Positions 1 to 64,000 of a DNA stretch of 64,000 nucleotides are shown here, piece by piece. Source of the DNA: a virus. The translations under genes were made by a program, and so were the position numbers. How positions within the stretch are numbered: the stretch's first letter is position 1; each line of letters begins with the position of its first letter. The notes under the pieces were generated by a model that had not been told where the DNA came from, did no database searches, and saw only the letters and a program-made list of their open reading frames with translations. The DNA is taken from positions 1-64,000 of IMG/VR virus record IMGVR_UViG_3300001450_010303. One strand, written 5' to 3'.

Positions 1-1
1 A

Positions 2-259
2 GACTCCAGCGACCGAGAAGGCATCCACGATGCACTAAAGATGGTGCGTATCATGCACACAAAGTATTCGGGGAACGCTACCGCACACAAAGAATCGTTC
101 AGCAAGATTGAGTTTATCAAGATGCTCCGCAAGTTTATGAAGGAATCCATCGAACACCTTGACGATCCCGATTCTGGACAGGTCCGGGATATGACCGACA
201 TGCCAAATCTTCGTAATGCCAAGCGTTTCGCTGACCGCATATTTACGGGGATGCGATGA
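2..259 (+). CDS. hypothetical protein (5'-truncated; frame open upstream of ATG 41)
   Basis: Frame is open from position 2; stop overlaps next ATG (ATGA at 256-259). Confidence 0.6.
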   Translation, partial: DSSDREGIHDALKMVRIMHTKYSGNATAHKESFSKIEFIKMLRKFMKESIEHLDDPDSGQVRDMTDMPNLRNAKRFADRIFTGMR

Positions 260-441
260 AGGTTGGTGATCTGGTGAGAATGAAAACCCATAATACGGGA
301 CTTGTCGGCATTGTGATGGGCAGGTATCCTAAATACACCGATACCGGTCCTATACAGATAGGTATAAAATGGTTTAAGGGGTCAGGTAAGACGGACTGGG
401 AACCCGAATCTTGGTTGGAGGTAGTAAGTGAAAGTCGGTAA
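256..441 (+). CDS. small SH3/KOW-like protein (MKVGDLV family)
   Basis: MKVGDLVR...GIV...IKW...E..LEVVS pattern; translationally coupled to the upstream gene. Confidence 0.75.
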   Translation: MKVGDLVRMKTHNTGLVGIVMGRYPKYTDTGPIQIGIKWFKGSGKTDWEPESWLEVVSESR

Positions 442-607
442 CTTGGTCCGAAGAAATCACTACGGCGCACCGAGCAAAGGCCGCGGCCCAGTCGGCATCA
501 TTATCAGGCGCGCCCTATCACTACCGTCCGAATGGTGGATCGTGGAGTGGGCCGGGGATGGTCGCGAGACTATAAGATCAGAACACCTAAAAGTCGTTAG
601 CTCTTGA
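428..607 (+). CDS. small SH3/KOW-like protein (59 aa, not in ORF track)
   Basis: GTG start; VKVGNLVRR...GIII...VEW...SEHLKVVSS; TGA stop lies in the first TTGACA box of repeat R1. Confidence 0.7.
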   Translation: MKVGNLVRRNHYGAPSKGRGPVGIIIRRALSLPSEWWIVEWAGDGRETIRSEHLKVVSS

Positions 608-674
608 CATTCTCTTGACAACTTAAACCTTGACTTCTACCCTATTCGGTGTTATATTATAGGTATAGAAAGGG
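604..674 (+). promoter_or_regulatory. triple-TTGAC promoter element R1
   Basis: TTGACA 604, TTGACA 615, TTGACT 630, 17 bp spacer, TGn-TATATT 653, RBS GAAAGG. Confidence 0.85.
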
Positions 675-681
675 GCAAAAA

Positions 682-795
682 ATGCTTGAAAAACGAAACG
701 GAATGATGATCGCCACGATCATCGCAGACTTAACTTGCTGGACAGGGCTTATTGCCCTCGGCTTTCACTGGGCAGCATGCCCGCTTGGATGGTAG
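682..795 (+). CDS. small hydrophobic protein (37 aa)
   Basis: ATG directly after R1 and RBS; MLEKRNGMMIATIIADLTCWTGLIALGFHWAACPLGW. Confidence 0.6.
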   Translation: MLEKRNGMMIATIIADLTCWTGLIALGFHWAACPLGW

Positions 796-796
796 A

Positions 797-1156
797 ATGA
801 AAATAGAACTGACAGACAGTGAGATCGAGGTAGTGATGAAGGCTCTTGAACACTTCACCAGAGCCCCACATTCGATCCGCGAGGGTGTGTGCATCGACGA
901 GATCAATGAGATCGCAGATGACATTCGCGAACAGGACTGCCGCCGCGATGATGGATGGGGGATCGATGCTGAGATCAATGCGGAAACGCAGATGTTTAGT
1001 GTTGGTGTAGAGGCCCGCGAGAAGATGAAGGCGACAAGCCAAGCGGCCAGCCGACGTGCGTTAAAGTTTATATCTCCTGGAACACCGAAGAATCGATCCA
1101 AAAATCAGGACGTTGATGTATGGGCTCCACCACCCAATGATCCTGCAAAGTGGTAG
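797..1156 (+). CDS. hypothetical protein
   Basis: ORF 752..1156; ATG 797 follows the preceding stop by 1 nt. Confidence 0.65.
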   Translation: MKIELTDSEIEVVMKALEHFTRAPHSIREGVCIDEINEIADDIREQDCRRDDGWGIDAEINAETQMFSVGVEAREKMKATSQAASRRALKFISPGTPKNRSKNQDVDVWAPPPNDPAKW

Positions 1157-1260
1157 GTGACGAATAATGACGCTTCTAACTGTGCTTTCGATTCTTTGTG
1201 CCCCCGGCTCTGGTAGTGTGTTCGATCCAACCATTGAGCCACTCATAGCCCCACTCACGC

Positions 1261-1339
1261 TTGACATTCCCTTGACAACTTTGCCATTGACAAGGGGCTA
1301 AAAGCGGTTATATTATAGGTATAGAAAGGAAAGAAAACT
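1261..1339 (+). promoter_or_regulatory. triple-TTGAC promoter element R2
   Basis: TTGACA at 1261, 1272, 1287; TATATT 1309; TATAGGTATAGAAAGG. Confidence 0.85.
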
Positions 1340-2209
1340 ATGTCATACAACGGAACCGTTCGCTGCTCTTACTGCTACACTACTGGCCATAACAAGCGCA
1401 AGTGTTCTGACTATACCGCGATGGTGCTGCGCCGCTATAATGATAATCTGGGCTTTGCCGCGCAAGTTGATGAAGCCCGTCCTGACCACTACTTGCAGCA
1501 AGCCGAGCGGTACCGTCTTGTATACATGAAGCGCACCAAGATCGATCCCGCGACAGGCGAGAAGGTGAAGAACAAGACGGCGAAAGCCGAGCGCATGAAG
1601 AAAGTGACTTGCGGTTATTGCTCTCAGCGAGGTCACACCCGCCGAGTGTGTGGGGTTGTCGAGCGTGACAAGCTGGTATTCATCGAGGAATCCCGCCGTG
1701 TTCGTGCTGGTGTGCTTGAAGATGCCCGCGAGACTGGCATCGGTGTGGGTTCAATGATCCCTATCCGCACACGCGGATATAACGCTGATAATGAGTGGGG
1801 GACACACACAACACTCCGCTATGTTAAGAGTGTAGATTGGAACACGGTTACTGCTAACCGCGCAGGGTTGTGGGTATATCATGTTGATGCTCGGAAACTT
1901 GGTGCAGCCAATCAAGGCCGCTGGACCTCTCGCGACAAGATCGTGAGCCTACGGGAAAACTTTAACGAAGCATGTAGCCATGCAGAACTTCAGAACCATT
2001 CTGAGCCAACCGCTTCGCTTATCCCATCGCTCGATCCGGCCGCTGGCTGGCTGGACTGTGAGCCTTCTACTATCGACGTTGCGGCCCACTTCCCGACCAA
2101 GGGTAACAAGTATGAAAAGCAACGCGGCCACAACTATACGTGGCCACGCGGTGTGACGGCAGAAGTGATCCGCGATCTCGGACTTGAAGAACATTATGAA
2201 GTCTCTTGA
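1340..2209 (+). CDS. protein with two CCHC-type zinc-knuckle motifs
   Basis: CSYCYTTGHNKRKC and CGYCSQRGHTRRVC (Cx2Cx4Hx4C). Confidence 0.8.
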   Translation: MSYNGTVRCSYCYTTGHNKRKCSDYTAMVLRRYNDNLGFAAQVDEARPDHYLQQAERYRLVYMKRTKIDPATGEKVKNKTAKAERMKKVTCGYCSQRGHTRRVCGVVERDKLVFIEESRRVRAGVLEDARETGIGVGSMIPIRTRGYNADNEWGTHTTLRYVKSVDWNTVTANRAGLWVYHVDARKLGAANQGRWTSRDKIVSLRENFNEACSHAELQNHSEPTASLIPSLDPAAGWLDCEPSTIDVAAHFPTKGNKYEKQRGHNYTWPRGVTAEVIRDLGLEEHYEVS

Positions 2210-2285
2210 CATTTCCCTGACACCTCTCGCCTTGACTTATGGGCGAGAGCGGTTATATTATAAGGGTAAGAAAGAGAAAGAAAAG
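2206..2285 (+). promoter_or_regulatory. triple-TTGAC promoter element R3
   Basis: TTGACA 2206, CTGACA 2217, TTGACT 2232, TATATT 2254. Confidence 0.8.
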
Positions 2286-2308
2286 TTGTCATCCGATAAC
2301 AAAAACCT

Positions 2309-2412
2309 CTGACATTTACTTGACAACAAAAAACTTGACGTATAGCCCATTTGGTGTTATATTTATAGAGTAAGAACAAAAAGCCACCAACCCTCCCCGG
2401 AGAAAAACCACT
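2309..2412 (+). promoter_or_regulatory. triple-TTGAC promoter element R4
   Basis: CTGACA 2309, TTGACA 2320, TTGACG 2335, TGn-TATATT 2358; GGAG RBS before 2413. Confidence 0.8.
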
Positions 2413-3501
2413 ATGACCATCGATTTCGCAACCTTCCTCGCTGTCGCTCCCCACGTCCTCAACTCGCGCCTTCCGGTGCTGATCCGTGGCAAGCATGGGG
2501 TTGGTAAGTCTCAGATCGTCTATCAGATCGCGGAGAAGCGCAAGCTACCAGTGGTAGAGCGCCGCGCATCGCAGATGACCGAGGGTGATCTTCTTGGTCT
2601 GCCCGACACAGCAGACACACAGATCAATGGTCGCAAAGCTACTACGTGGAACGCCCCTGACTGGCTTGTGACGGCTTGCGAGCAGCCGGTGTGCCTATTC
2701 CTCGATGAAGTGGATCGCGCCACCTTGGAGGTGCGTCAGGGGCTCTTTGAGCTTACTGATAGCCGTAAGCTGAACGGGTGGAACCTCCACCCTGAGACCC
2801 TGATCGTCGCTGCTGTCAATGGTGGCGAGCACGGCGCTCAGTACCAAGTTGGCGAAATGGACCCCGCCGAGCTTGACCGCTGGACCGTGTTCGATGTCGA
2901 GCCTTCTACTGAAGACTGGCTCAAGTGGGCCAATGGTCGGATTCCCTCTATCGTGTGGGACTTCATTAACCATAACCGTGGCCACCTTGAGCATGAAGGT
3001 GACTATGAGCCTAACAAGGTTTATCCTTCACGCCGCTCATGGGATCGCTACTGCCAAACCGCTGAGCCGGCTGGTGTGTTCGGTGAGGAAGGGGATCGCG
3101 ATATGCTGTTCAACCTTGCGACTGCGTTCCTTGGCTTTGAGGCTGCTGTGTCCCTCCGTGACTTCGTTGAGAAGTACGAGTGGCAAGTATCGGTTGAGGA
3201 TATTCTTGACAAGGGCGACTTTTCCAAGACTTCCAAGTGGGGGATCAATGATCACTCCGCGATGATCGAGAAGTTTGATGCCGCTGGTGTGTTCAAGCCT
3301 GACTTGTCCGACGACCAGATCAGCAACCTTGCTGAATACTTCGTTGCTCTGCCTTCCGAGGTAGCTATGAAGCTGTGGAGCGTCTTGGGCGATACCGACA
3401 ACATTAACAACGTGGTATCGCTCCATAAGGCTGAAACAAAGGACGGAGCAAAGGTATCTGAACACTTGGTGGAGATCCTTGGTGGTGGTGATGACCAATG
3501 A
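2413..3501 (+). CDS. MoxR-like AAA+ ATPase
   Basis: Walker A GKHGVGKS, Walker B LFLDE, sensor AAVN, arginine finger DPAELDRW, PSRRSW. Confidence 0.9.
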   Translation: MTIDFATFLAVAPHVLNSRLPVLIRGKHGVGKSQIVYQIAEKRKLPVVERRASQMTEGDLLGLPDTADTQINGRKATTWNAPDWLVTACEQPVCLFLDEVDRATLEVRQGLFELTDSRKLNGWNLHPETLIVAAVNGGEHGAQYQVGEMDPAELDRWTVFDVEPSTEDWLKWANGRIPSIVWDFINHNRGHLEHEGDYEPNKVYPSRRSWDRYCQTAEPAGVFGEEGDRDMLFNLATAFLGFEAAVSLRDFVEKYEWQVSVEDILDKGDFSKTSKWGINDHSAMIEKFDAAGVFKPDLSDDQISNLAEYFVALPSEVAMKLWSVLGDTDNINNVVSLHKAETKDGAKVSEHLVEILGGGDDQ

Positions 3502-3728
3502 GCACTCAAGCCTTCTCACAACGTCGTCGGCCATGCGTCGGTGACGTTGTGAGGCTTAGCGCCCCCGCCAGTATTGGCCGAGCGTATAGGCGCACACACG
3601 GAGCAGGGATCGTCACAAGCATCAGTGACCCGGATGGCCGCCGTCGAGAGTATGAAGTTAAGTGGCTTAAAAGTCGAGAGAGAATGAAGTTTAATGAAGA
3701 AGACCTTATCATCGTCTCGCCTGTCTGA
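3498..3728 (+). CDS. small SH3/KOW-like protein
   Basis: CVGDVVRL...GIV...YEVKW...EEDLIIVS. Confidence 0.7.
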   Translation: MSTQAFSQRRRPCVGDVVRLSAPASIGRAYRRTHGAGIVTSISDPDGRRREYEVKWLKSRERMKFNEEDLIIVSPV

Positions 3729-3732
3729 CAAG

Positions 3733-3936
3733 GTGAGAGTAGGCGACCTGCTGACCATCGAGCGGTATAACAAAACCATACCGGCCTTAGTTCTGGAAGT
3801 TAAAGAGATCAAGTATGCTGTTGGCTATGCTGACAAGGCAAGAAAAGAGTTTAAGGTGCTCGAATCCGGCAAAGAACGATGGTACGCCGACATAGAACTA
3901 TCAGCGATATTCAAGAAACCACAAAGTAGAGAATAA
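3733..3936 (+). CDS. small SH3/KOW-like protein
   Basis: VRVGDLLTI...ALVLEV...FKVL; probable GTG start within ORF 3694..3936. Confidence 0.6.
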   Translation: MRVGDLLTIERYNKTIPALVLEVKEIKYAVGYADKARKEFKVLESGKERWYADIELSAIFKKPQSRE

Positions 3937-3938
3937 AT

Positions 3939-4355
3939 ATGAACCTAACAGCCGCAGCCATCCTATCCTATAGTTTATTGTGTCCAGCCAACAGTGATAC
4001 AATGTTCACATATCCATCGGACAAGTATTCACATTGTGTTAAAACACCCCAGCCGTTCTATAGAATAGGATCCAGGTTTATTCCTGTGCCACTTACCACT
4101 AAGAACAACTTATACCCTGATCGCCCCCATTTTTATGGTAGTGTTACGCGCAATCCGCCTTCGACTCCTTTGTTAATAAATAGGCTTTGGCCGCGTGTCA
4201 CCAAACCTCGAAGAACCAAAAAGACTCCCCGATTTTCAGTATCCTTGGAATGCAATAGACCACCCATGGGCACACCATACTATAATGTTCCGTGTTCTAC
4301 TGGATCGCCAAATAACGCTTTTTCTATAGCACTGACTTGGCGAATAACTCCTTGA
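3939..4355 (+). CDS. hypothetical protein with hydrophobic N-terminus
   Basis: ORF track; stop falls in the first box of R5. Confidence 0.55.
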   Translation: MNLTAAAILSYSLLCPANSDTMFTYPSDKYSHCVKTPQPFYRIGSRFIPVPLTTKNNLYPDRPHFYGSVTRNPPSTPLLINRLWPRVTKPRRTKKTPRFSVSLECNRPPMGTPYYNVPCSTGSPNNAFSIALTWRITP

Positions 4356-4432
4356 CACTCTCTTGACAACTTTCGCCTTGACGATAGCCCTTTTCGGTGC
4401 TATATTATAGGTATAGAAAGGAAAAAACGACT
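4352..4432 (+). promoter_or_regulatory. triple-TTGAC promoter element R5
   Basis: TTGACA 4352, TTGACA 4363, TTGACG 4378, TGn-TATATT 4401. Confidence 0.85.
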
Positions 4433-5746
4433 ATGACCACCAAAACTGACATTCCAGAGTTCGACCAAGAAACTGAGCCAACCGAGATCGCAGAGGACGC
4501 ACCTAAGACCTTTGACCTGAATAAGCATATGGCTCGTTTGCTTATGCGCGAACCATTTTTCGCTGGCCTCTCGCGTCGTATCGACAAACGCTCCAGCTAC
4601 GAAGTGCCGACCGCTGGTGTGCGAGTGAATCCAGTCACGGCCCAGTTTGAGCTACTGTATAATCCTGAGTTTTTTGCTTCTCTCAGCGATACTCACAAGT
4701 TGGGTGTTCTGAAGCATGAGTTTTATCACCTGATCTTAGAGCATGTGACCAACCGTAAGCCGGCTGATGGCCTGAAGCGGATCGATAACATCGCGATGGA
4801 CCTTGCGATCAACAGTCACATCGCCAACGAGTTGCCCAATGAGGCAAACCCTGGCCCGATCATTGTGGTCGATAAGAGTGGAAAGGGTGAGCCGATGAAG
4901 GCTTGCATCCCCGGCGAAGGCAAGCTGTTTGCTGACCTTCCAACCCATAAATCATATGAGTGGTATTTGAACGCTCTTAAAAAGATGGCTGAGGAACAGG
5001 AACAGGAACAGGACGGCGATGGCGAACCCGGTGAAGGCGGGGATCCTTTTGGCGACACCGACAGCTTTGACAGCCATGAAGGTTTCGGTGAGGCCGATGG
5101 TACCACCCAAGAGATCGCTAAGGAGCGTTTGAAGGAAACTCTCAAGAAGGCCGCCGAAGAAGCGGAGAAGGCGCGCAACTGGGGAACCGTATCGTCATCA
5201 ATGAGAAAAGATATTATGGATCGTATCGCCTCAAAAGTTGATTGGCGCAAGGTGCTACGGTACTTCGTTAAAACTTCACAACGCAGCGACAAGCGCAGTA
5301 CTCCGCGCCGCTTGAACAAGCGTTATCCTCGCGTCCATCCCGGCAAGCGCGTCCGTCGTCACGCCAAGATTGCGATCAGTATCGACCAATCTGGATCTGT
5401 GGATGATGCGATGCTTGCCGCCTTTTTCGGTGAGTTAAATAAGTTGGCCGAGATCGCAGAGTTTACCGTGGTACCATTTGATACTGTGGTTGCGGAGGAT
5501 AAGGTTTATGTCTGGAAAAAGGGCAAGACCCAAAAGACCGAGCGCGTGATGTGTGGTGGAACGTGCTTTGATGCTCCCACCAAATATGTCAATGATCGCA
5601 ACTTTGATGGTCATATTGTCTTGACCGATCTCTGCGCTCCCAAGCCGATCCGAAGCCAGTGCCAAAGAATGTGGATGACCACCAAAGCCCACGCAGCCCG
5701 CCCATACTTTTCAACCAACGAACGTATCATAGCTATCGACAGCTAA
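4433..5746 (+). CDS. HExxH metallopeptidase-like plus vWA domain protein (DUF2201-like MoxR partner)
   Basis: HEFYH, NIAMDLAIN, acidic linker, MIDAS IDQSGS, GGT, LTD; ATG 4433 follows the RBS. Confidence 0.85.
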   Translation: MTTKTDIPEFDQETEPTEIAEDAPKTFDLNKHMARLLMREPFFAGLSRRIDKRSSYEVPTAGVRVNPVTAQFELLYNPEFFASLSDTHKLGVLKHEFYHLILEHVTNRKPADGLKRIDNIAMDLAINSHIANELPNEANPGPIIVVDKSGKGEPMKACIPGEGKLFADLPTHKSYEWYLNALKKMAEEQEQEQDGDGEPGEGGDPFGDTDSFDSHEGFGEADGTTQEIAKERLKETLKKAAEEAEKARNWGTVSSSMRKDIMDRIASKVDWRKVLRYFVKTSQRSDKRSTPRRLNKRYPRVHPGKRVRRHAKIAISIDQSGSVDDAMLAAFFGELNKLAEIAEFTVVPFDTVVAEDKVYVWKKGKTQKTERVMCGGTCFDAPTKYVNDRNFDGHIVLTDLCAPKPIRSQCQRMWMTTKAHAARPYFSTNERIIAIDS

Positions 5747-5782
5747 GGTGCGTTAAACTTTCTCGAACACAGGAGAGAAAAC

Positions 5783-6118
5783 ATGCAAGCCCTTAAAATA
5801 TATGGATCCCCACGCACAAACGATAAAGTCATCAAAGCATGGCAGAATGGCGTAAGTGCGCGCAATCACAGGTATTCTTTGACCTCGATCTCGTACCCAA
5901 ATGGAAGTGCAGAGCTATTTAGCTATGACTTAAAGATCGGAGAGCGCACCCCAGCGGGCGTATTTGTCATCGCTGACTTTACCGCACCAGCCAAGGGTTT
6001 TCATTCTATGACTACGTCTCAGCACGTGAATCTCGCTAAATATCAGACGGGCAGCGCGGTGATCATGAATCCGCTGGTGTGGGAGTGTTCGCCAATGAGC
6101 GAGAGCAAGCCCTTTTAG
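5783..6118 (+). CDS. hypothetical protein
   Basis: AGGAG RBS; ORF track. Confidence 0.75.
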   Translation: MQALKIYGSPRTNDKVIKAWQNGVSARNHRYSLTSISYPNGSAELFSYDLKIGERTPAGVFVIADFTAPAKGFHSMTTSQHVNLAKYQTGSAVIMNPLVWECSPMSESKPF

Positions 6119-6321
6119 TGGAAAAGTTCAAGACTGGCGATCTGGTCAAGATCCGCGAGGGAACCCACGCGACTGAGATCCCTGAGCATCGAACCGGCAT
6201 GATCATCGAGCGCGGAGAGGCTTCGGGAAACTACACCGAGTCTTACACCGTTATCTTTCTCGGCACCGACATACACTTAAAGTTCCACGCTATGTTCTTG
6301 GAACACTTTACATCTACCTGA
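6118..6321 (+). CDS. small SH3/KOW-like protein
   Basis: GTG overlapping the previous TAG; FKTGDLVKI...GMII...YTVIF. Confidence 0.7.
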   Translation: MEKFKTGDLVKIREGTHATEIPEHRTGMIIERGEASGNYTESYTVIFLGTDIHLKFHAMFLEHFTST

Positions 6322-6385
6322 CATTTGAAACCTTGACAATAGACCTCAAGCGGTTATATTATAGGTATAGAAAGGAGAAAAATCT
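6307..6385 (+). promoter_or_regulatory. triple-TTGAC promoter element R6
   Basis: TTTACA 6307, CTGACA 6318, TTGACA 6333, TATATT 6355. Confidence 0.8.
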
Positions 6386-6580
6386 ATGCTTACCCTTCCA
6401 CTCATTCGCACCGACGACGATTCTACCCTGACCCCCATTGAGCGTACTGCCGTAGCATGCGAGCAGGTGATCACCGCTTTGCTGATGGCGGCATCAATGG
6501 GCGATCCTCGCCTGAACGACCAAGAGCGCGAGGTTCTAACAACCCTGAGCGTTGCAACCATCGTACCAGCGGAGGCATAA
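6386..6580 (+). CDS. hypothetical protein
   Basis: First gene after R6, AAGGAG RBS. Confidence 0.75.
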   Translation: MLTLPLIRTDDDSTLTPIERTAVACEQVITALLMAASMGDPRLNDQEREVLTTLSVATIVPAEA

Positions 6581-6581
6581 A

Positions 6582-6899
6582 ATGGATTTACCTATCGTTG
6601 TCAGCATGAATCCAATGTTATACACTGATCGATCCGGTCAGAAGTGGGCGGTGTCCGGCCAACATTGGGTTGAAGTGCCTGATACCCTGACTCTCGATCA
6701 GGTTGGCAAGTATATGATCATGGAGCCATATGAAACACCCGCACAAGCGGCTGACGTTGTATCCTATGAGGTTCAAGGCAGCAAGGGGAATACCTACAAT
6801 GTGACCGACAACGGAGGTACGTGGACCTGTACGTGTCCCGGTTTTGGTTGGCGTCGGAAGTGCAAACATGTCGAGGCTCAGAAAAATGAAAGTCGGTGA
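6582..6899 (+). CDS. SWIM zinc-finger protein
   Basis: WTCTCPGFGWRRKCKHV (CxC...CxH); GGAGG RBS. Confidence 0.85.
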   Translation: MDLPIVVSMNPMLYTDRSGQKWAVSGQHWVEVPDTLTLDQVGKYMIMEPYETPAQAADVVSYEVQGSKGNTYNVTDNGGTWTCTCPGFGWRRKCKHVEAQKNESR

Positions 6900-7077
6900 T
6901 CTGGTGACGTATACCTTTCAAGGCAGACGATGGCAGGAAGGTCTATCCGTCGATGTTGGTATAGTTGTCGAAACAGGCAAATGGACAGGCAACGCCGACG
7001 TTAAAGTTTTATGGTCGGGTAACTCCGTAGCAGTTACGCAGAAAGGTGATCATCTCAGACTCTTGACACCCTCTTGA
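6886..7077 (+). CDS. small SH3/KOW-like protein
   Basis: MKVGDLVTY...GIVVE...VKVLW...HLRLL. Confidence 0.75.
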   Translation: MKVGDLVTYTFQGRRWQEGLSVDVGIVVETGKWTGNADVKVLWSGNSVAVTQKGDHLRLLTPS

Positions 7078-7142
7078 CAACTTAAACCTTGACGATCGCC
7101 GCTTTCGGTGCTATATTATAGGTATAGAAAGGAAAGAACACT
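7063..7142 (+). promoter_or_regulatory. triple-TTGAC promoter element R7
   Basis: TTGACA 7063, TTGACA 7074, TTGACG 7089, TGn-TATATT 7112. Confidence 0.85.
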
Positions 7143-7970
7143 ATGACCACTCAAACCCGCATGAACTGGAATGTCGCCTTCACCACCCTGATCGGGAGTG
7201 TTGCGCTTCAAGGCAAGGATCGCACCGTGATCGAAAGCATGCATGCACATTGGTCGCGGGGCAAGTCGATGACTGTTGGCCGTAAGCAGTATTTTCTTGC
7301 CATCCAAGAGCGTACACAACGCACCGCAGTTGCCCTGAAAGAGCGCGCAACCGGTGACGGTGAGACTACCATGGGCAAGCGGCTGTTCGCCCTTCAGGAG
7401 CGTATGGGCGAGGAAGGAACACAGTGGGATCAGGAGTTTGTCGAAAGCGTAGCGGTTCAAGAGGTTCAGGGGAGAACCCTCAGCGCGCGCCAGATTCAGA
7501 TCCTGGAAGGGATCGAAGTTAAGTTTTCCGATGAGTCTCAGAACGCAGCCAAGACCTTTGTTGAAGACTTCGAGAGCAACAAAGATAATATGAGGACCAA
7601 CTTCGAGCGTATGATAGCGTATTACATCGCAAACCCGCCTTACTATCGCAACGCTGTGCGTTCCCAGCTTTCAGATCCACAGTGGATCCCGACCACCGAA
7701 ACCTATAACAAGGTGATGGGCTCCGCGTATACCACAAAGGTGCTGGAAGGCTATACAGCAGCCCCTAAGTACGAAGTTGGCGCGCTGGTCTTTGCAAACT
7801 CCAAGCTGCCCCACAACGCCGCGATGTGGATGCTGAAGGGCGCAATGGTGATGAATACCAGCGGTGCGATCATAAGTGCATGTAAGAACAACAAACTCTA
7901 TACTTTGCTCCCGATCGGCGGCACTACAACGATCCAAGTTGAAGAACGTTATTTGAAGGCGCGCAGATGA
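7143..7970 (+). CDS. hypothetical protein with C-terminal SH3/KOW-like domain
   Basis: C-terminal PKYEVGALVF...YTLL...VEERYLK. Confidence 0.8.
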   Translation: MTTQTRMNWNVAFTTLIGSVALQGKDRTVIESMHAHWSRGKSMTVGRKQYFLAIQERTQRTAVALKERATGDGETTMGKRLFALQERMGEEGTQWDQEFVESVAVQEVQGRTLSARQIQILEGIEVKFSDESQNAAKTFVEDFESNKDNMRTNFERMIAYYIANPPYYRNAVRSQLSDPQWIPTTETYNKVMGSAYTTKVLEGYTAAPKYEVGALVFANSKLPHNAAMWMLKGAMVMNTSGAIISACKNNKLYTLLPIGGTTTIQVEERYLKARR

Positions 7971-8272
7971 TGAAAATATGGGTTGTAAGACAGACGTGTG
8001 CTCATTCCAATGACACTTATCTAAGCACACACATAACAGAAAAGGGCGCACTGATCACAGCTATCGAAGCGGTGCGGGCAGATATGGCTGATGGGCTGGA
8101 CGGTGACGAACTTGAAGATATGCGGCCGGGAATGCCTCACGACTTTGATGAAGATTTGATGAAGTATAGCAGCGATCACCTTCGCGGCATCGTTCAAGAT
8201 TGGTGGGAATATGCGTGGGAGATCGATGAATACCAACAGTATCAGATACACCAAACACAGGTGACAGCATGA
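7967..8272 (+). CDS. hypothetical acidic protein
   Basis: ORF track; ATGA overlap with the upstream gene. Confidence 0.7.
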   Translation: MMKIWVVRQTCAHSNDTYLSTHITEKGALITAIEAVRADMADGLDGDELEDMRPGMPHDFDEDLMKYSSDHLRGIVQDWWEYAWEIDEYQQYQIHQTQVTA

Positions 8273-8282
8273 AAGCAATCGC

Positions 8283-8362
8283 TTGACATTCACTTGACAA
8301 GAAAGGGCTTGCGTTTTGGCGCACCCTGTGGTATAATCTATATATAGAAAGGAGAGAAATCT
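8283..8362 (+). promoter_or_regulatory. triple-TTGAC promoter element R8
   Basis: TTGACA 8283, TTGACA 8294, TTGCGT 8309, TGn-TATAAT 8332. Confidence 0.85.
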
Positions 8363-15987: not shown

Positions 15988-18381
15988 ATGTTAAATGACG
16001 AACAAATCCTGCTAAAAACAGCACAATTATTGGAAAATTTCGATATTTCCGACAAAAAACCCGATAAATTGCTTCGGGAACTCGATGATATTGAGTTAGA
16101 AGCCTTAGATGATGTGCTAGACGACATGAAAGGCGAAGATCTCGCGTTTAATGGGTTATTTAACGGCGAAATGCGCAAAGTTATCGACTTTCCGACGATG
16201 GATAACTCTACGGACCTTGGACAGTTCGGAGAATTCTTCAAAAAGCAAGATTTTGAAGTAGATTGGGAAAAAGGAATGCTCTCAGCCGAACGGGAGGTTG
16301 GCAATCGCAGTACTGAAGATATAGTAAATCAGTTGATGGGCGGTCCAGATGCGCGCATTCAGTCGAAAAAGAAGAAAATTCAGATGAAAGTCGGCAAATT
16401 CTTCGCAAAAGTGGCAGGTCTGAGTTCAAAAAGGGATATTTTGTATCAAAAAGTGTATGATCACCTGGATAAGATGAATTATACCGGTCCGCATGGCAAA
16501 GTCGACGTTCCATGGAAAATAAGCGGGGAAATGGTCAAAGCAGCGCTTGATGAAAAAGAACAAGAAGATTATAGCCGAATAGATACTCAAATCAGCTTAT
16601 ATATCCCAAATCCGGGTGTTGCTGGACCTGCGGGCTACGCTTTGACCGATTTAGCGACTAAAATGGCGAAATATTGGCAAACAAACGCTGGATACATCAA
16701 AAAAGAGATAAATAAGATCGATAATGACAAATATTCCATTATTATCACTCGACATCCCATTGATGTGTTAAGAATGAGCGATTTTGACAAAATTACCTCT
16801 TGTCACTCTCCACCAAGTCGTTCTGGAGGCACAAATGAGTATTATAAGTGCGCTGTTGCCGAAGCACAGGGCCATGGAGCACTTGCGTACGTCGTAGAAA
16901 CGGAAGATCTGCTTTATAAAACAAATACAAGTAATATTGAGAGCGCAGAACAAGAAATTCAAGAAGGTGAGATATTTGCCGATGATAATAGAGCCGGCGG
17001 AGCAGGATTCGATATAGAGCCCATAAGTCGCGCCAGACTGCGCCAAATGCGATACTACGATACTGACACGCCTAAACGCTGGGACGACGGTACAGAGCTA
17101 GCAGTACCTGAAGAACGCATATATGGTGTTGGTATTCCCGGGATATCTGATAGGATTAGAGAATGGGCAAGAAAAAACCAAGAAGAGGCACTCAAAAACA
17201 TGCCTAGTACTGGTGATGATGGAGAAGATGTCAATTTAGACAGGTTTTTCATTTTTGGTGGTTCGTATGAGGACACAGCCGGCGCTGAAGGGCGCGAATC
17301 TTTGCTTTCAAAGCTCGCAATGATTGAAACAGAGGCAATGACTGGTAACATCCGCCAAAACAGAGAAACCGAAGATGCTTTAGACGCAAATGCCATTTCT
17401 GGGTTACTTGGAAGGTATAGGGCTGATGTAGAACGGATTGAAGCTGAATGGAATCAACGATATGCCGCTGCGGGAGTATCTGCTAGCGTAGAAGACGATG
17501 GAGAAGGTGGTGTTTACATTGAAGCAGAAGCTCGGATTACTTTTGATTATAGTTTTGATGAGCTTGTGAGGTTACCCAACTCTTATCCAACGGGAATGCA
17601 GGCTTTTGATAACATAAATGACATATGGGGTGATATCTTTGATACAGACTCTGGGTTCGTTAATAAATTCTCGAATACAACCGTTCATATTGGTTGTAGA
17701 TTTAACTTAGAACACCCCGAGATCGGAGAATCAGCGCTGATGTATGATCCTGATGGTTTTGATGCATTTTGCGCGGAGATTGATAAGCTAGATGATAGGC
17801 GAGATGCTTTCAAAGCCGCTATTGATGAGTTTTTAAAGCGCGAAGGCTATTTGGAAGGCGGAGAATACATCAAATTAGCATATGAAATAGAAGATACGCC
17901 TTTTGAGTCTTATGAATGGGATGTAAGGTCTGATGGAGAAGATCCAAGCGAGTCATATGAATCAACAGCTGCAGTGTCTCACGACTTTAACCCTGAAGCG
18001 CTTGGGGTAAGCCCACAGGTATTGATTCAGATTCTTGATTCTCGCGATTGGCGTCTTTTCATCAGAAAAGAGCTGCTTAAACATCCGCGGACCGAACTTG
18101 GGGTTGAGTACTACCTTGATATTGGTAATAGCAGTGCTGTGGCCTCCGGTGAAGATATCGAATATACCATCGAGTTTAGAATCACAGCCGATGACCCAGA
18201 TGCGCGCGTAGAATTGTTCCGAGAGCTTACAACGGGCGAAACAGATGATGAAGATCGGCTGAATAGCTTGTTTGATTGGGCAATAAAGCAAATGCTTAAT
18301 CAACGTTTGCCGGCTAGCCAACAACAAAACTTAGATGAACGCCTCGTGAAAACGTGGAAAGGATTTTTAGGAAGAATATGA
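15988..18381 (+). CDS. large acidic hypothetical protein
   Basis: 797-aa ORF; no motif recognised. Confidence 0.85.
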   Translation: MLNDEQILLKTAQLLENFDISDKKPDKLLRELDDIELEALDDVLDDMKGEDLAFNGLFNGEMRKVIDFPTMDNSTDLGQFGEFFKKQDFEVDWEKGMLSAEREVGNRSTEDIVNQLMGGPDARIQSKKKKIQMKVGKFFAKVAGLSSKRDILYQKVYDHLDKMNYTGPHGKVDVPWKISGEMVKAALDEKEQEDYSRIDTQISLYIPNPGVAGPAGYALTDLATKMAKYWQTNAGYIKKEINKIDNDKYSIIITRHPIDVLRMSDFDKITSCHSPPSRSGGTNEYYKCAVAEAQGHGALAYVVETEDLLYKTNTSNIESAEQEIQEGEIFADDNRAGGAGFDIEPISRARLRQMRYYDTDTPKRWDDGTELAVPEERIYGVGIPGISDRIREWARKNQEEALKNMPSTGDDGEDVNLDRFFIFGGSYEDTAGAEGRESLLSKLAMIETEAMTGNIRQNRETEDALDANAISGLLGRYRADVERIEAEWNQRYAAAGVSASVEDDGEGGVYIEAEARITFDYSFDELVRLPNSYPTGMQAFDNINDIWGDIFDTDSGFVNKFSNTTVHIGCRFNLEHPEIGESALMYDPDGFDAFCAEIDKLDDRRDAFKAAIDEFLKREGYLEGGEYIKLAYEIEDTPFESYEWDVRSDGEDPSESYESTAAVSHDFNPEALGVSPQVLIQILDSRDWRLFIRKELLKHPRTELGVEYYLDIGNSSAVASGEDIEYTIEFRITADDPDARVELFRELTTGETDDEDRLNSLFDWAIKQMLNQRLPASQQQNLDERLVKTWKGFLGRI

Positions 18382-18626
18382 GCAAATATCTACAAGATCC
18401 AGAGTATCTCTTTAGTATTTTAACTGCTATCGTAAAGAAAAATGGGGGAAGAATAGAAATCACCGATGAAGAAATGAAAAATGTATCTAAGGGAGATCTA
18501 ATTGGTATGTATTATGAACCCAAAACTGAAACCCTAATACTTAAAGAAGTAGAGCCGCAAGATATGTTGCAAGCTACGACGATTATTAGAGATAAAAAGG
18601 GAACCGATAAGGTTTATGATAACTGA
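18378..18626 (+). CDS. hypothetical protein
   Basis: ATGA overlap with the upstream gene. Confidence 0.7.
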   Translation: MSKYLQDPEYLFSILTAIVKKNGGRIEITDEEMKNVSKGDLIGMYYEPKTETLILKEVEPQDMLQATTIIRDKKGTDKVYDN

Positions 18627-18868
18627 TGCTTAAAAAATTTACCGAACATCTTGAAAAACAAGATGAAACATATTTCCAACACTTCTGTAGTGCCTGGAAG
18701 ATTGTATTTTGTTTAAAAAAGATAGAAGTGCGCTGTGCGGTGCATGCTGTGTTTCCTTTCTTATATACAGATGCTCTATCAAGTCAATTAGACTGTCTTT
18801 ATAAACTAACGAATCGAGCCAAGCCGAATATAGACGAAGAATTATATGAAACATACGGTGGTGATTAA
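18626..18868 (+). CDS. small conserved protein (DUF6356-like)
   Basis: FTEHL...ETYFQH...HAVFPFL pattern. Confidence 0.65.
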   Translation: MLKKFTEHLEKQDETYFQHFCSAWKIVFCLKKIEVRCAVHAVFPFLYTDALSSQLDCLYKLTNRAKPNIDEELYETYGGD

Positions 18869-18876
18869 ACTTTATA

Positions 18877-18906
18877 TTGACAACCATGACATTAATATGT
18901 TATTAT
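18877..18906 (+). promoter_or_regulatory. sigma70-type promoter for iscU-iscA
   Basis: TTGACA 18877, 18 bp spacer, TGn-TATTAT 18901. Confidence 0.55.
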
Positions 18907-18919
18907 TAAGTAAAACAAT

Positions 18920-19315
18920 ATGACATATTCAGATAAAGTAATAGATCATTTTCAAAACCCACAGAATGTAGGCAGTATGGAACGAACCGATCCAAACGTA
19001 GGTACCGGCATGGTGGGTGCGCCGGCGTGTGGGGATGTGATGAAACTTCAATTGCGTATTAATGACGATGGTATCATCGAGGATGCTAAATTCAAAACCT
19101 TTGGCTGCGGTTCAGCAATTGCCTCTAGCTCGCTAATTACAACAATAGTTAAGGGGAAGCACATGAGCGAAGCCGCCAAAATTAGTAACTCTGATATTGC
19201 ACAGGAACTTTCTCTTCCACCGGTGAAGATTCATTGTTCTGTTTTGGCGGAGGATGCGATCAAAGCCGCAATTAAAGATTGGGAGGAAAAGCGAAATGGC
19301 TATAACGATGACTGA
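18920..19315 (+). CDS. iscU: Fe-S cluster scaffold IscU
   Basis: YSDKVIDHF, GAPACGDVM, FKTFGCGSAIASSS, LPPVKIHCSVLAEDAI. Confidence 0.97.
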   Translation: MTYSDKVIDHFQNPQNVGSMERTDPNVGTGMVGAPACGDVMKLQLRINDDGIIEDAKFKTFGCGSAIASSSLITTIVKGKHMSEAAKISNSDIAQELSLPPVKIHCSVLAEDAIKAAIKDWEEKRNGYNDD

Positions 19316-19622
19316 TTTCGCAATTCAAAAAGTATCTGGGATAATGATGAAGAGGCAGATGCCCGGTTATTATTTAAGAGTAGGGCTGAAAGGCGGCGGA
19401 TGTTCTGGGTATATGTATTCGTATGATTTTATTGAGACACCCGAAGAGAAGGACAAGATTTTTGAATTCGGAGAAGTAAAAATCTGTATTGATATCAAAT
19501 CTTACTTGTTTCTCAATGGAATGGAAATTGACTATGAAGAAGACCTTTTAAAGTCTGGATTAGTATTTAATACACCAAAGGCACAAAGATCTTGTGGTTG
19601 TGGTGAAAGCATTTCGTTTTAA
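19296..19622 (+). CDS. iscA: A-type Fe-S carrier IscA/HesB
   Basis: LRVGLKGGGCSG and CGCGESISF. Confidence 0.93.
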   Translation: MAITMTDFAIQKVSGIMMKRQMPGYYLRVGLKGGGCSGYMYSYDFIETPEEKDKIFEFGEVKICIDIKSYLFLNGMEIDYEEDLLKSGLVFNTPKAQRSCGCGESISF

Positions 19623-19637
19623 GGAATATATAGTTAT

Positions 19638-20063
19638 ATGAAACTCCTACTTGAAAATTGGAGAGAATATCTGAAAGAGGAGGAAGTCGAAGAGGGATTA
19701 TCTTCAAAATTAGCCCTAGGTGCGGCACTTGCTGGGGGTATTAGTCCAGCCATGGCACAAGACACGAGTGGTGTCGACACCGCCGAAAAAACCCAACAGG
19801 TGGATAAAGCAGAAGATACTTCAAATTTGGTGAAGAACAAAGACGGGACGTACAGCTTAACATTAGATATCCCGGGACATTTTCAAAAGTTAAGCCCGGG
19901 CATGAAGCGGACATTCCTGCAGAACTGGGCAAGAACTGAATTTGCAAAGAAAATGGCTGGAGCATTAGACGGTGAAGCCTATCAGTTAGAGATGTCCGGA
20001 AGATTGTCATCTATGACAGAAGATACTGTAACTTTTACCGGTACTGTAAATATCATAAAATGA
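19638..20063 (+). CDS. protein with MKLLLENW leader followed by a signal-peptide-like segment
   Basis: MKLLLENWREYLKEEEVEE-GLSSKLALGAALAGGISPAMA-Q. Confidence 0.75.
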   Translation: MKLLLENWREYLKEEEVEEGLSSKLALGAALAGGISPAMAQDTSGVDTAEKTQQVDKAEDTSNLVKNKDGTYSLTLDIPGHFQKLSPGMKRTFLQNWARTEFAKKMAGALDGEAYQLEMSGRLSSMTEDTVTFTGTVNIIK

Positions 20064-20761
20064 AACTCCTACTTGAAAATTGGCGAAAGTTTGTCAATGA
20101 AGAGATGGAAGAACCCATCACGACCCTTCGCATCTTCGACTTCGATGAGACAATAGCCCATACGAGGTCAGAAACCCGTGTTAAAGCCCCCGACGGCTCC
20201 GAAGCGACCCTGAGTGACCAGCAGGAGTTTGAAGCCTATATGAACGCAGCTGCAGTGAAAGAAGGAATAGAAGCTTTTGACGCCGTGGATGCTTTGATGG
20301 AGTTGGGTTATCAAATTGATTTAAGCGACTTTTCGATTGTTAAAGATCCAGATGAAATCGTGATCATCACTGATATTATGCGTGAGTTCCCACCAGATTC
20401 TAAAACTTATATTATGACCGCAAGGCGGGGAAATTCAATCGGGCCAATTATCGATTATCTTGATGAGATTAATATTGATTCTTCACAAGTTAGAATAATG
20501 GCCACACAGGGAGAATCTAAAGGGGATGTGATGGCGCAGATGCTTAGACAAAAATTGATGTCTGACGGAAAATCAAATATTAATCGCATCGAATATTATG
20601 AGGATTCTGAGAAGAATATCGATGATGTGTTAGCGAAGGTTTGCGAGAACCCAAAGTTAATTGATATTAAACCAATAGATTTTGAGCTAATCATTAACAA
20701 AGTTATTAATAATGATGGCCAGTATAATATTCATCGGATTGAATGTAAGACTCCGGACTAA
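20060..20761 (+). CDS. HAD-superfamily phosphatase-like protein with MKLLLENW leader
   Basis: FDFDETI (DxDxT), MTARR, K, YEDSEKN. Confidence 0.8.
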   Translation: MKLLLENWRKFVNEEMEEPITTLRIFDFDETIAHTRSETRVKAPDGSEATLSDQQEFEAYMNAAAVKEGIEAFDAVDALMELGYQIDLSDFSIVKDPDEIVIITDIMREFPPDSKTYIMTARRGNSIGPIIDYLDEINIDSSQVRIMATQGESKGDVMAQMLRQKLMSDGKSNINRIEYYEDSEKNIDDVLAKVCENPKLIDIKPIDFELIINKVINNDGQYNIHRIECKTPD

Positions 20762-20785
20762 TTAAGAGCAGTTGAGGACTAAAAT

Positions 20786-21109
20786 ATGGCAGAAACAAAC
20801 GGGTGGGATACCTACTCAAAATTAGTGTTACAACAACTTGAATCTCTTTCTGGTGGTATTGATGGGTTGCAGTCTGAGTTACAAGATGTTAAAGAACAGC
20901 TAACTGAACTTAAGGCAAAAGAGGATAGGGTTCAAGATTTAAAGTCCTGGAAAGAGAAGTTTGATGAAGTAGCTTCACCTACTCAACTGCAAATAAGATT
21001 TGAAGAAATCGAAGAGTTAAAAGAGTTTAAGACAAAAGCGGTTACCATGTTTATGGTTGTACAAGCGGCCATGGCCTTTGGTATGGCCATCGCTCTCGAA
21101 ATATTCTAG
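20786..21109 (+). CDS. coiled-coil protein with C-terminal TM helix
   Basis: GAGGA RBS; heptad pattern, hydrophobic tail. Confidence 0.75.
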   Translation: MAETNGWDTYSKLVLQQLESLSGGIDGLQSELQDVKEQLTELKAKEDRVQDLKSWKEKFDEVASPTQLQIRFEEIEELKEFKTKAVTMFMVVQAAMAFGMAIALEIF

Positions 21110-21144
21110 CTTGCTTAAGTTTAAAAACGTGTTATATTAATAAT

Positions 21145-21468
21145 ATGTTAAATTTTAAAACTGGTGATTTGATCGCATATCACTTCCATAATATTGTTAA
21201 ACCATTGAAAGTCGGCATAGTGATAACAGATGATATAAAAACATTTACTGTAAAATGGATCCATTATAATCAAAGTTTTTTTATGGAAAAAGACGCGGAT
21301 ATTTACGGAGAGTTAAGTAATACATACCTTTTAACGACTGTGCAGATTTATAGAGATTGCAAGGACACCGGTTTATCATTATTAAACTCTATGTACTTTG
21401 ATGGGGAAAAAAACCAACAGAGAAGAACGTCTCAAACAAATAGTGAGACAATTATCCGGCAAAGTTAA
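21145..21468 (+). CDS. small SH3/KOW-like protein
   Basis: FKTGDLIAY...VGIVI...VKW; sigma70-like promoter TTGCTT 21111/TATATT 21133. Confidence 0.65.
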   Translation: MLNFKTGDLIAYHFHNIVKPLKVGIVITDDIKTFTVKWIHYNQSFFMEKDADIYGELSNTYLLTTVQIYRDCKDTGLSLLNSMYFDGEKNQQRRTSQTNSETIIRQS

Positions 21469-21688
21469 TATTGACGATGAGCCGGTACCAGAAGTTGCAA
21501 TTAAGGGTAAAGGACATATAATGTGTTTTAATTCTTCAAAAAGAATGTTTATACGAATAGCGCGGGGAACAAAGGCTTATGTTATTGACCCAGAAATGAA
21601 TAGTGAGGGAAGAGTGATGATATATACCTTCAGTGGTAGTATAGTAGAGATTAAGCCAGAAGAGCTAGTCAATACAGGATTTGACTAA
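21401..21688 (+). CDS. hypothetical protein
   Basis: ORF track 21398..21688. Confidence 0.6.
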   Translation: MGKKTNREERLKQIVRQLSGKVNIDDEPVPEVAIKGKGHIMCFNSSKRMFIRIARGTKAYVIDPEMNSEGRVMIYTFSGSIVEIKPEELVNTGFD

Positions 21689-21826
21689 ATGTTGTTTGAG
21701 TTTGGATATTTTTGGAAAACTATTTTTTCTCTTTTGGCAGCTTGGACGTTGTATGGTTTTGTTGGATTTGAATTCACAGTAGTAACTTTATTGGTGCTTT
21801 TGCTGTCGCATGAATTTCACAAATAA
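21689..21826 (+). CDS. small membrane protein (45 aa, not in ORF track)
   Basis: MLFEFGYFWKTIFSLLAAWTLYGFVGFEFTVVTLLVLLLSHEFHK; starts immediately after the previous stop. Confidence 0.6.
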   Translation: MLFEFGYFWKTIFSLLAAWTLYGFVGFEFTVVTLLVLLLSHEFHK

Positions 21827-21852
21827 ACTATTTTGGCGCCCTATTTACGGCG

Positions 21853-22056
21853 ATGGCCAAGAATAGAAAATTTTATAGTATCGGAACAACTGAACAGCCT
21901 GCTAGCCAAACAAACGGATATATACTTAGATGGATCGGTAAAGAAAATGAAGTTTTACAGGAAGGGCCATTTATATCTATAGAAAAAGCGCTAACTGAAC
22001 AAAATACCAAACTAATTAATGGTGTTTGTTCATGGTTGGTGTTTTATGGCGATTGA
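21853..22056 (+). CDS. hypothetical protein
   Basis: ORF track; TATTTA motif at 21842. Confidence 0.6.
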   Translation: MAKNRKFYSIGTTEQPASQTNGYILRWIGKENEVLQEGPFISIEKALTEQNTKLINGVCSWLVFYGD

Positions 22057-22312
22057 AAAAAGCGTATTTGGTGATTTAACCTCTAAAGATTTTGCGATTG
22101 GTGATATAGTAGAGTGGTCTTCATGGGATTCTTCCATTGAAGAGTGGAAATTTCATTATGGGATACTTTTGACGATCGAAAATGAATTTCGTTCCAATAG
22201 GCTTGTTTCTATTTCTCGTGTAATTCCTTTAGAAGATTCAAATAGCGAATTAGAATTCTTTACTATGAGCCTTCGTGTTGTTTCACACAAAGAAGAAATA
22301 GAAACTATTTAA
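22046..22312 (+). CDS. small SH3/KOW-like protein
   Basis: FAIGDIVEW...YGIL...SLRVVS. Confidence 0.65.
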   Translation: MAIEKSVFGDLTSKDFAIGDIVEWSSWDSSIEEWKFHYGILLTIENEFRSNRLVSISRVIPLEDSNSELEFFTMSLRVVSHKEEIETI

Positions 22313-22316
22313 TATT

Positions 22317-23123
22317 ATGACTGACGCTTTGCAACAATTAATAAAGCAATTTATGCCATTTGCGCAAGAAAGATTTGGCTTTGAGGAACCCCCAAAGCTC
22401 TTTTTTAAAGATGACGAAGCAAATGCTAAAGATCCATTAGGAAAAACTGCTTATTATGACCCTAATGAGAGAACGATAACATTATATATAACTGGCCGTC
22501 ATCCGAAAGATATTCTTAGATCTTTGGGTCATGAGTTAGTTCATCATAAACAGAATTGTTGTGGTATGTTTGACGATGCTGGGCCCACAGAAGATGGATA
22601 TGCACAGTCAAATCCTCACTTACGACAAATGGAAATTGAAGCAAATAGAGATGGTAGTATGTGTTTGCGTGATTTTGAAGATATGTTAAAGAAAGAAAAC
22701 ACTACTTATTATGAACATTTACAAAAAGGAGAAATGAGTAAGATGTCTACAAAAGATTGGAAAAACAAGGAAATTTCTACTCTTCTATCAGAAGCGTGGG
22801 GATTCAAATTTAGTTCTCTTCAAGAATTTGATGAGTTTAATGGAACTGGTGAATTGCAAGAAGAGGGTGATGAAGTAACCACCGAGGGCGACGACAAAGG
22901 AGAGCGGCCATCAGATGCAGCAGAGCGCGAAAAATGCGCTCGGCAGCGGAACAAAAGGTGGGATGATGGTGCTAGAGGAGATAAGTGTGTCCCTGATACA
23001 GCGAAAAAAGAAGAACTTGAAGAAGTGTGTGGAGATAAAGACAAAGTTACTGAAGAAACTGTTGATGCAGCCGAGCTAAAAGAAGCTATTAAAGCGCTTT
23101 TAGGATTATATTTAAAAGGATAA
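22317..23123 (+). CDS. HExxH zincin-like protein with acidic C-terminal extension
   Basis: TAYYDP...DILRSLGHELVHHKQ...EIEA. Confidence 0.8.
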   Translation: MTDALQQLIKQFMPFAQERFGFEEPPKLFFKDDEANAKDPLGKTAYYDPNERTITLYITGRHPKDILRSLGHELVHHKQNCCGMFDDAGPTEDGYAQSNPHLRQMEIEANRDGSMCLRDFEDMLKKENTTYYEHLQKGEMSKMSTKDWKNKEISTLLSEAWGFKFSSLQEFDEFNGTGELQEEGDEVTTEGDDKGERPSDAAEREKCARQRNKRWDDGARGDKCVPDTAKKEELEEVCGDKDKVTEETVDAAELKEAIKALLGLYLKG

Positions 23124-23234
23124 ATGTTACCATGACAGGTAAATCTAAAAATTGAGTTTCGAATCGAACTTAAAAAACTTAAGCATAAGTTTATATTCGA
23201 TTTATTGTTACTCCAACACCTGGAGGGTGCAGAC

Positions 23235-23486
23235 GTGTCTTTAAATACAAATTGGCAAGACTTTTTATGTGAGAGTCTTGATGAAAAAACAATATTCACT
23301 TATATACAGGGTTTAGAAGAAGTTATATCTAATCTCAAACCTCGTTCTATGACTGAAAAGCGTAGAATGGCGCTAGCCAAGCAGCACTTACGTGAGGTTA
23401 AGCGACATGCTAGACGCATGATGAATGAAAACAATGTGTTACAAGAAAAACTTAATATATTGGAAGAAAGTGTAGGAGATAAGTAA
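23235..23486 (+). CDS. hypothetical coiled-coil protein with NWxxFLxE leader
   Basis: GGAGG RBS, GTG start; VSLNTNWQDFLCESLDE. Confidence 0.7.
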   Translation: MSLNTNWQDFLCESLDEKTIFTYIQGLEEVISNLKPRSMTEKRRMALAKQHLREVKRHARRMMNENNVLQEKLNILEESVGDK

Positions 23487-25843
23487 TGGGTAGTGCTAAC
23501 ACACACTTAACCCACCTCGAAGAGTTAGTTCTTACTCAGGGGGCGCCAGGGTACGAGATGGCCAGGGCATTTCTTTTAGAACTTCTCGAAACCCTTAAGG
23601 GAAATTCCAACTCTCATATTCAAACATCAGTTAAGTGGGATGGCGCCCCGGCGATATTCACAGGTATAAATCCAGAAAATGGCCGGTTTTTTGTAGGCAC
23701 TAAATCGATCTTTAATAAAGTACCTAAGATTAATTATACTGAAGAAGACATTTTAAACAACCATGGCCATGCGCCTGGGCTCGTTGATAAATTAACGAAA
23801 GCATTAAAATATCTGCCAGCACTGGGAATCAAAAAGATTCTACAGGGTGATTTTATGTTTGATGATGGAATGCTTGAAATAGTTGATATTGATGGTGAGC
23901 CTCATTATCGTTTCAAACCAAATACAATTGTTTATGCTGTTCCAGTGAATTCAGACCTTGGCAGAGAGGTTGGACAATCAAAATTTGGTATTGTATTCCA
24001 CACGACATATGATAGTTTAGATAGTGGTGCTAGCTTTGGTGCTGATGTCAGCGAACTCAGACGGGCGCCCGGAATCTGGTTTGACGATGCTTTTTTTACA
24101 GATGACACTGGTACTGTGACTCTTACCGAAGATGAAGAACACAAAGTTGTTAATTTAGTTGAAGAAGCGGACTCAGTTAATGGAAAAATCGATTATAATA
24201 ATTTACCATCTGATTTTTTAAATATTTATATTAACAGCGAAATTAAAACTGGACAGTTTTTAGAAAATCCTGAAGCATCATTCATTGGATTTAAGGAATG
24301 GTATTCTGCGCGTGGTGAAAAGAGAGTTAGTAAGTTAAAAAGTGAGAAGGGGCGAACACGGGCAATTGAAAAAGGACAGCAAGACTTACAATTATTTGAT
24401 AGTAAAAGAGAAGATATCCTTAATCTTTTCCGAGTATCGCGCCTTTTGTTTGAAGCCAAGAATATTTTCATTGAGAAATATAATAATGCTGTATATACTA
24501 CTAAACATTTTGTTGATGATGGCTCAGGAGACCTGGCCGCCACCAATCCAGAAGGATACGTTGCAGTAGATCACGAGGGGAATGGTATTAAGTTTGTAGA
24601 TCGCTTGGAGTTTAGTCGGGCCAATTTTATGATAGATAAATCTGCAAAATTTACACAAGAGTCCATTGAGCATTTGCCACTTGATGAATCACAGATGTTT
24701 GTTATTCAGGTTTCTAAGGATAAGCAAATATCAAAAACTTTGAAAGAGTGGATGAGCGAAATTAAAGCCACAAACCACAAATATCAGAAACTCCCTCAGT
24801 TGGTTTATGAGGACGTCTTAGCCGGTACCCCCATCGTAGATATAGTTCTACAGGAAAACGCGGAGAAGACCGTGTATAACACAGTTATTCGGTATATTAA
24901 TGAATCACTCGCAGGCACAGGTCAAGAATACGATGACGAGTGGGATGAATACCGACATTATGCAGATCAAGATTTAGGATTGCCATTAGAAGACGAAGAT
25001 GAAGATCCAGTCGTAGATAATGATTTTGGTGATGAGCCTACAACCTGGGCTATTATTCCGGGCGCGTTCAAACCACCACATAAGGGGCATGCCGATATGG
25101 TACGTAGATATGCTACCGGCGACGGGGTTCCAAAGGCTGATAAAGTAATAGTTGTTATATCTGCGCCTATGAATGCACAACGACAACTAAGAGATGGTAC
25201 TACTATCAATGAAGATCATGCGATCGAGTTTTGGAAAGAATTGTTTCCAGAGGTTGCCAGTCTTCCTAATGTAGAATTTGAGGTGGCGTCTAAAGATATG
25301 AAATCGCCCATCACTGTGGCATACAATTATATCAGTGAGAAATCACCATTGCCTTTTAAAGATGGTGACAGAGTTATTTTAGGTGCTAGTGACAAACCAG
25401 ATTCAAACGAAAAACCAGATTGGATGCGGTGGAACAATGTCAATGATGAAAAACATGTAAAACACGGTATCGAGTTATTGCGCGGTGAAGAATATGCTGT
25501 GCCAGCTTTACCTCGCGCGGGCGGCGGAAGTTTTAGTGCTTCAGCTGCACGTGATTTAATTTCTGACTTAGTAGATAATCCTTCTGATAAAGAGGCGTAT
25601 GTTGAACTGAGTGATTTTGTACCGGCTAATAGAATTGGATATCTTTTTGATACTCTCAAAAAACCTAGACCTATCTTTGTTGATAAAGATTTAGATGAGA
25701 TGAACGCGATGGGGGCTGGAAGTGTGGTTGGAGGAGTGAATATGAGAGATGATGAAGATATAAATACTTGGAACGAAAATATAGATTTAAATACCATTGA
25801 TGAGGTGATAAGACTAATTATGGAAAAGGGAATTATGAGATGA
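23486..25843 (+). CDS. fusion: RNA-ligase-like nucleotidyltransferase (DUF6267-like) plus HxGH cytidylyltransferase-like domain
   Basis: KWDG, QGDFMF, PEGYV, IKFVDR in the N-terminal half; PGAFKPPHKGH and SASAAR in the C-terminal half. Confidence 0.8.
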   Translation: MGSANTHLTHLEELVLTQGAPGYEMARAFLLELLETLKGNSNSHIQTSVKWDGAPAIFTGINPENGRFFVGTKSIFNKVPKINYTEEDILNNHGHAPGLVDKLTKALKYLPALGIKKILQGDFMFDDGMLEIVDIDGEPHYRFKPNTIVYAVPVNSDLGREVGQSKFGIVFHTTYDSLDSGASFGADVSELRRAPGIWFDDAFFTDDTGTVTLTEDEEHKVVNLVEEADSVNGKIDYNNLPSDFLNIYINSEIKTGQFLENPEASFIGFKEWYSARGEKRVSKLKSEKGRTRAIEKGQQDLQLFDSKREDILNLFRVSRLLFEAKNIFIEKYNNAVYTTKHFVDDGSGDLAATNPEGYVAVDHEGNGIKFVDRLEFSRANFMIDKSAKFTQESIEHLPLDESQMFVIQVSKDKQISKTLKEWMSEIKATNHKYQKLPQLVYEDVLAGTPIVDIVLQENAEKTVYNTVIRYINESLAGTGQEYDDEWDEYRHYADQDLGLPLEDEDEDPVVDNDFGDEPTTWAIIPGAFKPPHKGHADMVRRYATGDGVPKADKVIVVISAPMNAQRQLRDGTTINEDHAIEFWKELFPEVASLPNVEFEVASKDMKSPITVAYNYISEKSPLPFKDGDRVILGASDKPDSNEKPDWMRWNNVNDEKHVKHGIELLRGEEYAVPALPRAGGGSFSASAARDLISDLVDNPSDKEAYVELSDFVPANRIGYLFDTLKKPRPIFVDKDLDEMNAMGAGSVVGGVNMRDDEDINTWNENIDLNTIDEVIRLIMEKGIMR

Positions 25844-26604
25844 ACGAACAAGAAAAGCTCCTTAGAGAGAATATAAGACATATGATCCGGATTGTCAAGC
25901 AGAAAAAGAACGACAATGAAGCTTCTCTGCGAGAGGTAATTCGAGGATTTATGGATTTTGAACTGAAAAATTTATTAGAAGGTGGAATTCCTGATGTTGA
26001 TCCATCGCCGAACAAATCTACCGGAATCAATGTTTTAGAAGAACTCCTTAAAAAGATAATACCAGTTTTGGAAACAGATTATAAGTCACTTACAACAGAT
26101 GTATCTCAAAGAGAGTCATTTAGAGCGCATATTATTAACGCCGCTATTAATACTCTTACGCCGGCTAAAATCAATACAGATGCTATAGTTGATATGGCTG
26201 AGCCATTACAAGAAACTGATATTGATGAAGAAATTGATATCAGTGTTGGTGATGAAAACGACGATAAATTTATTGATATACGGACGGACGCTGAAAAATC
26301 TGCTGAAGATGAGAGTAACGAAGAAGATCCTAGAGATACTTTTGGTTCGGGTGTTGAAGGAGATGAAACCGGTAGAAACATGGCATTTCAGTCGTTTAAG
26401 AAAATTGAAACAAGTATTGTTGATGCATATGAATTGCTTAGTAATGATGAGGATCAAGAATTGTTTTATGATTATTTGGTAGCTAACCTTAAATTATATT
26501 TTGATAAATTTGAAAAGGAATTGGCTCCTTCTGTAGAAGAGCCCACAAACCAAGCTTATGATACAGCTAAGTCAGAACAAGAACCAGAAATGGCTGGAAT
26601 ATAA
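25840..26604 (+). CDS. acidic hypothetical protein (possible virion protein)
   Basis: LRENIRHMIR / LREVIRGFM..E motifs. Confidence 0.8.
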   Translation: MNEQEKLLRENIRHMIRIVKQKKNDNEASLREVIRGFMDFELKNLLEGGIPDVDPSPNKSTGINVLEELLKKIIPVLETDYKSLTTDVSQRESFRAHIINAAINTLTPAKINTDAIVDMAEPLQETDIDEEIDISVGDENDDKFIDIRTDAEKSAEDESNEEDPRDTFGSGVEGDETGRNMAFQSFKKIETSIVDAYELLSNDEDQELFYDYLVANLKLYFDKFEKELAPSVEEPTNQAYDTAKSEQEPEMAGI

Positions 26605-26838
26605 ATGAGTTTTAATGATTTTAAAGATGAATTGGCAGAGGCTTTGGGCGCTACAGCAGCCAGGGATGCGAAGGCCGGGATGACGAATTACGACCCGGGT
26701 GTGGAACCAGCAGGTTCTACAGACGTAGATCCTGAAGAACAAGTCATAGAACAGGCCACTAAAATTGCAGAAGCTATAAAAACTTACTTAATTGGCCTTG
26801 ATGACGGCGGACGACTTAGAACCCCCGGCGGCAGTTGA
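26605..26838 (+). CDS. hypothetical protein
   Basis: ORF track; abuts the previous stop. Confidence 0.65.
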   Translation: MSFNDFKDELAEALGATAARDAKAGMTNYDPGVEPAGSTDVDPEEQVIEQATKIAEAIKTYLIGLDDGGRLRTPGGS

Positions 26839-26866
26839 TACTTAAAATAAAATTTCATCTTTTTAC

Positions 26867-26895
26867 TTGACAACTTTACGAATTCATATTACACT
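26867..26895 (+). promoter_or_regulatory. sigma70-type promoter
   Basis: TTGACA 26867, 17 bp spacer, TACACT 26890. Confidence 0.55.
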
Positions 26896-26947
26896 ATAAT
26901 TGTGTTCTGCTTGTGAAAGTCATGACAGTCATTACAATCATATATTT

Positions 26948-27292
26948 ATGAAGATCAATAAAACTAACTTGACAACCACAAATAAAAGTATTATACTAAA
27001 GTTGTGCTTGCAAGATGATCTACTGACACAGATTAATAAACTATCATTAGAAGACCTTATAGCAGTCAAATTAGAACTATCATCTAGAAATATAAATAAC
27101 AGGTTATATGGATTTGATATCTGGAGAAAGTCCAATTACATTATTAAAGAAGCAATTCTTAAATTTGCTCTTTCAACGACTAATTCTAAGAAGAGTGCAG
27201 CAAGGTTTCTAAATTTAACCTACATTGAGTTTAGAAGAGTAGTAAAAGACTATAAAGTAAAGGAGTGGTTCTCTCAACCATCAGATCTTTAA
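26948..27292 (+). CDS. Fis-type HTH DNA-binding protein
   Basis: C-terminal KEAILKFALSTTNSKKSAARFLNLTYIEF resembles the Fis/bEBP HTH. Confidence 0.6.
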   Translation: MKINKTNLTTTNKSIILKLCLQDDLLTQINKLSLEDLIAVKLELSSRNINNRLYGFDIWRKSNYIIKEAILKFALSTTNSKKSAARFLNLTYIEFRRVVKDYKVKEWFSQPSDL

Positions 27293-27471
27293 CATTTAAA
27301 AATCATTCGGTATGAACATATTAAGGTAACGGGGGCTCCATATCTACTAAGAGCCTCCATAGCAAGGAAGTTTAAAACAAAAAAACTATAGATCAGGTGT
27401 GGTGACCAAAAGATCCACAACCGGATGAATATTTTGTAAAAAAGCCTATTTATTAACAAAGGAGCCAAAAA

Positions 27472-28083
27472 ATGCTATATTTTTTACTATCGATGTTAGT
27501 ATGTTGCAAGCCGGCAAAAGTGATAATTGAGGATGGAATAGATTCTTCAAGTCAAATAGAACCACAATTGGGAGAACCAGAAATACCCAGAGAACCAGTA
27601 GGGGTTATGGCAGCAGAAGATTGCCGGCAAATTAATATGGGCGATAAGGCATGTGACTTTAGACTTAGACACCAAAATGGTGAAGTGTGGAGTTTATATG
27701 ATTATGAGGGTGATGTCGTATTATTAGACTTTTCCACAGTATGGTGCCCACCGTGCCAAGCCGCAGGACACTCTACACAGCCTCTACAAGACGCTTACGG
27801 CGCTGAAGGTGTCAGGATAGTAACTATACTCATTGACGGCGCCCAGAACGGTGTTGAACCATCGGAAGAAGAAATAAATACGTGGGTGACCGATCATAAC
27901 ATTACCACGGCGCCGGTCTTACGAGGTTCTAGAGATAAGATGATGGATCCGTCAGGTATTACAGGATATCCGCTCGGCAGCTGGCCAACATATCTTTATC
28001 TGGATAGAGAACTCAAATTTTATGCTGGACATTCAGGATTCAGCGAAGAATACGCAAGACAAACAATAGAGGAAAAACTGTAA
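27472..28083 (+). CDS. TlpA/ResA-like thioredoxin-fold lipoprotein
   Basis: Short signal ending LVCC; DFRL, VVLLDFSTVWCPPC, cis-Pro WPT. Confidence 0.85.
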   Translation: MLYFLLSMLVCCKPAKVIIEDGIDSSSQIEPQLGEPEIPREPVGVMAAEDCRQINMGDKACDFRLRHQNGEVWSLYDYEGDVVLLDFSTVWCPPCQAAGHSTQPLQDAYGAEGVRIVTILIDGAQNGVEPSEEEINTWVTDHNITTAPVLRGSRDKMMDPSGITGYPLGSWPTYLYLDRELKFYAGHSGFSEEYARQTIEEKL

Positions 28084-28292
28084 TGTGGAAAATATATAAA
28101 TGGAATGGAAAGTATATCAAGGGAGACTTGGTAAGTAAGCATTCTAGCGAAGACGCTGCTATTAAGAAGGCTAAGAAAGAAATTGGCTTTACATATGCAG
28201 AAAAATCAAAAATAGGAAAAGAAACACTTATTTGGTTAGATGATGAGCATCATACACCAATGGGTGTAATTATCAAAAAAACTCGGGGGTGA
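28083..28292 (+). CDS. hypothetical protein
   Basis: TAATG coupling; stop overlaps the tmRNA 5' end. Confidence 0.65.
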   Translation: MWKIYKWNGKYIKGDLVSKHSSEDAAIKKAKKEIGFTYAEKSKIGKETLIWLDDEHHTPMGVIIKKTRG

Positions 28293-28630
28293 TCTGGATT
28301 CGACAGAGTAAGAAAGAGGAAAAGTGCAAGTAGTCAAACGTAGCAGCAGACTTTAAATGCAGATACAAAAAATAATTGCTAATAACAATAACAACTTCGA
28401 ATCTGTCCGCTTAGCGGCTTAATCGGGTGGCCGCTCAAAGCCATCTATCCAATTTGAGCAAAACAACAGACAAGTTGTAAAAATCAAACCACCCATCGTA
28501 ATACGGTAGTGAGCGATGTGGAACAAACTACCTCCACTTGGCTGTATGTGTAGTATAAATGGTCCAAACTTGTGAATGACTTTAATTAGACTTATTTTGG
28601 ACGCGGGTTCGATCCCCGCCGCCTCCACCA
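28285..28630 (+). ncRNA. ssrA: tmRNA; tag (A)ANNNNNFESVRLAA at 28378-28422
   Basis: 5' GGGGGTG pairs with 3' CGCCTCC-ACCA including G3:U; GGATTCGAC; T-arm GCGGGTTCGATCCCCGC; tag ORF ends LAA-stop. Confidence 0.95.
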
Positions 28631-28636
28631 TTTATT

Positions 28637-28849
28637 ATGTTTAATTTTAACTTCAATTGGTTTAAGAAAAAAGAGCCCATAGAAGAGCAATTAGCTCATG
28701 AGTATGTTGATGCAATTGAGCATGCTCTATGGGAAATTAAAGAAGAGTATGATTTTCCAACAGAAGAAATAGATGTTGTTGTAAAGTCAAAAAGAAAAAA
28801 CTTTGACTTTTTACATAAAGAAAACCGAAAAAGAAACAAACCAAAATAG
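28637..28849 (+). CDS. hypothetical protein
   Basis: ORF track. Confidence 0.55.
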   Translation: MFNFNFNWFKKKEPIEEQLAHEYVDAIEHALWEIKEEYDFPTEEIDVVVKSKRKNFDFLHKENRKRNKPK

Positions 28850-28888
28850 ATACTAATAGAGATAAAAACGAATGGAATGGAGGTTTTT

Positions 28889-29263
28889 ATGCTAAAAAGA
28901 GTATTTTTTATATTATCACTGATCATAACTGGGTGTGTAAAACATCCAAGCGCTCTAACTGGAGAAGGCCTTTCAGGGTTTTCTGGCTTTAATTTCGAGC
29001 CCTCTCGTAGTACCTGTATTAATGGGGTTATGGTAGCAATCGACTATGCATGTGCAGTCCCAATGACAACAGAAGTTAATAGACAATACGCAGTTATTGG
29101 ATGTACTGATGTTACAGATCGCCCGGAAGCATATGACTGGAGCAAGGTTAATGTAATTGCACTCTTTGACCCCAGGTTACCAGATCCTATACATTCTACA
29201 ATAATATGTATCGATCCTATAACAAGACTTTATCTACAACAAACTCCAACTGAAAAACGGTGA
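28889..29263 (+). CDS. Cys-rich lipoprotein
   Basis: GGAGG RBS; MLKRVFFILSLIITG-C lipobox. Confidence 0.75.
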   Translation: MLKRVFFILSLIITGCVKHPSALTGEGLSGFSGFNFEPSRSTCINGVMVAIDYACAVPMTTEVNRQYAVIGCTDVTDRPEAYDWSKVNVIALFDPRLPDPIHSTIICIDPITRLYLQQTPTEKR

Positions 29264-29733
29264 AAATACAAGTAGCATTTTATAAAGGCGAAGGCAACTT
29301 TTTCAATAAAGTTGTAAGATGGTGGACGGATAGTATTTATAGTCACGCCGAAATAATATTACCTGATGGATACACATGGGTAGGAATAAGCCCATTTATA
29401 AAATCAAAGGTCGCGGAAAGAAAAAAGATAATGCTCGCCCATAAAGAGTGGGATTTTATAGATTTAGACATAACAGAAAATCAATACAACATTATAATGG
29501 AGTTTTTCGAAGATACTAAGGGACAAGGATATGATTGGCTTGGAATGTTATTATCACAGTTTCTTCCATGTAAAATAAAACACAAGAAGCGATGGTATTG
29601 TAGTGAGTGGATTTCTTATGCATTGCGTATCGCCTGTATCATAGACTGGAGAAAAATAAGAATATATGAAAGAAAAGATTTATCGCCAGAAGTTTTATAT
29701 CAACTTCTAATTAAACCAAATAATGAAATATGA
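29260..29733 (+). CDS. permuted papain-like (NlpC/P60, YaeF/YiiX-type) amidase
   Basis: YSHAE precedes GQGYD...WYCSE. Confidence 0.8.
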   Translation: MKIQVAFYKGEGNFFNKVVRWWTDSIYSHAEIILPDGYTWVGISPFIKSKVAERKKIMLAHKEWDFIDLDITENQYNIIMEFFEDTKGQGYDWLGMLLSQFLPCKIKHKKRWYCSEWISYALRIACIIDWRKIRIYERKDLSPEVLYQLLIKPNNEI

Positions 29734-29923
29734 AGTTGATGAATGGGTTCTTTATTGCCAATTTCCAGAAAGCGAAGTTTTAAAATACAATAAAATAGAA
29801 TCCGTTATTCTAGAGGTTTTATCAAACGATTTATTTTACGATTATAGAATCTATTTAAATGATGGTTCTGGTAAATATAAAAAAGTGAAAGAAGAAAATC
29901 TTCTTAAACATATCAAAAAATAA
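29723..29923 (+). CDS. small SH3/KOW-like protein
   Basis: YEVDEWVLY...VILE...YRIY...VKEENL. Confidence 0.6.
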   Translation: MKYEVDEWVLYCQFPESEVLKYNKIESVILEVLSNDLFYDYRIYLNDGSGKYKKVKEENLLKHIKK

Positions 29924-29949
29924 TAGTAGAATATTATAAAGGAGAAATT

Positions 29950-30441
29950 ATGAGTGAAGAAGAACGACCAACTGTAATGGTGTCCGGCGGGTTTGATCCT
30001 GTTCATGTTGGGCATATAAGAATGATTAGAGAGGCTGCAGAATATGGTGATGTTATCATTATCGCCAATTCTGATAATTGGCTATATAAAAAAAAGGGAT
30101 TTCATTTTATGGATTTTAAAGCTCGATATGAGATTTTAGATGCGATAAAGGGAGTGATTCTGGTAGATTCAGTTAATGATGATGATGGAACTGTGTGCGA
30201 GGCCATCCGCCGACTTAAACCAACATATTTTGCCAATGGCGGAGATCGAGGAAAATCAAATACTCCGGAGCAAGATATCTGTGAAGAGTTAGGAATTAAA
30301 CTTTTGTGGGAAATCGGCGGCGATGAAAAATTAGCTAGCTCTTCAGATTTGGTTAAAAGATCCCGTGATTTTGAATCTGGGAGATCCCGTGATTTTAAAA
30401 TACCCCCAAAGAGAACAATATCAAAACATTCTGACAGATAG
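29950..30441 (+). CDS. cytidylyltransferase-family (HxGH) protein
   Basis: VSGGFDPVHVGH, NSDNWL, FANGGDR, SSS. Confidence 0.9.
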   Translation: MSEEERPTVMVSGGFDPVHVGHIRMIREAAEYGDVIIIANSDNWLYKKKGFHFMDFKARYEILDAIKGVILVDSVNDDDGTVCEAIRRLKPTYFANGGDRGKSNTPEQDICEELGIKLLWEIGGDEKLASSSDLVKRSRDFESGRSRDFKIPPKRTISKHSDR

Positions 30442-30473
30442 TGCTGGATGTAATTTAAGATTATAGTTACTGT

Positions 30474-30989
30474 ATGACGGAAATAATGCTAACATTAAAA
30501 TTAGACTCTTCGTTTCGACCCATTGGAGTGATTGACGCGACAGAAGCGCTAATCTTATGTATTGTTGGGAAGGCCGCAGCAATCGAAAATTATAAGAAAG
30601 AAATAAACTCAGTTACTAAAACATTTATTCTTCCGGCAGTTATTGTACTTAAGCGATATGTTAAATTTCGTCTAAGTACAGTTACTTGTAATAGAACAAA
30701 TATTATCTGGAGAGACAATAATCAATGCCAATATTGCGCTAATCATTTTGCTGATGAAAAACTAACTATGGATCATATACTACCTAGATCTCGCGGCGGT
30801 CGAAACACATGGTTAAATTTGGTTGCTGCTTGCAAAAAATGTAATCAGAGGAAAGGTAATAAAACCACAAAAGAATCTGGAATGACGCCAATTAGGGAGC
30901 CTAAAAGACCAAAAGCAAATATTTTAAGAACCATCTCCAAAACTCAAATAAGCCCAAAGTGGAAGAACTACTTATGGGATTTTTCTTAA
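30474..30989 (+). CDS. HNH endonuclease
   Basis: RDNNQCQYC, TMDHILPRSRGG, WLNLVAACKKCNQRKG. Confidence 0.9.
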   Translation: MTEIMLTLKLDSSFRPIGVIDATEALILCIVGKAAAIENYKKEINSVTKTFILPAVIVLKRYVKFRLSTVTCNRTNIIWRDNNQCQYCANHFADEKLTMDHILPRSRGGRNTWLNLVAACKKCNQRKGNKTTKESGMTPIREPKRPKANILRTISKTQISPKWKNYLWDFS

Positions 30990-30995
30990 TATCAA

Positions 30996-31271
30996 ATGGT
31001 TATTAAAGAAGCACTAATATGCTATTTATCTGAATTTGGTTATAATGGTTTCTATTATCCTTCTGGGGAGAGGGGAATAATAAAACAGAATTCTGAATAT
31101 GAAGTATTACCGTGGATCTCGGGCAATCAGGACAGTTTATCCGCTATTAAAGTAGAAAAAAAGAACATTTTACCCTTGACATTAGGCGCCGAAGGGGTTA
31201 AAATAACACTATCCAAACAAGAAGAAATCGTTGTGTGGATATTTAAAAAAGACATACAAAAGGATATATAA
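30996..31271 (+). CDS. hypothetical protein
   Basis: ORF track; contains an internal TTGACA 31176/TAAAAT 31199 promoter for the next gene. Confidence 0.6.
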   Translation: MVIKEALICYLSEFGYNGFYYPSGERGIIKQNSEYEVLPWISGNQDSLSAIKVEKKNILPLTLGAEGVKITLSKQEEIVVWIFKKDIQKDI

Positions 31272-31753
31272 TGTCAAAGAATCTGAGAGAAAAATTAACC
31301 AATCTTAACATGCAAGAAAATGAGATGGTTACCCTATCGTATAGTGAAGGAACAGAGGTGTTCGTTCATAACGAAACTGAAATTGAAACAGCACTATCAG
31401 AAACAGATGTACTACAACAATTTAGTGATCTGTTAGCTACTCCTGGCCTTAAAGCTCATACCGTATGGGGAAACGAAAACATCCTTGATGTCCTAAGAGA
31501 AAATGAGCTTCTTGAATCATACCAGAGAGATGACACTTTTAGTGAATTCTTAGCGGCCACCCTAAGTGAAAACTTTTATGATATTGAATTTATTGAAAGC
31601 ACAGTTGAAAGATATGATCATAAGCGCGGCTTTTGTACCCTGAGTACTCAAGTGCAAGTCACCGCCGGCGACATAATGAGGTTGCACCCATATCTTAATG
31701 GTTGGACCGCTTCTGTTAAGACTGAAAACGGCACTTTAACATTTGACGCGTAG
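31271..31753 (+). CDS. hypothetical protein
   Basis: AAGGA RBS; ORF track. Confidence 0.75.
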   Translation: MSKNLREKLTNLNMQENEMVTLSYSEGTEVFVHNETEIETALSETDVLQQFSDLLATPGLKAHTVWGNENILDVLRENELLESYQRDDTFSEFLAATLSENFYDIEFIESTVERYDHKRGFCTLSTQVQVTAGDIMRLHPYLNGWTASVKTENGTLTFDA

Positions 31754-31914
31754 CCGGCGCTGTTCTGCTCGCCTGTAAGCAGAAGGGGAGCACCCGACCC
31801 AAACGTAGGTGCGGTTGTAGGTAGGCCTCAAACCTTCAGTTCATTCTCTGAGAACTATATAGTTAGAGAGAGCATGCTGGCGATGCTCGAAGGCAATCAA
31901 AAACCAGCATCTAT

Positions 31915-31991
31915 TGGGGTGAGGCGACACAGGCAGTCGCACCGGGTTGTTACCCCGGCCGTTGTTGGTTCGAGTCCAACTGCCCCAGCCA
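31915..31991 (+). tRNA. tRNA with GUU (Asn) anticodon and Gln-like acceptor stem
   Basis: Acceptor TGGGGTG/TGCCCCA-G-CCA; D stem GCGA/TCGC; anticodon arm CCGGG-TTGTTAC-CCCGG; T arm GTTGG-TTCGAGT-CCAAC. Confidence 0.85.
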
Positions 31992-32000
31992 TTTTTTAAT

Positions 32001-32255
32001 ATGAAAGCCAGCAAAAAGTACCGCAAGAATGATAAAGTCTTAGTTAAAAGTTATGCTGGACCTAATGTTGTAGTAATATTAAAAGAACGTTATATAGCAT
32101 CCGAATCCGAATTGAGGTATGGTGTTGATGGTTGGAACGCCCAAATAATAAACGATAAAGAAGTAAATAAGTTAAGAAAAATGGGTGTTCCATATAAAAA
32201 AGGTGAAAAGCCAATGGTGTGGGTATTTGATCACCATATAATAAGAAAATGCTAA
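32001..32255 (+). CDS. small SH3/KOW-like protein
   Basis: ATG 32001; YRKNDKVLV. Confidence 0.6.
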   Translation: MKASKKYRKNDKVLVKSYAGPNVVVILKERYIASESELRYGVDGWNAQIINDKEVNKLRKMGVPYKKGEKPMVWVFDHHIIRKC

Positions 32256-32267
32256 GCTATATATTAC

Positions 32268-32537
32268 ATGGATTCCGATGAACACAACCAGCGGTTTGAT
32301 TATGAAATTGGTGATATCGTTACGGAAAGTGAATATATCATCCCCCCTGGCAGAAAACCATGGGTTGGAATGGTTGTAGGAATAGATGTCGACCATTATG
32401 AACTTCATTCTTTTATTGGCATATTCGAAGATCTAGTGATGATCCATTGGCTCAAACCAGATCTTGTAGAAGCGCTCCCGGCCAGCGTTTTAAAAATGGT
32501 TCAGAAAATCGCCGAAAAAGAAGAAGATAAGATTTGA
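32268..32537 (+). CDS. small SH3/KOW-like protein
   Basis: YEIGDIVTE...VGMVV...IHW...LKMV. Confidence 0.7.
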   Translation: MDSDEHNQRFDYEIGDIVTESEYIIPPGRKPWVGMVVGIDVDHYELHSFIGIFEDLVMIHWLKPDLVEALPASVLKMVQKIAEKEEDKI

Positions 32538-32568
32538 CTTTTAAACAAGAAATGTTATGGTATTATAA

Positions 32569-32781
32569 ATGAAAGTTGGTGATTTAGTATGCCGAAAATA
32601 TGTAAGCAGCAAACAAAAACAAAGAGTTTTAAAATTTAATCCCAACATAAAAAACATCGGTGTTATAACAAAAATAGACGAAGAATGCAATCTGTGCGCA
32701 GTATGGTTCAGGGACAATATAGAAGAAGCTGTATTTCCAATATCCGGCGATTATTTAAAAATTATAAGCGAAAGTAACTAA
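32569..32781 (+). CDS. small SH3/KOW-like protein
   Basis: MKVGDLVC...IGVITK...VWF...YLKIISE. Confidence 0.75.
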   Translation: MKVGDLVCRKYVSSKQKQRVLKFNPNIKNIGVITKIDEECNLCAVWFRDNIEEAVFPISGDYLKIISESN

Positions 32782-32830
32782 TTATATTAGTTTAAAAAGC
32801 ACGAACTATTTATAGTTATATAGAGGGTCT

Positions 32831-34171
32831 ATGTCAGAAAAAAAGAATTATGTGTTAGACACAAGCGTATATTTAACAGATGCAAATTCAATATTTAAGT
32901 TCGGTGAAAATGATGTTTATATTCCACTTAAAGTGTTAGAAGAAATAGATAAACACAAAACGCGCCAAGACTCAGTTGGTTCAAACGCCCGCCACCTTAT
33001 CCGAACACTTGATAATCTTAGAGAAAGGGGAAATTTAGAAGAGGGCGTTCCGCTTAATGAAGAAAAGAATAGTGGAACACTGAGAGTTATATCATATGCA
33101 TGCTTACAAAAAGTCGTTTTTCCGGCCGACTTAGATATGCGCATTCCAGATCATATTATTATAGCAACCGCCATGGCAGTACGAGGGAAAAGCAAAAATA
33201 AAACGATCATTGTTAGTCGCGATATCAACATGCGCGTTATTTGTGATTCGATCGGTTTAAAAGCTCAAGACTATATTTCTGAAGAAGTGGTAAATTCATC
33301 TGATGAATTATATACTGGGTTCATCATACACGCTGTGGATGAACAAATTATTGATCAGTTTTATGATGGTGAAGACATTTTTATCGATAAAGAAGAAATA
33401 GATGAAATATGGTTTCCTAACCAATATATAATGCTGGTCTCTAACTCAAATGAAAAGAAATCTGCGTTAGCCAAGTTCGAGAACCATCTCAAGCCACTTG
33501 GAAAAGTATTACACAAACAAATACCGGATTGGAATATTAGTGCGCGCAACAAAGAACAAGCATTCGCTATCGATATGTTGATGGACCCCAATATAAAGAT
33601 TGTATCTTTAATCGGCCGGGCTGGTAGCGGGAAGACGCTTATGGCTATAGCCAGTGGTTTGCAACAGACGATAGGTTTAAGAGCGGAGAACAACCACTAT
33701 GACCGTCTTATCGTATCACGCCCCATCCAGCCGCTTGGAAAAGACATCGGGTTCCTACCAGGAACAATGGAAGAGAAGATGCTTCCTTGGCTGATGCCTA
33801 TTCAAGATAATCTTAAGTTCTTAATGGGTGATAAAACATCCTTAGAAATGTATATGGACAAAGGTAAAATTGAGATAGAAGCTTTAACATACATCCGCGG
33901 CCGTTCAATTGCTAATGCGTTTATTATCATCGATGAGGCCCAAAATCTTACCAAACATGAAATAAAAACAATCATCACTCGAATTGGTGAGGGAACTAAG
34001 ATTATTTTGACGGGCGATGTAGAACAAATTGATAATGTATATGTTAATGAAACATCTAATGGGTTAGTACATGCTGTAGAAAAATTCAAAGAATACGCGA
34101 TAGCTGGTCATATGACGTTCCGAAAGGGAGAACGTAGCGAATTAGCTACATTAGCATCAAAAATATTATAG
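32831..34171 (+). CDS. phoH: PIN domain plus PhoH-family ATPase (PhoH2/YlaK-like)
   Basis: YVLDTSV PIN; GRAGSGKT; GFLPG; YIRGRS; IIIDEAQN; TRIGEGTK. Confidence 0.93.
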   Translation: MSEKKNYVLDTSVYLTDANSIFKFGENDVYIPLKVLEEIDKHKTRQDSVGSNARHLIRTLDNLRERGNLEEGVPLNEEKNSGTLRVISYACLQKVVFPADLDMRIPDHIIIATAMAVRGKSKNKTIIVSRDINMRVICDSIGLKAQDYISEEVVNSSDELYTGFIIHAVDEQIIDQFYDGEDIFIDKEEIDEIWFPNQYIMLVSNSNEKKSALAKFENHLKPLGKVLHKQIPDWNISARNKEQAFAIDMLMDPNIKIVSLIGRAGSGKTLMAIASGLQQTIGLRAENNHYDRLIVSRPIQPLGKDIGFLPGTMEEKMLPWLMPIQDNLKFLMGDKTSLEMYMDKGKIEIEALTYIRGRSIANAFIIIDEAQNLTKHEIKTIITRIGEGTKIILTGDVEQIDNVYVNETSNGLVHAVEKFKEYAIAGHMTFRKGERSELATLASKIL

Positions 34172-34216
34172 ACATTAACATAAATATATGTTAATATAAA
34201 CAAACAAGGAGAAAAC

Positions 34217-34498
34217 ATGTCTGAAAATATAGAAAAAATAATGACCGAAGAAGAAATCCACACAAACCCGCTTATTGGGATGACTGTAGAAAAGGACTCC
34301 GAGCTAAAAAGTTTTTTGGTTGAATATGTAGGAACAAAACTCGATAAGGATGAGGTTACAGTGCATATGATCTCGGAAGTATTAGCACACGACTTCCCAG
34401 AGTTTGCTTACGCCTTCGCCGAAGAAAACTTCATTAGAGGATATCAATTAGGACTTGATGATGCGTTTAAAAGACCTGAAACAGAAAAACCAAAATAA
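34217..34498 (+). CDS. hypothetical protein
   Basis: AAGGAG RBS. Confidence 0.75.
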   Translation: MSENIEKIMTEEEIHTNPLIGMTVEKDSELKSFLVEYVGTKLDKDEVTVHMISEVLAHDFPEFAYAFAEENFIRGYQLGLDDAFKRPETEKPK

Positions 34499-35150
34499 TA
34501 GAAATTTTTATACTAATGCCGGCCTCCGAGTATATGTAGAAAAATCACCAATAGAAGAAGATATTGATTTAGAAAGAGTCGTATCTAAGTATGAAAGCAT
34601 CCTGGCGCCACATTTAAGGGCCGAGATAGAAATGGTTATAATTGGCTGGTTTAAAGAATTTGAAGAACGCTCTATTAGTGCTTTTTATGATTCTGGTACA
34701 TTATTTATATCACACGCCCAAAGCAGTGAAGAAGATATTATAACTGATATGATTCACGAAACCTCTCATTCTATAGAAGTCGCTCATGGATATCAAATTT
34801 ATGGAGACAAAAAAATAGAAGAAGAGTTTCTTACAAAAAGAAAACATCTCCATGATTTATTGTGGTCTATGGGATATAAGGTACCGCTATCTGTTTTTAT
34901 GGAAACTGAGTATAATGAAGAACTCGATATGTTCCTTCTTGAAGAAGTAGGATACGAAAAATTAACGGGTATCGTGCAGGGTATGTTTATATCAGCCTAC
35001 TCGCCAACATCATTAAGGGAATATTTTGCTACAGGATTTACTGATTTCTATTCAAACAGAAATCATAAATATCTTCAAAAAGTAAGTCCTGCCTTATATG
35101 AGAAGCTTATTTTGTTACATGACGAAGAAAAGCTTGACAATCATTACTAA
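34461..35150 (+). CDS. HExxH zinc-peptidase-like protein
   Basis: MIHETSH ... REYFA. Confidence 0.7.
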   Translation: MRLKDLKQKNQNNRNFYTNAGLRVYVEKSPIEEDIDLERVVSKYESILAPHLRAEIEMVIIGWFKEFEERSISAFYDSGTLFISHAQSSEEDIITDMIHETSHSIEVAHGYQIYGDKKIEEEFLTKRKHLHDLLWSMGYKVPLSVFMETEYNEELDMFLLEEVGYEKLTGIVQGMFISAYSPTSLREYFATGFTDFYSNRNHKYLQKVSPALYEKLILLHDEEKLDNHY

Positions 35151-35162
35151 AATGGTTATATT
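35134..35162 (+). promoter_or_regulatory. sigma70-type promoter heading the nuclease/glycan operon
   Basis: TTGACA 35134, 17 bp spacer, TATATT 35157. Confidence 0.65.
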
Positions 35163-35182
35163 ATAGTAATATAATTGGAGGG

Positions 35183-35953
35183 ATGATGTCACACATATCC
35201 TACTCGGAACTCAAGGACTGGGCATTCTGCCCTTTTTACCACAAGCTCACACGCCTCGATAAGATCGATGGATTCAAAGGTAATGCATACACAGCCTTTG
35301 GAAGTGCTATCCATTCTGTATGTGAAAAAAAGCTTCTCCACGAAGCGGTCGACGATGACTTCTTTATACAAGAATTCGAAAAGAACATAAAGTCTCTCGA
35401 CGACGATATCGAGGTTAATGAGAAGTTAGTAAATGATATGGTGGGTCAAGGAAAAGAGATTATCCCCGAAATTGAGGACGCCCTCGCTGACTATTTTGAA
35501 GAGTTTGAAGTAATGGCAGTTGAAATGCCACTTATGGAAACTATCGAGAACGATGATAAACTTTTTAAGGGTTATATTGACGCCGTCGTTGCCACTCCTG
35601 ACGGAAAAATTCATATATTTGATTGGAAGACATGTTCTTGGGGTTGGGACGCGAAGAAAAAGAGTGACAAGCTTGTGACGTACCAGCTTACGTTGTACAA
35701 ACACTTTTTTTGCCAAAAGATGGGGGTTGATCCAAAGGACGTCGAGACACATTTTGCACTACTTAAACGTACAGCCAAGAAAAACAGAGTTGAGTTCTTC
35801 AGAGTAACAAGCGGAACGAAAAAAACTGAAAATGCTCTTAAACTTTTGAGAACCGCACTGTACAATATTAAAAATAAGCGAAGCATTAAAAATCGCTTAT
35901 CCTGTACCGGTGGGTATGGCTGTAAATTTTATAAGACAGAACACTGTCCATGA
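35183..35953 (+). CDS. PD-(D/E)xK nuclease, Cas4/AddB-like
   Basis: ISYS..CP, GSAIH, GYID, DWKT, QLTLY; three C-terminal Cys (Fe-S staple pattern). Confidence 0.85.
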   Translation: MMSHISYSELKDWAFCPFYHKLTRLDKIDGFKGNAYTAFGSAIHSVCEKKLLHEAVDDDFFIQEFEKNIKSLDDDIEVNEKLVNDMVGQGKEIIPEIEDALADYFEEFEVMAVEMPLMETIENDDKLFKGYIDAVVATPDGKIHIFDWKTCSWGWDAKKKSDKLVTYQLTLYKHFFCQKMGVDPKDVETHFALLKRTAKKNRVEFFRVTSGTKKTENALKLLRTALYNIKNKRSIKNRLSCTGGYGCKFYKTEHCP

Positions 35954-35960
35954 GGAAAAA

Positions 35961-37244
35961 ATGAAAAAAAAGAAAATTCTGGTTCTAAGTGATCACCCGC
36001 TCTCTCCGTCCGGAGTTGGGACACAAACAAAATATATGATTGAAGCTCTGCTTAAAACAGGTAGATATAAAGTAGTGTGTCTCGGCGGCGCTATCAAACA
36101 TCATGATTATTCTCCACAAAAGGTGAGTCCTTACGAAGATGATTGGGTTATATATCCTATCGATGGTTATGGCAATCATGAGACAATTAGATCTGTCTTA
36201 CAAAAAGAAAAACCAGATGTATTATGGTTCATGACCGATCCTAGATTCTATGGTTGGTTATGGGAGATAGAGAATGAAGTAAGGGCAAATATACCCATGG
36301 TATATTATCATGTTTGGGATAACTTCCCAGCGCCATTTTTTAATGCGCCGTTCTATCAATCAACTGATGAGGTGGTATGTATATCAAAAGTAACCCATGA
36401 AATCTTAAAGGTTACAGCACCCGATGTTTCAAGCCAATACTTGCCCCATGCAGTTAATTATAGCATGTTCCATCCGTATAAAACAACAGAAGAAAAAGCG
36501 ATAACACAAACTATAAAAGAAAGAATTTTCAATGCATCAGAAAATTTTAAAAACCCTAACAAAAAAATCTTCTTCTGGAACAACAGAAACGCTAGAAGAA
36601 AGCAACCAGGTACTCTAATTTGGTGGTTTAAAGAATTTTTAGACGAAGTCGGACACGACAAGGCAACTCTTTTAATGCATACAGACGCAAGAGACCCACA
36701 CGGCCAAGATTTACCGCATTTAATAGAACATTTAGGCATCAGTGATGGGCAAGTGCTGTTATCAACTGAGAAAGTAAGTTCTGAAGAATTAGCAAACTTA
36801 TACAATGTGTGTGATTATACAATTAATATTTCTGATGCGGAAGGATTTGGTTTGGCGACGTTAGAATCATTGTCTTGTGGAACTCCAATTATAGTTAATA
36901 TGACTGGTGGATTACAAGAACAAGTAACAAATGGAAAGGATTGGTTTGGATGGGGCATCCAACCTTCTTCTAAATCTGTGATCGGCTCTTTACAAGTTCC
37001 TTACATTTTTGAAGATAGAATCAGTAAAGAAGACTTTATTAATATTTTAAAGAAAGCAATAAATGTTAGCCCCAAGGCTTATAAAAGAATGTCAACCCAA
37101 GGCAATGCCCATGTTATGGAAAATTATAACTTTGAGGATTATGAAAAAAATTGGGTCAAAACTATAGACGATGTTATTAAAAGACACGGCTCATGGGAAA
37201 CAAGAAAAAATTATAAACGTTGGCATCTAATGGAGGTTGCATGA
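35961..37244 (+). CDS. GT-B (GT4-like) glycosyltransferase
   Basis: RNARRK, EGFGLATLESLSCGTP. Confidence 0.9.
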   Translation: MKKKKILVLSDHPLSPSGVGTQTKYMIEALLKTGRYKVVCLGGAIKHHDYSPQKVSPYEDDWVIYPIDGYGNHETIRSVLQKEKPDVLWFMTDPRFYGWLWEIENEVRANIPMVYYHVWDNFPAPFFNAPFYQSTDEVVCISKVTHEILKVTAPDVSSQYLPHAVNYSMFHPYKTTEEKAITQTIKERIFNASENFKNPNKKIFFWNNRNARRKQPGTLIWWFKEFLDEVGHDKATLLMHTDARDPHGQDLPHLIEHLGISDGQVLLSTEKVSSEELANLYNVCDYTINISDAEGFGLATLESLSCGTPIIVNMTGGLQEQVTNGKDWFGWGIQPSSKSVIGSLQVPYIFEDRISKEDFINILKKAINVSPKAYKRMSTQGNAHVMENYNFEDYEKNWVKTIDDVIKRHGSWETRKNYKRWHLMEVA

Positions 37245-38503
37245 AAAAGAAGATTTTATTTAAGGCGCCAGTTTTAACTCGCTCCGGATACGGAGAACAA
37301 TCACGGTTTGCACTAAGATCTCTTAGAAGCAGGGAAGATATATTCGATATTTATATACAACCTTTACAATGGGGAGCCACATCGTGGATTAATACGATGG
37401 ACGAGGAGCGATTATGGATTGATCAAGTAATCGAGAAAACAATCGCGTTTATACAGCAGGGAGGAAAATTTGATATGTCCTTTCAAGTTACGATCCCTAA
37501 TGAATGGGAGAAAATCGCCCCGATCAATATTGGATACACTGCCGGCATAGAAACAACTAAAGTAGCACATCAGTGGATTGATCGTGGAAATATAATGGAT
37601 AAAATTATAGTTGTTTCAAACCACTCGAAAAATACATTTAAGGATACAGTATATCAGGCTGTCAATGAAGAAACAAAAGAACAAATAGAGTTTCAACTTA
37701 AAACTGAAATAGATGTTGTAAATTATCCGGCTAAACAATATAATAATCTGCCAGAAATTGAATTAGAATTAAAACATGACATAAATTTTGTTTCAATAGC
37801 TCAATTAGGCCCAAGAAAAAATCTTCCAAATACAGTAAAATGGTTTGTAGAAGAATTTAAAGATGATGAAATTGGTTTAATTTTAAAAACTAATTTAGCA
37901 AAAAATTGTCACATGGATCGATTAAATGTTTTCAATCAATTAACGGGGATGCTGTCAAATTACAAAGATAGAAAGTGTAGTGTTTATCTGCTCCATGGTG
38001 ACATGGAAGATGATGAAGTTCATTCCATTTACAACCACGATAAAGTCAAGGCACTTGTTAGTCTAGCTCATGGAGAAGGATTTGGATTGCCAATATTTGA
38101 AGCAACTTATTCTGGAATGCCAGTAATCTGTAACGGTTGGTCCGGACAGTGCGATTTCATATATGATGAAGAGGGAACAGCAGGATTTTACAGCGTGTCA
38201 TATGACATGAACCAAGTACAGCCAGAAGTTGTGTGGGATGGAGTTCTAATTAAAGAATCTATGTGGGCATACTCTAGAGAACACTCAGCAAAGAAACAAA
38301 TGAGAGAATGTTACAACGATATAAAAGATCAAAAAGAAGGAAGTATCGCCTTAAACTCAAAATCATTTGGAGTTTATACACAAGAGAGATTCTCGAAAGA
38401 TAAGCAATATGAAAAGATGGTTAATGCACTACTACCATTTCTAGACTCTGAGGAAGACAAAAAGTGGCGTGATGTATTAGATCAAGTAGTGGAGTATGAG
38501 TAA
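37241..38503 (+). CDS. GT-B (GT4-like) glycosyltransferase
   Basis: SGYG, PRKN, GEGFGLPIFEA. Confidence 0.9.
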   Translation: MKKKILFKAPVLTRSGYGEQSRFALRSLRSREDIFDIYIQPLQWGATSWINTMDEERLWIDQVIEKTIAFIQQGGKFDMSFQVTIPNEWEKIAPINIGYTAGIETTKVAHQWIDRGNIMDKIIVVSNHSKNTFKDTVYQAVNEETKEQIEFQLKTEIDVVNYPAKQYNNLPEIELELKHDINFVSIAQLGPRKNLPNTVKWFVEEFKDDEIGLILKTNLAKNCHMDRLNVFNQLTGMLSNYKDRKCSVYLLHGDMEDDEVHSIYNHDKVKALVSLAHGEGFGLPIFEATYSGMPVICNGWSGQCDFIYDEEGTAGFYSVSYDMNQVQPEVVWDGVLIKESMWAYSREHSAKKQMRECYNDIKDQKEGSIALNSKSFGVYTQERFSKDKQYEKMVNALLPFLDSEEDKKWRDVLDQVVEYE

Positions 38504-40154
38504 GAAAGTAATATTTATCTCTGATTTCTTTATCAATGAAATCTGTGGTGGTGCCGAATTCTGTAATGATGCTTTAATTAATTCTTTAAAGCATCGTTTT
38601 ACAATTAAACAACATAAATCGAAATCGATAACACCGGAGTTTATTCGTACCAATAACGATTGCTTTTTTATAATTGCTAATTTCTTTATGCTAACTGAAC
38701 AGTGTAAAGAAGAATTAGCTAATGTAACATATGTTATATTTGAACATGATCACAAATATATTAGGTCAAATAACCCAGCGCTGTATAAGAATTTTTTAGC
38801 ACCAGAAAGTCAATTACAAAACAAACAGTTTTTTAAAAATGCATTAGCGGTGATATGTCAAAGCAAGAAGCACGCAGAAGTAGTACAGAAAAACTTATTA
38901 TTAACTAATGTAGTTAATTCAGCTGGGAATATCTGGACCGACGAACAAATTAGTATATTAGAAGCTAATATCGATAATGAAAAAGATATAGAATACGCGG
39001 TTTTAAACTCACAAAACAGAAACAAAGGCATGCCAGCCGCAATTGAATACTGTAAAAGAAAATCAATTGAGTTTCAGTTCCTTAACCCAGCACCATTCGA
39101 CGAATATATAAGAAGTATATCTAAGATAAAACATTTAGTATTTCTTCCACAATGGTTAGAATCATATAGTAGGCTAGCCATAGAGGCACGAATATTAGGG
39201 TGCAAGCTAATAACCAACGGCCTCCTCGGCGCTGCTAGCGAAGATTATTTTCAATTATCCGGCCGGGAACTATTGGAATATATCGTAGGAAATAATAATA
39301 GAATTATTAAAAACTGGACAAAACTAATTGAATCTGAGACAGCGATTTTTATAGAGCAAATAGAGCTTCCAAAAATAACGGTGTTTTGCCCCATTTATAA
39401 TGCAGAAAAATATATTGTTAATTTCTTAGATGATATGAAAAGACAAACAATATTTGATAACTGCGAACTAATAATAATAAATGCGAATTCACCACAAAAC
39501 GAAGATGAGCCTATCAATGCGTTTAAAAAGCAAAACAAAAATGTAGTATATAAGAAATTAAATTATAGAGCTACTGTTATGGAAACAGAAAATATGGCCA
39601 TCAAAATGGCCAAGGGAGAGTTCTTTGCACAGTGCTGTGTCGACGACGCACACTCTATAGATTATCTAGAGACATTGGCCAAACATCTACACTTCGCGGA
39701 AGATATTGATTTGGTGTATGCTGACTGCTTACAAACTACACGCCCTCTTGAATCGTTTGAGAACAACTCTTCAAACGGAAAACTATATGAGCATTCTATC
39801 AATACGTTCTCCCGAGAAAACATGATTAAGTGTCTGCCCGGCCCCATGCCTATGTGGAAAAAAGAAGTTCATGCCAAGAGTGGATATTTTAATGAGGCCA
39901 TGGCCCACGCCGGAGATTGGGATATGTTCTTAAGGATGGTCCTCGCGGGATCAAAATTTAAAAAGATTGATAGGCCTCTAGGACTTTATTATTATAACTC
40001 AGAAGGTTTATCAACTAGCCCAGAGTATTCTATGAAAAGAGGCCGCGAAGAGGCAAAGGTTTTTTTTGATAATAAAGAAATCTTTGGAGAACAAAATTAT
40101 AAAAGATACGAAGAGTATTTTAAACAATTCTTAAAGGAAGAGACAAATGAGTGA
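38496..40154 (+). CDS. GT-B plus GT2 fusion glycosyltransferase
   Basis: N-terminal GGAE...ESYSRLAIEA; C-terminal PIYNAEKY, VDD, AGDWDMFLR. Confidence 0.85.
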   Translation: MSKKVIFISDFFINEICGGAEFCNDALINSLKHRFTIKQHKSKSITPEFIRTNNDCFFIIANFFMLTEQCKEELANVTYVIFEHDHKYIRSNNPALYKNFLAPESQLQNKQFFKNALAVICQSKKHAEVVQKNLLLTNVVNSAGNIWTDEQISILEANIDNEKDIEYAVLNSQNRNKGMPAAIEYCKRKSIEFQFLNPAPFDEYIRSISKIKHLVFLPQWLESYSRLAIEARILGCKLITNGLLGAASEDYFQLSGRELLEYIVGNNNRIIKNWTKLIESETAIFIEQIELPKITVFCPIYNAEKYIVNFLDDMKRQTIFDNCELIIINANSPQNEDEPINAFKKQNKNVVYKKLNYRATVMETENMAIKMAKGEFFAQCCVDDAHSIDYLETLAKHLHFAEDIDLVYADCLQTTRPLESFENNSSNGKLYEHSINTFSRENMIKCLPGPMPMWKKEVHAKSGYFNEAMAHAGDWDMFLRMVLAGSKFKKIDRPLGLYYYNSEGLSTSPEYSMKRGREEAKVFFDNKEIFGEQNYKRYEEYFKQFLKEETNE

Positions 40155-40557
40155 GAGAAAATACCTACCCACACTATCAGAATTGATAGACCGATTATCG
40201 ATCGCGCAACTTAAGGAGGTCTTTATACCAGACCATAAAGAAGAGTATGCGAGTGAAATATCAGACATTTTACATGATATAGACTTGACGCTTAAGGAAA
40301 AGGATGTTATAATAGATGGTAGAGCAATTAGAGCCCTCGTAGTATTATCACAAATGAACTTACACATTTGGCATAATGAGACAAACTATCGCAAGGGAAT
40401 AAGTGAAGGAAACGACCTGGAGCTAACCCATGGTCTAAATGGCATTAGAAACACAGCAAAGAATAGGATTCAAGAGTTATCCGGCGGCAGAAAAGACTAT
40501 AAAATTGATTGTTTAGCAGCCGATTTTAAGGATTGGGAGATTAGTTGGGATGAATAA
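40147..40557 (+). CDS. DUF6165-like protein
   Basis: ELIDRLSI..LK...IW..E...N..R...K pattern. Confidence 0.6.
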   Translation: MSERKYLPTLSELIDRLSIAQLKEVFIPDHKEEYASEISDILHDIDLTLKEKDVIIDGRAIRALVVLSQMNLHIWHNETNYRKGISEGNDLELTHGLNGIRNTAKNRIQELSGGRKDYKIDCLAADFKDWEISWDE

Positions 40558-40852
40558 AGATTTAACATTCAAAGAATATTATGAATATTATCTGACACTT
40601 CATAAAGATCCACGAACCCGACGCTTACATATACTTGGCCAGGCCGCTACAATCGTATATGTCGCTGGTATTATTTATACAAGTCTCTGGCCCCTACTAT
40701 TAGCTGCCCCTTTCGTTGTTTATCCATTTGCGTGGTCAGGTCACTTCTTTTTCGAAAAGAATACACCGGCCGCCTTTACGCGCCCAATTTGGGCAAAAGC
40801 ATGCGATTGGGTTATGCTTAAAGACACAATTACAGGAAAAATAGAACTATGA
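40550..40852 (+). CDS. DUF962/Mpo1-like membrane protein
   Basis: YYLTLH...RRLH...FAWSGHFFFEKNTPA. Confidence 0.8.
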   Translation: MNKDLTFKEYYEYYLTLHKDPRTRRLHILGQAATIVYVAGIIYTSLWPLLLAAPFVVYPFAWSGHFFFEKNTPAAFTRPIWAKACDWVMLKDTITGKIEL

Positions 40853-41778
40853 ACATTTTAATTACCGGTGGCGCCGGATACATCGGCAGTGAATTAACAC
40901 AATATCTCTTAGACGATGGGCACAAGGTCATTGCATATGATAATTTAATGTACGATCCCACATCGTTACTGAGATATACAAACAACCCTAATTTCTCTTT
41001 TGTAAAAGGAGATGTTAGGAACCTTGAGTTACTAAAGAAATATACCGAGAAAGCTGATATTATAATCCCCTTAGCTGCTTTAGTTGGGTTTCCTTTATGT
41101 GACAAAGACGTCCGCGGTGCGCACGAAATTAACCATGAGGTAAATGCTTGGATTGCAAAAAACAAATCCGTGGATCAATTAGTTATCTATCCGTGCACCA
41201 ACTCTGGATATGGAACGAGTGCTGGTGGCTCCGTGGTCACTGAAGAGTCACCCTTAAATCCTGTGTCTTTATACGGTAGAACAAAAGTAGCAGGTGAGCG
41301 TGAATATAGAAACGTTGAAAATCATGTCACCTTTAGGTTAGCTACGGTATTCGGTCCCGGTTCTAGAATGAGAACCGACCTATTAGTTAATAACTTTGTT
41401 CTCAAGGCGCTTAGAGAACGCGTCCTGGTTCTCTACGAATGTGAATTTATGAGAAACTACGGACACCTCCAAGATGTATGCCGTGCTTTTAAGTGGGCTA
41501 TTAACAATTGGGAAGTTGTCAAGAATGACACATATAATATGGGTAACGACTCGCTCAATATGAACAAACTTCAATTAGCACAAAAGATTCAAGAGCATCT
41601 TCCGCTAGAAATTATTAAAGCAGAATTCAACACTGATCCAGACACCCGCGATTATACAGTTAGCAGTCAAAAGTTTTATGACACAGGTTTTGAGTGTAAA
41701 TATGATTTAGACGATGGAATTAAACAGCTTATCACGGCATATAGTATTATTGAATCTCCGTGGTACGCAAATTACTAG
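40849..41778 (+). CDS. NAD-dependent epimerase/dehydratase
   Basis: TGGAGYIG, YGRTK, FRLATVFG. Confidence 0.9.
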   Translation: MNILITGGAGYIGSELTQYLLDDGHKVIAYDNLMYDPTSLLRYTNNPNFSFVKGDVRNLELLKKYTEKADIIIPLAALVGFPLCDKDVRGAHEINHEVNAWIAKNKSVDQLVIYPCTNSGYGTSAGGSVVTEESPLNPVSLYGRTKVAGEREYRNVENHVTFRLATVFGPGSRMRTDLLVNNFVLKALRERVLVLYECEFMRNYGHLQDVCRAFKWAINNWEVVKNDTYNMGNDSLNMNKLQLAQKIQEHLPLEIIKAEFNTDPDTRDYTVSSQKFYDTGFECKYDLDDGIKQLITAYSIIESPWYANY

Positions 41779-41785
41779 GAAAATT

Positions 41786-43297
41786 ATGAGTAAAAAATTA
41801 GACGTTTTGTTCGTGCATCCAAATGGTGCTCCTATCATTTATCAAGAATTGTCAAAGACATACTCCGCGATAGAACCCCCCATTTGGGCAGCTTTATTAG
41901 CTAACAATGCCCGGGCAAACGGGTGGAATACCCAGCTAATTGATTGTGAAGCAGAACAACTGAATGCTTCAGAATCAGCAGAAGTAATAGGATCCTACAA
42001 CCCAAAATTAGTTGCAATTGTAATCTATGGCCAACAACCATCAGCCTCCACACAAAATATGGCCGGCACCCGAGCGCTCTTGGCAGAGATTCGGGCGTCA
42101 CATGGCCATCTTAAAACTGTATTAATAGGTTTGCACCCATCAGCTGTATCTCGTCAAACATTATCAGAGGAACAGACTGACTTTGTGTGCCAGGGGGAAG
42201 GTGTGCACACGGTTAATGCTTTGTTGAGTATCAATATGAATGATACCTCTCAATTGGCAACTGTGCCGGGTCTATGGTATCGAGAAGACGGCAAAATTAG
42301 ATGTACTAAACCAGCCCCAATTATTGCTCAAGAAGCTTTAGAAAAAGAACTTCCAGGTATGGCGTGGGACTTATTGCCTATGGACAAATATCGAACTTCT
42401 AACTGGCATGCAATGACGAATGGGAATGATAGAGCGCCGTTTGCTTCTTTATATACTAGTTTGGGTTGCCCATTTCGTTGTAGCTTCTGCTGTATCAACG
42501 CCCCATTCGGAAACAATAATTTAGAGAATTGGGACACCGCCCGCAATAAGTTCAGATATTGGGATCCGGAATACATTATAAAGGAATTCGATCAGTTTCA
42601 CAAGATGGGGATCCGCAATATAAAAATAGCAGATGAAATGTTCGTCTTATATAAAGATCACTTTATGAGGCTATGTGAATTAATACATGAGAGGGGATAC
42701 GACTTCAACATCTGGGCCTACTCTAGAATAGATACAGTTAAAGAAGAATATTTAGAGACACTCAAAAAAGCAGGGGTTAATTGGTTAGCTCTAGGAATAG
42801 AATCAGGAAACACGGCAGTTAGAAAAGATGTAACAAAGGGAAAATTTACGGATTTAAATATACGTGATTTAGTTGATAGAGTACAAGACGCTGGTATTAG
42901 TGTAATAGGAAATTATATATTTGGGCTACCCGAAGATACGATCGAAACAATGGAAGACACCTTATCTCTATCAATGGAATTAAATTGTGAATTTTCAAAT
43001 TATTATTCGGCCATGGCATACCCTGGATCAAAATTATATTTAGAAGCTTTAAAAGAAGGGTGGGAATTACCTGACACCTATGTGGGTTATTCACAACATT
43101 CGTATGAAACTCAGCCACTCCCAACTAATCATATCTCAGCAGCCGAAGTATTAAAATTTAGAGATGAATCTTTCTTAAAATACTATAAAAATCCAAAGTA
43201 TCTTGATATGATAGAAGAAAGATTTGGAAACAATACTCGTAGTGGTATCGAAGAGATGACTAAAATTAAACTAAAAAGAAAAATCTTAGGAGATTAA
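41786..43297 (+). CDS. cobalamin-binding radical SAM enzyme
   Basis: EPP.W, GLHPS, GEG, CPFRCSFC, GIESG, FGLP. Confidence 0.9.
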   Translation: MSKKLDVLFVHPNGAPIIYQELSKTYSAIEPPIWAALLANNARANGWNTQLIDCEAEQLNASESAEVIGSYNPKLVAIVIYGQQPSASTQNMAGTRALLAEIRASHGHLKTVLIGLHPSAVSRQTLSEEQTDFVCQGEGVHTVNALLSINMNDTSQLATVPGLWYREDGKIRCTKPAPIIAQEALEKELPGMAWDLLPMDKYRTSNWHAMTNGNDRAPFASLYTSLGCPFRCSFCCINAPFGNNNLENWDTARNKFRYWDPEYIIKEFDQFHKMGIRNIKIADEMFVLYKDHFMRLCELIHERGYDFNIWAYSRIDTVKEEYLETLKKAGVNWLALGIESGNTAVRKDVTKGKFTDLNIRDLVDRVQDAGISVIGNYIFGLPEDTIETMEDTLSLSMELNCEFSNYYSAMAYPGSKLYLEALKEGWELPDTYVGYSQHSYETQPLPTNHISAAEVLKFRDESFLKYYKNPKYLDMIEERFGNNTRSGIEEMTKIKLKRKILGD

Positions 43298-43909
43298 GTG
43301 CTAACAAAAAAGGAATTAATACAATTTGAGACCAAAATGGCGACATGCTTTGACGACGCCATGATTCGCGCCCCCGTCCATCTTTACAACGGGAACGAAG
43401 ATCAAATAATAAAAGTATTCAAGGATAACAATATTGGGCCAGAGGATTGGGTTTTATGTTCTTGGAGAAGCCACTATCAATGCTTGCTTAAGGGAGTACC
43501 GCAAGATGAGCTTAAGGCGGCAATTTTGCAAGGGCGCTCTATTTCACTTTGTTTTGCAAAATATCGCGTCTTTTCATCTGGCATTGTAACTGGGGTTCTC
43601 CCAATTGCAACGGGGATTGCTCTAGACATCAAACGAAAGGCTGGTAAGAATAAGGTTTATTGTTTTATGGGGGAAATGACTTCCGAGACGGGTGTTGCTC
43701 ACGAATGTATTAAATATGCCCGCAATCATGAACTTCCAATTCATTTTATTATTGAAGATAATGGCAAGTCAGTATGTACTGACACCCGGGCCACATGGAA
43801 CCAACAGAAACTTACTTATGAAGATGTTAATGATGAATATATTACATACTACAAATACAAACTAGACAAATATCCACATGCTGGAGCAGGGAAGAGGGTC
43901 CAATTCTAA
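43298..43909 (+). CDS. TPP-dependent enzyme, short E1-alpha-like subunit
   Basis: HLYNGNE, WRSH, GEMTSETG...EDN. Confidence 0.8.
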   Translation: MLTKKELIQFETKMATCFDDAMIRAPVHLYNGNEDQIIKVFKDNNIGPEDWVLCSWRSHYQCLLKGVPQDELKAAILQGRSISLCFAKYRVFSSGIVTGVLPIATGIALDIKRKAGKNKVYCFMGEMTSETGVAHECIKYARNHELPIHFIIEDNGKSVCTDTRATWNQQKLTYEDVNDEYITYYKYKLDKYPHAGAGKRVQF

Positions 43910-44448
43910 TGGGAAAATATTTTGATGAACTAAAGAGAGCGATGGATTATCTTGGAGAACAAGAAGATACAATGTTTTTAGGACAAGCAGTTGCCTACAA
44001 GGGCACAGCGATGACTAACACCCTATCGGGAGTGCCAAAAGATAAATTATTAGAAATGCCGGTTGATGAAGAGATGCAGATGGGTATGACCAATGGTTTA
44101 GCTATCAACGGAACAATCCCAATTAGTATATATCCACGATGGAATTTCCTTCTGCTAGCGGTTAATCAGTTGGTTAATCATCTTGATAGGATGAAAGAGT
44201 TTTCTCACGGAGAATACATCCCGAAAGCAATCATCCGCGTCGGCATCGGTTCTGTGCGACCTCTGAATCCCCAAGTTCAACATACGGGGGATTTCACTCA
44301 GATCTTCCGCGGAATGCTGAGGAACACAGAAGTTATCAAATGCGAAGAGCCAGAAGATGTCTTTCCAGCTTACCACAAAGCATATAATCGAAGAGATGGG
44401 AAAAGTACTATAGTCGTAGAATATGGAGACTATTATGGAGAAAAGTAA
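43909..44448 (+). CDS. TPP-dependent enzyme, short E1-beta/pyrimidine-binding subunit
   Basis: FLGQAV, EMPVDE..GM..GLA, NQLVN, QH. Confidence 0.8.
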   Translation: MGKYFDELKRAMDYLGEQEDTMFLGQAVAYKGTAMTNTLSGVPKDKLLEMPVDEEMQMGMTNGLAINGTIPISIYPRWNFLLLAVNQLVNHLDRMKEFSHGEYIPKAIIRVGIGSVRPLNPQVQHTGDFTQIFRGMLRNTEVIKCEEPEDVFPAYHKAYNRRDGKSTIVVEYGDYYGEK

Positions 44449-45394
44449 TCTTAAGGTCTTGTTCATAACAGAGAAATATTGTGATGCGGATCCACAAAAA
44501 GGTTTGACTAATAATTATCATAACTTGTTTAGAACTTTTAAGAATGTACTCCCAGAAGCAAATTTTAGTATCATTCATATAGATGAATATTCTATAGTCA
44601 AGAAAAAACACATCGATAGTTTTATACCAACTGCTGTAGATAAGGTTTCACCGGATGTAGTTATTTTTTCGCTACTTGGAAAATCACACCTGAATCCGAC
44701 TGATGACAGCTATGAATATATTAAGAGTAAGGGCTGCAAAACAGTATTCATGTGGCCGGATGTGTTTGCAGGGTGGGGAATCCCAGAGATTGAGGAAATG
44801 AATGAGAAGGGTTTCGCTGATTTACATGTGTGTTGGGGATCTGAAAGAAATACTAATAAACAATACGATAATTTAATTTGGCTCTGGGCTCCTCAAGACG
44901 AAACTCTTTACCACCCAATCGATTCATCCGAAAAAAGTATAAATACTAGTTTCTTGGGCAGCCCAAGATATGAAGAGAGACAAAGATATCTAACTCATTT
45001 GATAACTAATAAAATTCAAGTACATATAGGCGGAGGCCAAAGAGAGGAGGGCTTATCGGCAGCCAGATATGCTGAATTAATGAGACATAGCAAAATTAGT
45101 TTGAACTTTCCAGGAGGTCCAGAGGGCAATGACCAATGCAAAGGAAGGGTCTGGGAAGTTTTGGCAACAAAGTCTCTTTTGTTGGAAAGAACAAACGATG
45201 CAATAAAAAACTATCTAATACCAAATGTACATTACGTCGAATTTGACAACGAGCAAGATCTAATAGAGAAAATTAAGTATTACTTGGAAAACGAAAAAGA
45301 AAGGGAATACATCGCTCAAAAAGGCTATGAGATATATAAGGACAAATATAATGCAGAAGTATTCTGGAACACAATTATGGAGAAGTTAGGATGA
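44435..45394 (+). CDS. CgeB-like GT-B glycosyltransferase
   Basis: FLGS...R, SKISLNF, KGRVWE, ERE.IA..GY. Confidence 0.8.
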   Translation: MEKSNLKVLFITEKYCDADPQKGLTNNYHNLFRTFKNVLPEANFSIIHIDEYSIVKKKHIDSFIPTAVDKVSPDVVIFSLLGKSHLNPTDDSYEYIKSKGCKTVFMWPDVFAGWGIPEIEEMNEKGFADLHVCWGSERNTNKQYDNLIWLWAPQDETLYHPIDSSEKSINTSFLGSPRYEERQRYLTHLITNKIQVHIGGGQREEGLSAARYAELMRHSKISLNFPGGPEGNDQCKGRVWEVLATKSLLLERTNDAIKNYLIPNVHYVEFDNEQDLIEKIKYYLENEKEREYIAQKGYEIYKDKYNAEVFWNTIMEKLG

Positions 45395-46230
45395 GTTATA
45401 AATATGATGTATCCATTCTCATGCCAGCAATCAGAACACACCAATGGTTGATGTTATATGGAAGCTTATACAACGCATGTAGAGAGCATTCATGGGAGTT
45501 GGTTTTGGTGAGTCCGTTTGACTTACCACCGGAGATGACACATTTTGATAATGTTAAGTTAATTAAAGACTATGGCGCCCCCACCCGAGCGGCACAAATT
45601 GGTGCTATACAGTGTGAAGGCGAATTTATGTATCACTGTGTTGATGACGCAATCTTTTTACCGGATGTGATCGATGGCGCTATAAAATTCCTAAGAGAAC
45701 AAAACAATAAAAAACTTGTTGTCAATATGAGATATAGAGAAGGCGCCCAATACGGCGGTGGCACTTTACCAGGACAATTTTGGCTAGCCCACTATCACGA
45801 AGAATTAAGGTTAGCCGGCATTCCAAAAGATTACAAGATTTCGTGCCACCACTTTATGAGAATGGATTATTTTAAAGAGTTAGGCGGTTGGGACTGCAAA
45901 TATGAATATATTAATCACCCATTGCATGACCTTATGTTTAGGGTACAAGCCGACGGTGGCCGCCTGGTTGATTCGCCCATGGATGCAACAACCTGCAACC
46001 ACTATATTAACAAGACCGGCGATCACGCCCCAATTTATGATGCACAAACCTTTAGTGACAAACCAGTGTTTGATGCAATTTACTCTCAACCCGGCAATGC
46101 CGCCGCCAGTAGAATACATATTGATTTAAATAATTGGCAACAGTCCTCTCCTATATGGAAACGTAGATTCAAATATGATGAAGAAGGTAACTTGCCTGAA
46201 AGTTATGATGACTTAGGATATAACAAATGA
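45391..46230 (+). CDS. GT2-like glycosyltransferase (paralog 1)
   Basis: SILMPAIR, VDD, LGGWD. Confidence 0.8.
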   Translation: MSYKYDVSILMPAIRTHQWLMLYGSLYNACREHSWELVLVSPFDLPPEMTHFDNVKLIKDYGAPTRAAQIGAIQCEGEFMYHCVDDAIFLPDVIDGAIKFLREQNNKKLVVNMRYREGAQYGGGTLPGQFWLAHYHEELRLAGIPKDYKISCHHFMRMDYFKELGGWDCKYEYINHPLHDLMFRVQADGGRLVDSPMDATTCNHYINKTGDHAPIYDAQTFSDKPVFDAIYSQPGNAAASRIHIDLNNWQQSSPIWKRRFKYDEEGNLPESYDDLGYNK

Positions 46231-47012
46231 AAGTAGGAATTGTTGGAGTAGGCGTAGTCGGCGCCGCTTGCAAATTTGGATTTGAATTGGTTGGACATAA
46301 CGTTTCAATCCACGATATAATTTATGATACGACACTAACAGATGTACTAGACACAGAAATCGTCTATATATGCGTTCCTACCCCTCAAGCAGAGGATGGA
46401 GCATGTGACGTCAGTATAGTCCGCGAAGTCGTTCTAGAGCTAAAAGAACGCGGCTATAATGGTATTGTAGCCCTCAAGTCGACGGTTGTGCCTGGAACCA
46501 CTCAATCGCTGCGAGAAGAAACGGGCCTGAATGTCTGTTTCGTACCAGAGTTTTTGCGAGAGCGCTGCGCCATCACTGACTTCACAGAGAACCATGATGT
46601 TTGTATAATAGGCTGCAGCGACGATAAAACATATGAGCTTATTAAAAGCTGTCATGAGCCGCTACCAGAAAAGTTTGTTAAACTGACACATGCGGAAGCA
46701 GAATTTTGTAAGTATTTCAACAATGTATACAATGCGATGTTGATTATTTTTGCTAATAGTTTTTATGAGGCCTGTAAGAATAATGGTGTTAATTATACGA
46801 ATGTTAAAAACGCTGTGTCAAATAGAAAGCATATCCACGGCCATTACCTTGAGTGTAATGACAACTTCCGCGGTTTTGGCGGCATGTGTTTGCCAAAAGA
46901 TGTGTCAGCAATGGCAAAACTAATGGAAAGTACCACTGTTGATTTCTTCGAAGATCTTTTAGACGAAAATAGCAAATATAACATTACAGTGTTTGAAGGA
47001 ATGAGAAAATGA
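46227..47012 (+). CDS. UDP-glucose/GDP-mannose dehydrogenase family
   Basis: GVGVVG, ICVPTP, KSTVVPG, PEFLRE, GFGGMCLPKD. Confidence 0.9.
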   Translation: MKVGIVGVGVVGAACKFGFELVGHNVSIHDIIYDTTLTDVLDTEIVYICVPTPQAEDGACDVSIVREVVLELKERGYNGIVALKSTVVPGTTQSLREETGLNVCFVPEFLRERCAITDFTENHDVCIIGCSDDKTYELIKSCHEPLPEKFVKLTHAEAEFCKYFNNVYNAMLIIFANSFYEACKNNGVNYTNVKNAVSNRKHIHGHYLECNDNFRGFGGMCLPKDVSAMAKLMESTTVDFFEDLLDENSKYNITVFEGMRK

Positions 47013-47908
47013 TCTCTAATCGTTATGGGTTTATTTTTATTCACACCCCCAAGACCGGTGGTACATCTGTGCTAACAGCCCTTCACGAAGATACAGACAG
47101 AGAATGCCACATTCATATGGAACAGGAAGTTTCCGGCGGCATTGCGGCCGTGCTCCCAGGAAAAAAAGATTTTCCTTGGTGGGGAGCTTGGATTCAACAA
47201 CAAAGACAGATAGAAGAATACTTTAAACGTAATGGTATAGCTCAACTTTTTCTTGATCCTGCTACGGCAGTTTTTAGTCACTCTACCACGACGTCCAACG
47301 TAGGTGGAGGAAACATCAAACACTTGCCTATTAAATATTGGGCTATGTTATTAGCAGATCAAAGATTACAATCCTATGGTAGTTTTTTAGAAAATTACGG
47401 AATTGTAACCACATGTCGTAACCCTTACAATCGTGAATTTTCAAAGTTTATTTACACGCAGCGACCGGATATCTTAACTATGATTTCTTATTGTAAACAA
47501 AGAGGCTTCTCCAATGAACAAGTTTCGAAAAAACTACAAAGTAATTGGCGCCAGTGGGCTTCTATAAATTTAAGATCCACCCCTGATAGCAATAAAACGA
47601 ATCTGTTCAACACCCAATGTGATTTTTATAGTAGTATAGATAATTCTCCCAATTTGCAATACTTCGGTACTGACAAACCTTTTTTTATTCGGCTTGAACA
47701 CATGGAAGAAGATTATAATAAATTTTGTAAGATGGTAGGAATAAAAAGAAAAACTACTAAAATGCCACATAATCTGAATACCTCTGGTGAATTTAAAGAA
47801 TATTTGCCTGACAATATATTAGAGTGGTATGTGGGAGAACCATTCAACTTAATTCACGAGTCTCGAAAAGAAGATTTTGAGTTGTTACCATATGAAAAGG
47901 AGGTTTAA
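47009..47908 (+). CDS. sulfotransferase family 2 protein
   Basis: FIHTPKTGGTS, RNPYNREFS. Confidence 0.8.
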   Translation: MISNRYGFIFIHTPKTGGTSVLTALHEDTDRECHIHMEQEVSGGIAAVLPGKKDFPWWGAWIQQQRQIEEYFKRNGIAQLFLDPATAVFSHSTTTSNVGGGNIKHLPIKYWAMLLADQRLQSYGSFLENYGIVTTCRNPYNREFSKFIYTQRPDILTMISYCKQRGFSNEQVSKKLQSNWRQWASINLRSTPDSNKTNLFNTQCDFYSSIDNSPNLQYFGTDKPFFIRLEHMEEDYNKFCKMVGIKRKTTKMPHNLNTSGEFKEYLPDNILEWYVGEPFNLIHESRKEDFELLPYEKEV

Positions 47909-47909
47909 A

Positions 47910-48923
47910 ATGAAAAAGGTTTTAATTACAGGTAGCCAAGGTTTTATTGGCTCATATCTATGTACCGAATATTTGGACAAGGGGTATCAAGTTGTCGGCA
48001 TTGATAACTTTTCAAAATACGGCCCAATCTCCCGCCCCCATGATAACCATGTAAATTTCGAACTAATTGAGATGGACATAATCGATGTAAAAACATCAGA
48101 GATTCCACCGACTCTAAAAGATGTAGATTACATTATTGCGGGTGCTGCTATGATCGGTGGTATTACATACTTTCACAAATATGCTTATGATCTGTTGGCA
48201 ACAAATGAAAGAATTTTAGCCTCTACATTTGATCTAGCGATAAAGCTCAACAAATTTCATAGTTTGAGACGAATCGTAGTATTGTCTAGTAGCATGGTTT
48301 TTGAGAATACAACTGTATATCCAACTCCAGAGAGTGAAATTAAGACATGTGCCCCACCGCTAAGTACATACGGGTTTCAAAAATTAGCCGTTGAATATTT
48401 TTGTAAAGGAGCCTACGAACAATACAAGCTACCTTATACAATAATACGTCCTTTTAATTGTGTTGGTGTTGGAGAGGAAGACGCCATTGGAGAACATGAA
48501 GTTAAATCTGGAAACATTAAACTCATGATGAGTCATGTCCTGCCGGATATCGTTAATAAAATTATGAAGGGACAAGACCCTTTACATATCCTTGGTTCAG
48601 GCGAACAGATACGCTGTTACACAAATGGAAAAGACATCGCCCGAGGAATACGGATGTGCATGGAAAGTTCAGCCGCGATAAACGAGGATTTCAATATCTC
48701 AATATCTCAGCCAACATCAGTAATAGAGTTAGCTAAGGTAGTATGGGGTATTTTAAACCCAGGAAAAGAATTCACGTTTGTTTCTGATAAAGCATATGAA
48801 TATGATGTGCAAAGGCGTATTCCAAATACTAATAAGGCAAAAGAAATGTTAGGGTTCGAGGCACAGATTGGTCTGATAGAATCTGTGCGAGAGGTTATAG
48901 AATATATGAGAGGTAAAACGTGA
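47910..48923 (+). CDS. NAD-dependent epimerase/dehydratase
   Basis: TGSQGFIG, SSSMV, YGFQK, RPFN. Confidence 0.9.
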   Translation: MKKVLITGSQGFIGSYLCTEYLDKGYQVVGIDNFSKYGPISRPHDNHVNFELIEMDIIDVKTSEIPPTLKDVDYIIAGAAMIGGITYFHKYAYDLLATNERILASTFDLAIKLNKFHSLRRIVVLSSSMVFENTTVYPTPESEIKTCAPPLSTYGFQKLAVEYFCKGAYEQYKLPYTIIRPFNCVGVGEEDAIGEHEVKSGNIKLMMSHVLPDIVNKIMKGQDPLHILGSGEQIRCYTNGKDIARGIRMCMESSAAINEDFNISISQPTSVIELAKVVWGILNPGKEFTFVSDKAYEYDVQRRIPNTNKAKEMLGFEAQIGLIESVREVIEYMRGKT

Positions 48924-49708
48924 AAAAACCAGAGATATCACTTATATTACCGAGCATCAGAACAGAACGATTACCAAAATTATATGAATCAATCCTTAGT
49001 TCAACCAGTCGCGACTTCGAGTTAATAGTATGCGGCCCTAATCCATTACCAGAGGAGTTAAAAGAAGAAAAAAATGTCAAATACGTAAAGGATTATGGCT
49101 CACCAGTCCGTGCATCTAATATAGCTGCTTCTCTATGCGAAGGAGAAATATATACTTGGTTGGCAGATGACTGTCTATTTTTTGAAAATTCACTTGACAC
49201 ATGTATAGAAGCATATTATAATATGGGTGCGGCTAAAAACAACGTCCTCGTTGCAAAGTATTTCGAAGGACAAAACGGCTCCCTCGAACGGAGTACGTTA
49301 CAGCCAGATAGCTATTTTAGAATTAATGGAACCCCCGCAGCTTCAGAACACATTCCAAATGACTGGTGGTTATTTAATATAGCTTTTATGAGATCTAATT
49401 TTTTTAATGAACTGGGTGGATGGGATTGTTCGTACGAGGGAACATGGGCCTCCCATGCTGACATGGCCATTAGAGCCCAATATCTTGGCGCCAACGTCAA
49501 GATGGCAGATATCCCATTATTTGAGTGTGACCACATGCCTGGCGGCACCGGAGACCACATGCCAATCTTTATTTGCCAACATGAACATGACGAGCCATTA
49601 CTACAACAAAGATACAGAGATCCAAACTGGACTGTTAATATAAATCCAAAACTTAAACTAGAAAACTGGAAAAACGCACCTGCAGTGTGGAAGAGGAGAT
49701 TCAAATAA
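48920..49708 (+). CDS. GT2-like glycosyltransferase (paralog 2)
   Basis: SLILPSIR, ADD, LGGWD. Confidence 0.8.
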   Translation: MKKPEISLILPSIRTERLPKLYESILSSTSRDFELIVCGPNPLPEELKEEKNVKYVKDYGSPVRASNIAASLCEGEIYTWLADDCLFFENSLDTCIEAYYNMGAAKNNVLVAKYFEGQNGSLERSTLQPDSYFRINGTPAASEHIPNDWWLFNIAFMRSNFFNELGGWDCSYEGTWASHADMAIRAQYLGANVKMADIPLFECDHMPGGTGDHMPIFICQHEHDEPLLQQRYRDPNWTVNINPKLKLENWKNAPAVWKRRFK

Positions 49709-50484
49709 TGCATTACGACCTATCAATTTGCTTACCTGCCCACAGAACACATCTATGGAAAAGGTTATATGATACTGCAGCTGAAGCTGTTGGCCCAAAT
49801 CATACTTGGGAAATGATCTTAGTTGGCCCCAATGAACCACCAGAAGAGCTAGCTAAGAAGAATAACTTTAAATTTTTTAAAGATTACGGTACTCCATCTC
49901 GTTGCGCTCAAATAGCAACAACTTTAGCTGAAGGAGAACTAATGATGTGGGGCTCGGATGATGGATATTTTCTTAAGGATTCAATTGGTGAATGTATTGA
50001 AATACATAAAAATCTACCATTTAAGGATGCGATAATTATAAAATATGCAGAAGGTCGTGATATTAGCGGAAAATGTCCCGAAGATAGCTATTGGACTGCT
50101 TGGACTCACCCGGACTTACGTTTGCCAGGAGTTCCAAAAGACTATAAAATAACTCTTTTAGCAATGTATAAATTAGAATATTTTAGAGAATTAGGTGGCT
50201 GGGATTGTAGGTTTGAACATTTAAATATGAATACACATGATTTATCCTTCAGGGCTCAGCGAAATGGAAGTAAAATACACTTCTCTCCAAACCTCGTCCT
50301 AACATGTGATTGGAACCCAAATGAGGGCGACCATATACCAGTACAACAAGCTTATCATGCCAATGACGCACCCCTGTTTAGGAATATGTATATGCAAGAT
50401 CAATCGGAAAGAATCAAAATTGATTACTTTAATTGGGCTAAAAGCCCACCGGTTTGGAAAAGAAGATTCGGAGAAGAAAAATGA
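49708..50484 (+). CDS. GT2-like glycosyltransferase (paralog 3)
   Basis: SICLPAHR, SDD, LGGWD. Confidence 0.8.
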   Translation: MHYDLSICLPAHRTHLWKRLYDTAAEAVGPNHTWEMILVGPNEPPEELAKKNNFKFFKDYGTPSRCAQIATTLAEGELMMWGSDDGYFLKDSIGECIEIHKNLPFKDAIIIKYAEGRDISGKCPEDSYWTAWTHPDLRLPGVPKDYKITLLAMYKLEYFRELGGWDCRFEHLNMNTHDLSFRAQRNGSKIHFSPNLVLTCDWNPNEGDHIPVQQAYHANDAPLFRNMYMQDQSERIKIDYFNWAKSPPVWKRRFGEEK

Positions 50485-51410
50485 AAACCATCTTAGTAAC
50501 AGGTGGCCGCGGCCTAGTAGGATCTGCTATCCGCAGCATCAGCACCTTATATCCACAATATAACTTTGTCTTTTCAGGACACAAAGAACACGATCTGACT
50601 GTTGAAGAAGACGTAAAGAGATTATTTGAAGAGGTTAAACCAGCTTTCGTAATCCATGCGGCGGCGCGCGTTGGAGGAATAGGGAGAAACTTAAACTCCC
50701 CAGCGCAACAATATTACAGCAACATTTTAATGAATGCGTTTGTAATACACCACGCTCAGTTAAATGGAGTAGAGAAATTATTAGCATTCTCATCAGTGTG
50801 TGCTTTCCCAGCCGGCTCCAAAAACATTCACGAAGACATCCTACACGATGGAGAGCCATATCCTGCTCATTACTCTTACGCGTATTCCAAGAGAATGGTA
50901 GATGTCCAGATCCAGGCATATAAACAACAACACAAAGTTAATTATTGTTCTGTGATCCCGGGAAACATCTTTGGTGAGAATGATAACTTTAATTTAGAAG
51001 ATGGCCACGTAGTTCCATCATTGGTGCGAAAGTGTTTTCACGCAAAACAGACAAATACTCCACTGCAAGTATGGGGTGATGGAACACCATATCGCGAGTT
51101 CTTATATGCTAAAGATGTTGCAAAAGCTTGTATAGAATTAATAGAAAAACCAGGCGAACTTCCGCTGAGAGTCATTGTCTCCGGACAAGAAGAAACACAG
51201 ATTAAAGACCTAGTGAAATTAGTTTGCGATGCCACAGGTTATCATGATGTTGAGTGGCTAACAGATAAGCCTAACGGACAGATGCGCCGACCAACAAACA
51301 AAGATGTTTTTAATAAAGCACTTCCAGATTTCGAATATACAGATTTAGAGACCGCTATGAAAAACACCGTAAATTGGTTCGAGGAGAACTACCCAAACGT
51401 GAGACTATGA
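50481..51410 (+). CDS. fcl: GDP-L-fucose synthase family epimerase-reductase (Fcl/ColC-like)
   Basis: TGGRGLVG, AARVGGI, SSVC, YAYSK, HVVP, WGDG..REF. Confidence 0.88.
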   Translation: MKTILVTGGRGLVGSAIRSISTLYPQYNFVFSGHKEHDLTVEEDVKRLFEEVKPAFVIHAAARVGGIGRNLNSPAQQYYSNILMNAFVIHHAQLNGVEKLLAFSSVCAFPAGSKNIHEDILHDGEPYPAHYSYAYSKRMVDVQIQAYKQQHKVNYCSVIPGNIFGENDNFNLEDGHVVPSLVRKCFHAKQTNTPLQVWGDGTPYREFLYAKDVAKACIELIEKPGELPLRVIVSGQEETQIKDLVKLVCDATGYHDVEWLTDKPNGQMRRPTNKDVFNKALPDFEYTDLETAMKNTVNWFEENYPNVRL

Positions 51411-52378
51411 AAAAAGCTTTAATTACAGGAATAAATGGCCAAGATGGCTCATACCTAGCAGAGCTTCTTTTAGAGAAGGGATATGATGTGCATGGGATCG
51501 TTAGAAGGAACTCAATACCAGAGAATCAAACAGCCAGGATCCAACACATATATGAAGATATCAAAAATAATTTATATCATGCTGATGTGTGCGATATGTC
51601 TTCATTATTATCTATAATTAATAAAACAAAGCCTGATGAAATTTATAACTTAGCAGCCCAAAGCCATGTTAGAATTAGTTTTGATCAGCCAAGCTATACC
51701 CTCGATACAATTGGTACCGGAACACTTAATTTATTAGAGGTTATACGCTTGGTCAGTCCGGATACTAAACTATATCAGGCCTCAAGCTCAGAGATGTTCG
51801 GAAATTCCATAGATCCGGACGGATTTCAACGTGAATCAACACCAATGAATCCGGTAAGTCCATATGCTTGCGCCAAACAGTTAGCCTATAACCTCGTAAG
51901 GTGTTATAGAGATTCATATAATTTATATGCATCAAACGGCATTTTATTTAATCATGAATCACCCCGCCGCGGCGGCAACTTTGTAACCAACAAAATAGTG
52001 ATTGGGGCTGTAAAGATAAAAAAGGGATTGCAAGATAAATTGGCGTTAGGAAATTTAGACTCCACAAGAGATTGGGGACATGCGAAAGATTACGTTAAAA
52101 TAATGTGGCAGATTATGCAGCTGGAGCATCCCAGTGATTATGTGTGTGCAACAGGAAAATCTCATTCAGTCAGAGAATTTGTAGATCTTACTTTTAGTAA
52201 GTTAGATCTGGATTATAAGGACTATGTTATCCAAGATCCTCGATTTTTCCGCCCTAACGAATTGCATGACCTGAAAGGAGACACCGCTAAACTAAAAGAA
52301 GCAATAGACTTAAAATTTACATATACATTTGATATAATGATAGATGAGATGATTGATTATTGGATGGAGAAACTATAA
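51407..52378 (+). CDS. gmd: GDP-mannose 4,6-dehydratase
   Basis: ITGINGQDGSYL, NLAAQSHV, QASSSE, FNHESPRR, RDWGHA. Confidence 0.95.
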   Translation: MKKALITGINGQDGSYLAELLLEKGYDVHGIVRRNSIPENQTARIQHIYEDIKNNLYHADVCDMSSLLSIINKTKPDEIYNLAAQSHVRISFDQPSYTLDTIGTGTLNLLEVIRLVSPDTKLYQASSSEMFGNSIDPDGFQRESTPMNPVSPYACAKQLAYNLVRCYRDSYNLYASNGILFNHESPRRGGNFVTNKIVIGAVKIKKGLQDKLALGNLDSTRDWGHAKDYVKIMWQIMQLEHPSDYVCATGKSHSVREFVDLTFSKLDLDYKDYVIQDPRFFRPNELHDLKGDTAKLKEAIDLKFTYTFDIMIDEMIDYWMEKL

Positions 52379-52930
52379 ATGGTTAAATTAAACCTTGGTT
52401 GTGGAGATAGAAAAATCCATGGGTTTATAAATGTTGATGCACGCGAAGATGTTTCACCTGATGTAATATGCGATGTGACTAAAATACATGAAAAATTCAG
52501 AGATGCAGACATTATATATGCATGCCACGTATTAGAACACTTCCCAACAAAACCATTTACATTCCAAAAAATCACATGGGAAGAAGTGCTGCTTAGTTGG
52601 TTTCTGGCTTTGAAGCCTGGTGGAAAACTCAGGGTTTCAGTCCCTGATATTCGGGCTGCTTGTGAATATTATTTACGAACTAATGATTTTGAGAGCGTAA
52701 GAGCGTTTTTTTATGGAGGACAAAAATATGATTTTGATTTTCATTATCATGGGTGGTCTGAAGAAACACTTACAAAGGCACTCAAGAAAATTGGTTTTAC
52801 GAAAGTAGAAATATATGATTGGAAGACAACTGAGCACTTTTATATTGATGATTATAGCCAAGCATATTTGCCACATATGGATAAAACAAATGGCAAGCTG
52901 ATGAGCTTAAACATAGAAGCAACAAAATAA
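52379..52930 (+). CDS. class I SAM-dependent methyltransferase-like protein
   Basis: LNLGCG, HVLEH, LKPGG. Confidence 0.85.
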   Translation: MVKLNLGCGDRKIHGFINVDAREDVSPDVICDVTKIHEKFRDADIIYACHVLEHFPTKPFTFQKITWEEVLLSWFLALKPGGKLRVSVPDIRAACEYYLRTNDFESVRAFFYGGQKYDFDFHYHGWSEETLTKALKKIGFTKVEIYDWKTTEHFYIDDYSQAYLPHMDKTNGKLMSLNIEATK

Positions 52931-52940
52931 GGAAATTAAA

Positions 52941-54104
52941 ATGGACATTACTTACCCGCTAGCAAAAGAGACTATCAATGATGAAGATATCAATGCACTT
53001 TGTGATTGGTTGAAGGGTTACCCTCGCCTGACCAAAGGTGATCTTACATGGAAAGTAGAAGAGGACTGGGCGAAATACATAGGAACCTCCTATTCTGTTT
53101 TTAATAATTCAGGATCGTCCGCCAATCTACTCATGGTCGCCGCGGCAATACAGTGCGGCCGTATCGCGAACAAAAAGATTGTAATTCCCTCAGTCGGCTG
53201 GGTTACTACGGTCGCACCAGCAATGCAACTTGGTTTAGAACCAATAATGTGTGGTGCCGATCCAGAGACATATGGTATGGATTTAGACCAACTTGAGACA
53301 ATATGCGAAGAGCATAACCCTGACGCCGTGATGTTCGTCCAAGTATTGGGAATACCACACCATAAAGAGCGCCTGCTGGCTCTCAAAGAAAGATATGGAT
53401 TCACCCTCTTAGAAGACGCATGCGCCGCTCTGGGAGCATCCTACAACGATGGAGCGATGGTAGGAACTATAGGAGACATGTCGACATTCTCATTCTATTT
53501 TGGCCACCAGTTATCAACCATCGAAGGTGGAATGGTTAATACTAATGACAAAGAACTATATGATATGTTATTGATGCTCCGGAGCCATGGCTGGGCAAAA
53601 GATTTAGACGAAGAAACGCGCAATAAAATGATGACTGACCATGGTGTTGATGACTTCCACTCCCCATTTACCTTTTTTATCCCAGGATATAATCTGAGAT
53701 CCACCGATCTTCAAGCATTTTTAGGAATAAGACAAATTGAAAAGGCTGAATGGGCGGCAACAAACCGAAATACGAACCATAAACTATATGCAGAAAAACT
53801 AGAAGGGGTGGTAGAATTTCAAAGATGGGGTGAAAATAATCCTGTTTCTATCTCTTTCGGAGCCCTCGCAAGAAGCACGGTACAAAGGAAAGAAATAGTA
53901 GATAGATTGGTAGAGAATGGTATAGAAACAAGGATCTTCAGCGCTGGAAACCTTGGCCGCCACCCATTTTGGACTGATAAATACCCAGTTTTTAAAGATA
54001 GGGTGAGTGATAAAATACACGCGTGTGGATTCTTTTTGCCTAACTATCCTGAACTAACTGAAAAAGAAATTGACTTTATTTGTAATGTTGTTAAAGGAGT
54101 TTAG
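52941..54104 (+). CDS. PLP-dependent DegT-family enzyme, ColD-like 3-dehydratase
   Basis: NSGSSANL, EDAC, SFYFGHQLSTIEGG (His at the Schiff-base Lys position), LRSHGW, PGYNLR. Confidence 0.8.
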   Translation: MDITYPLAKETINDEDINALCDWLKGYPRLTKGDLTWKVEEDWAKYIGTSYSVFNNSGSSANLLMVAAAIQCGRIANKKIVIPSVGWVTTVAPAMQLGLEPIMCGADPETYGMDLDQLETICEEHNPDAVMFVQVLGIPHHKERLLALKERYGFTLLEDACAALGASYNDGAMVGTIGDMSTFSFYFGHQLSTIEGGMVNTNDKELYDMLLMLRSHGWAKDLDEETRNKMMTDHGVDDFHSPFTFFIPGYNLRSTDLQAFLGIRQIEKAEWAATNRNTNHKLYAEKLEGVVEFQRWGENNPVSISFGALARSTVQRKEIVDRLVENGIETRIFSAGNLGRHPFWTDKYPVFKDRVSDKIHACGFFLPNYPELTEKEIDFICNVVKGV

Positions 54105-54841
54105 TGCGTATCTTGGTCATAGGAGAGAGTTGTAAAGACATTTACCAATATGGTGATTGTGTAAGACTGTGCCCCGAGGCGCCAGTCCCTGTTTTTAGAA
54201 GCGGAAATCTAAAGACTGAGAACCCAGGAATGGCGAAAAATGTTTGGCGGAACATAAAATCTTTAGTAGATTTTGATGTCGATATAGAGACTAATAAAAA
54301 CTGGCTTAGTATCACTAAGACTAGATGCGTCGATAATAGAACAAATTATATCATAGTCCGCATCGATGAAGGAGATGATGGTTACTCTCGGTGTGATGTA
54401 AAAAGTATCGAGTACCATAAATACGATGTCATAGTTATATCGGATTACAATAAAGGATTTTTAACAGAGTCAGATATCGAATATGTTTCCAATCAACACT
54501 CGACTACTTTTTTAGATACGAAAAAGATACTCGGAGAATGGTGTAAAAAAATCAAGTTTATTAAAATAAATGAATTTGAATACGAGAGAACAAAGCACAA
54601 ATTGACACCAGAACTAATCGAAAAGATGATAATAACTCTCGGACCCAATGGAGCAAGACACAAAGGTATTGGATTTCCAGTACCAAAGGTAGAAATAAAA
54701 GACACTTCAGGCGCCGGCGATACGTTTGTTGCAGCATTAGCCTCGTCTTATGCGACAACAAAAGACATTTTTAAAGCAATTGAATTTGCAAATGAAAATG
54801 CTACTAAAGTTGTCCAGCGAAAGGGCGTAAGTACTATATGA
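54104..54841 (+). CDS. HldE/RfaE-type heptose kinase domain (PfkB)
   Basis: RLCPEAPVPV, SDYNKG, DTSGAGDTF. Confidence 0.85.
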   Translation: MRILVIGESCKDIYQYGDCVRLCPEAPVPVFRSGNLKTENPGMAKNVWRNIKSLVDFDVDIETNKNWLSITKTRCVDNRTNYIIVRIDEGDDGYSRCDVKSIEYHKYDVIVISDYNKGFLTESDIEYVSNQHSTTFLDTKKILGEWCKKIKFIKINEFEYERTKHKLTPELIEKMIITLGPNGARHKGIGFPVPKVEIKDTSGAGDTFVAALASSYATTKDIFKAIEFANENATKVVQRKGVSTI

Positions 54842-55233
54842 CTAAAGCTGTCTGGACCAATGGATGTTTTGACATATTACACCGCGGCCACATTGAAATG
54901 CTTCAATATGCTAAATCTTTGGGCGACTGTTTAATAGTTGGAATTGATTCAGATGCAAAAGTAAAGTCAGACAAGGGCGTAGAAAGGCCATATAACAATG
55001 AAATAGATAGAAAATTTATGTTGAAAGCAATAAAATTCGTTGATGAGGTGGTTATATTTGATTCGGCTATTAAGTTAGAAAACTTGATAGAAAACATAGC
55101 ACCATATTACATGGTTATAGGATCTGATTGGAAAGGAAAAAAAGTTGTAGGACAACAACATTGCAAAGAGCTTAAATTTTTTGATAGAATCAGTAGCTAT
55201 TCAACAACAAATATACTGGAGAATAATAGATGA
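54838..55233 (+). CDS. HldE/RfaE-type nucleotidyltransferase domain
   Basis: TNGCFDILHRGH, KG..RP, YSTT. Confidence 0.88.
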   Translation: MTKAVWTNGCFDILHRGHIEMLQYAKSLGDCLIVGIDSDAKVKSDKGVERPYNNEIDRKFMLKAIKFVDEVVIFDSAIKLENLIENIAPYYMVIGSDWKGKKVVGQQHCKELKFFDRISSYSTTNILENNR

Positions 55234-55565
55234 CATATGTATTTGATATTGATGGCACCTTATGTATAAAAGATGCGTCAGCGCCTTATAACGACGCTTC
55301 GCCCCTACCTCAGAGAATTAACATGGTGAATAATTTATATGATGCCGGCCATACTATAATAATGCAAACCGCCCGCGGAATGGGAAGACATAATAATAAC
55401 CAACAACTTGCAGTACAACAATTTTACGCGCTAACGGCGGAACAACTTAAGGATTGGGGAGTTAAATATCACCTTTTATTTTTAGGAAAGCCGGCAGGAG
55501 ATATTTATATAGATGATAAGGGGATTAAAGATGAAGACTTCTTTACCGATGATACACGTCAATAA
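55230..55565 (+). CDS. HAD phosphatase (capsule-biosynthesis type)
   Basis: FDIDGT, TARGM, GKP, YIDDK. Confidence 0.85.
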   Translation: MTYVFDIDGTLCIKDASAPYNDASPLPQRINMVNNLYDAGHTIIMQTARGMGRHNNNQQLAVQQFYALTAEQLKDWGVKYHLLFLGKPAGDIYIDDKGIKDEDFFTDDTRQ

Positions 55566-55890
55566 AGGCTGGGGCTGGGAACGATGGATTGTTAACAATG
55601 AGGAATATTGCGGAAAATTGTTATTCTTTAATAGTGGGAAAAAATGCTCATGGCATTACCACAAATTAAAAGACGAAGTATTCTATCTACAATCTGGGAA
55701 AATGATGATATACTATTCAGATGAAGATGATTTATCTGAAGCGATACAACTGGAATTAAACCCAGGAGATAACTTTCATGTATATCGAGGGCTTAGGCAT
55801 CAAATGCTAGCCATAGAAGATTCAGAATTATTTGAATTTTCAACACAACACTTTGATTCAGACAGCTATAGAATTTTAAAAGGAGATTAA
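55531..55890 (+). CDS. cupin (sugar isomerase-like)
   Basis: KGWG.E, SWHYHKLKDE, H, DSYR. Confidence 0.8.
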   Translation: MKTSLPMIHVNKGWGWERWIVNNEEYCGKLLFFNSGKKCSWHYHKLKDEVFYLQSGKMMIYYSDEDDLSEAIQLELNPGDNFHVYRGLRHQMLAIEDSELFEFSTQHFDSDSYRILKGD

Positions 55891-55891
55891 A

Positions 55892-56095
55892 ATGCAATTA
55901 TCAAATCAAGCACTGGGAGCAGTAATGATGGCCTTACAGGAGTCATTATTAAACCAATTAGACATAGTACCAATTCTTAGAGGATTCGAACTTGAAGAAA
56001 CAACGGAAGGCCTAATTGTTAAAAATCCACCAACCGTCAGAGTTACAGATCAGAGCGAGATCACAAAAGAAGACTTATTGAATAGAGTAAAGTAA
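55892..56095 (+). CDS. hypothetical protein
   Basis: AAGGAG RBS. Confidence 0.7.
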   Translation: MQLSNQALGAVMMALQESLLNQLDIVPILRGFELEETTEGLIVKNPPTVRVTDQSEITKEDLLNRVK

Positions 56096-56097
56096 GC

Positions 56098-56352
56098 ATG
56101 CCTAGATATCACTATAAGTGTAATCTGTGTGAAAGTGAAGTAAGTGTGATCCATTGTTTTGATGATGTATATACTGAATGTGAAAAATGTGAAAGTACAG
56201 GTTCAATGCACAAGATGATAACTCGTCCTAATATAAAAGTTAATAATAATGATTATTATTCTAACAAGGTTGGCAATTTAACAAAAGAATATATTGAAAT
56301 TAATAGAGAAATATTAAAGCAACAAAAGAGCGAGACAAATGAGTCGACTTGA
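56098..56352 (+). CDS. FmdB-like zinc-ribbon protein
   Basis: MPRYHYKCNLC...CEKC. Confidence 0.8.
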   Translation: MPRYHYKCNLCESEVSVIHCFDDVYTECEKCESTGSMHKMITRPNIKVNNNDYYSNKVGNLTKEYIEINREILKQQKSETNEST

Positions 56353-56680
56353 AATAATAACATCTATACTTTTAGTTATATCAACAATATTTAGTGTCGG
56401 TATGCTTGTTTATACAAGGACAGTAATAGTAAAACTGTTGTCTGTATCAGAAGAATTAGGAGACTTGCAGGAGATGATTAATATTTTCACCAACCACACT
56501 AGAGATGTTTATGAAATGGATATGTTTTACGGTGACGAAACACTTAAAGGGTTGCTTGAACATGCAATATCCCTGAACGAACATATGGCTACATTTGAAT
56601 ATATCTATAATTTAACAGAAGAAGCAGAAGAAAAGGAGACAGATGAAGCAGACAACAGAGCCGCTCAAGAAGAAGCGTAA
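56339..56680 (+). CDS. membrane-anchored protein
   Basis: N-terminal TM helix, acidic tail. Confidence 0.7.
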   Translation: MSRLEIITSILLVISTIFSVGMLVYTRTVIVKLLSVSEELGDLQEMINIFTNHTRDVYEMDMFYGDETLKGLLEHAISLNEHMATFEYIYNLTEEAEEKETDEADNRAAQEEA

Positions 56681-57347
56681 GAAAAATTATTATTTCACCA
56701 AAGATCATGAAGACGCAATAGTACGATACTCAATTACTAATTGCAAAAAAGAAAGGACAGATTTATATGTAAATTGGATCCAGCCGGCATTCAACGAAAT
56801 GGTTGATAAAATTGTTTTTACGTATAAATTTACTAATTTGCCAAATATAGATTATCTTAGAGATGAATGCAAAATTTGGTTAATGACAATTCTTGATAAA
56901 TATGACCAATCAAAAGGCTCCAAGGCCTTTTCATATTTTAGTGTTATCACGAAGAATTGGTTTATTCATAAGGTTAAAAAACAACAAAAGCGCAACAGAA
57001 GAGAAATTGATTTTGGAACAATATCAAAGTCATATGAAGAACAATACTTATCTACCAACGAATCATATGTAACCGAGAGAGAAGAACAAGAATTTTGGGA
57101 TCTCTTCTATAATGAGTTAAAATCATGGGACGCAGCCCAGATGAAAGATAATGATTTGAGGGTGTATAAAGCTATAACCATACTTTTTGAGTCAAAAGAA
57201 GATATTGAAATTTTTAATAAGAAAGCTATTTATCTGTACCTGCGAGAAATTACTGGATTAAACACCAAGCAAGTGGTAAATTCACTAAAGAAATTTAGAA
57301 AGAAGTACTCTAATTTCAAGCAAGACTGGGAGAGCGGCGACTTATGA
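56643..57347 (+). CDS. phage sigma factor (sigma70 region-2-like, T4 gp55-type late sigma)
   Basis: YYF..EDAI..Y; DKYDQSKGSKAFSYFSVITKNWFI resembles sigma region 2. Confidence 0.75.
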   Translation: MKQTTEPLKKKRKKNYYFTKDHEDAIVRYSITNCKKERTDLYVNWIQPAFNEMVDKIVFTYKFTNLPNIDYLRDECKIWLMTILDKYDQSKGSKAFSYFSVITKNWFIHKVKKQQKRNRREIDFGTISKSYEEQYLSTNESYVTEREEQEFWDLFYNELKSWDAAQMKDNDLRVYKAITILFESKEDIEIFNKKAIYLYLREITGLNTKQVVNSLKKFRKKYSNFKQDWESGDL

Positions 57348-57652
57348 AAAATAAAAGTATTGAGGACTTAGTGGATGAAGCACTTACAAACATCCGTAGT
57401 GATAGAAAAATTACTAGGGAATTCCTTAATGATATTGCAAACACTTTGGCTAATGACACGGAACAATTAAAATACCTAAGTCCGGTAGCAGCTAAACATA
57501 TAGAAACGCTTCAAAGATCCAATGAGCAATTAGTTAAGATTATTAATATAAGACAGAAAAAGTCCGACGAAAGCATAAGGTTTTCAGACGAAGACACAGC
57601 TAACTTGTTCGATATAATACAGGGTGGAGTAGATGAGCGAAACCCAGAATGA
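57344..57652 (+). CDS. hypothetical helical protein
   Basis: ORF track; ATGA overlap. Confidence 0.7.
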   Translation: MKNKSIEDLVDEALTNIRSDRKITREFLNDIANTLANDTEQLKYLSPVAAKHIETLQRSNEQLVKIINIRQKKSDESIRFSDEDTANLFDIIQGGVDERNPE

Positions 57653-58731
57653 GTAAGACCTTTATTGATCCAGAGAGTGTATTAGCAGATCCTAAAGGTG
57701 CGTTCGATATGTTCTGTCAAGCAGCCAAATCGGTGGCCCCCTTTGATCTGCTAAAGAACCCCGGTTATCGCAGCGCCGTCGTGATTCGGGGCGCCCAAAC
57801 TCTCAATCATGCCGAGGCCTCTGGACTGGGGTTGGTTCCCGTGTCTGGTTCATCTAGAATCGCTGCTTTTTCATATATAGCAAGGTTAGAATCAGAGTGG
57901 TGCGAACATTGGCTCCTGCCAAACCCTTGCAGCCCGGGATCATCAAATTCGATTTTTACAGATCTCGAAGCCTCCCACATAGTGGTTGTAGGCCACACAG
58001 ATACACAATACGGAGCTTCAATTAACATAAACACCGGCGATTTTGTTGATATAAATTTAGAAAAGGGAGTTCATTTAAATAATCTTCAAAAAGCACGCCA
58101 CGCTGGCATGTCAAAACGAGGTAAAAATATATCAAGAAGTTATAGTTGCCCGGATGCATCAGGCGGAATCGCGGGGGCATTCAATGGCCTCCCCCCAGCA
58201 ACAGTCCCTCCCTCCCCATCTCAACTCGCCTTCCTAGCAAAATTGACTGCTATACTACTCGCGGATTATAACTGGCCTCCCGCAATAGTTACAGGATGGA
58301 CCAGATCAATAGAAAAACAAATATCTCTTATGGTGGGTAAACCCCAGTCGGAGGTTATAAGTACATATGGCCGGCTCACCGCTGGTCTAGTACAAAAAGC
58401 CCGTGATGGCGACTCGGGACCACTTGCGACATATATAAAAGACAACCCCAAGCGCTTTAACCACACTACCGGCCTCGCTTTAGATCTCCGGACTAACGAT
58501 CACATAACAGACGACGAGTTAAATAAGTTAATAGATGCGGTGATCAAAGCCGGCGGAAGACCGGTCTTAGAGCCCACGTCCACCGGATGTTTTAGCAAAT
58601 CCGGCCGCATGAGCAAGGGGAATACAACTCGACTTGGCATCCCCGGCAAAGGCAAATGCGGCAAAGCCGGCGGCGCGCCGGAGCACCTACATGTGACAGT
58701 ACCTGAAGTTCTCGCTCCACTAATTACGTAA
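57649..58731 (+). CDS. protein with C-terminal M15/Hedgehog-type Zn peptidase domain (possible tail-associated muralytic protein)
   Basis: TGWTRS...Q, NHTTGLALDL, EHLHV. Confidence 0.65.
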   Translation: MSKTFIDPESVLADPKGAFDMFCQAAKSVAPFDLLKNPGYRSAVVIRGAQTLNHAEASGLGLVPVSGSSRIAAFSYIARLESEWCEHWLLPNPCSPGSSNSIFTDLEASHIVVVGHTDTQYGASININTGDFVDINLEKGVHLNNLQKARHAGMSKRGKNISRSYSCPDASGGIAGAFNGLPPATVPPSPSQLAFLAKLTAILLADYNWPPAIVTGWTRSIEKQISLMVGKPQSEVISTYGRLTAGLVQKARDGDSGPLATYIKDNPKRFNHTTGLALDLRTNDHITDDELNKLIDAVIKAGGRPVLEPTSTGCFSKSGRMSKGNTTRLGIPGKGKCGKAGGAPEHLHVTVPEVLAPLIT

Positions 58732-58748
58732 AACACCCTAAGTAAATT

Positions 58749-59912
58749 ATGCCAAAAAAGAAAAAAGCGTTCGTTAAACCAAAATACACTGAATCTGAGC
58801 AACTACTGTACGACAGGCTGAAAGCAGTTCGTGATAAGTCCGCAGCCACATATGCTTCGGAAAATTCGGTCTTCGAACCACTCGGTGAGAGTGACCCAGG
58901 AGGAAACCCAGAATTTTCGGATTGGTTAGGCGATGACTCATCACAATCAGATGAAGAAAGGGCAGATGCAAACTCAGCATATTTAAACGAAACCTCACCG
59001 ACCGGCGAAAATATACAAGCGATACCAAGCAATTCCGGAATCTATCACACTGTGGTTCCGATGAAGGATTTGAGCTTCAAAATCGCACAAAATGAATCTG
59101 TTATGCAACATGGGGGATGCTATATTACGATGGGCACTGATCGCCCAACCACAGTAATGAGTGGGTATGGTGCAAAGGGATTTCAAAACGCTAGCACAAT
59201 TGACTTGGTTGTAGGTAGGGCCGCCGGCTCTAGGGGAACAGACGGCCCCAAAGAAGGAGCGGTGGTAGATAACAACCCAGTAGCGGATGCTGCAAGAATT
59301 TATATAAGCCAATTAACTGACATCGATGTCAATTTTGGCCTCGCTGAATCGGTGTCTGGAGTAGCAACCGGCGGTTCCGGAATAGCAGTAAAGGCAGACG
59401 ATGTTCGAATAATAGGAAGAAGAAGTATTAAAATTGTGACTGGAAAGACGCAGGGCGCCCGCGGGTCCGGCCCCCACGGCGAATGGACATCATTAGGCTT
59501 TTCGATGCACCAGCCAGCGCCCTCAATTGAGCTTCTAGCAGGAAATACATCACAAGAAAGAGTAGTATGGGGCGGCCTTTATAATCCGATAGAGAAGATC
59601 TCTACTGTCCAGAGAGCTTGTTTGGGTTCTAACACCCGTGACGCCCTATCAGAATTAAATGGGATTGTGGGAGAACTGTGGAGTGCTGTATTCAACTTAT
59701 CACTTATTCAGTCTGGGTATAATTCTCTAGTTGGAATTGATCCTTTAAGGCCATGGGTGGCCGCGGCCGCCCCAACAGTTGGAATCGCAGCGCTACAATT
59801 TGTTTTAGATAGTTTATGGCATACCAAAGTTAATGCAATATTATGGGATCTGAACTATCTAACACCCTATGGATATAAATTCATTTGTAGTACAAACGTT
59901 AAACTGTCGTGA
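58749..59912 (+). CDS. probable baseplate/tail spike-region protein
   Basis: IDLVVGR, DAARIYISQ, KADDVRIIGR beta-rich segments; position next to the muralytic gene. Confidence 0.5.
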   Translation: MPKKKKAFVKPKYTESEQLLYDRLKAVRDKSAATYASENSVFEPLGESDPGGNPEFSDWLGDDSSQSDEERADANSAYLNETSPTGENIQAIPSNSGIYHTVVPMKDLSFKIAQNESVMQHGGCYITMGTDRPTTVMSGYGAKGFQNASTIDLVVGRAAGSRGTDGPKEGAVVDNNPVADAARIYISQLTDIDVNFGLAESVSGVATGGSGIAVKADDVRIIGRRSIKIVTGKTQGARGSGPHGEWTSLGFSMHQPAPSIELLAGNTSQERVVWGGLYNPIEKISTVQRACLGSNTRDALSELNGIVGELWSAVFNLSLIQSGYNSLVGIDPLRPWVAAAAPTVGIAALQFVLDSLWHTKVNAILWDLNYLTPYGYKFICSTNVKLS

Positions 59913-59933
59913 GCATATTAGTGAGAAAAAGTA

Positions 59934-62900
59934 ATGGCGAATGAATCAAAATTTTTAAAATGGCAAGACGAAGATCACGATGGCCTTATAGATGTATGTG
60001 ATGATGTAGTTGATGTTGAAGCAAATAAATGCTTAAATTGCTCCCCTAATCCGACAGCCATCAAAGTAGATTGGAAAAAGAAAACAGTAGAAGAGCCGTT
60101 CTTAAATGAGAGAACATGTGAATATCAAGTAACAGTTGTCACACCCTATACAACCGTAGTTGATGAATCATTGATAGGTTCTGAAGATGAAAGCTCTCAA
60201 GAGGTGATAGACTCTTTGAGAGACAGATATGAAGAATTTGTAGATGATGTTATTGAGTCTTTAATCGTTTTTTACGATAAAGAAGATAGTGGAGCATCAA
60301 GAACAAAGATAAAAGAAGCAATAAAGTATAGTAAGTATTGGCTGGATCCCCGTCCCAACTCACGACTTAAACTACTCTTTTCGGTTCCGTTCGACACACT
60401 GTTTGATATAGGCCCATATAACTCAGAAGATGAATATGAAGAGCCAAAGCCAGGAGATATCACAGTCTCCTACAACGCCGGAGATTTATCCACAAAAATG
60501 ATTAGAATCCGGAAGGGATTGAATCTTTACGGACGATACCTAAAAGTATATCGAGCTATTGATGGGGGTAATTTATTCTTCAAGGAAGACAACAGGATCT
60601 TCAACCTCGAAGACTATGGAGACTCCACACTTTTTACAAGCTCTATCATGTCAAGCTTGATAGATTACTTAAACTCGTACTTAGAATCAAAAGGTCTTAA
60701 TCTACCGGGCGTCGGCGGCATACTATTTTTTGCTGACAAGATTACAAAATTAGAATTTAAATTTAATAATTATCAGCCACAGTCGCTAAAAGTGTGGACT
60801 GAATCTTGTGGAGAAAAGCCGCTATTTTATAATAAGAAAAGATTAAGAGGGTTTATAAAATCCCCACCTTGGAAAGATAAAACAGCAGTCGCATATTTCG
60901 TACAATTATACCAGATGGAAGCCTCGCTGTCCGCGAGATCCCAAATACCATGGGAAGAATTTGTAATACAATACACATATCCAACAATTTATTCTTCACT
61001 TAAAACAGAAGAGGAAGAAGAATCCAGACAGGTGATGGGTTGTATAGGCGAAGCGCTAGAACAAGAAGCAAAAGAACTTGGTCAAGATATCTTAGATGAA
61101 GTGTTCGACCTCGGAGACGCCGTCGCCTATAAATTCAGAAAGAGTATATGCCAATCAGAAAATTCAGAATCGAGACAAGATGAAATAAATGTTGGTTTAA
61201 TATATGATCCAGACACCAATACCAGACAAAACATCTTTGCCATGGCCCAAATGCAGGCACTTAAGGAGCTAGACGAAAGCGATCAAATATTCACACAAAT
61301 GTGCGCTAGAATTCTATCGTCCATGACTCCCTTTGGTTCAGCGCAGAAGAAGATGGATCAAATGTGGGAGTTTGGGTTCGAAAGAATAAAGGCATGCGGA
61401 CTTCTTGATTTGTTACTGGATGCTATCAAATGTTTGATGGGAGGTCTTACGTTTGAAGAAGCTATGGCTAGCATGATCAAGAGCGCCCTTAAAGCAATGT
61501 CGATCGAAAACTTCGGAGATTTATTTGTAGGAATCCCTCCCGAAAAACAAAATGAACTCGACGCGTTAGTTAAAAAGAAATTAGAGTCCGGTGATATTTT
61601 CCCAGAAGGTAGTACAAATCAGCAAATTTCAAATATAATGGCCTCTGGCACCTCATACTCTAAGCCATGGGAAATCCAATCTGTAATAGACCAAGAAAGA
61701 AACAGTAAAAAAGAGGGCGCGTATGAGGGCTCAGTAGCCCCGCCAGCCTCTTATTCAAAAGAAGCAGCGGAGGCATCAACCGCGACCAGAAGAACACTGG
61801 CTCAACAGTTTGATGTAGCCGGCAACGCCGAAGACGAATTATCACCTGATATCGTTATGGAAGCATATGTAATGGCACTGATAGAGGTATATTCTGACAA
61901 TCTGTTAGCATTGGTGGATGAGCTTAACAAATTCCCGGGCGCGCAAATAATAGCCGGAATAATAGCAATGTTGGATTGCCCTATGCCGCCTCTGTTTAAT
62001 CCCGATCTGCTTAGCTTTATTAAAGATATCGAGCTACCGTTTTGTCGTGATCTGTCAGAGATTAGAACGATTAGAATGGAAAACCCATTTACTTGGATCC
62101 CAAAAATAAAAGATATAATGAACGCGCTGTGGGAAGCAATAAAATTTGCTGTACAGCAGCTTATTATGGCAATTGTTTTAAAATTGATGGTTAAAATATG
62201 TCAGATAATTGGAGACGCAATCTGTAAGGCGTTAGAAACAACAGGCAAATTAGCCGCCGCCGTACCGGCGGTGTTACAAGGAAGCACCACTTTTAAGGAA
62301 GTTGTAGGAGACGCTATCTGCGGACCATTAGCCGATGACGCACAAGTAGAAGATACTATGGTTGAAATGATGGCCTCTATGGGAGCCGGATCAGCCGCCT
62401 TAGCCAATCGAGATCAAGTATTAAGATTCACAGAAGATTTATCTTCCTCTACCACAAGGGCAGAGCTGATAGAAGGTTTTCTCGGAAATCCATCACAGGA
62501 TTTGATAGATATCGGGACGCAACTTCTGGAGTTTGAATATCCAGAATTGGGCGAAGCTATGCCCACCCCACAATCATTTGGAAGATTTATCACCAACGTT
62601 GGTAATGTAATGCCGGGCGATTTTAAAAAACAACTAAGAGAAATGTTAGATGAATCCCCGGAACTTGAAGGCCTTCCAGCAAACCCCACATTATGTGCAA
62701 CTCAAGAGCAGATAGACAACTTTAATGAGTTGCGCTGTACCCTATTAGACGGCCGCGCTACAAAAGAACAATGCGAACAGATGTTAGCTGATAATAAGAG
62801 TGATCTGTTAGATGATTTATCATCTCTTGGGGATGTGCTCCAGGGCGGCATACCAAACTATATCAACAGTAACATGCCACCAATAATCTCGCAACCTGGA

Positions 62901-64000
62901 TGTGATGATGGAATATTCCCACACATGCCAGAGGCATTAAAGTCTGCCGGTAGCCAAGTTCTTAAGAATGATTTGGAGATGCTTAAAATAGACTTTGCCA
63001 AGGACATGTTAGGAAATGGCGGCCTTTTTGCCGGCGATGACGATTGGGGATTTATGAATATGGTATTATCGGATACTGAAGGAAACCCCTTGACCGCTCA
63101 TTGGAGGAAAGCACATAATAATAATGATTATGTAAACTTTGCAACAAATGCGTCCAACGGCGGTTCTGCCTCTCAAGGATTTTGGGCATCATTTCAAAAA
63201 AATAAATCATTCCCACAACAACACGGACAGTTCCCAACGTACGTGGGTTCATGGTTAATGCGCCAATTCTTGGTCGCCGGCGAAAGTGATAACATGCCTC
63301 CAGCCGACTGCGGGGAAGGGCCAGACTCTGCAATGACAATGGCCTATGCGACCGATCTGTCAAGCGGTTTAGAATTTAATTCCAAAAATGATATTTCAAC
63401 TGCGCGAATATTTAAAAAGAGCTTTTCAGACTTAGGGTTTGATATGTTTTTTGGTGGTGGTATAGATCTCTTCATGCTTCCTGATTTTGGTTATAACACA
63501 ACATACGATACAAATTTAGTAACTGAACAGGTGATCATAACACGCGAACCACGCAAAGCAAACCCTGACATTTCTTTAAAATATAGAGACAATGCGGCAG
63601 GGTACCGCTCTTCGCCCAGATCTGATGATCGTACCTCCAACCCTAACTATAGTTATGGGTTTAACGTTAATCTATACATATCTGATATAGCTGAGGTTCA
63701 AGAAGAATACGAATACCGCGTACGAGAATTAACACCAGAGGAAATGGAAGAATTTAGTGTGGGGGATCCATCGGATCTAGGAATAACTGCAATTGCAACC
63801 CGCGGCACCGGGGTCTATGCAAACCGACCAGATGATAGCGCGCGAATAAAAATAACCGAGTATATCAACCAAAGGGCCGCGGTACAATCGCCAGAATCAG
63901 AATTAATTACACAGGAACCATGGATCCAGGAAGTCATCCCAGTACCAGACTGGTTAGGTAATATACCGGTTGTAGGCTGGGCCATGGCTGGCCTACTATC
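59934..64000 (+). CDS. very large protein (>1350 aa), 3'-truncated, probably structural
   Basis: ATG 59934 (MANESKFLKWQDEDHDGLIDVC...); frame open at the spots checked (start, about 61.7 kb, window end); probably missing from the ORF track because it has no stop. Confidence 0.8.
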   Translation, partial: MANESKFLKWQDEDHDGLIDVCDDVVDVEANKCLNCSPNPTAIKVDWKKKTVEEPFLNERTCEYQVTVVTPYTTVVDESLIGSEDESSQEVIDSLRDRYEEFVDDVIESLIVFYDKEDSGASRTKIKEAIKYSKYWLDPRPNSRLKLLFSVPFDTLFDIGPYNSEDEYEEPKPGDITVSYNAGDLSTKMIRIRKGLNLYGRYLKVYRAIDGGNLFFKEDNRIFNLEDYGDSTLFTSSIMSSLIDYLNSYLESKGLNLPGVGGILFFADKITKLEFKFNNYQPQSLKVWTESCGEKPLFYNKKRLRGFIKSPPWKDKTAVAYFVQLYQMEASLSARSQIPWEEFVIQYTYPTIYSSLKTEEEEESRQVMGCIGEALEQEAKELGQDILDEVFDLGDAVAYKFRKSICQSENSESRQDEINVGLIYDPDTNTRQNIFAMAQMQALKELDESDQIFTQMCARILSSMTPFGSAQKKMDQMWEFGFERIKACGLLDLLLDAIKCLMGGLTFEEAMASMIKSALKAMSIENFGDLFVGIPPEKQNELDALVKKKLESGDIFPEGSTNQQISNIMASGTSYSKPWEIQSVIDQERNSKKEGAYEGSVAPPASYSKEAAEASTATRRTLAQQFDVAGNAEDELSPDIVMEAYVMALIEVYSDNLLALVDELNKFPGAQIIAGIIAMLDCPMPPLFNPDLLSFIKDIELPFCRDLSEIRTIRMENPFTWIPKIKDIMNALWEAIKFAVQQLIMAIVLKLMVKICQIIGDAICKALETTGKLAAAVPAVLQGSTTFKEVVGDAICGPLADDAQVEDTMVEMMASMGAGSAALANRDQVLRFTEDLSSSTTRAELIEGFLGNPSQDLIDIGTQLLEFEYPELGEAMPTPQSFGRFITNVGNVMPGDFKKQLREMLDESPELEGLPANPTLCATQEQIDNFNELRCTLLDGRATKEQCEQMLADNKSDLLDDLSSLGDVLQGGIPNYINSNMPPIISQPGCDDGIFPHMPEALKSAGSQVLKNDLEMLKIDFAKDMLGNGGLFAGDDDWGFMNMVLSDTEGNPLTAHWRKAHNNNDYVNFATNASNGGSASQGFWASFQKNKSFPQQHGQFPTYVGSWLMRQFLVAGESDNMPPADCGEGPDSAMTMAYATDLSSGLEFNSKNDISTARIFKKSFSDLGFDMFFGGGIDLFMLPDFGYNTTYDTNLVTEQVIITREPRKANPDISLKYRDNAAGYRSSPRSDDRTSNPNYSYGFNVNLYISDIAEVQEEYEYRVRELTPEEMEEFSVGDPSDLGITAIATRGTGVYANRPDDSARIKITEYINQRAAVQSPESELITQEPWIQEVIPVPDWLGNIPVVGWAMAGLL

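What the first reader, a model, noticed from the sequence alone, without database searches (positions are those of the whole stretch)
19638..20063. Sec-type signal peptide hidden behind the acidic leader
Seen: after ...KEEEVEE comes GLSSKLALGAALAGGISPAMA-QD, i.e. a basic residue, a hydrophobic core and an A-x-A site. Inference: two-step addressing. The leader masks export during synthesis and directs packaging; cleavage after Glu exposes the signal, so the ejected protein is exported or membrane-inserted in the next host. This is speculative, and I know of no description of such a route.
Basis: inference. Interest (0 to 1): 0.7.

Follow-up and report, generated by a model that had tools for sequence, protein, structure and literature searches.

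The report
Hidden export signal behind phage leader
A small protein of an uncultured marine T4-like phage carries a removable tag, like the one T4 uses to load proteins into its head, directly in front of what looks like a bacterial export signal; all relatives keep this layout, which hints (untested) that a protein injected with the phage DNA is sent on to the new host's membrane or periplasm.

Summary
ORF 19638-20063 (141 aa) reads: 14-residue ENWR leader, five acidic residues ending V-E-E, then Gly20, a Lys, an Ala/Leu/Gly hydrophobic core, Pro and A-M-A|Q-D.

All 20 family members found (31-100% identity) keep this order: a hydrophobic-x-Glu site, then Gly (Asn in one), then the hydrophobic segment. 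One member carries a different leader type. Two members are in-frame fusions in which the site plus hydrophobic module lies 155-250 residues inside the chain.

Uncut, the hydrophobic segment has acidic flanks on both sides. Cut after the Glu, all 20 obey the positive-inside rule, and 15 of 20 pass a crude n-h-c test (0 of 20 uncut).

A second, unrelated cargo family shows the same layout with both leader types. One ENWR protein carries a Tat signal that scores above the curated cut-off at residues 64-92.

More complete relatives encode a T4 gp21-type head protease, with leader-bearing small genes beside it.

Packaging, cutting and export are all inferred. Points against: the hydrophobic segment is more conserved than the mature domain, 3-5 members lack the A-x-A site or the Lys, and the operon looks early.

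This scan noted the same theme earlier on other phage DNA. First reading: partly supported, about 35%.

The parts
19638..20063 (+). Whole ORF, 141 aa plus stop. Order: leader, acidic spacer, signal-like segment, disordered linker, small alpha/beta domain.
   Evidence: homologs
19638..19679 (+). Residues 1-14: ENWR-type shared N-terminal leader, predicted amphipathic helix 3-14. It holds two hydrophobic-x-Glu motifs, ending at E6 and E14.
   Evidence: Same leader on ORFs 15529 and 20060 and on 292 distinct ORFs in related viral DNA. The motif ends at E14 in 81% of them. Helix.
19680..19697 (+). Residues 15-20: acidic spacer ending V17-E18-E19 followed by G20. This is the candidate prohead-protease site at the junction.
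   Evidence: Hydrophobic-x-Glu then Gly in 19 of 20 members, then Asn in the 20th. T4 gp21 cuts after L/I-x-E (PMC9026906).
19695..19709 (+). Residues 20-24 (G-L-S-S-K): would-be n-region after a cut. Charge is +2 counting the new amino group.
   Evidence: Lys or Arg present in 15 of 20 members
19710..19742 (+). Residues 25-35: Ala/Leu/Gly-rich hydrophobic core (h-region).
   Evidence: Uncharged runs of 15-20 residues, mean Kyte-Doolittle 0.9-1.6, in 20 of 20 members. G33 is invariant.
19743..19757 (+). Residues 36-40 (S-P-A-M-A): c-region with Pro at -4 and small residues at -3 and -1. The candidate signal-peptidase I cut lies between A40 and Q41.
   Evidence: For comparison, the ordinary signal of ORF 14352 ends S-V-A then Q-D.
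19758..19820 (+). Residues 41-61: Thr/Asp/Gln-rich, low-confidence linker containing the nearly invariant T-Q-Q-V-D motif.
   Evidence: pLDDT under 50. T52, Q54 and D56 conserved.
19821..20060 (+). Residues 62-141: small alpha/beta domain of unknown function.
   Evidence: pLDDT about 80. Best fold matches reach only Z 6.2 or TM about 0.55. No Pfam, PHROG or NCBIfam hit.
20060..20761 (+). Next gene: an ENWR-led, HAD-phosphatase-like protein. Its ATG overlaps the stop codon of the ORF (ATGA).
15529..15984 (+). Third ENWR-led ORF in the window. Its cargo is unrelated and has no hydrophobic segment.
18877..18906 (+). Best sigma-70-like promoter match in 14-22.5 kb, upstream of iscU. It probably drives iscU, iscA, ORF 19638 and ORF 20060.
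   Evidence: 11 of 12 matches, with extended -10 TG. No TATAAATA late-promoter box nearby.

Best explanation
The ORF encodes a two-address protein.

1. Inferred by analogy: the ENWR leader, an amphipathic helix followed by an acidic tail, docks the protein to the assembling prohead core, as the T4 capsid-targeting sequence does.
2. Inferred from a conserved motif: the T4-type head protease cuts after Glu14 and again after the conserved V-E-E19, removing every acidic residue.
3. Shown at sequence level: the product then starts at Gly20 with a short basic n-region, an Ala/Leu/Gly h-region and a Pro-Ala-x-Ala c-region. That is the anatomy of a Sec/signal-peptidase-I signal or a weak membrane-insertion helix. 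In the uncut precursor the acidic N-flank cancels this anatomy.
4. Inferred: the trimmed protein leaves the capsid unfolded with the DNA and is taken to the inner membrane or periplasm of the newly infected cell. There its small C-terminal domain acts before any phage gene is expressed, for example against envelope-level defence or superinfection.
For: - **Conserved junction.** A hydrophobic-x-Glu site followed by Gly (Asn in one member) lies directly before the hydrophobic segment in all 20 members at 31-100% identity.
- **Leader swap.** One member (P0011, also L004:192-626) carries the other leader type but keeps the site and the hydrophobic module.
- **Fusions.** Two in-frame fusions keep one leader at the N-terminus and the site plus hydrophobic module deep inside the chain: L011:9269-10378 (370 aa) and P0017 (274 aa). 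There it could reach an N-terminus only by cleavage.
- **Charge balance.** Uncut, the mean N-flank charge is -3.65 and the C-flank -2.5. N minus C is zero or negative in 15 of 20. After the cut, N minus C is positive in 20 of 20, mean +4.3.
- **Heuristic n-h-c test.** 0 of 20 pass uncut and 15 of 20 pass cut.
- **Recurrence on unrelated cargo.** L029:4225-4761 and P0020 (56% identical) share only the 14-residue leader with this family. They occur with both leader types and have an [I/L]-Q-E site, a basic n-region, an h-region and P-N-P-A-x-A.
- **Tat example.** ENWR protein L036:7284-8471 has a Tat signal at residues 64-92. TIGR01409 scores 25.9 bits against a cut-off of 16.7.
- **Site placement.** Among leader-bearing ORFs, N-proximal hydrophobic runs are directly preceded by hydrophobic-x-Glu in 6-7 of 9 families. 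About 16% is expected. None of 14 runs further downstream has one.
- **Protease in relatives.** G001, G002 and G004 encode a gp21-type protease. In the complete G001, ENWR-like and second-type leaders head three small ORFs just upstream of it.
- **Published specificity.** T4 gp21 cuts after L/I-x-E, and internal-protein propeptides are 10-19 residues long (PMC9026906).
Against: - There are no virion, cleavage or export data for any ENWR phage. No cultured relative carries the leader.
- The own record (57% complete) holds no protease or head genes.
- The gene sits behind a strong sigma-70-like promoter together with iscU and iscA, with no late-promoter box.
- In divergent pairs the hydrophobic and c-region segment is 48% identical while the mature domain is 24%. 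G33 is invariant. Sec signals usually drift faster than mature parts, although the Ala/Leu/Gly composition inflates identity.
- Five members lack a basic residue and three or four lack a usable A-x-A site. L011 has Pro at +1.
- No leaderless, plainly secreted homolog exists to prove the segment is a signal.
- Only about 4% of leader-bearing ORFs have such a segment.
- Sec export of an ejected phage protein has no described precedent in the literature I searched.
Confidence: 0.35

Rival explanations
1. The protein is exported or membrane-inserted in the producing cell. The hydrophobic segment works as an N-terminally extended or internal signal (or signal anchor), and signal peptidase cuts at A-M-A|Q. 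The leader stays on the cytoplasmic side and has another role: slowing export, docking at the membrane-bound prohead assembly site, or being removed by a cytoplasmic protease to time export late in infection.
For: - The signal-like anatomy and c-region are conserved.
- Early-type promoter context.
- The phage encodes ordinary secreted proteins, so periplasmic functions in the producer are plausible (ORF 14352).
- T4 proheads assemble on the inner membrane (PMC9026906).
- Extended signal peptides exist in autotransporters (own knowledge).
Against: - The uncut N-flank is strongly acidic (mean -3.65), and charge balance across the segment is neutral or inverted in 15 of 20 members.
- 0 of 20 members pass the n-h-c test uncut.
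- Ordinary secreted proteins of this phage need no leader.
- In the fusions the segment lies 155-250 residues in. P0017 would then have two hydrophobic segments, placing the domain on the wrong side.
- This reading does not explain the conserved hydrophobic-x-Glu-Gly junction.
Confidence: 0.25
2. The Ala/Leu/Gly segment is not an export signal. It is a specific structural helix with small-xxx-small packing that serves oligomerisation, binding to the scaffolding core or another partner, or direct insertion into the host membrane without Sec (a pore-forming or ejection-conduit role). The protein may still be packaged through its leader.
For: - The segment is twice as conserved as the C-terminal domain, with invariant G33 and nearly invariant A26 and A30.
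- The composition is restricted to Ala, Leu and Gly.
- Hydrophobicity is marginal, at mean Kyte-Doolittle 0.9-1.6.
- The A-x-A site and the basic residue are missing in several members.
- Some other leader-bearing proteins have true transmembrane segments rather than cleavable signals (L004:4827, L016:8793, L111).
Against: - A Pro at -4 to -6 with small residues at -3 and -1, followed by an acidic disordered linker, is conserved in 13-15 of 20 members. The same pattern occurs in the unrelated L029/P0020 family.
- A Tat signal scoring above its curated cut-off in another ENWR protein shows that true export signals do occur behind this leader.
Confidence: 0.25
3. The shared start is mainly a nucleotide-level cassette (a recombination handle or translation-initiation element) with no protein-sorting role. 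The protein is then simply cytoplasmic or poorly exported.
For: - The first 24 nt are identical in ORFs 19638 and 20060.
- Across 253 leaders, synonymous codons are strongly fixed against the genes' own usage: L3 is CTC in 57% versus 9% in gene bodies, L4 is CTA in 62% versus 12%, and R9 is CGA in 49% versus 15%.
Against: - Positions 10-14 vary by conservative amino-acid replacement.
- A second leader with a different sequence but the same physical type replaces the ENWR leader in two families.
- Both leader types head small genes next to the head protease.
Confidence: 0.1

Closest known systems
Capsid targeting sequence (CTS) of phage T4 internal proteins IPI, IPII, IPIII and Alt, removed by the gp21 prohead protease
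   Same: Both are short N-terminal propeptides (10-19 residues in T4, 14-19 here) shared by unrelated cargo, ending in hydrophobic-x-Glu. Relatives encode a gp21-type protease. Leader-bearing small genes lie next to that protease.
   Different: - The leader sequence differs.
- The leader heads hundreds of ORFs rather than four.
- No T4 internal protein is known to expose an export signal after trimming.
- Packaging is untested here.
Sec-type (signal peptidase I) signal peptides of Gram-negative bacteria
   Same: After removal of residues 1-19 the protein has a basic n-region, an 11-residue h-core, Pro at -4, A-x-A at -3 and -1, and an acidic mature start.
   Different: - The segment is not N-terminal in the primary product.
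- Its N-flank is acidic.
- Its sequence is more conserved than the mature domain.
- The h-region is unusually rich in Ala and Gly.
Extended signal peptide region (ESPR) of autotransporters and other long signal peptides (own knowledge)
   Same: In both, a conserved N-terminal extension of about 20-25 residues precedes a normal n-h-c signal.
   Different: - The ESPR is basic and hydrophobic, and it is part of the signal itself.
- The extension here is acidic, is also found on many non-secreted proteins, and is separated from the signal by a protease-type site.
SAR (signal-anchor-release) domains of phage endolysins and of the T4 antiholin RI (own knowledge)
   Same: Both are weakly hydrophobic, Gly/Ala-rich segments near the N-terminus of a small phage protein.
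   Different: - SAR domains are N-terminal with a basic start and are not preceded by an acidic shared leader.
- The cargo here shows no lysin or antiholin similarity.
Ejection proteins that enter the host envelope (T7 gp14-16, P22 gp7/gp20/gp16; own knowledge)
   Same: Both are virion-carried proteins whose destination is the host envelope rather than the cytoplasm.
   Different: - Those proteins leave podovirus capsids and assemble a conduit from outside.
- They use no Sec-type signal and no CTS-type leader.

Membership tests
Sec / signal peptidase I signal peptide | Located at the N-terminus of the translated protein | tested here: not met
   The segment starts at residue 20-25 behind the leader, and at about residue 155 and 250 in the fusions P0017 and L011. 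There is no internal start codon.
Sec / signal peptidase I signal peptide | Net positive n-region | tested here: inconclusive
   The uncut N-flank has a mean charge of -3.65. After a cut at Glu19 it is +1 to +3 in 20 of 20 members, counting the new amino group. Lys or Arg is present in 15 of 20.
Sec / signal peptidase I signal peptide | Uncharged hydrophobic h-region of about 7-15 residues | tested here: met
   Uncharged runs of 15-20 residues with mean Kyte-Doolittle 0.9-1.6 occur in 20 of 20 members.
Sec / signal peptidase I signal peptide | c-region with small neutral residues at -3 and -1 and no Pro at +1 | tested here: inconclusive
   A-[M/Y/H]-A or a similar site is present in 13-15 of 20 members. 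It is absent or blocked in L008, P0015 and L011.
Sec / signal peptidase I signal peptide | Export and cleavage demonstrated or predicted by a trained predictor | not testable with these tools
   No SignalP or DeepTMHMM was available. Only my own heuristic was run.
T4-type capsid targeting sequence | Short N-terminal peptide shared by otherwise unrelated proteins of one phage lineage | tested here: met
   Three ORFs carry it in this genome and 292 distinct ORFs in 1.4 Mb of related viral DNA. A profile comparison aligns only the 14-residue leader between two cargo families.
T4-type capsid targeting sequence | Ends in the L/I-x-E motif of the head protease | tested here: met
   The motif ends at E14 in 81% of ENWR leaders. 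This family has a further conserved site at E19. The motif is defined in PMC9026906.
T4-type capsid targeting sequence | Phage encodes a gp21-family prohead protease | tested here: inconclusive
   PF03420 is found in relatives G001, G002 and G004. It is not found in the own 105-kb, 57%-complete record.
T4-type capsid targeting sequence | Tagged proteins are found, trimmed, inside virions | not testable with these tools
   No cultured relative or proteome exists.
Tat signal peptide | Twin-arginine motif before the h-region | tested here: not met
   ORF 19638 has no R-R, and NCBIfam gives no hit. A Tat signal is present in a different ENWR protein, L036:7284-8471.
Lipoprotein (signal peptidase II) signal | Lipobox with Cys at +1 | tested here: not met
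   Residues 1-60 contain no Cys.
Double-glycine (C39 peptidase) leader | G-G or G-A/S at -2 and -1 of the cut site | tested here: not met
   The junction is E-G, with Glu invariant at -2 relative to a cut after Gly.
Type IV prepilin signal | Basic leader, G|F/M, and Glu at +5 | tested here: not met
   The leader is acidic, Lys sits at +4, and there is no Glu at +5.

The most novel reading that the evidence does not exclude
T4-like marine phages pre-load their capsids with proteins whose bacterial export signals (Sec-type here, Tat-type in a relative) are kept silent by a removable head-loading leader. The head protease unmasks the signal. The protein is injected unfolded with the DNA and is then exported by the new host's own translocon to the periplasm or inner membrane. 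The phage thereby gets envelope-acting factors within seconds of infection, before any gene is expressed.
Probability: 0.3. Interest if true: 0.85.

Novelty: new variant of a known kind. Interest (0 to 1): 0.6.

Why it matters
If real, this would be a new delivery route. Virion-carried proteins would be re-addressed by host Sec or Tat machinery to the periplasm of the cell just infected.

It would widen the known targets of injected phage proteins from cytoplasmic ones (restriction inhibitors, RNA polymerase modifiers) to the envelope. Possible envelope roles include superinfection exclusion, periplasmic nucleases and envelope-level defence.

It would also make such effectors predictable from sequence: a leader, then a hydrophobic-x-Glu site, then an export signal.

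It gives a simple logic for why an acidic propeptide sits in front of a signal, namely masking in the producer cell. Even if export is wrong, the conserved and swappable three-part N-terminus is a clean handle for testing what the widespread ENWR leader does.

Tried and rejected
**Searches that found nothing**

- Cultured-phage relatives: megablast of 15-24 kb, and tblastn of the ORF, of the HAD neighbour and of a 22-residue leader, all returned no match.
- Pfam, PHROGs and NCBIfam give no hit for the ORF.
- Fold searches gave no match above noise. VIA-align over 48,161 chains reached Z 6.2 at best (trigger-factor N domain, Lpp20). Foldseek on BFVD found nothing at E <= 0.001. ESM Atlas structure neighbours reached TM about 0.55 (trigger-factor N, SIMPL).
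- An HMMER scan of residues 21-141 against 1.84 billion representatives gave 8 hits and no leaderless homolog.
- Full-text searches found neither the leader motif nor a described route by which ejected proteins are Sec-exported.
- A scan for relatives of the Tat-bearing ENWR protein found only identical copies.

**Leads rejected**

- The weak similarity to repeats of a dockerin-bearing 1,218-aa protein (29% over 109 residues) is probably spurious. The predicted fold contains a long helix.
- An internal alternative start is ruled out for this ORF. The L029 family, however, has a conserved Met at the start of its signal-like part.
- Tat, lipobox, double-glycine and prepilin readings are rejected by direct reading of the sequence.
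- There is no late-promoter TATAAATA box near the gene.

**Tool failures**

- One script call and one Atlas call (40) returned nothing.

Full report
**What is there**

The window is the first 64 kb of a 105-kb IMG/VR virus record, estimated 57% complete. The record carries T4-type baseplate genes further on.

In order it contains:

- a 14-residue leader also found on ORFs 15529 and 20060;
- five acidic residues ending V17-E18-E19;
- G20 and L-S-S-K24;
- an uncharged Ala/Leu/Gly run, L25-A40;
- P37 and A38-M39-A40, followed by Q41-D42.

No in-frame start codon lies between the leader and the hydrophobic run, so a leaderless isoform is not expected. The stop codon overlaps the ATG of the next ENWR-led gene.

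An AlphaFold2 model gives a helix at 3-14, a helix at 21-31, a disordered stretch to residue 61 (pLDDT under 50), and a small alpha/beta domain at 62-141 (pLDDT about 80).

**Conservation**

- A word-indexed search of 5.8 billion proteins gave 10 relatives.
- An exhaustive HMMER scan of 1.84 billion representatives with residues 21-141 gave only 8 hits. Every true relative has an N-terminal extension of about 22 residues, and none is leaderless.
- IMG/VR gave further diverged copies in L005 (two paralogs), L006, L007 and L008.

In the 20-sequence alignment A2 (31-100% identity), a hydrophobic-x-Glu site is followed by Gly in 19 members and by Asn in one. A hydrophobic run of 15-20 uncharged residues follows in all 20. 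G33 is invariant, and E19, G20, A26, A30 and P37 are nearly so. A small-x-small c-region is present in 13-15 members.

**Modularity**

The leader is a swappable module, while the site and the hydrophobic segment belong to the cargo.

- P0011 (also L004:192-626) is a clear family member but begins with a different shared leader, the "Q-L-[K/R]-Q-I-I-[K/R]-E-E" type. That type also heads three ORFs of this genome at 99966, 100422 and 104749. P0011 keeps an L-D-E site, a basic n-region, the hydrophobic run and S-Y-A.
- L011:9269-10378 (370 aa) is an in-frame fusion. A complete 213-aa-type ENWR protein (47% identical over 200 residues to L020:10001-10639) runs into L-N-E, Gly, the hydrophobic run and the family domain.
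- P0017 (274 aa) is a second in-frame fusion. Another ENWR protein runs into I-E-E, Gly, the hydrophobic run and A-M-A|Q-D.

In both fusions there is a single leader at the N-terminus, and the signal-like segment lies 155-250 residues in.

**How signal-like is it?**

SignalP was not available, so I measured simple properties.

- Uncut, the 15 residues before the hydrophobic run carry a mean charge of -3.65 and the 15 after it -2.5. The N-minus-C balance is zero or negative in 15 of 20 members, which is wrong for a signal.
- After a cut behind the Glu, the N-flank becomes +1 to +3, counting the new amino group. The balance is then positive in 20 of 20, mean +4.3.
- On a crude n-h-c test, 0 of 20 members pass uncut and 15 of 20 pass cut. 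The five failures lack Lys or Arg. Background rates are 6.0% of 1,535 ORF N-termini and 1.3% of internal positions.
- The same window has an ordinary secreted protein without a leader (ORF 14352), whose signal ends S-V-A|Q-D.

So the acidic leader is expected to silence the segment, and removing it gives a textbook layout. That acidic n-regions impair Sec recognition is established knowledge and was not tested here.

**Generality**

In 1.42 Mb of related viral DNA I found 292 distinct ENWR-led ORFs and 60 led by the second type. Most have no hydrophobic segment.

Of roughly nine families with a hydrophobic run in the first 60 residues, six or seven have hydrophobic-x-Glu within 0-9 residues upstream. 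About 16% is expected from the local motif frequency. None of 14 runs further downstream has one. This count is post hoc and small.

Two cases stand out.

- L029:4225-4761 and its 56%-identical relative P0020 share nothing but the leader with the present family. They occur with the ENWR leader and with the second leader respectively. Both read [I/L]-Q-E, Ala, a basic n-region, an h-region and P-N-P-A-x-A|D-K.
- L036:7284-8471, another ENWR protein, carries a twin-arginine signal at residues 64-92. It matches TIGR01409 over the full model at 25.9 bits, against a curated cut-off of 16.7, and is preceded by L-V-E-Q-E.

Real export signals therefore do sit behind this leader.

**Link to the head**

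The more complete relatives G001 (191 kb, 100% complete), G002 and G004 encode a gp21-family protease (PF03420, about 100 bits). It is about 50% identical to those of Flavobacterium and cyanobacterial T4-like phages.

In G001 the small ORFs just upstream of the protease start with an ENWR-like leader (152 aa) and with the second leader type (88 and 161 aa). T4 has the prohead-core genes 67 and 68 at that position (own knowledge).

T4 gp21 cuts after L/I-x-E. The internal-protein propeptides are 10-19 residues long and act as capsid-targeting sequences (PMC9026906). The ENWR leader itself contains such motifs ending at E6 (98%) and E14 (81%).

**Evidence against the two-step route**

- Packaging, cleavage, ejection and export have not been observed for any ENWR phage, and no cultured phage carries the leader.
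- The own record lacks head genes.
- The gene follows iscU and iscA behind the best sigma-70-like promoter of the region (18877-18906). No late-promoter box is nearby.
- Among divergent pairs the hydrophobic and c-region segment is 48% identical, against 24% for the mature domain. It also has an invariant Gly. This fits a sequence-specific helix better than a generic signal, although low-complexity composition inflates identity.
- Several members lack the basic residue or a usable cleavage site.
- The mature domain gives no functional clue.

**Verdict**

| Reading | Probability |
|---|---|
| Export in the producer cell | about 0.25 |
| Non-export structural or membrane-active helix | about 0.25 |
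| Nucleotide-level cassette with no sorting role | about 0.1 |

The system works like the T4 capsid-targeting sequence combined with a Sec signal. Membership in either class cannot be claimed. The signal is not N-terminal in the primary product, and packaging is untested.

Earlier notes of this scan describe the same theme (Sec or Tat signals behind protease-type sites) in other phage lineages, and the ENWR leader itself. I treated them as leads only. The Tat example and the second family reported here came from my own survey.

**Tool problems**

One script call and one Atlas call (40) failed.

Noticed in passing
window 19638-19661 and 20060-20083; 253 leaders in loci L004-L142: Leader codons are fixed at synonymous sites against the genes' own usage. 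L3 is CTC in 57% versus 9% in gene bodies, L4 is CTA in 62% versus 12%, and R9 is CGA in 49% versus 15%. This suggests nucleotide-level selection or spread of the leader by recombination.
   Followed up: partly
G000 beyond the window: 99966-100385, 100422-101333, 104749-105096: A second shared N-terminal leader type (M-K-[I/V]-T, then Q-L-K-Q-I-I-K-E-E) heads three ORFs. In two cargo families it replaces the ENWR leader (P0011, P0020).
   Followed up: partly
L143 (G001:145500-153500), ORFs 2603-3061, 3407-3673, 3773-4258, protease 4255-4854: In a complete relative, small ORFs carrying ENWR-like and second-type leaders lie directly upstream of the gp21-type protease, at the position of the T4 prohead-core genes.
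   Followed up: partly
L036:7284-8471: An ENWR-led 396-aa protein has a twin-arginine signal scoring above its curated cut-off at residues 64-92 (TIGR01409, 25.9 bits). Only two identical copies were found in IMG/VR.
   Followed up: partly
L004:4827-6398: A 524-aa protein with a second-type leader, a 26-residue transmembrane-like segment, and two further internal copies of the leader-like motif. It may be a polyprotein of leader-tagged modules.
   Followed up: no
L146:415-2295 (major capsid protein of G001): The N-terminal propeptide of the major capsid protein contains L-L-S-K-W-K-K followed by L-L-E-G, which resembles the ENWR leader. A likely L-R-E|S maturation site follows. The leader may mimic the part of the capsid protein that binds the core.
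   Followed up: no
window 19788-19805 (residues 51-56): The T-Q-Q-V-D motif in the otherwise variable, disordered linker is nearly invariant across the family. Its function is unknown.
   Followed up: no
window 20786-21109: A 107-aa coiled-coil protein with a C-terminal transmembrane segment and a weak PHROG holin hit (phrog_689, E 2.4e-4) lies two genes downstream.
   Followed up: no
window 18920-19622: The phage encodes IscU (NifU_N, E 2e-52) and an IscA/HesB-like protein (E 6e-17) in the same operon as the ENWR genes.
   Followed up: no
P0017 (274 aa), residues about 85-125: The N-terminal partner in this fusion itself has an I-S-E site, a basic stretch and an Ala/Val/Gly hydrophobic run. 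The fusion therefore joins two proteins of the leader-plus-signal-like type.
   Followed up: no
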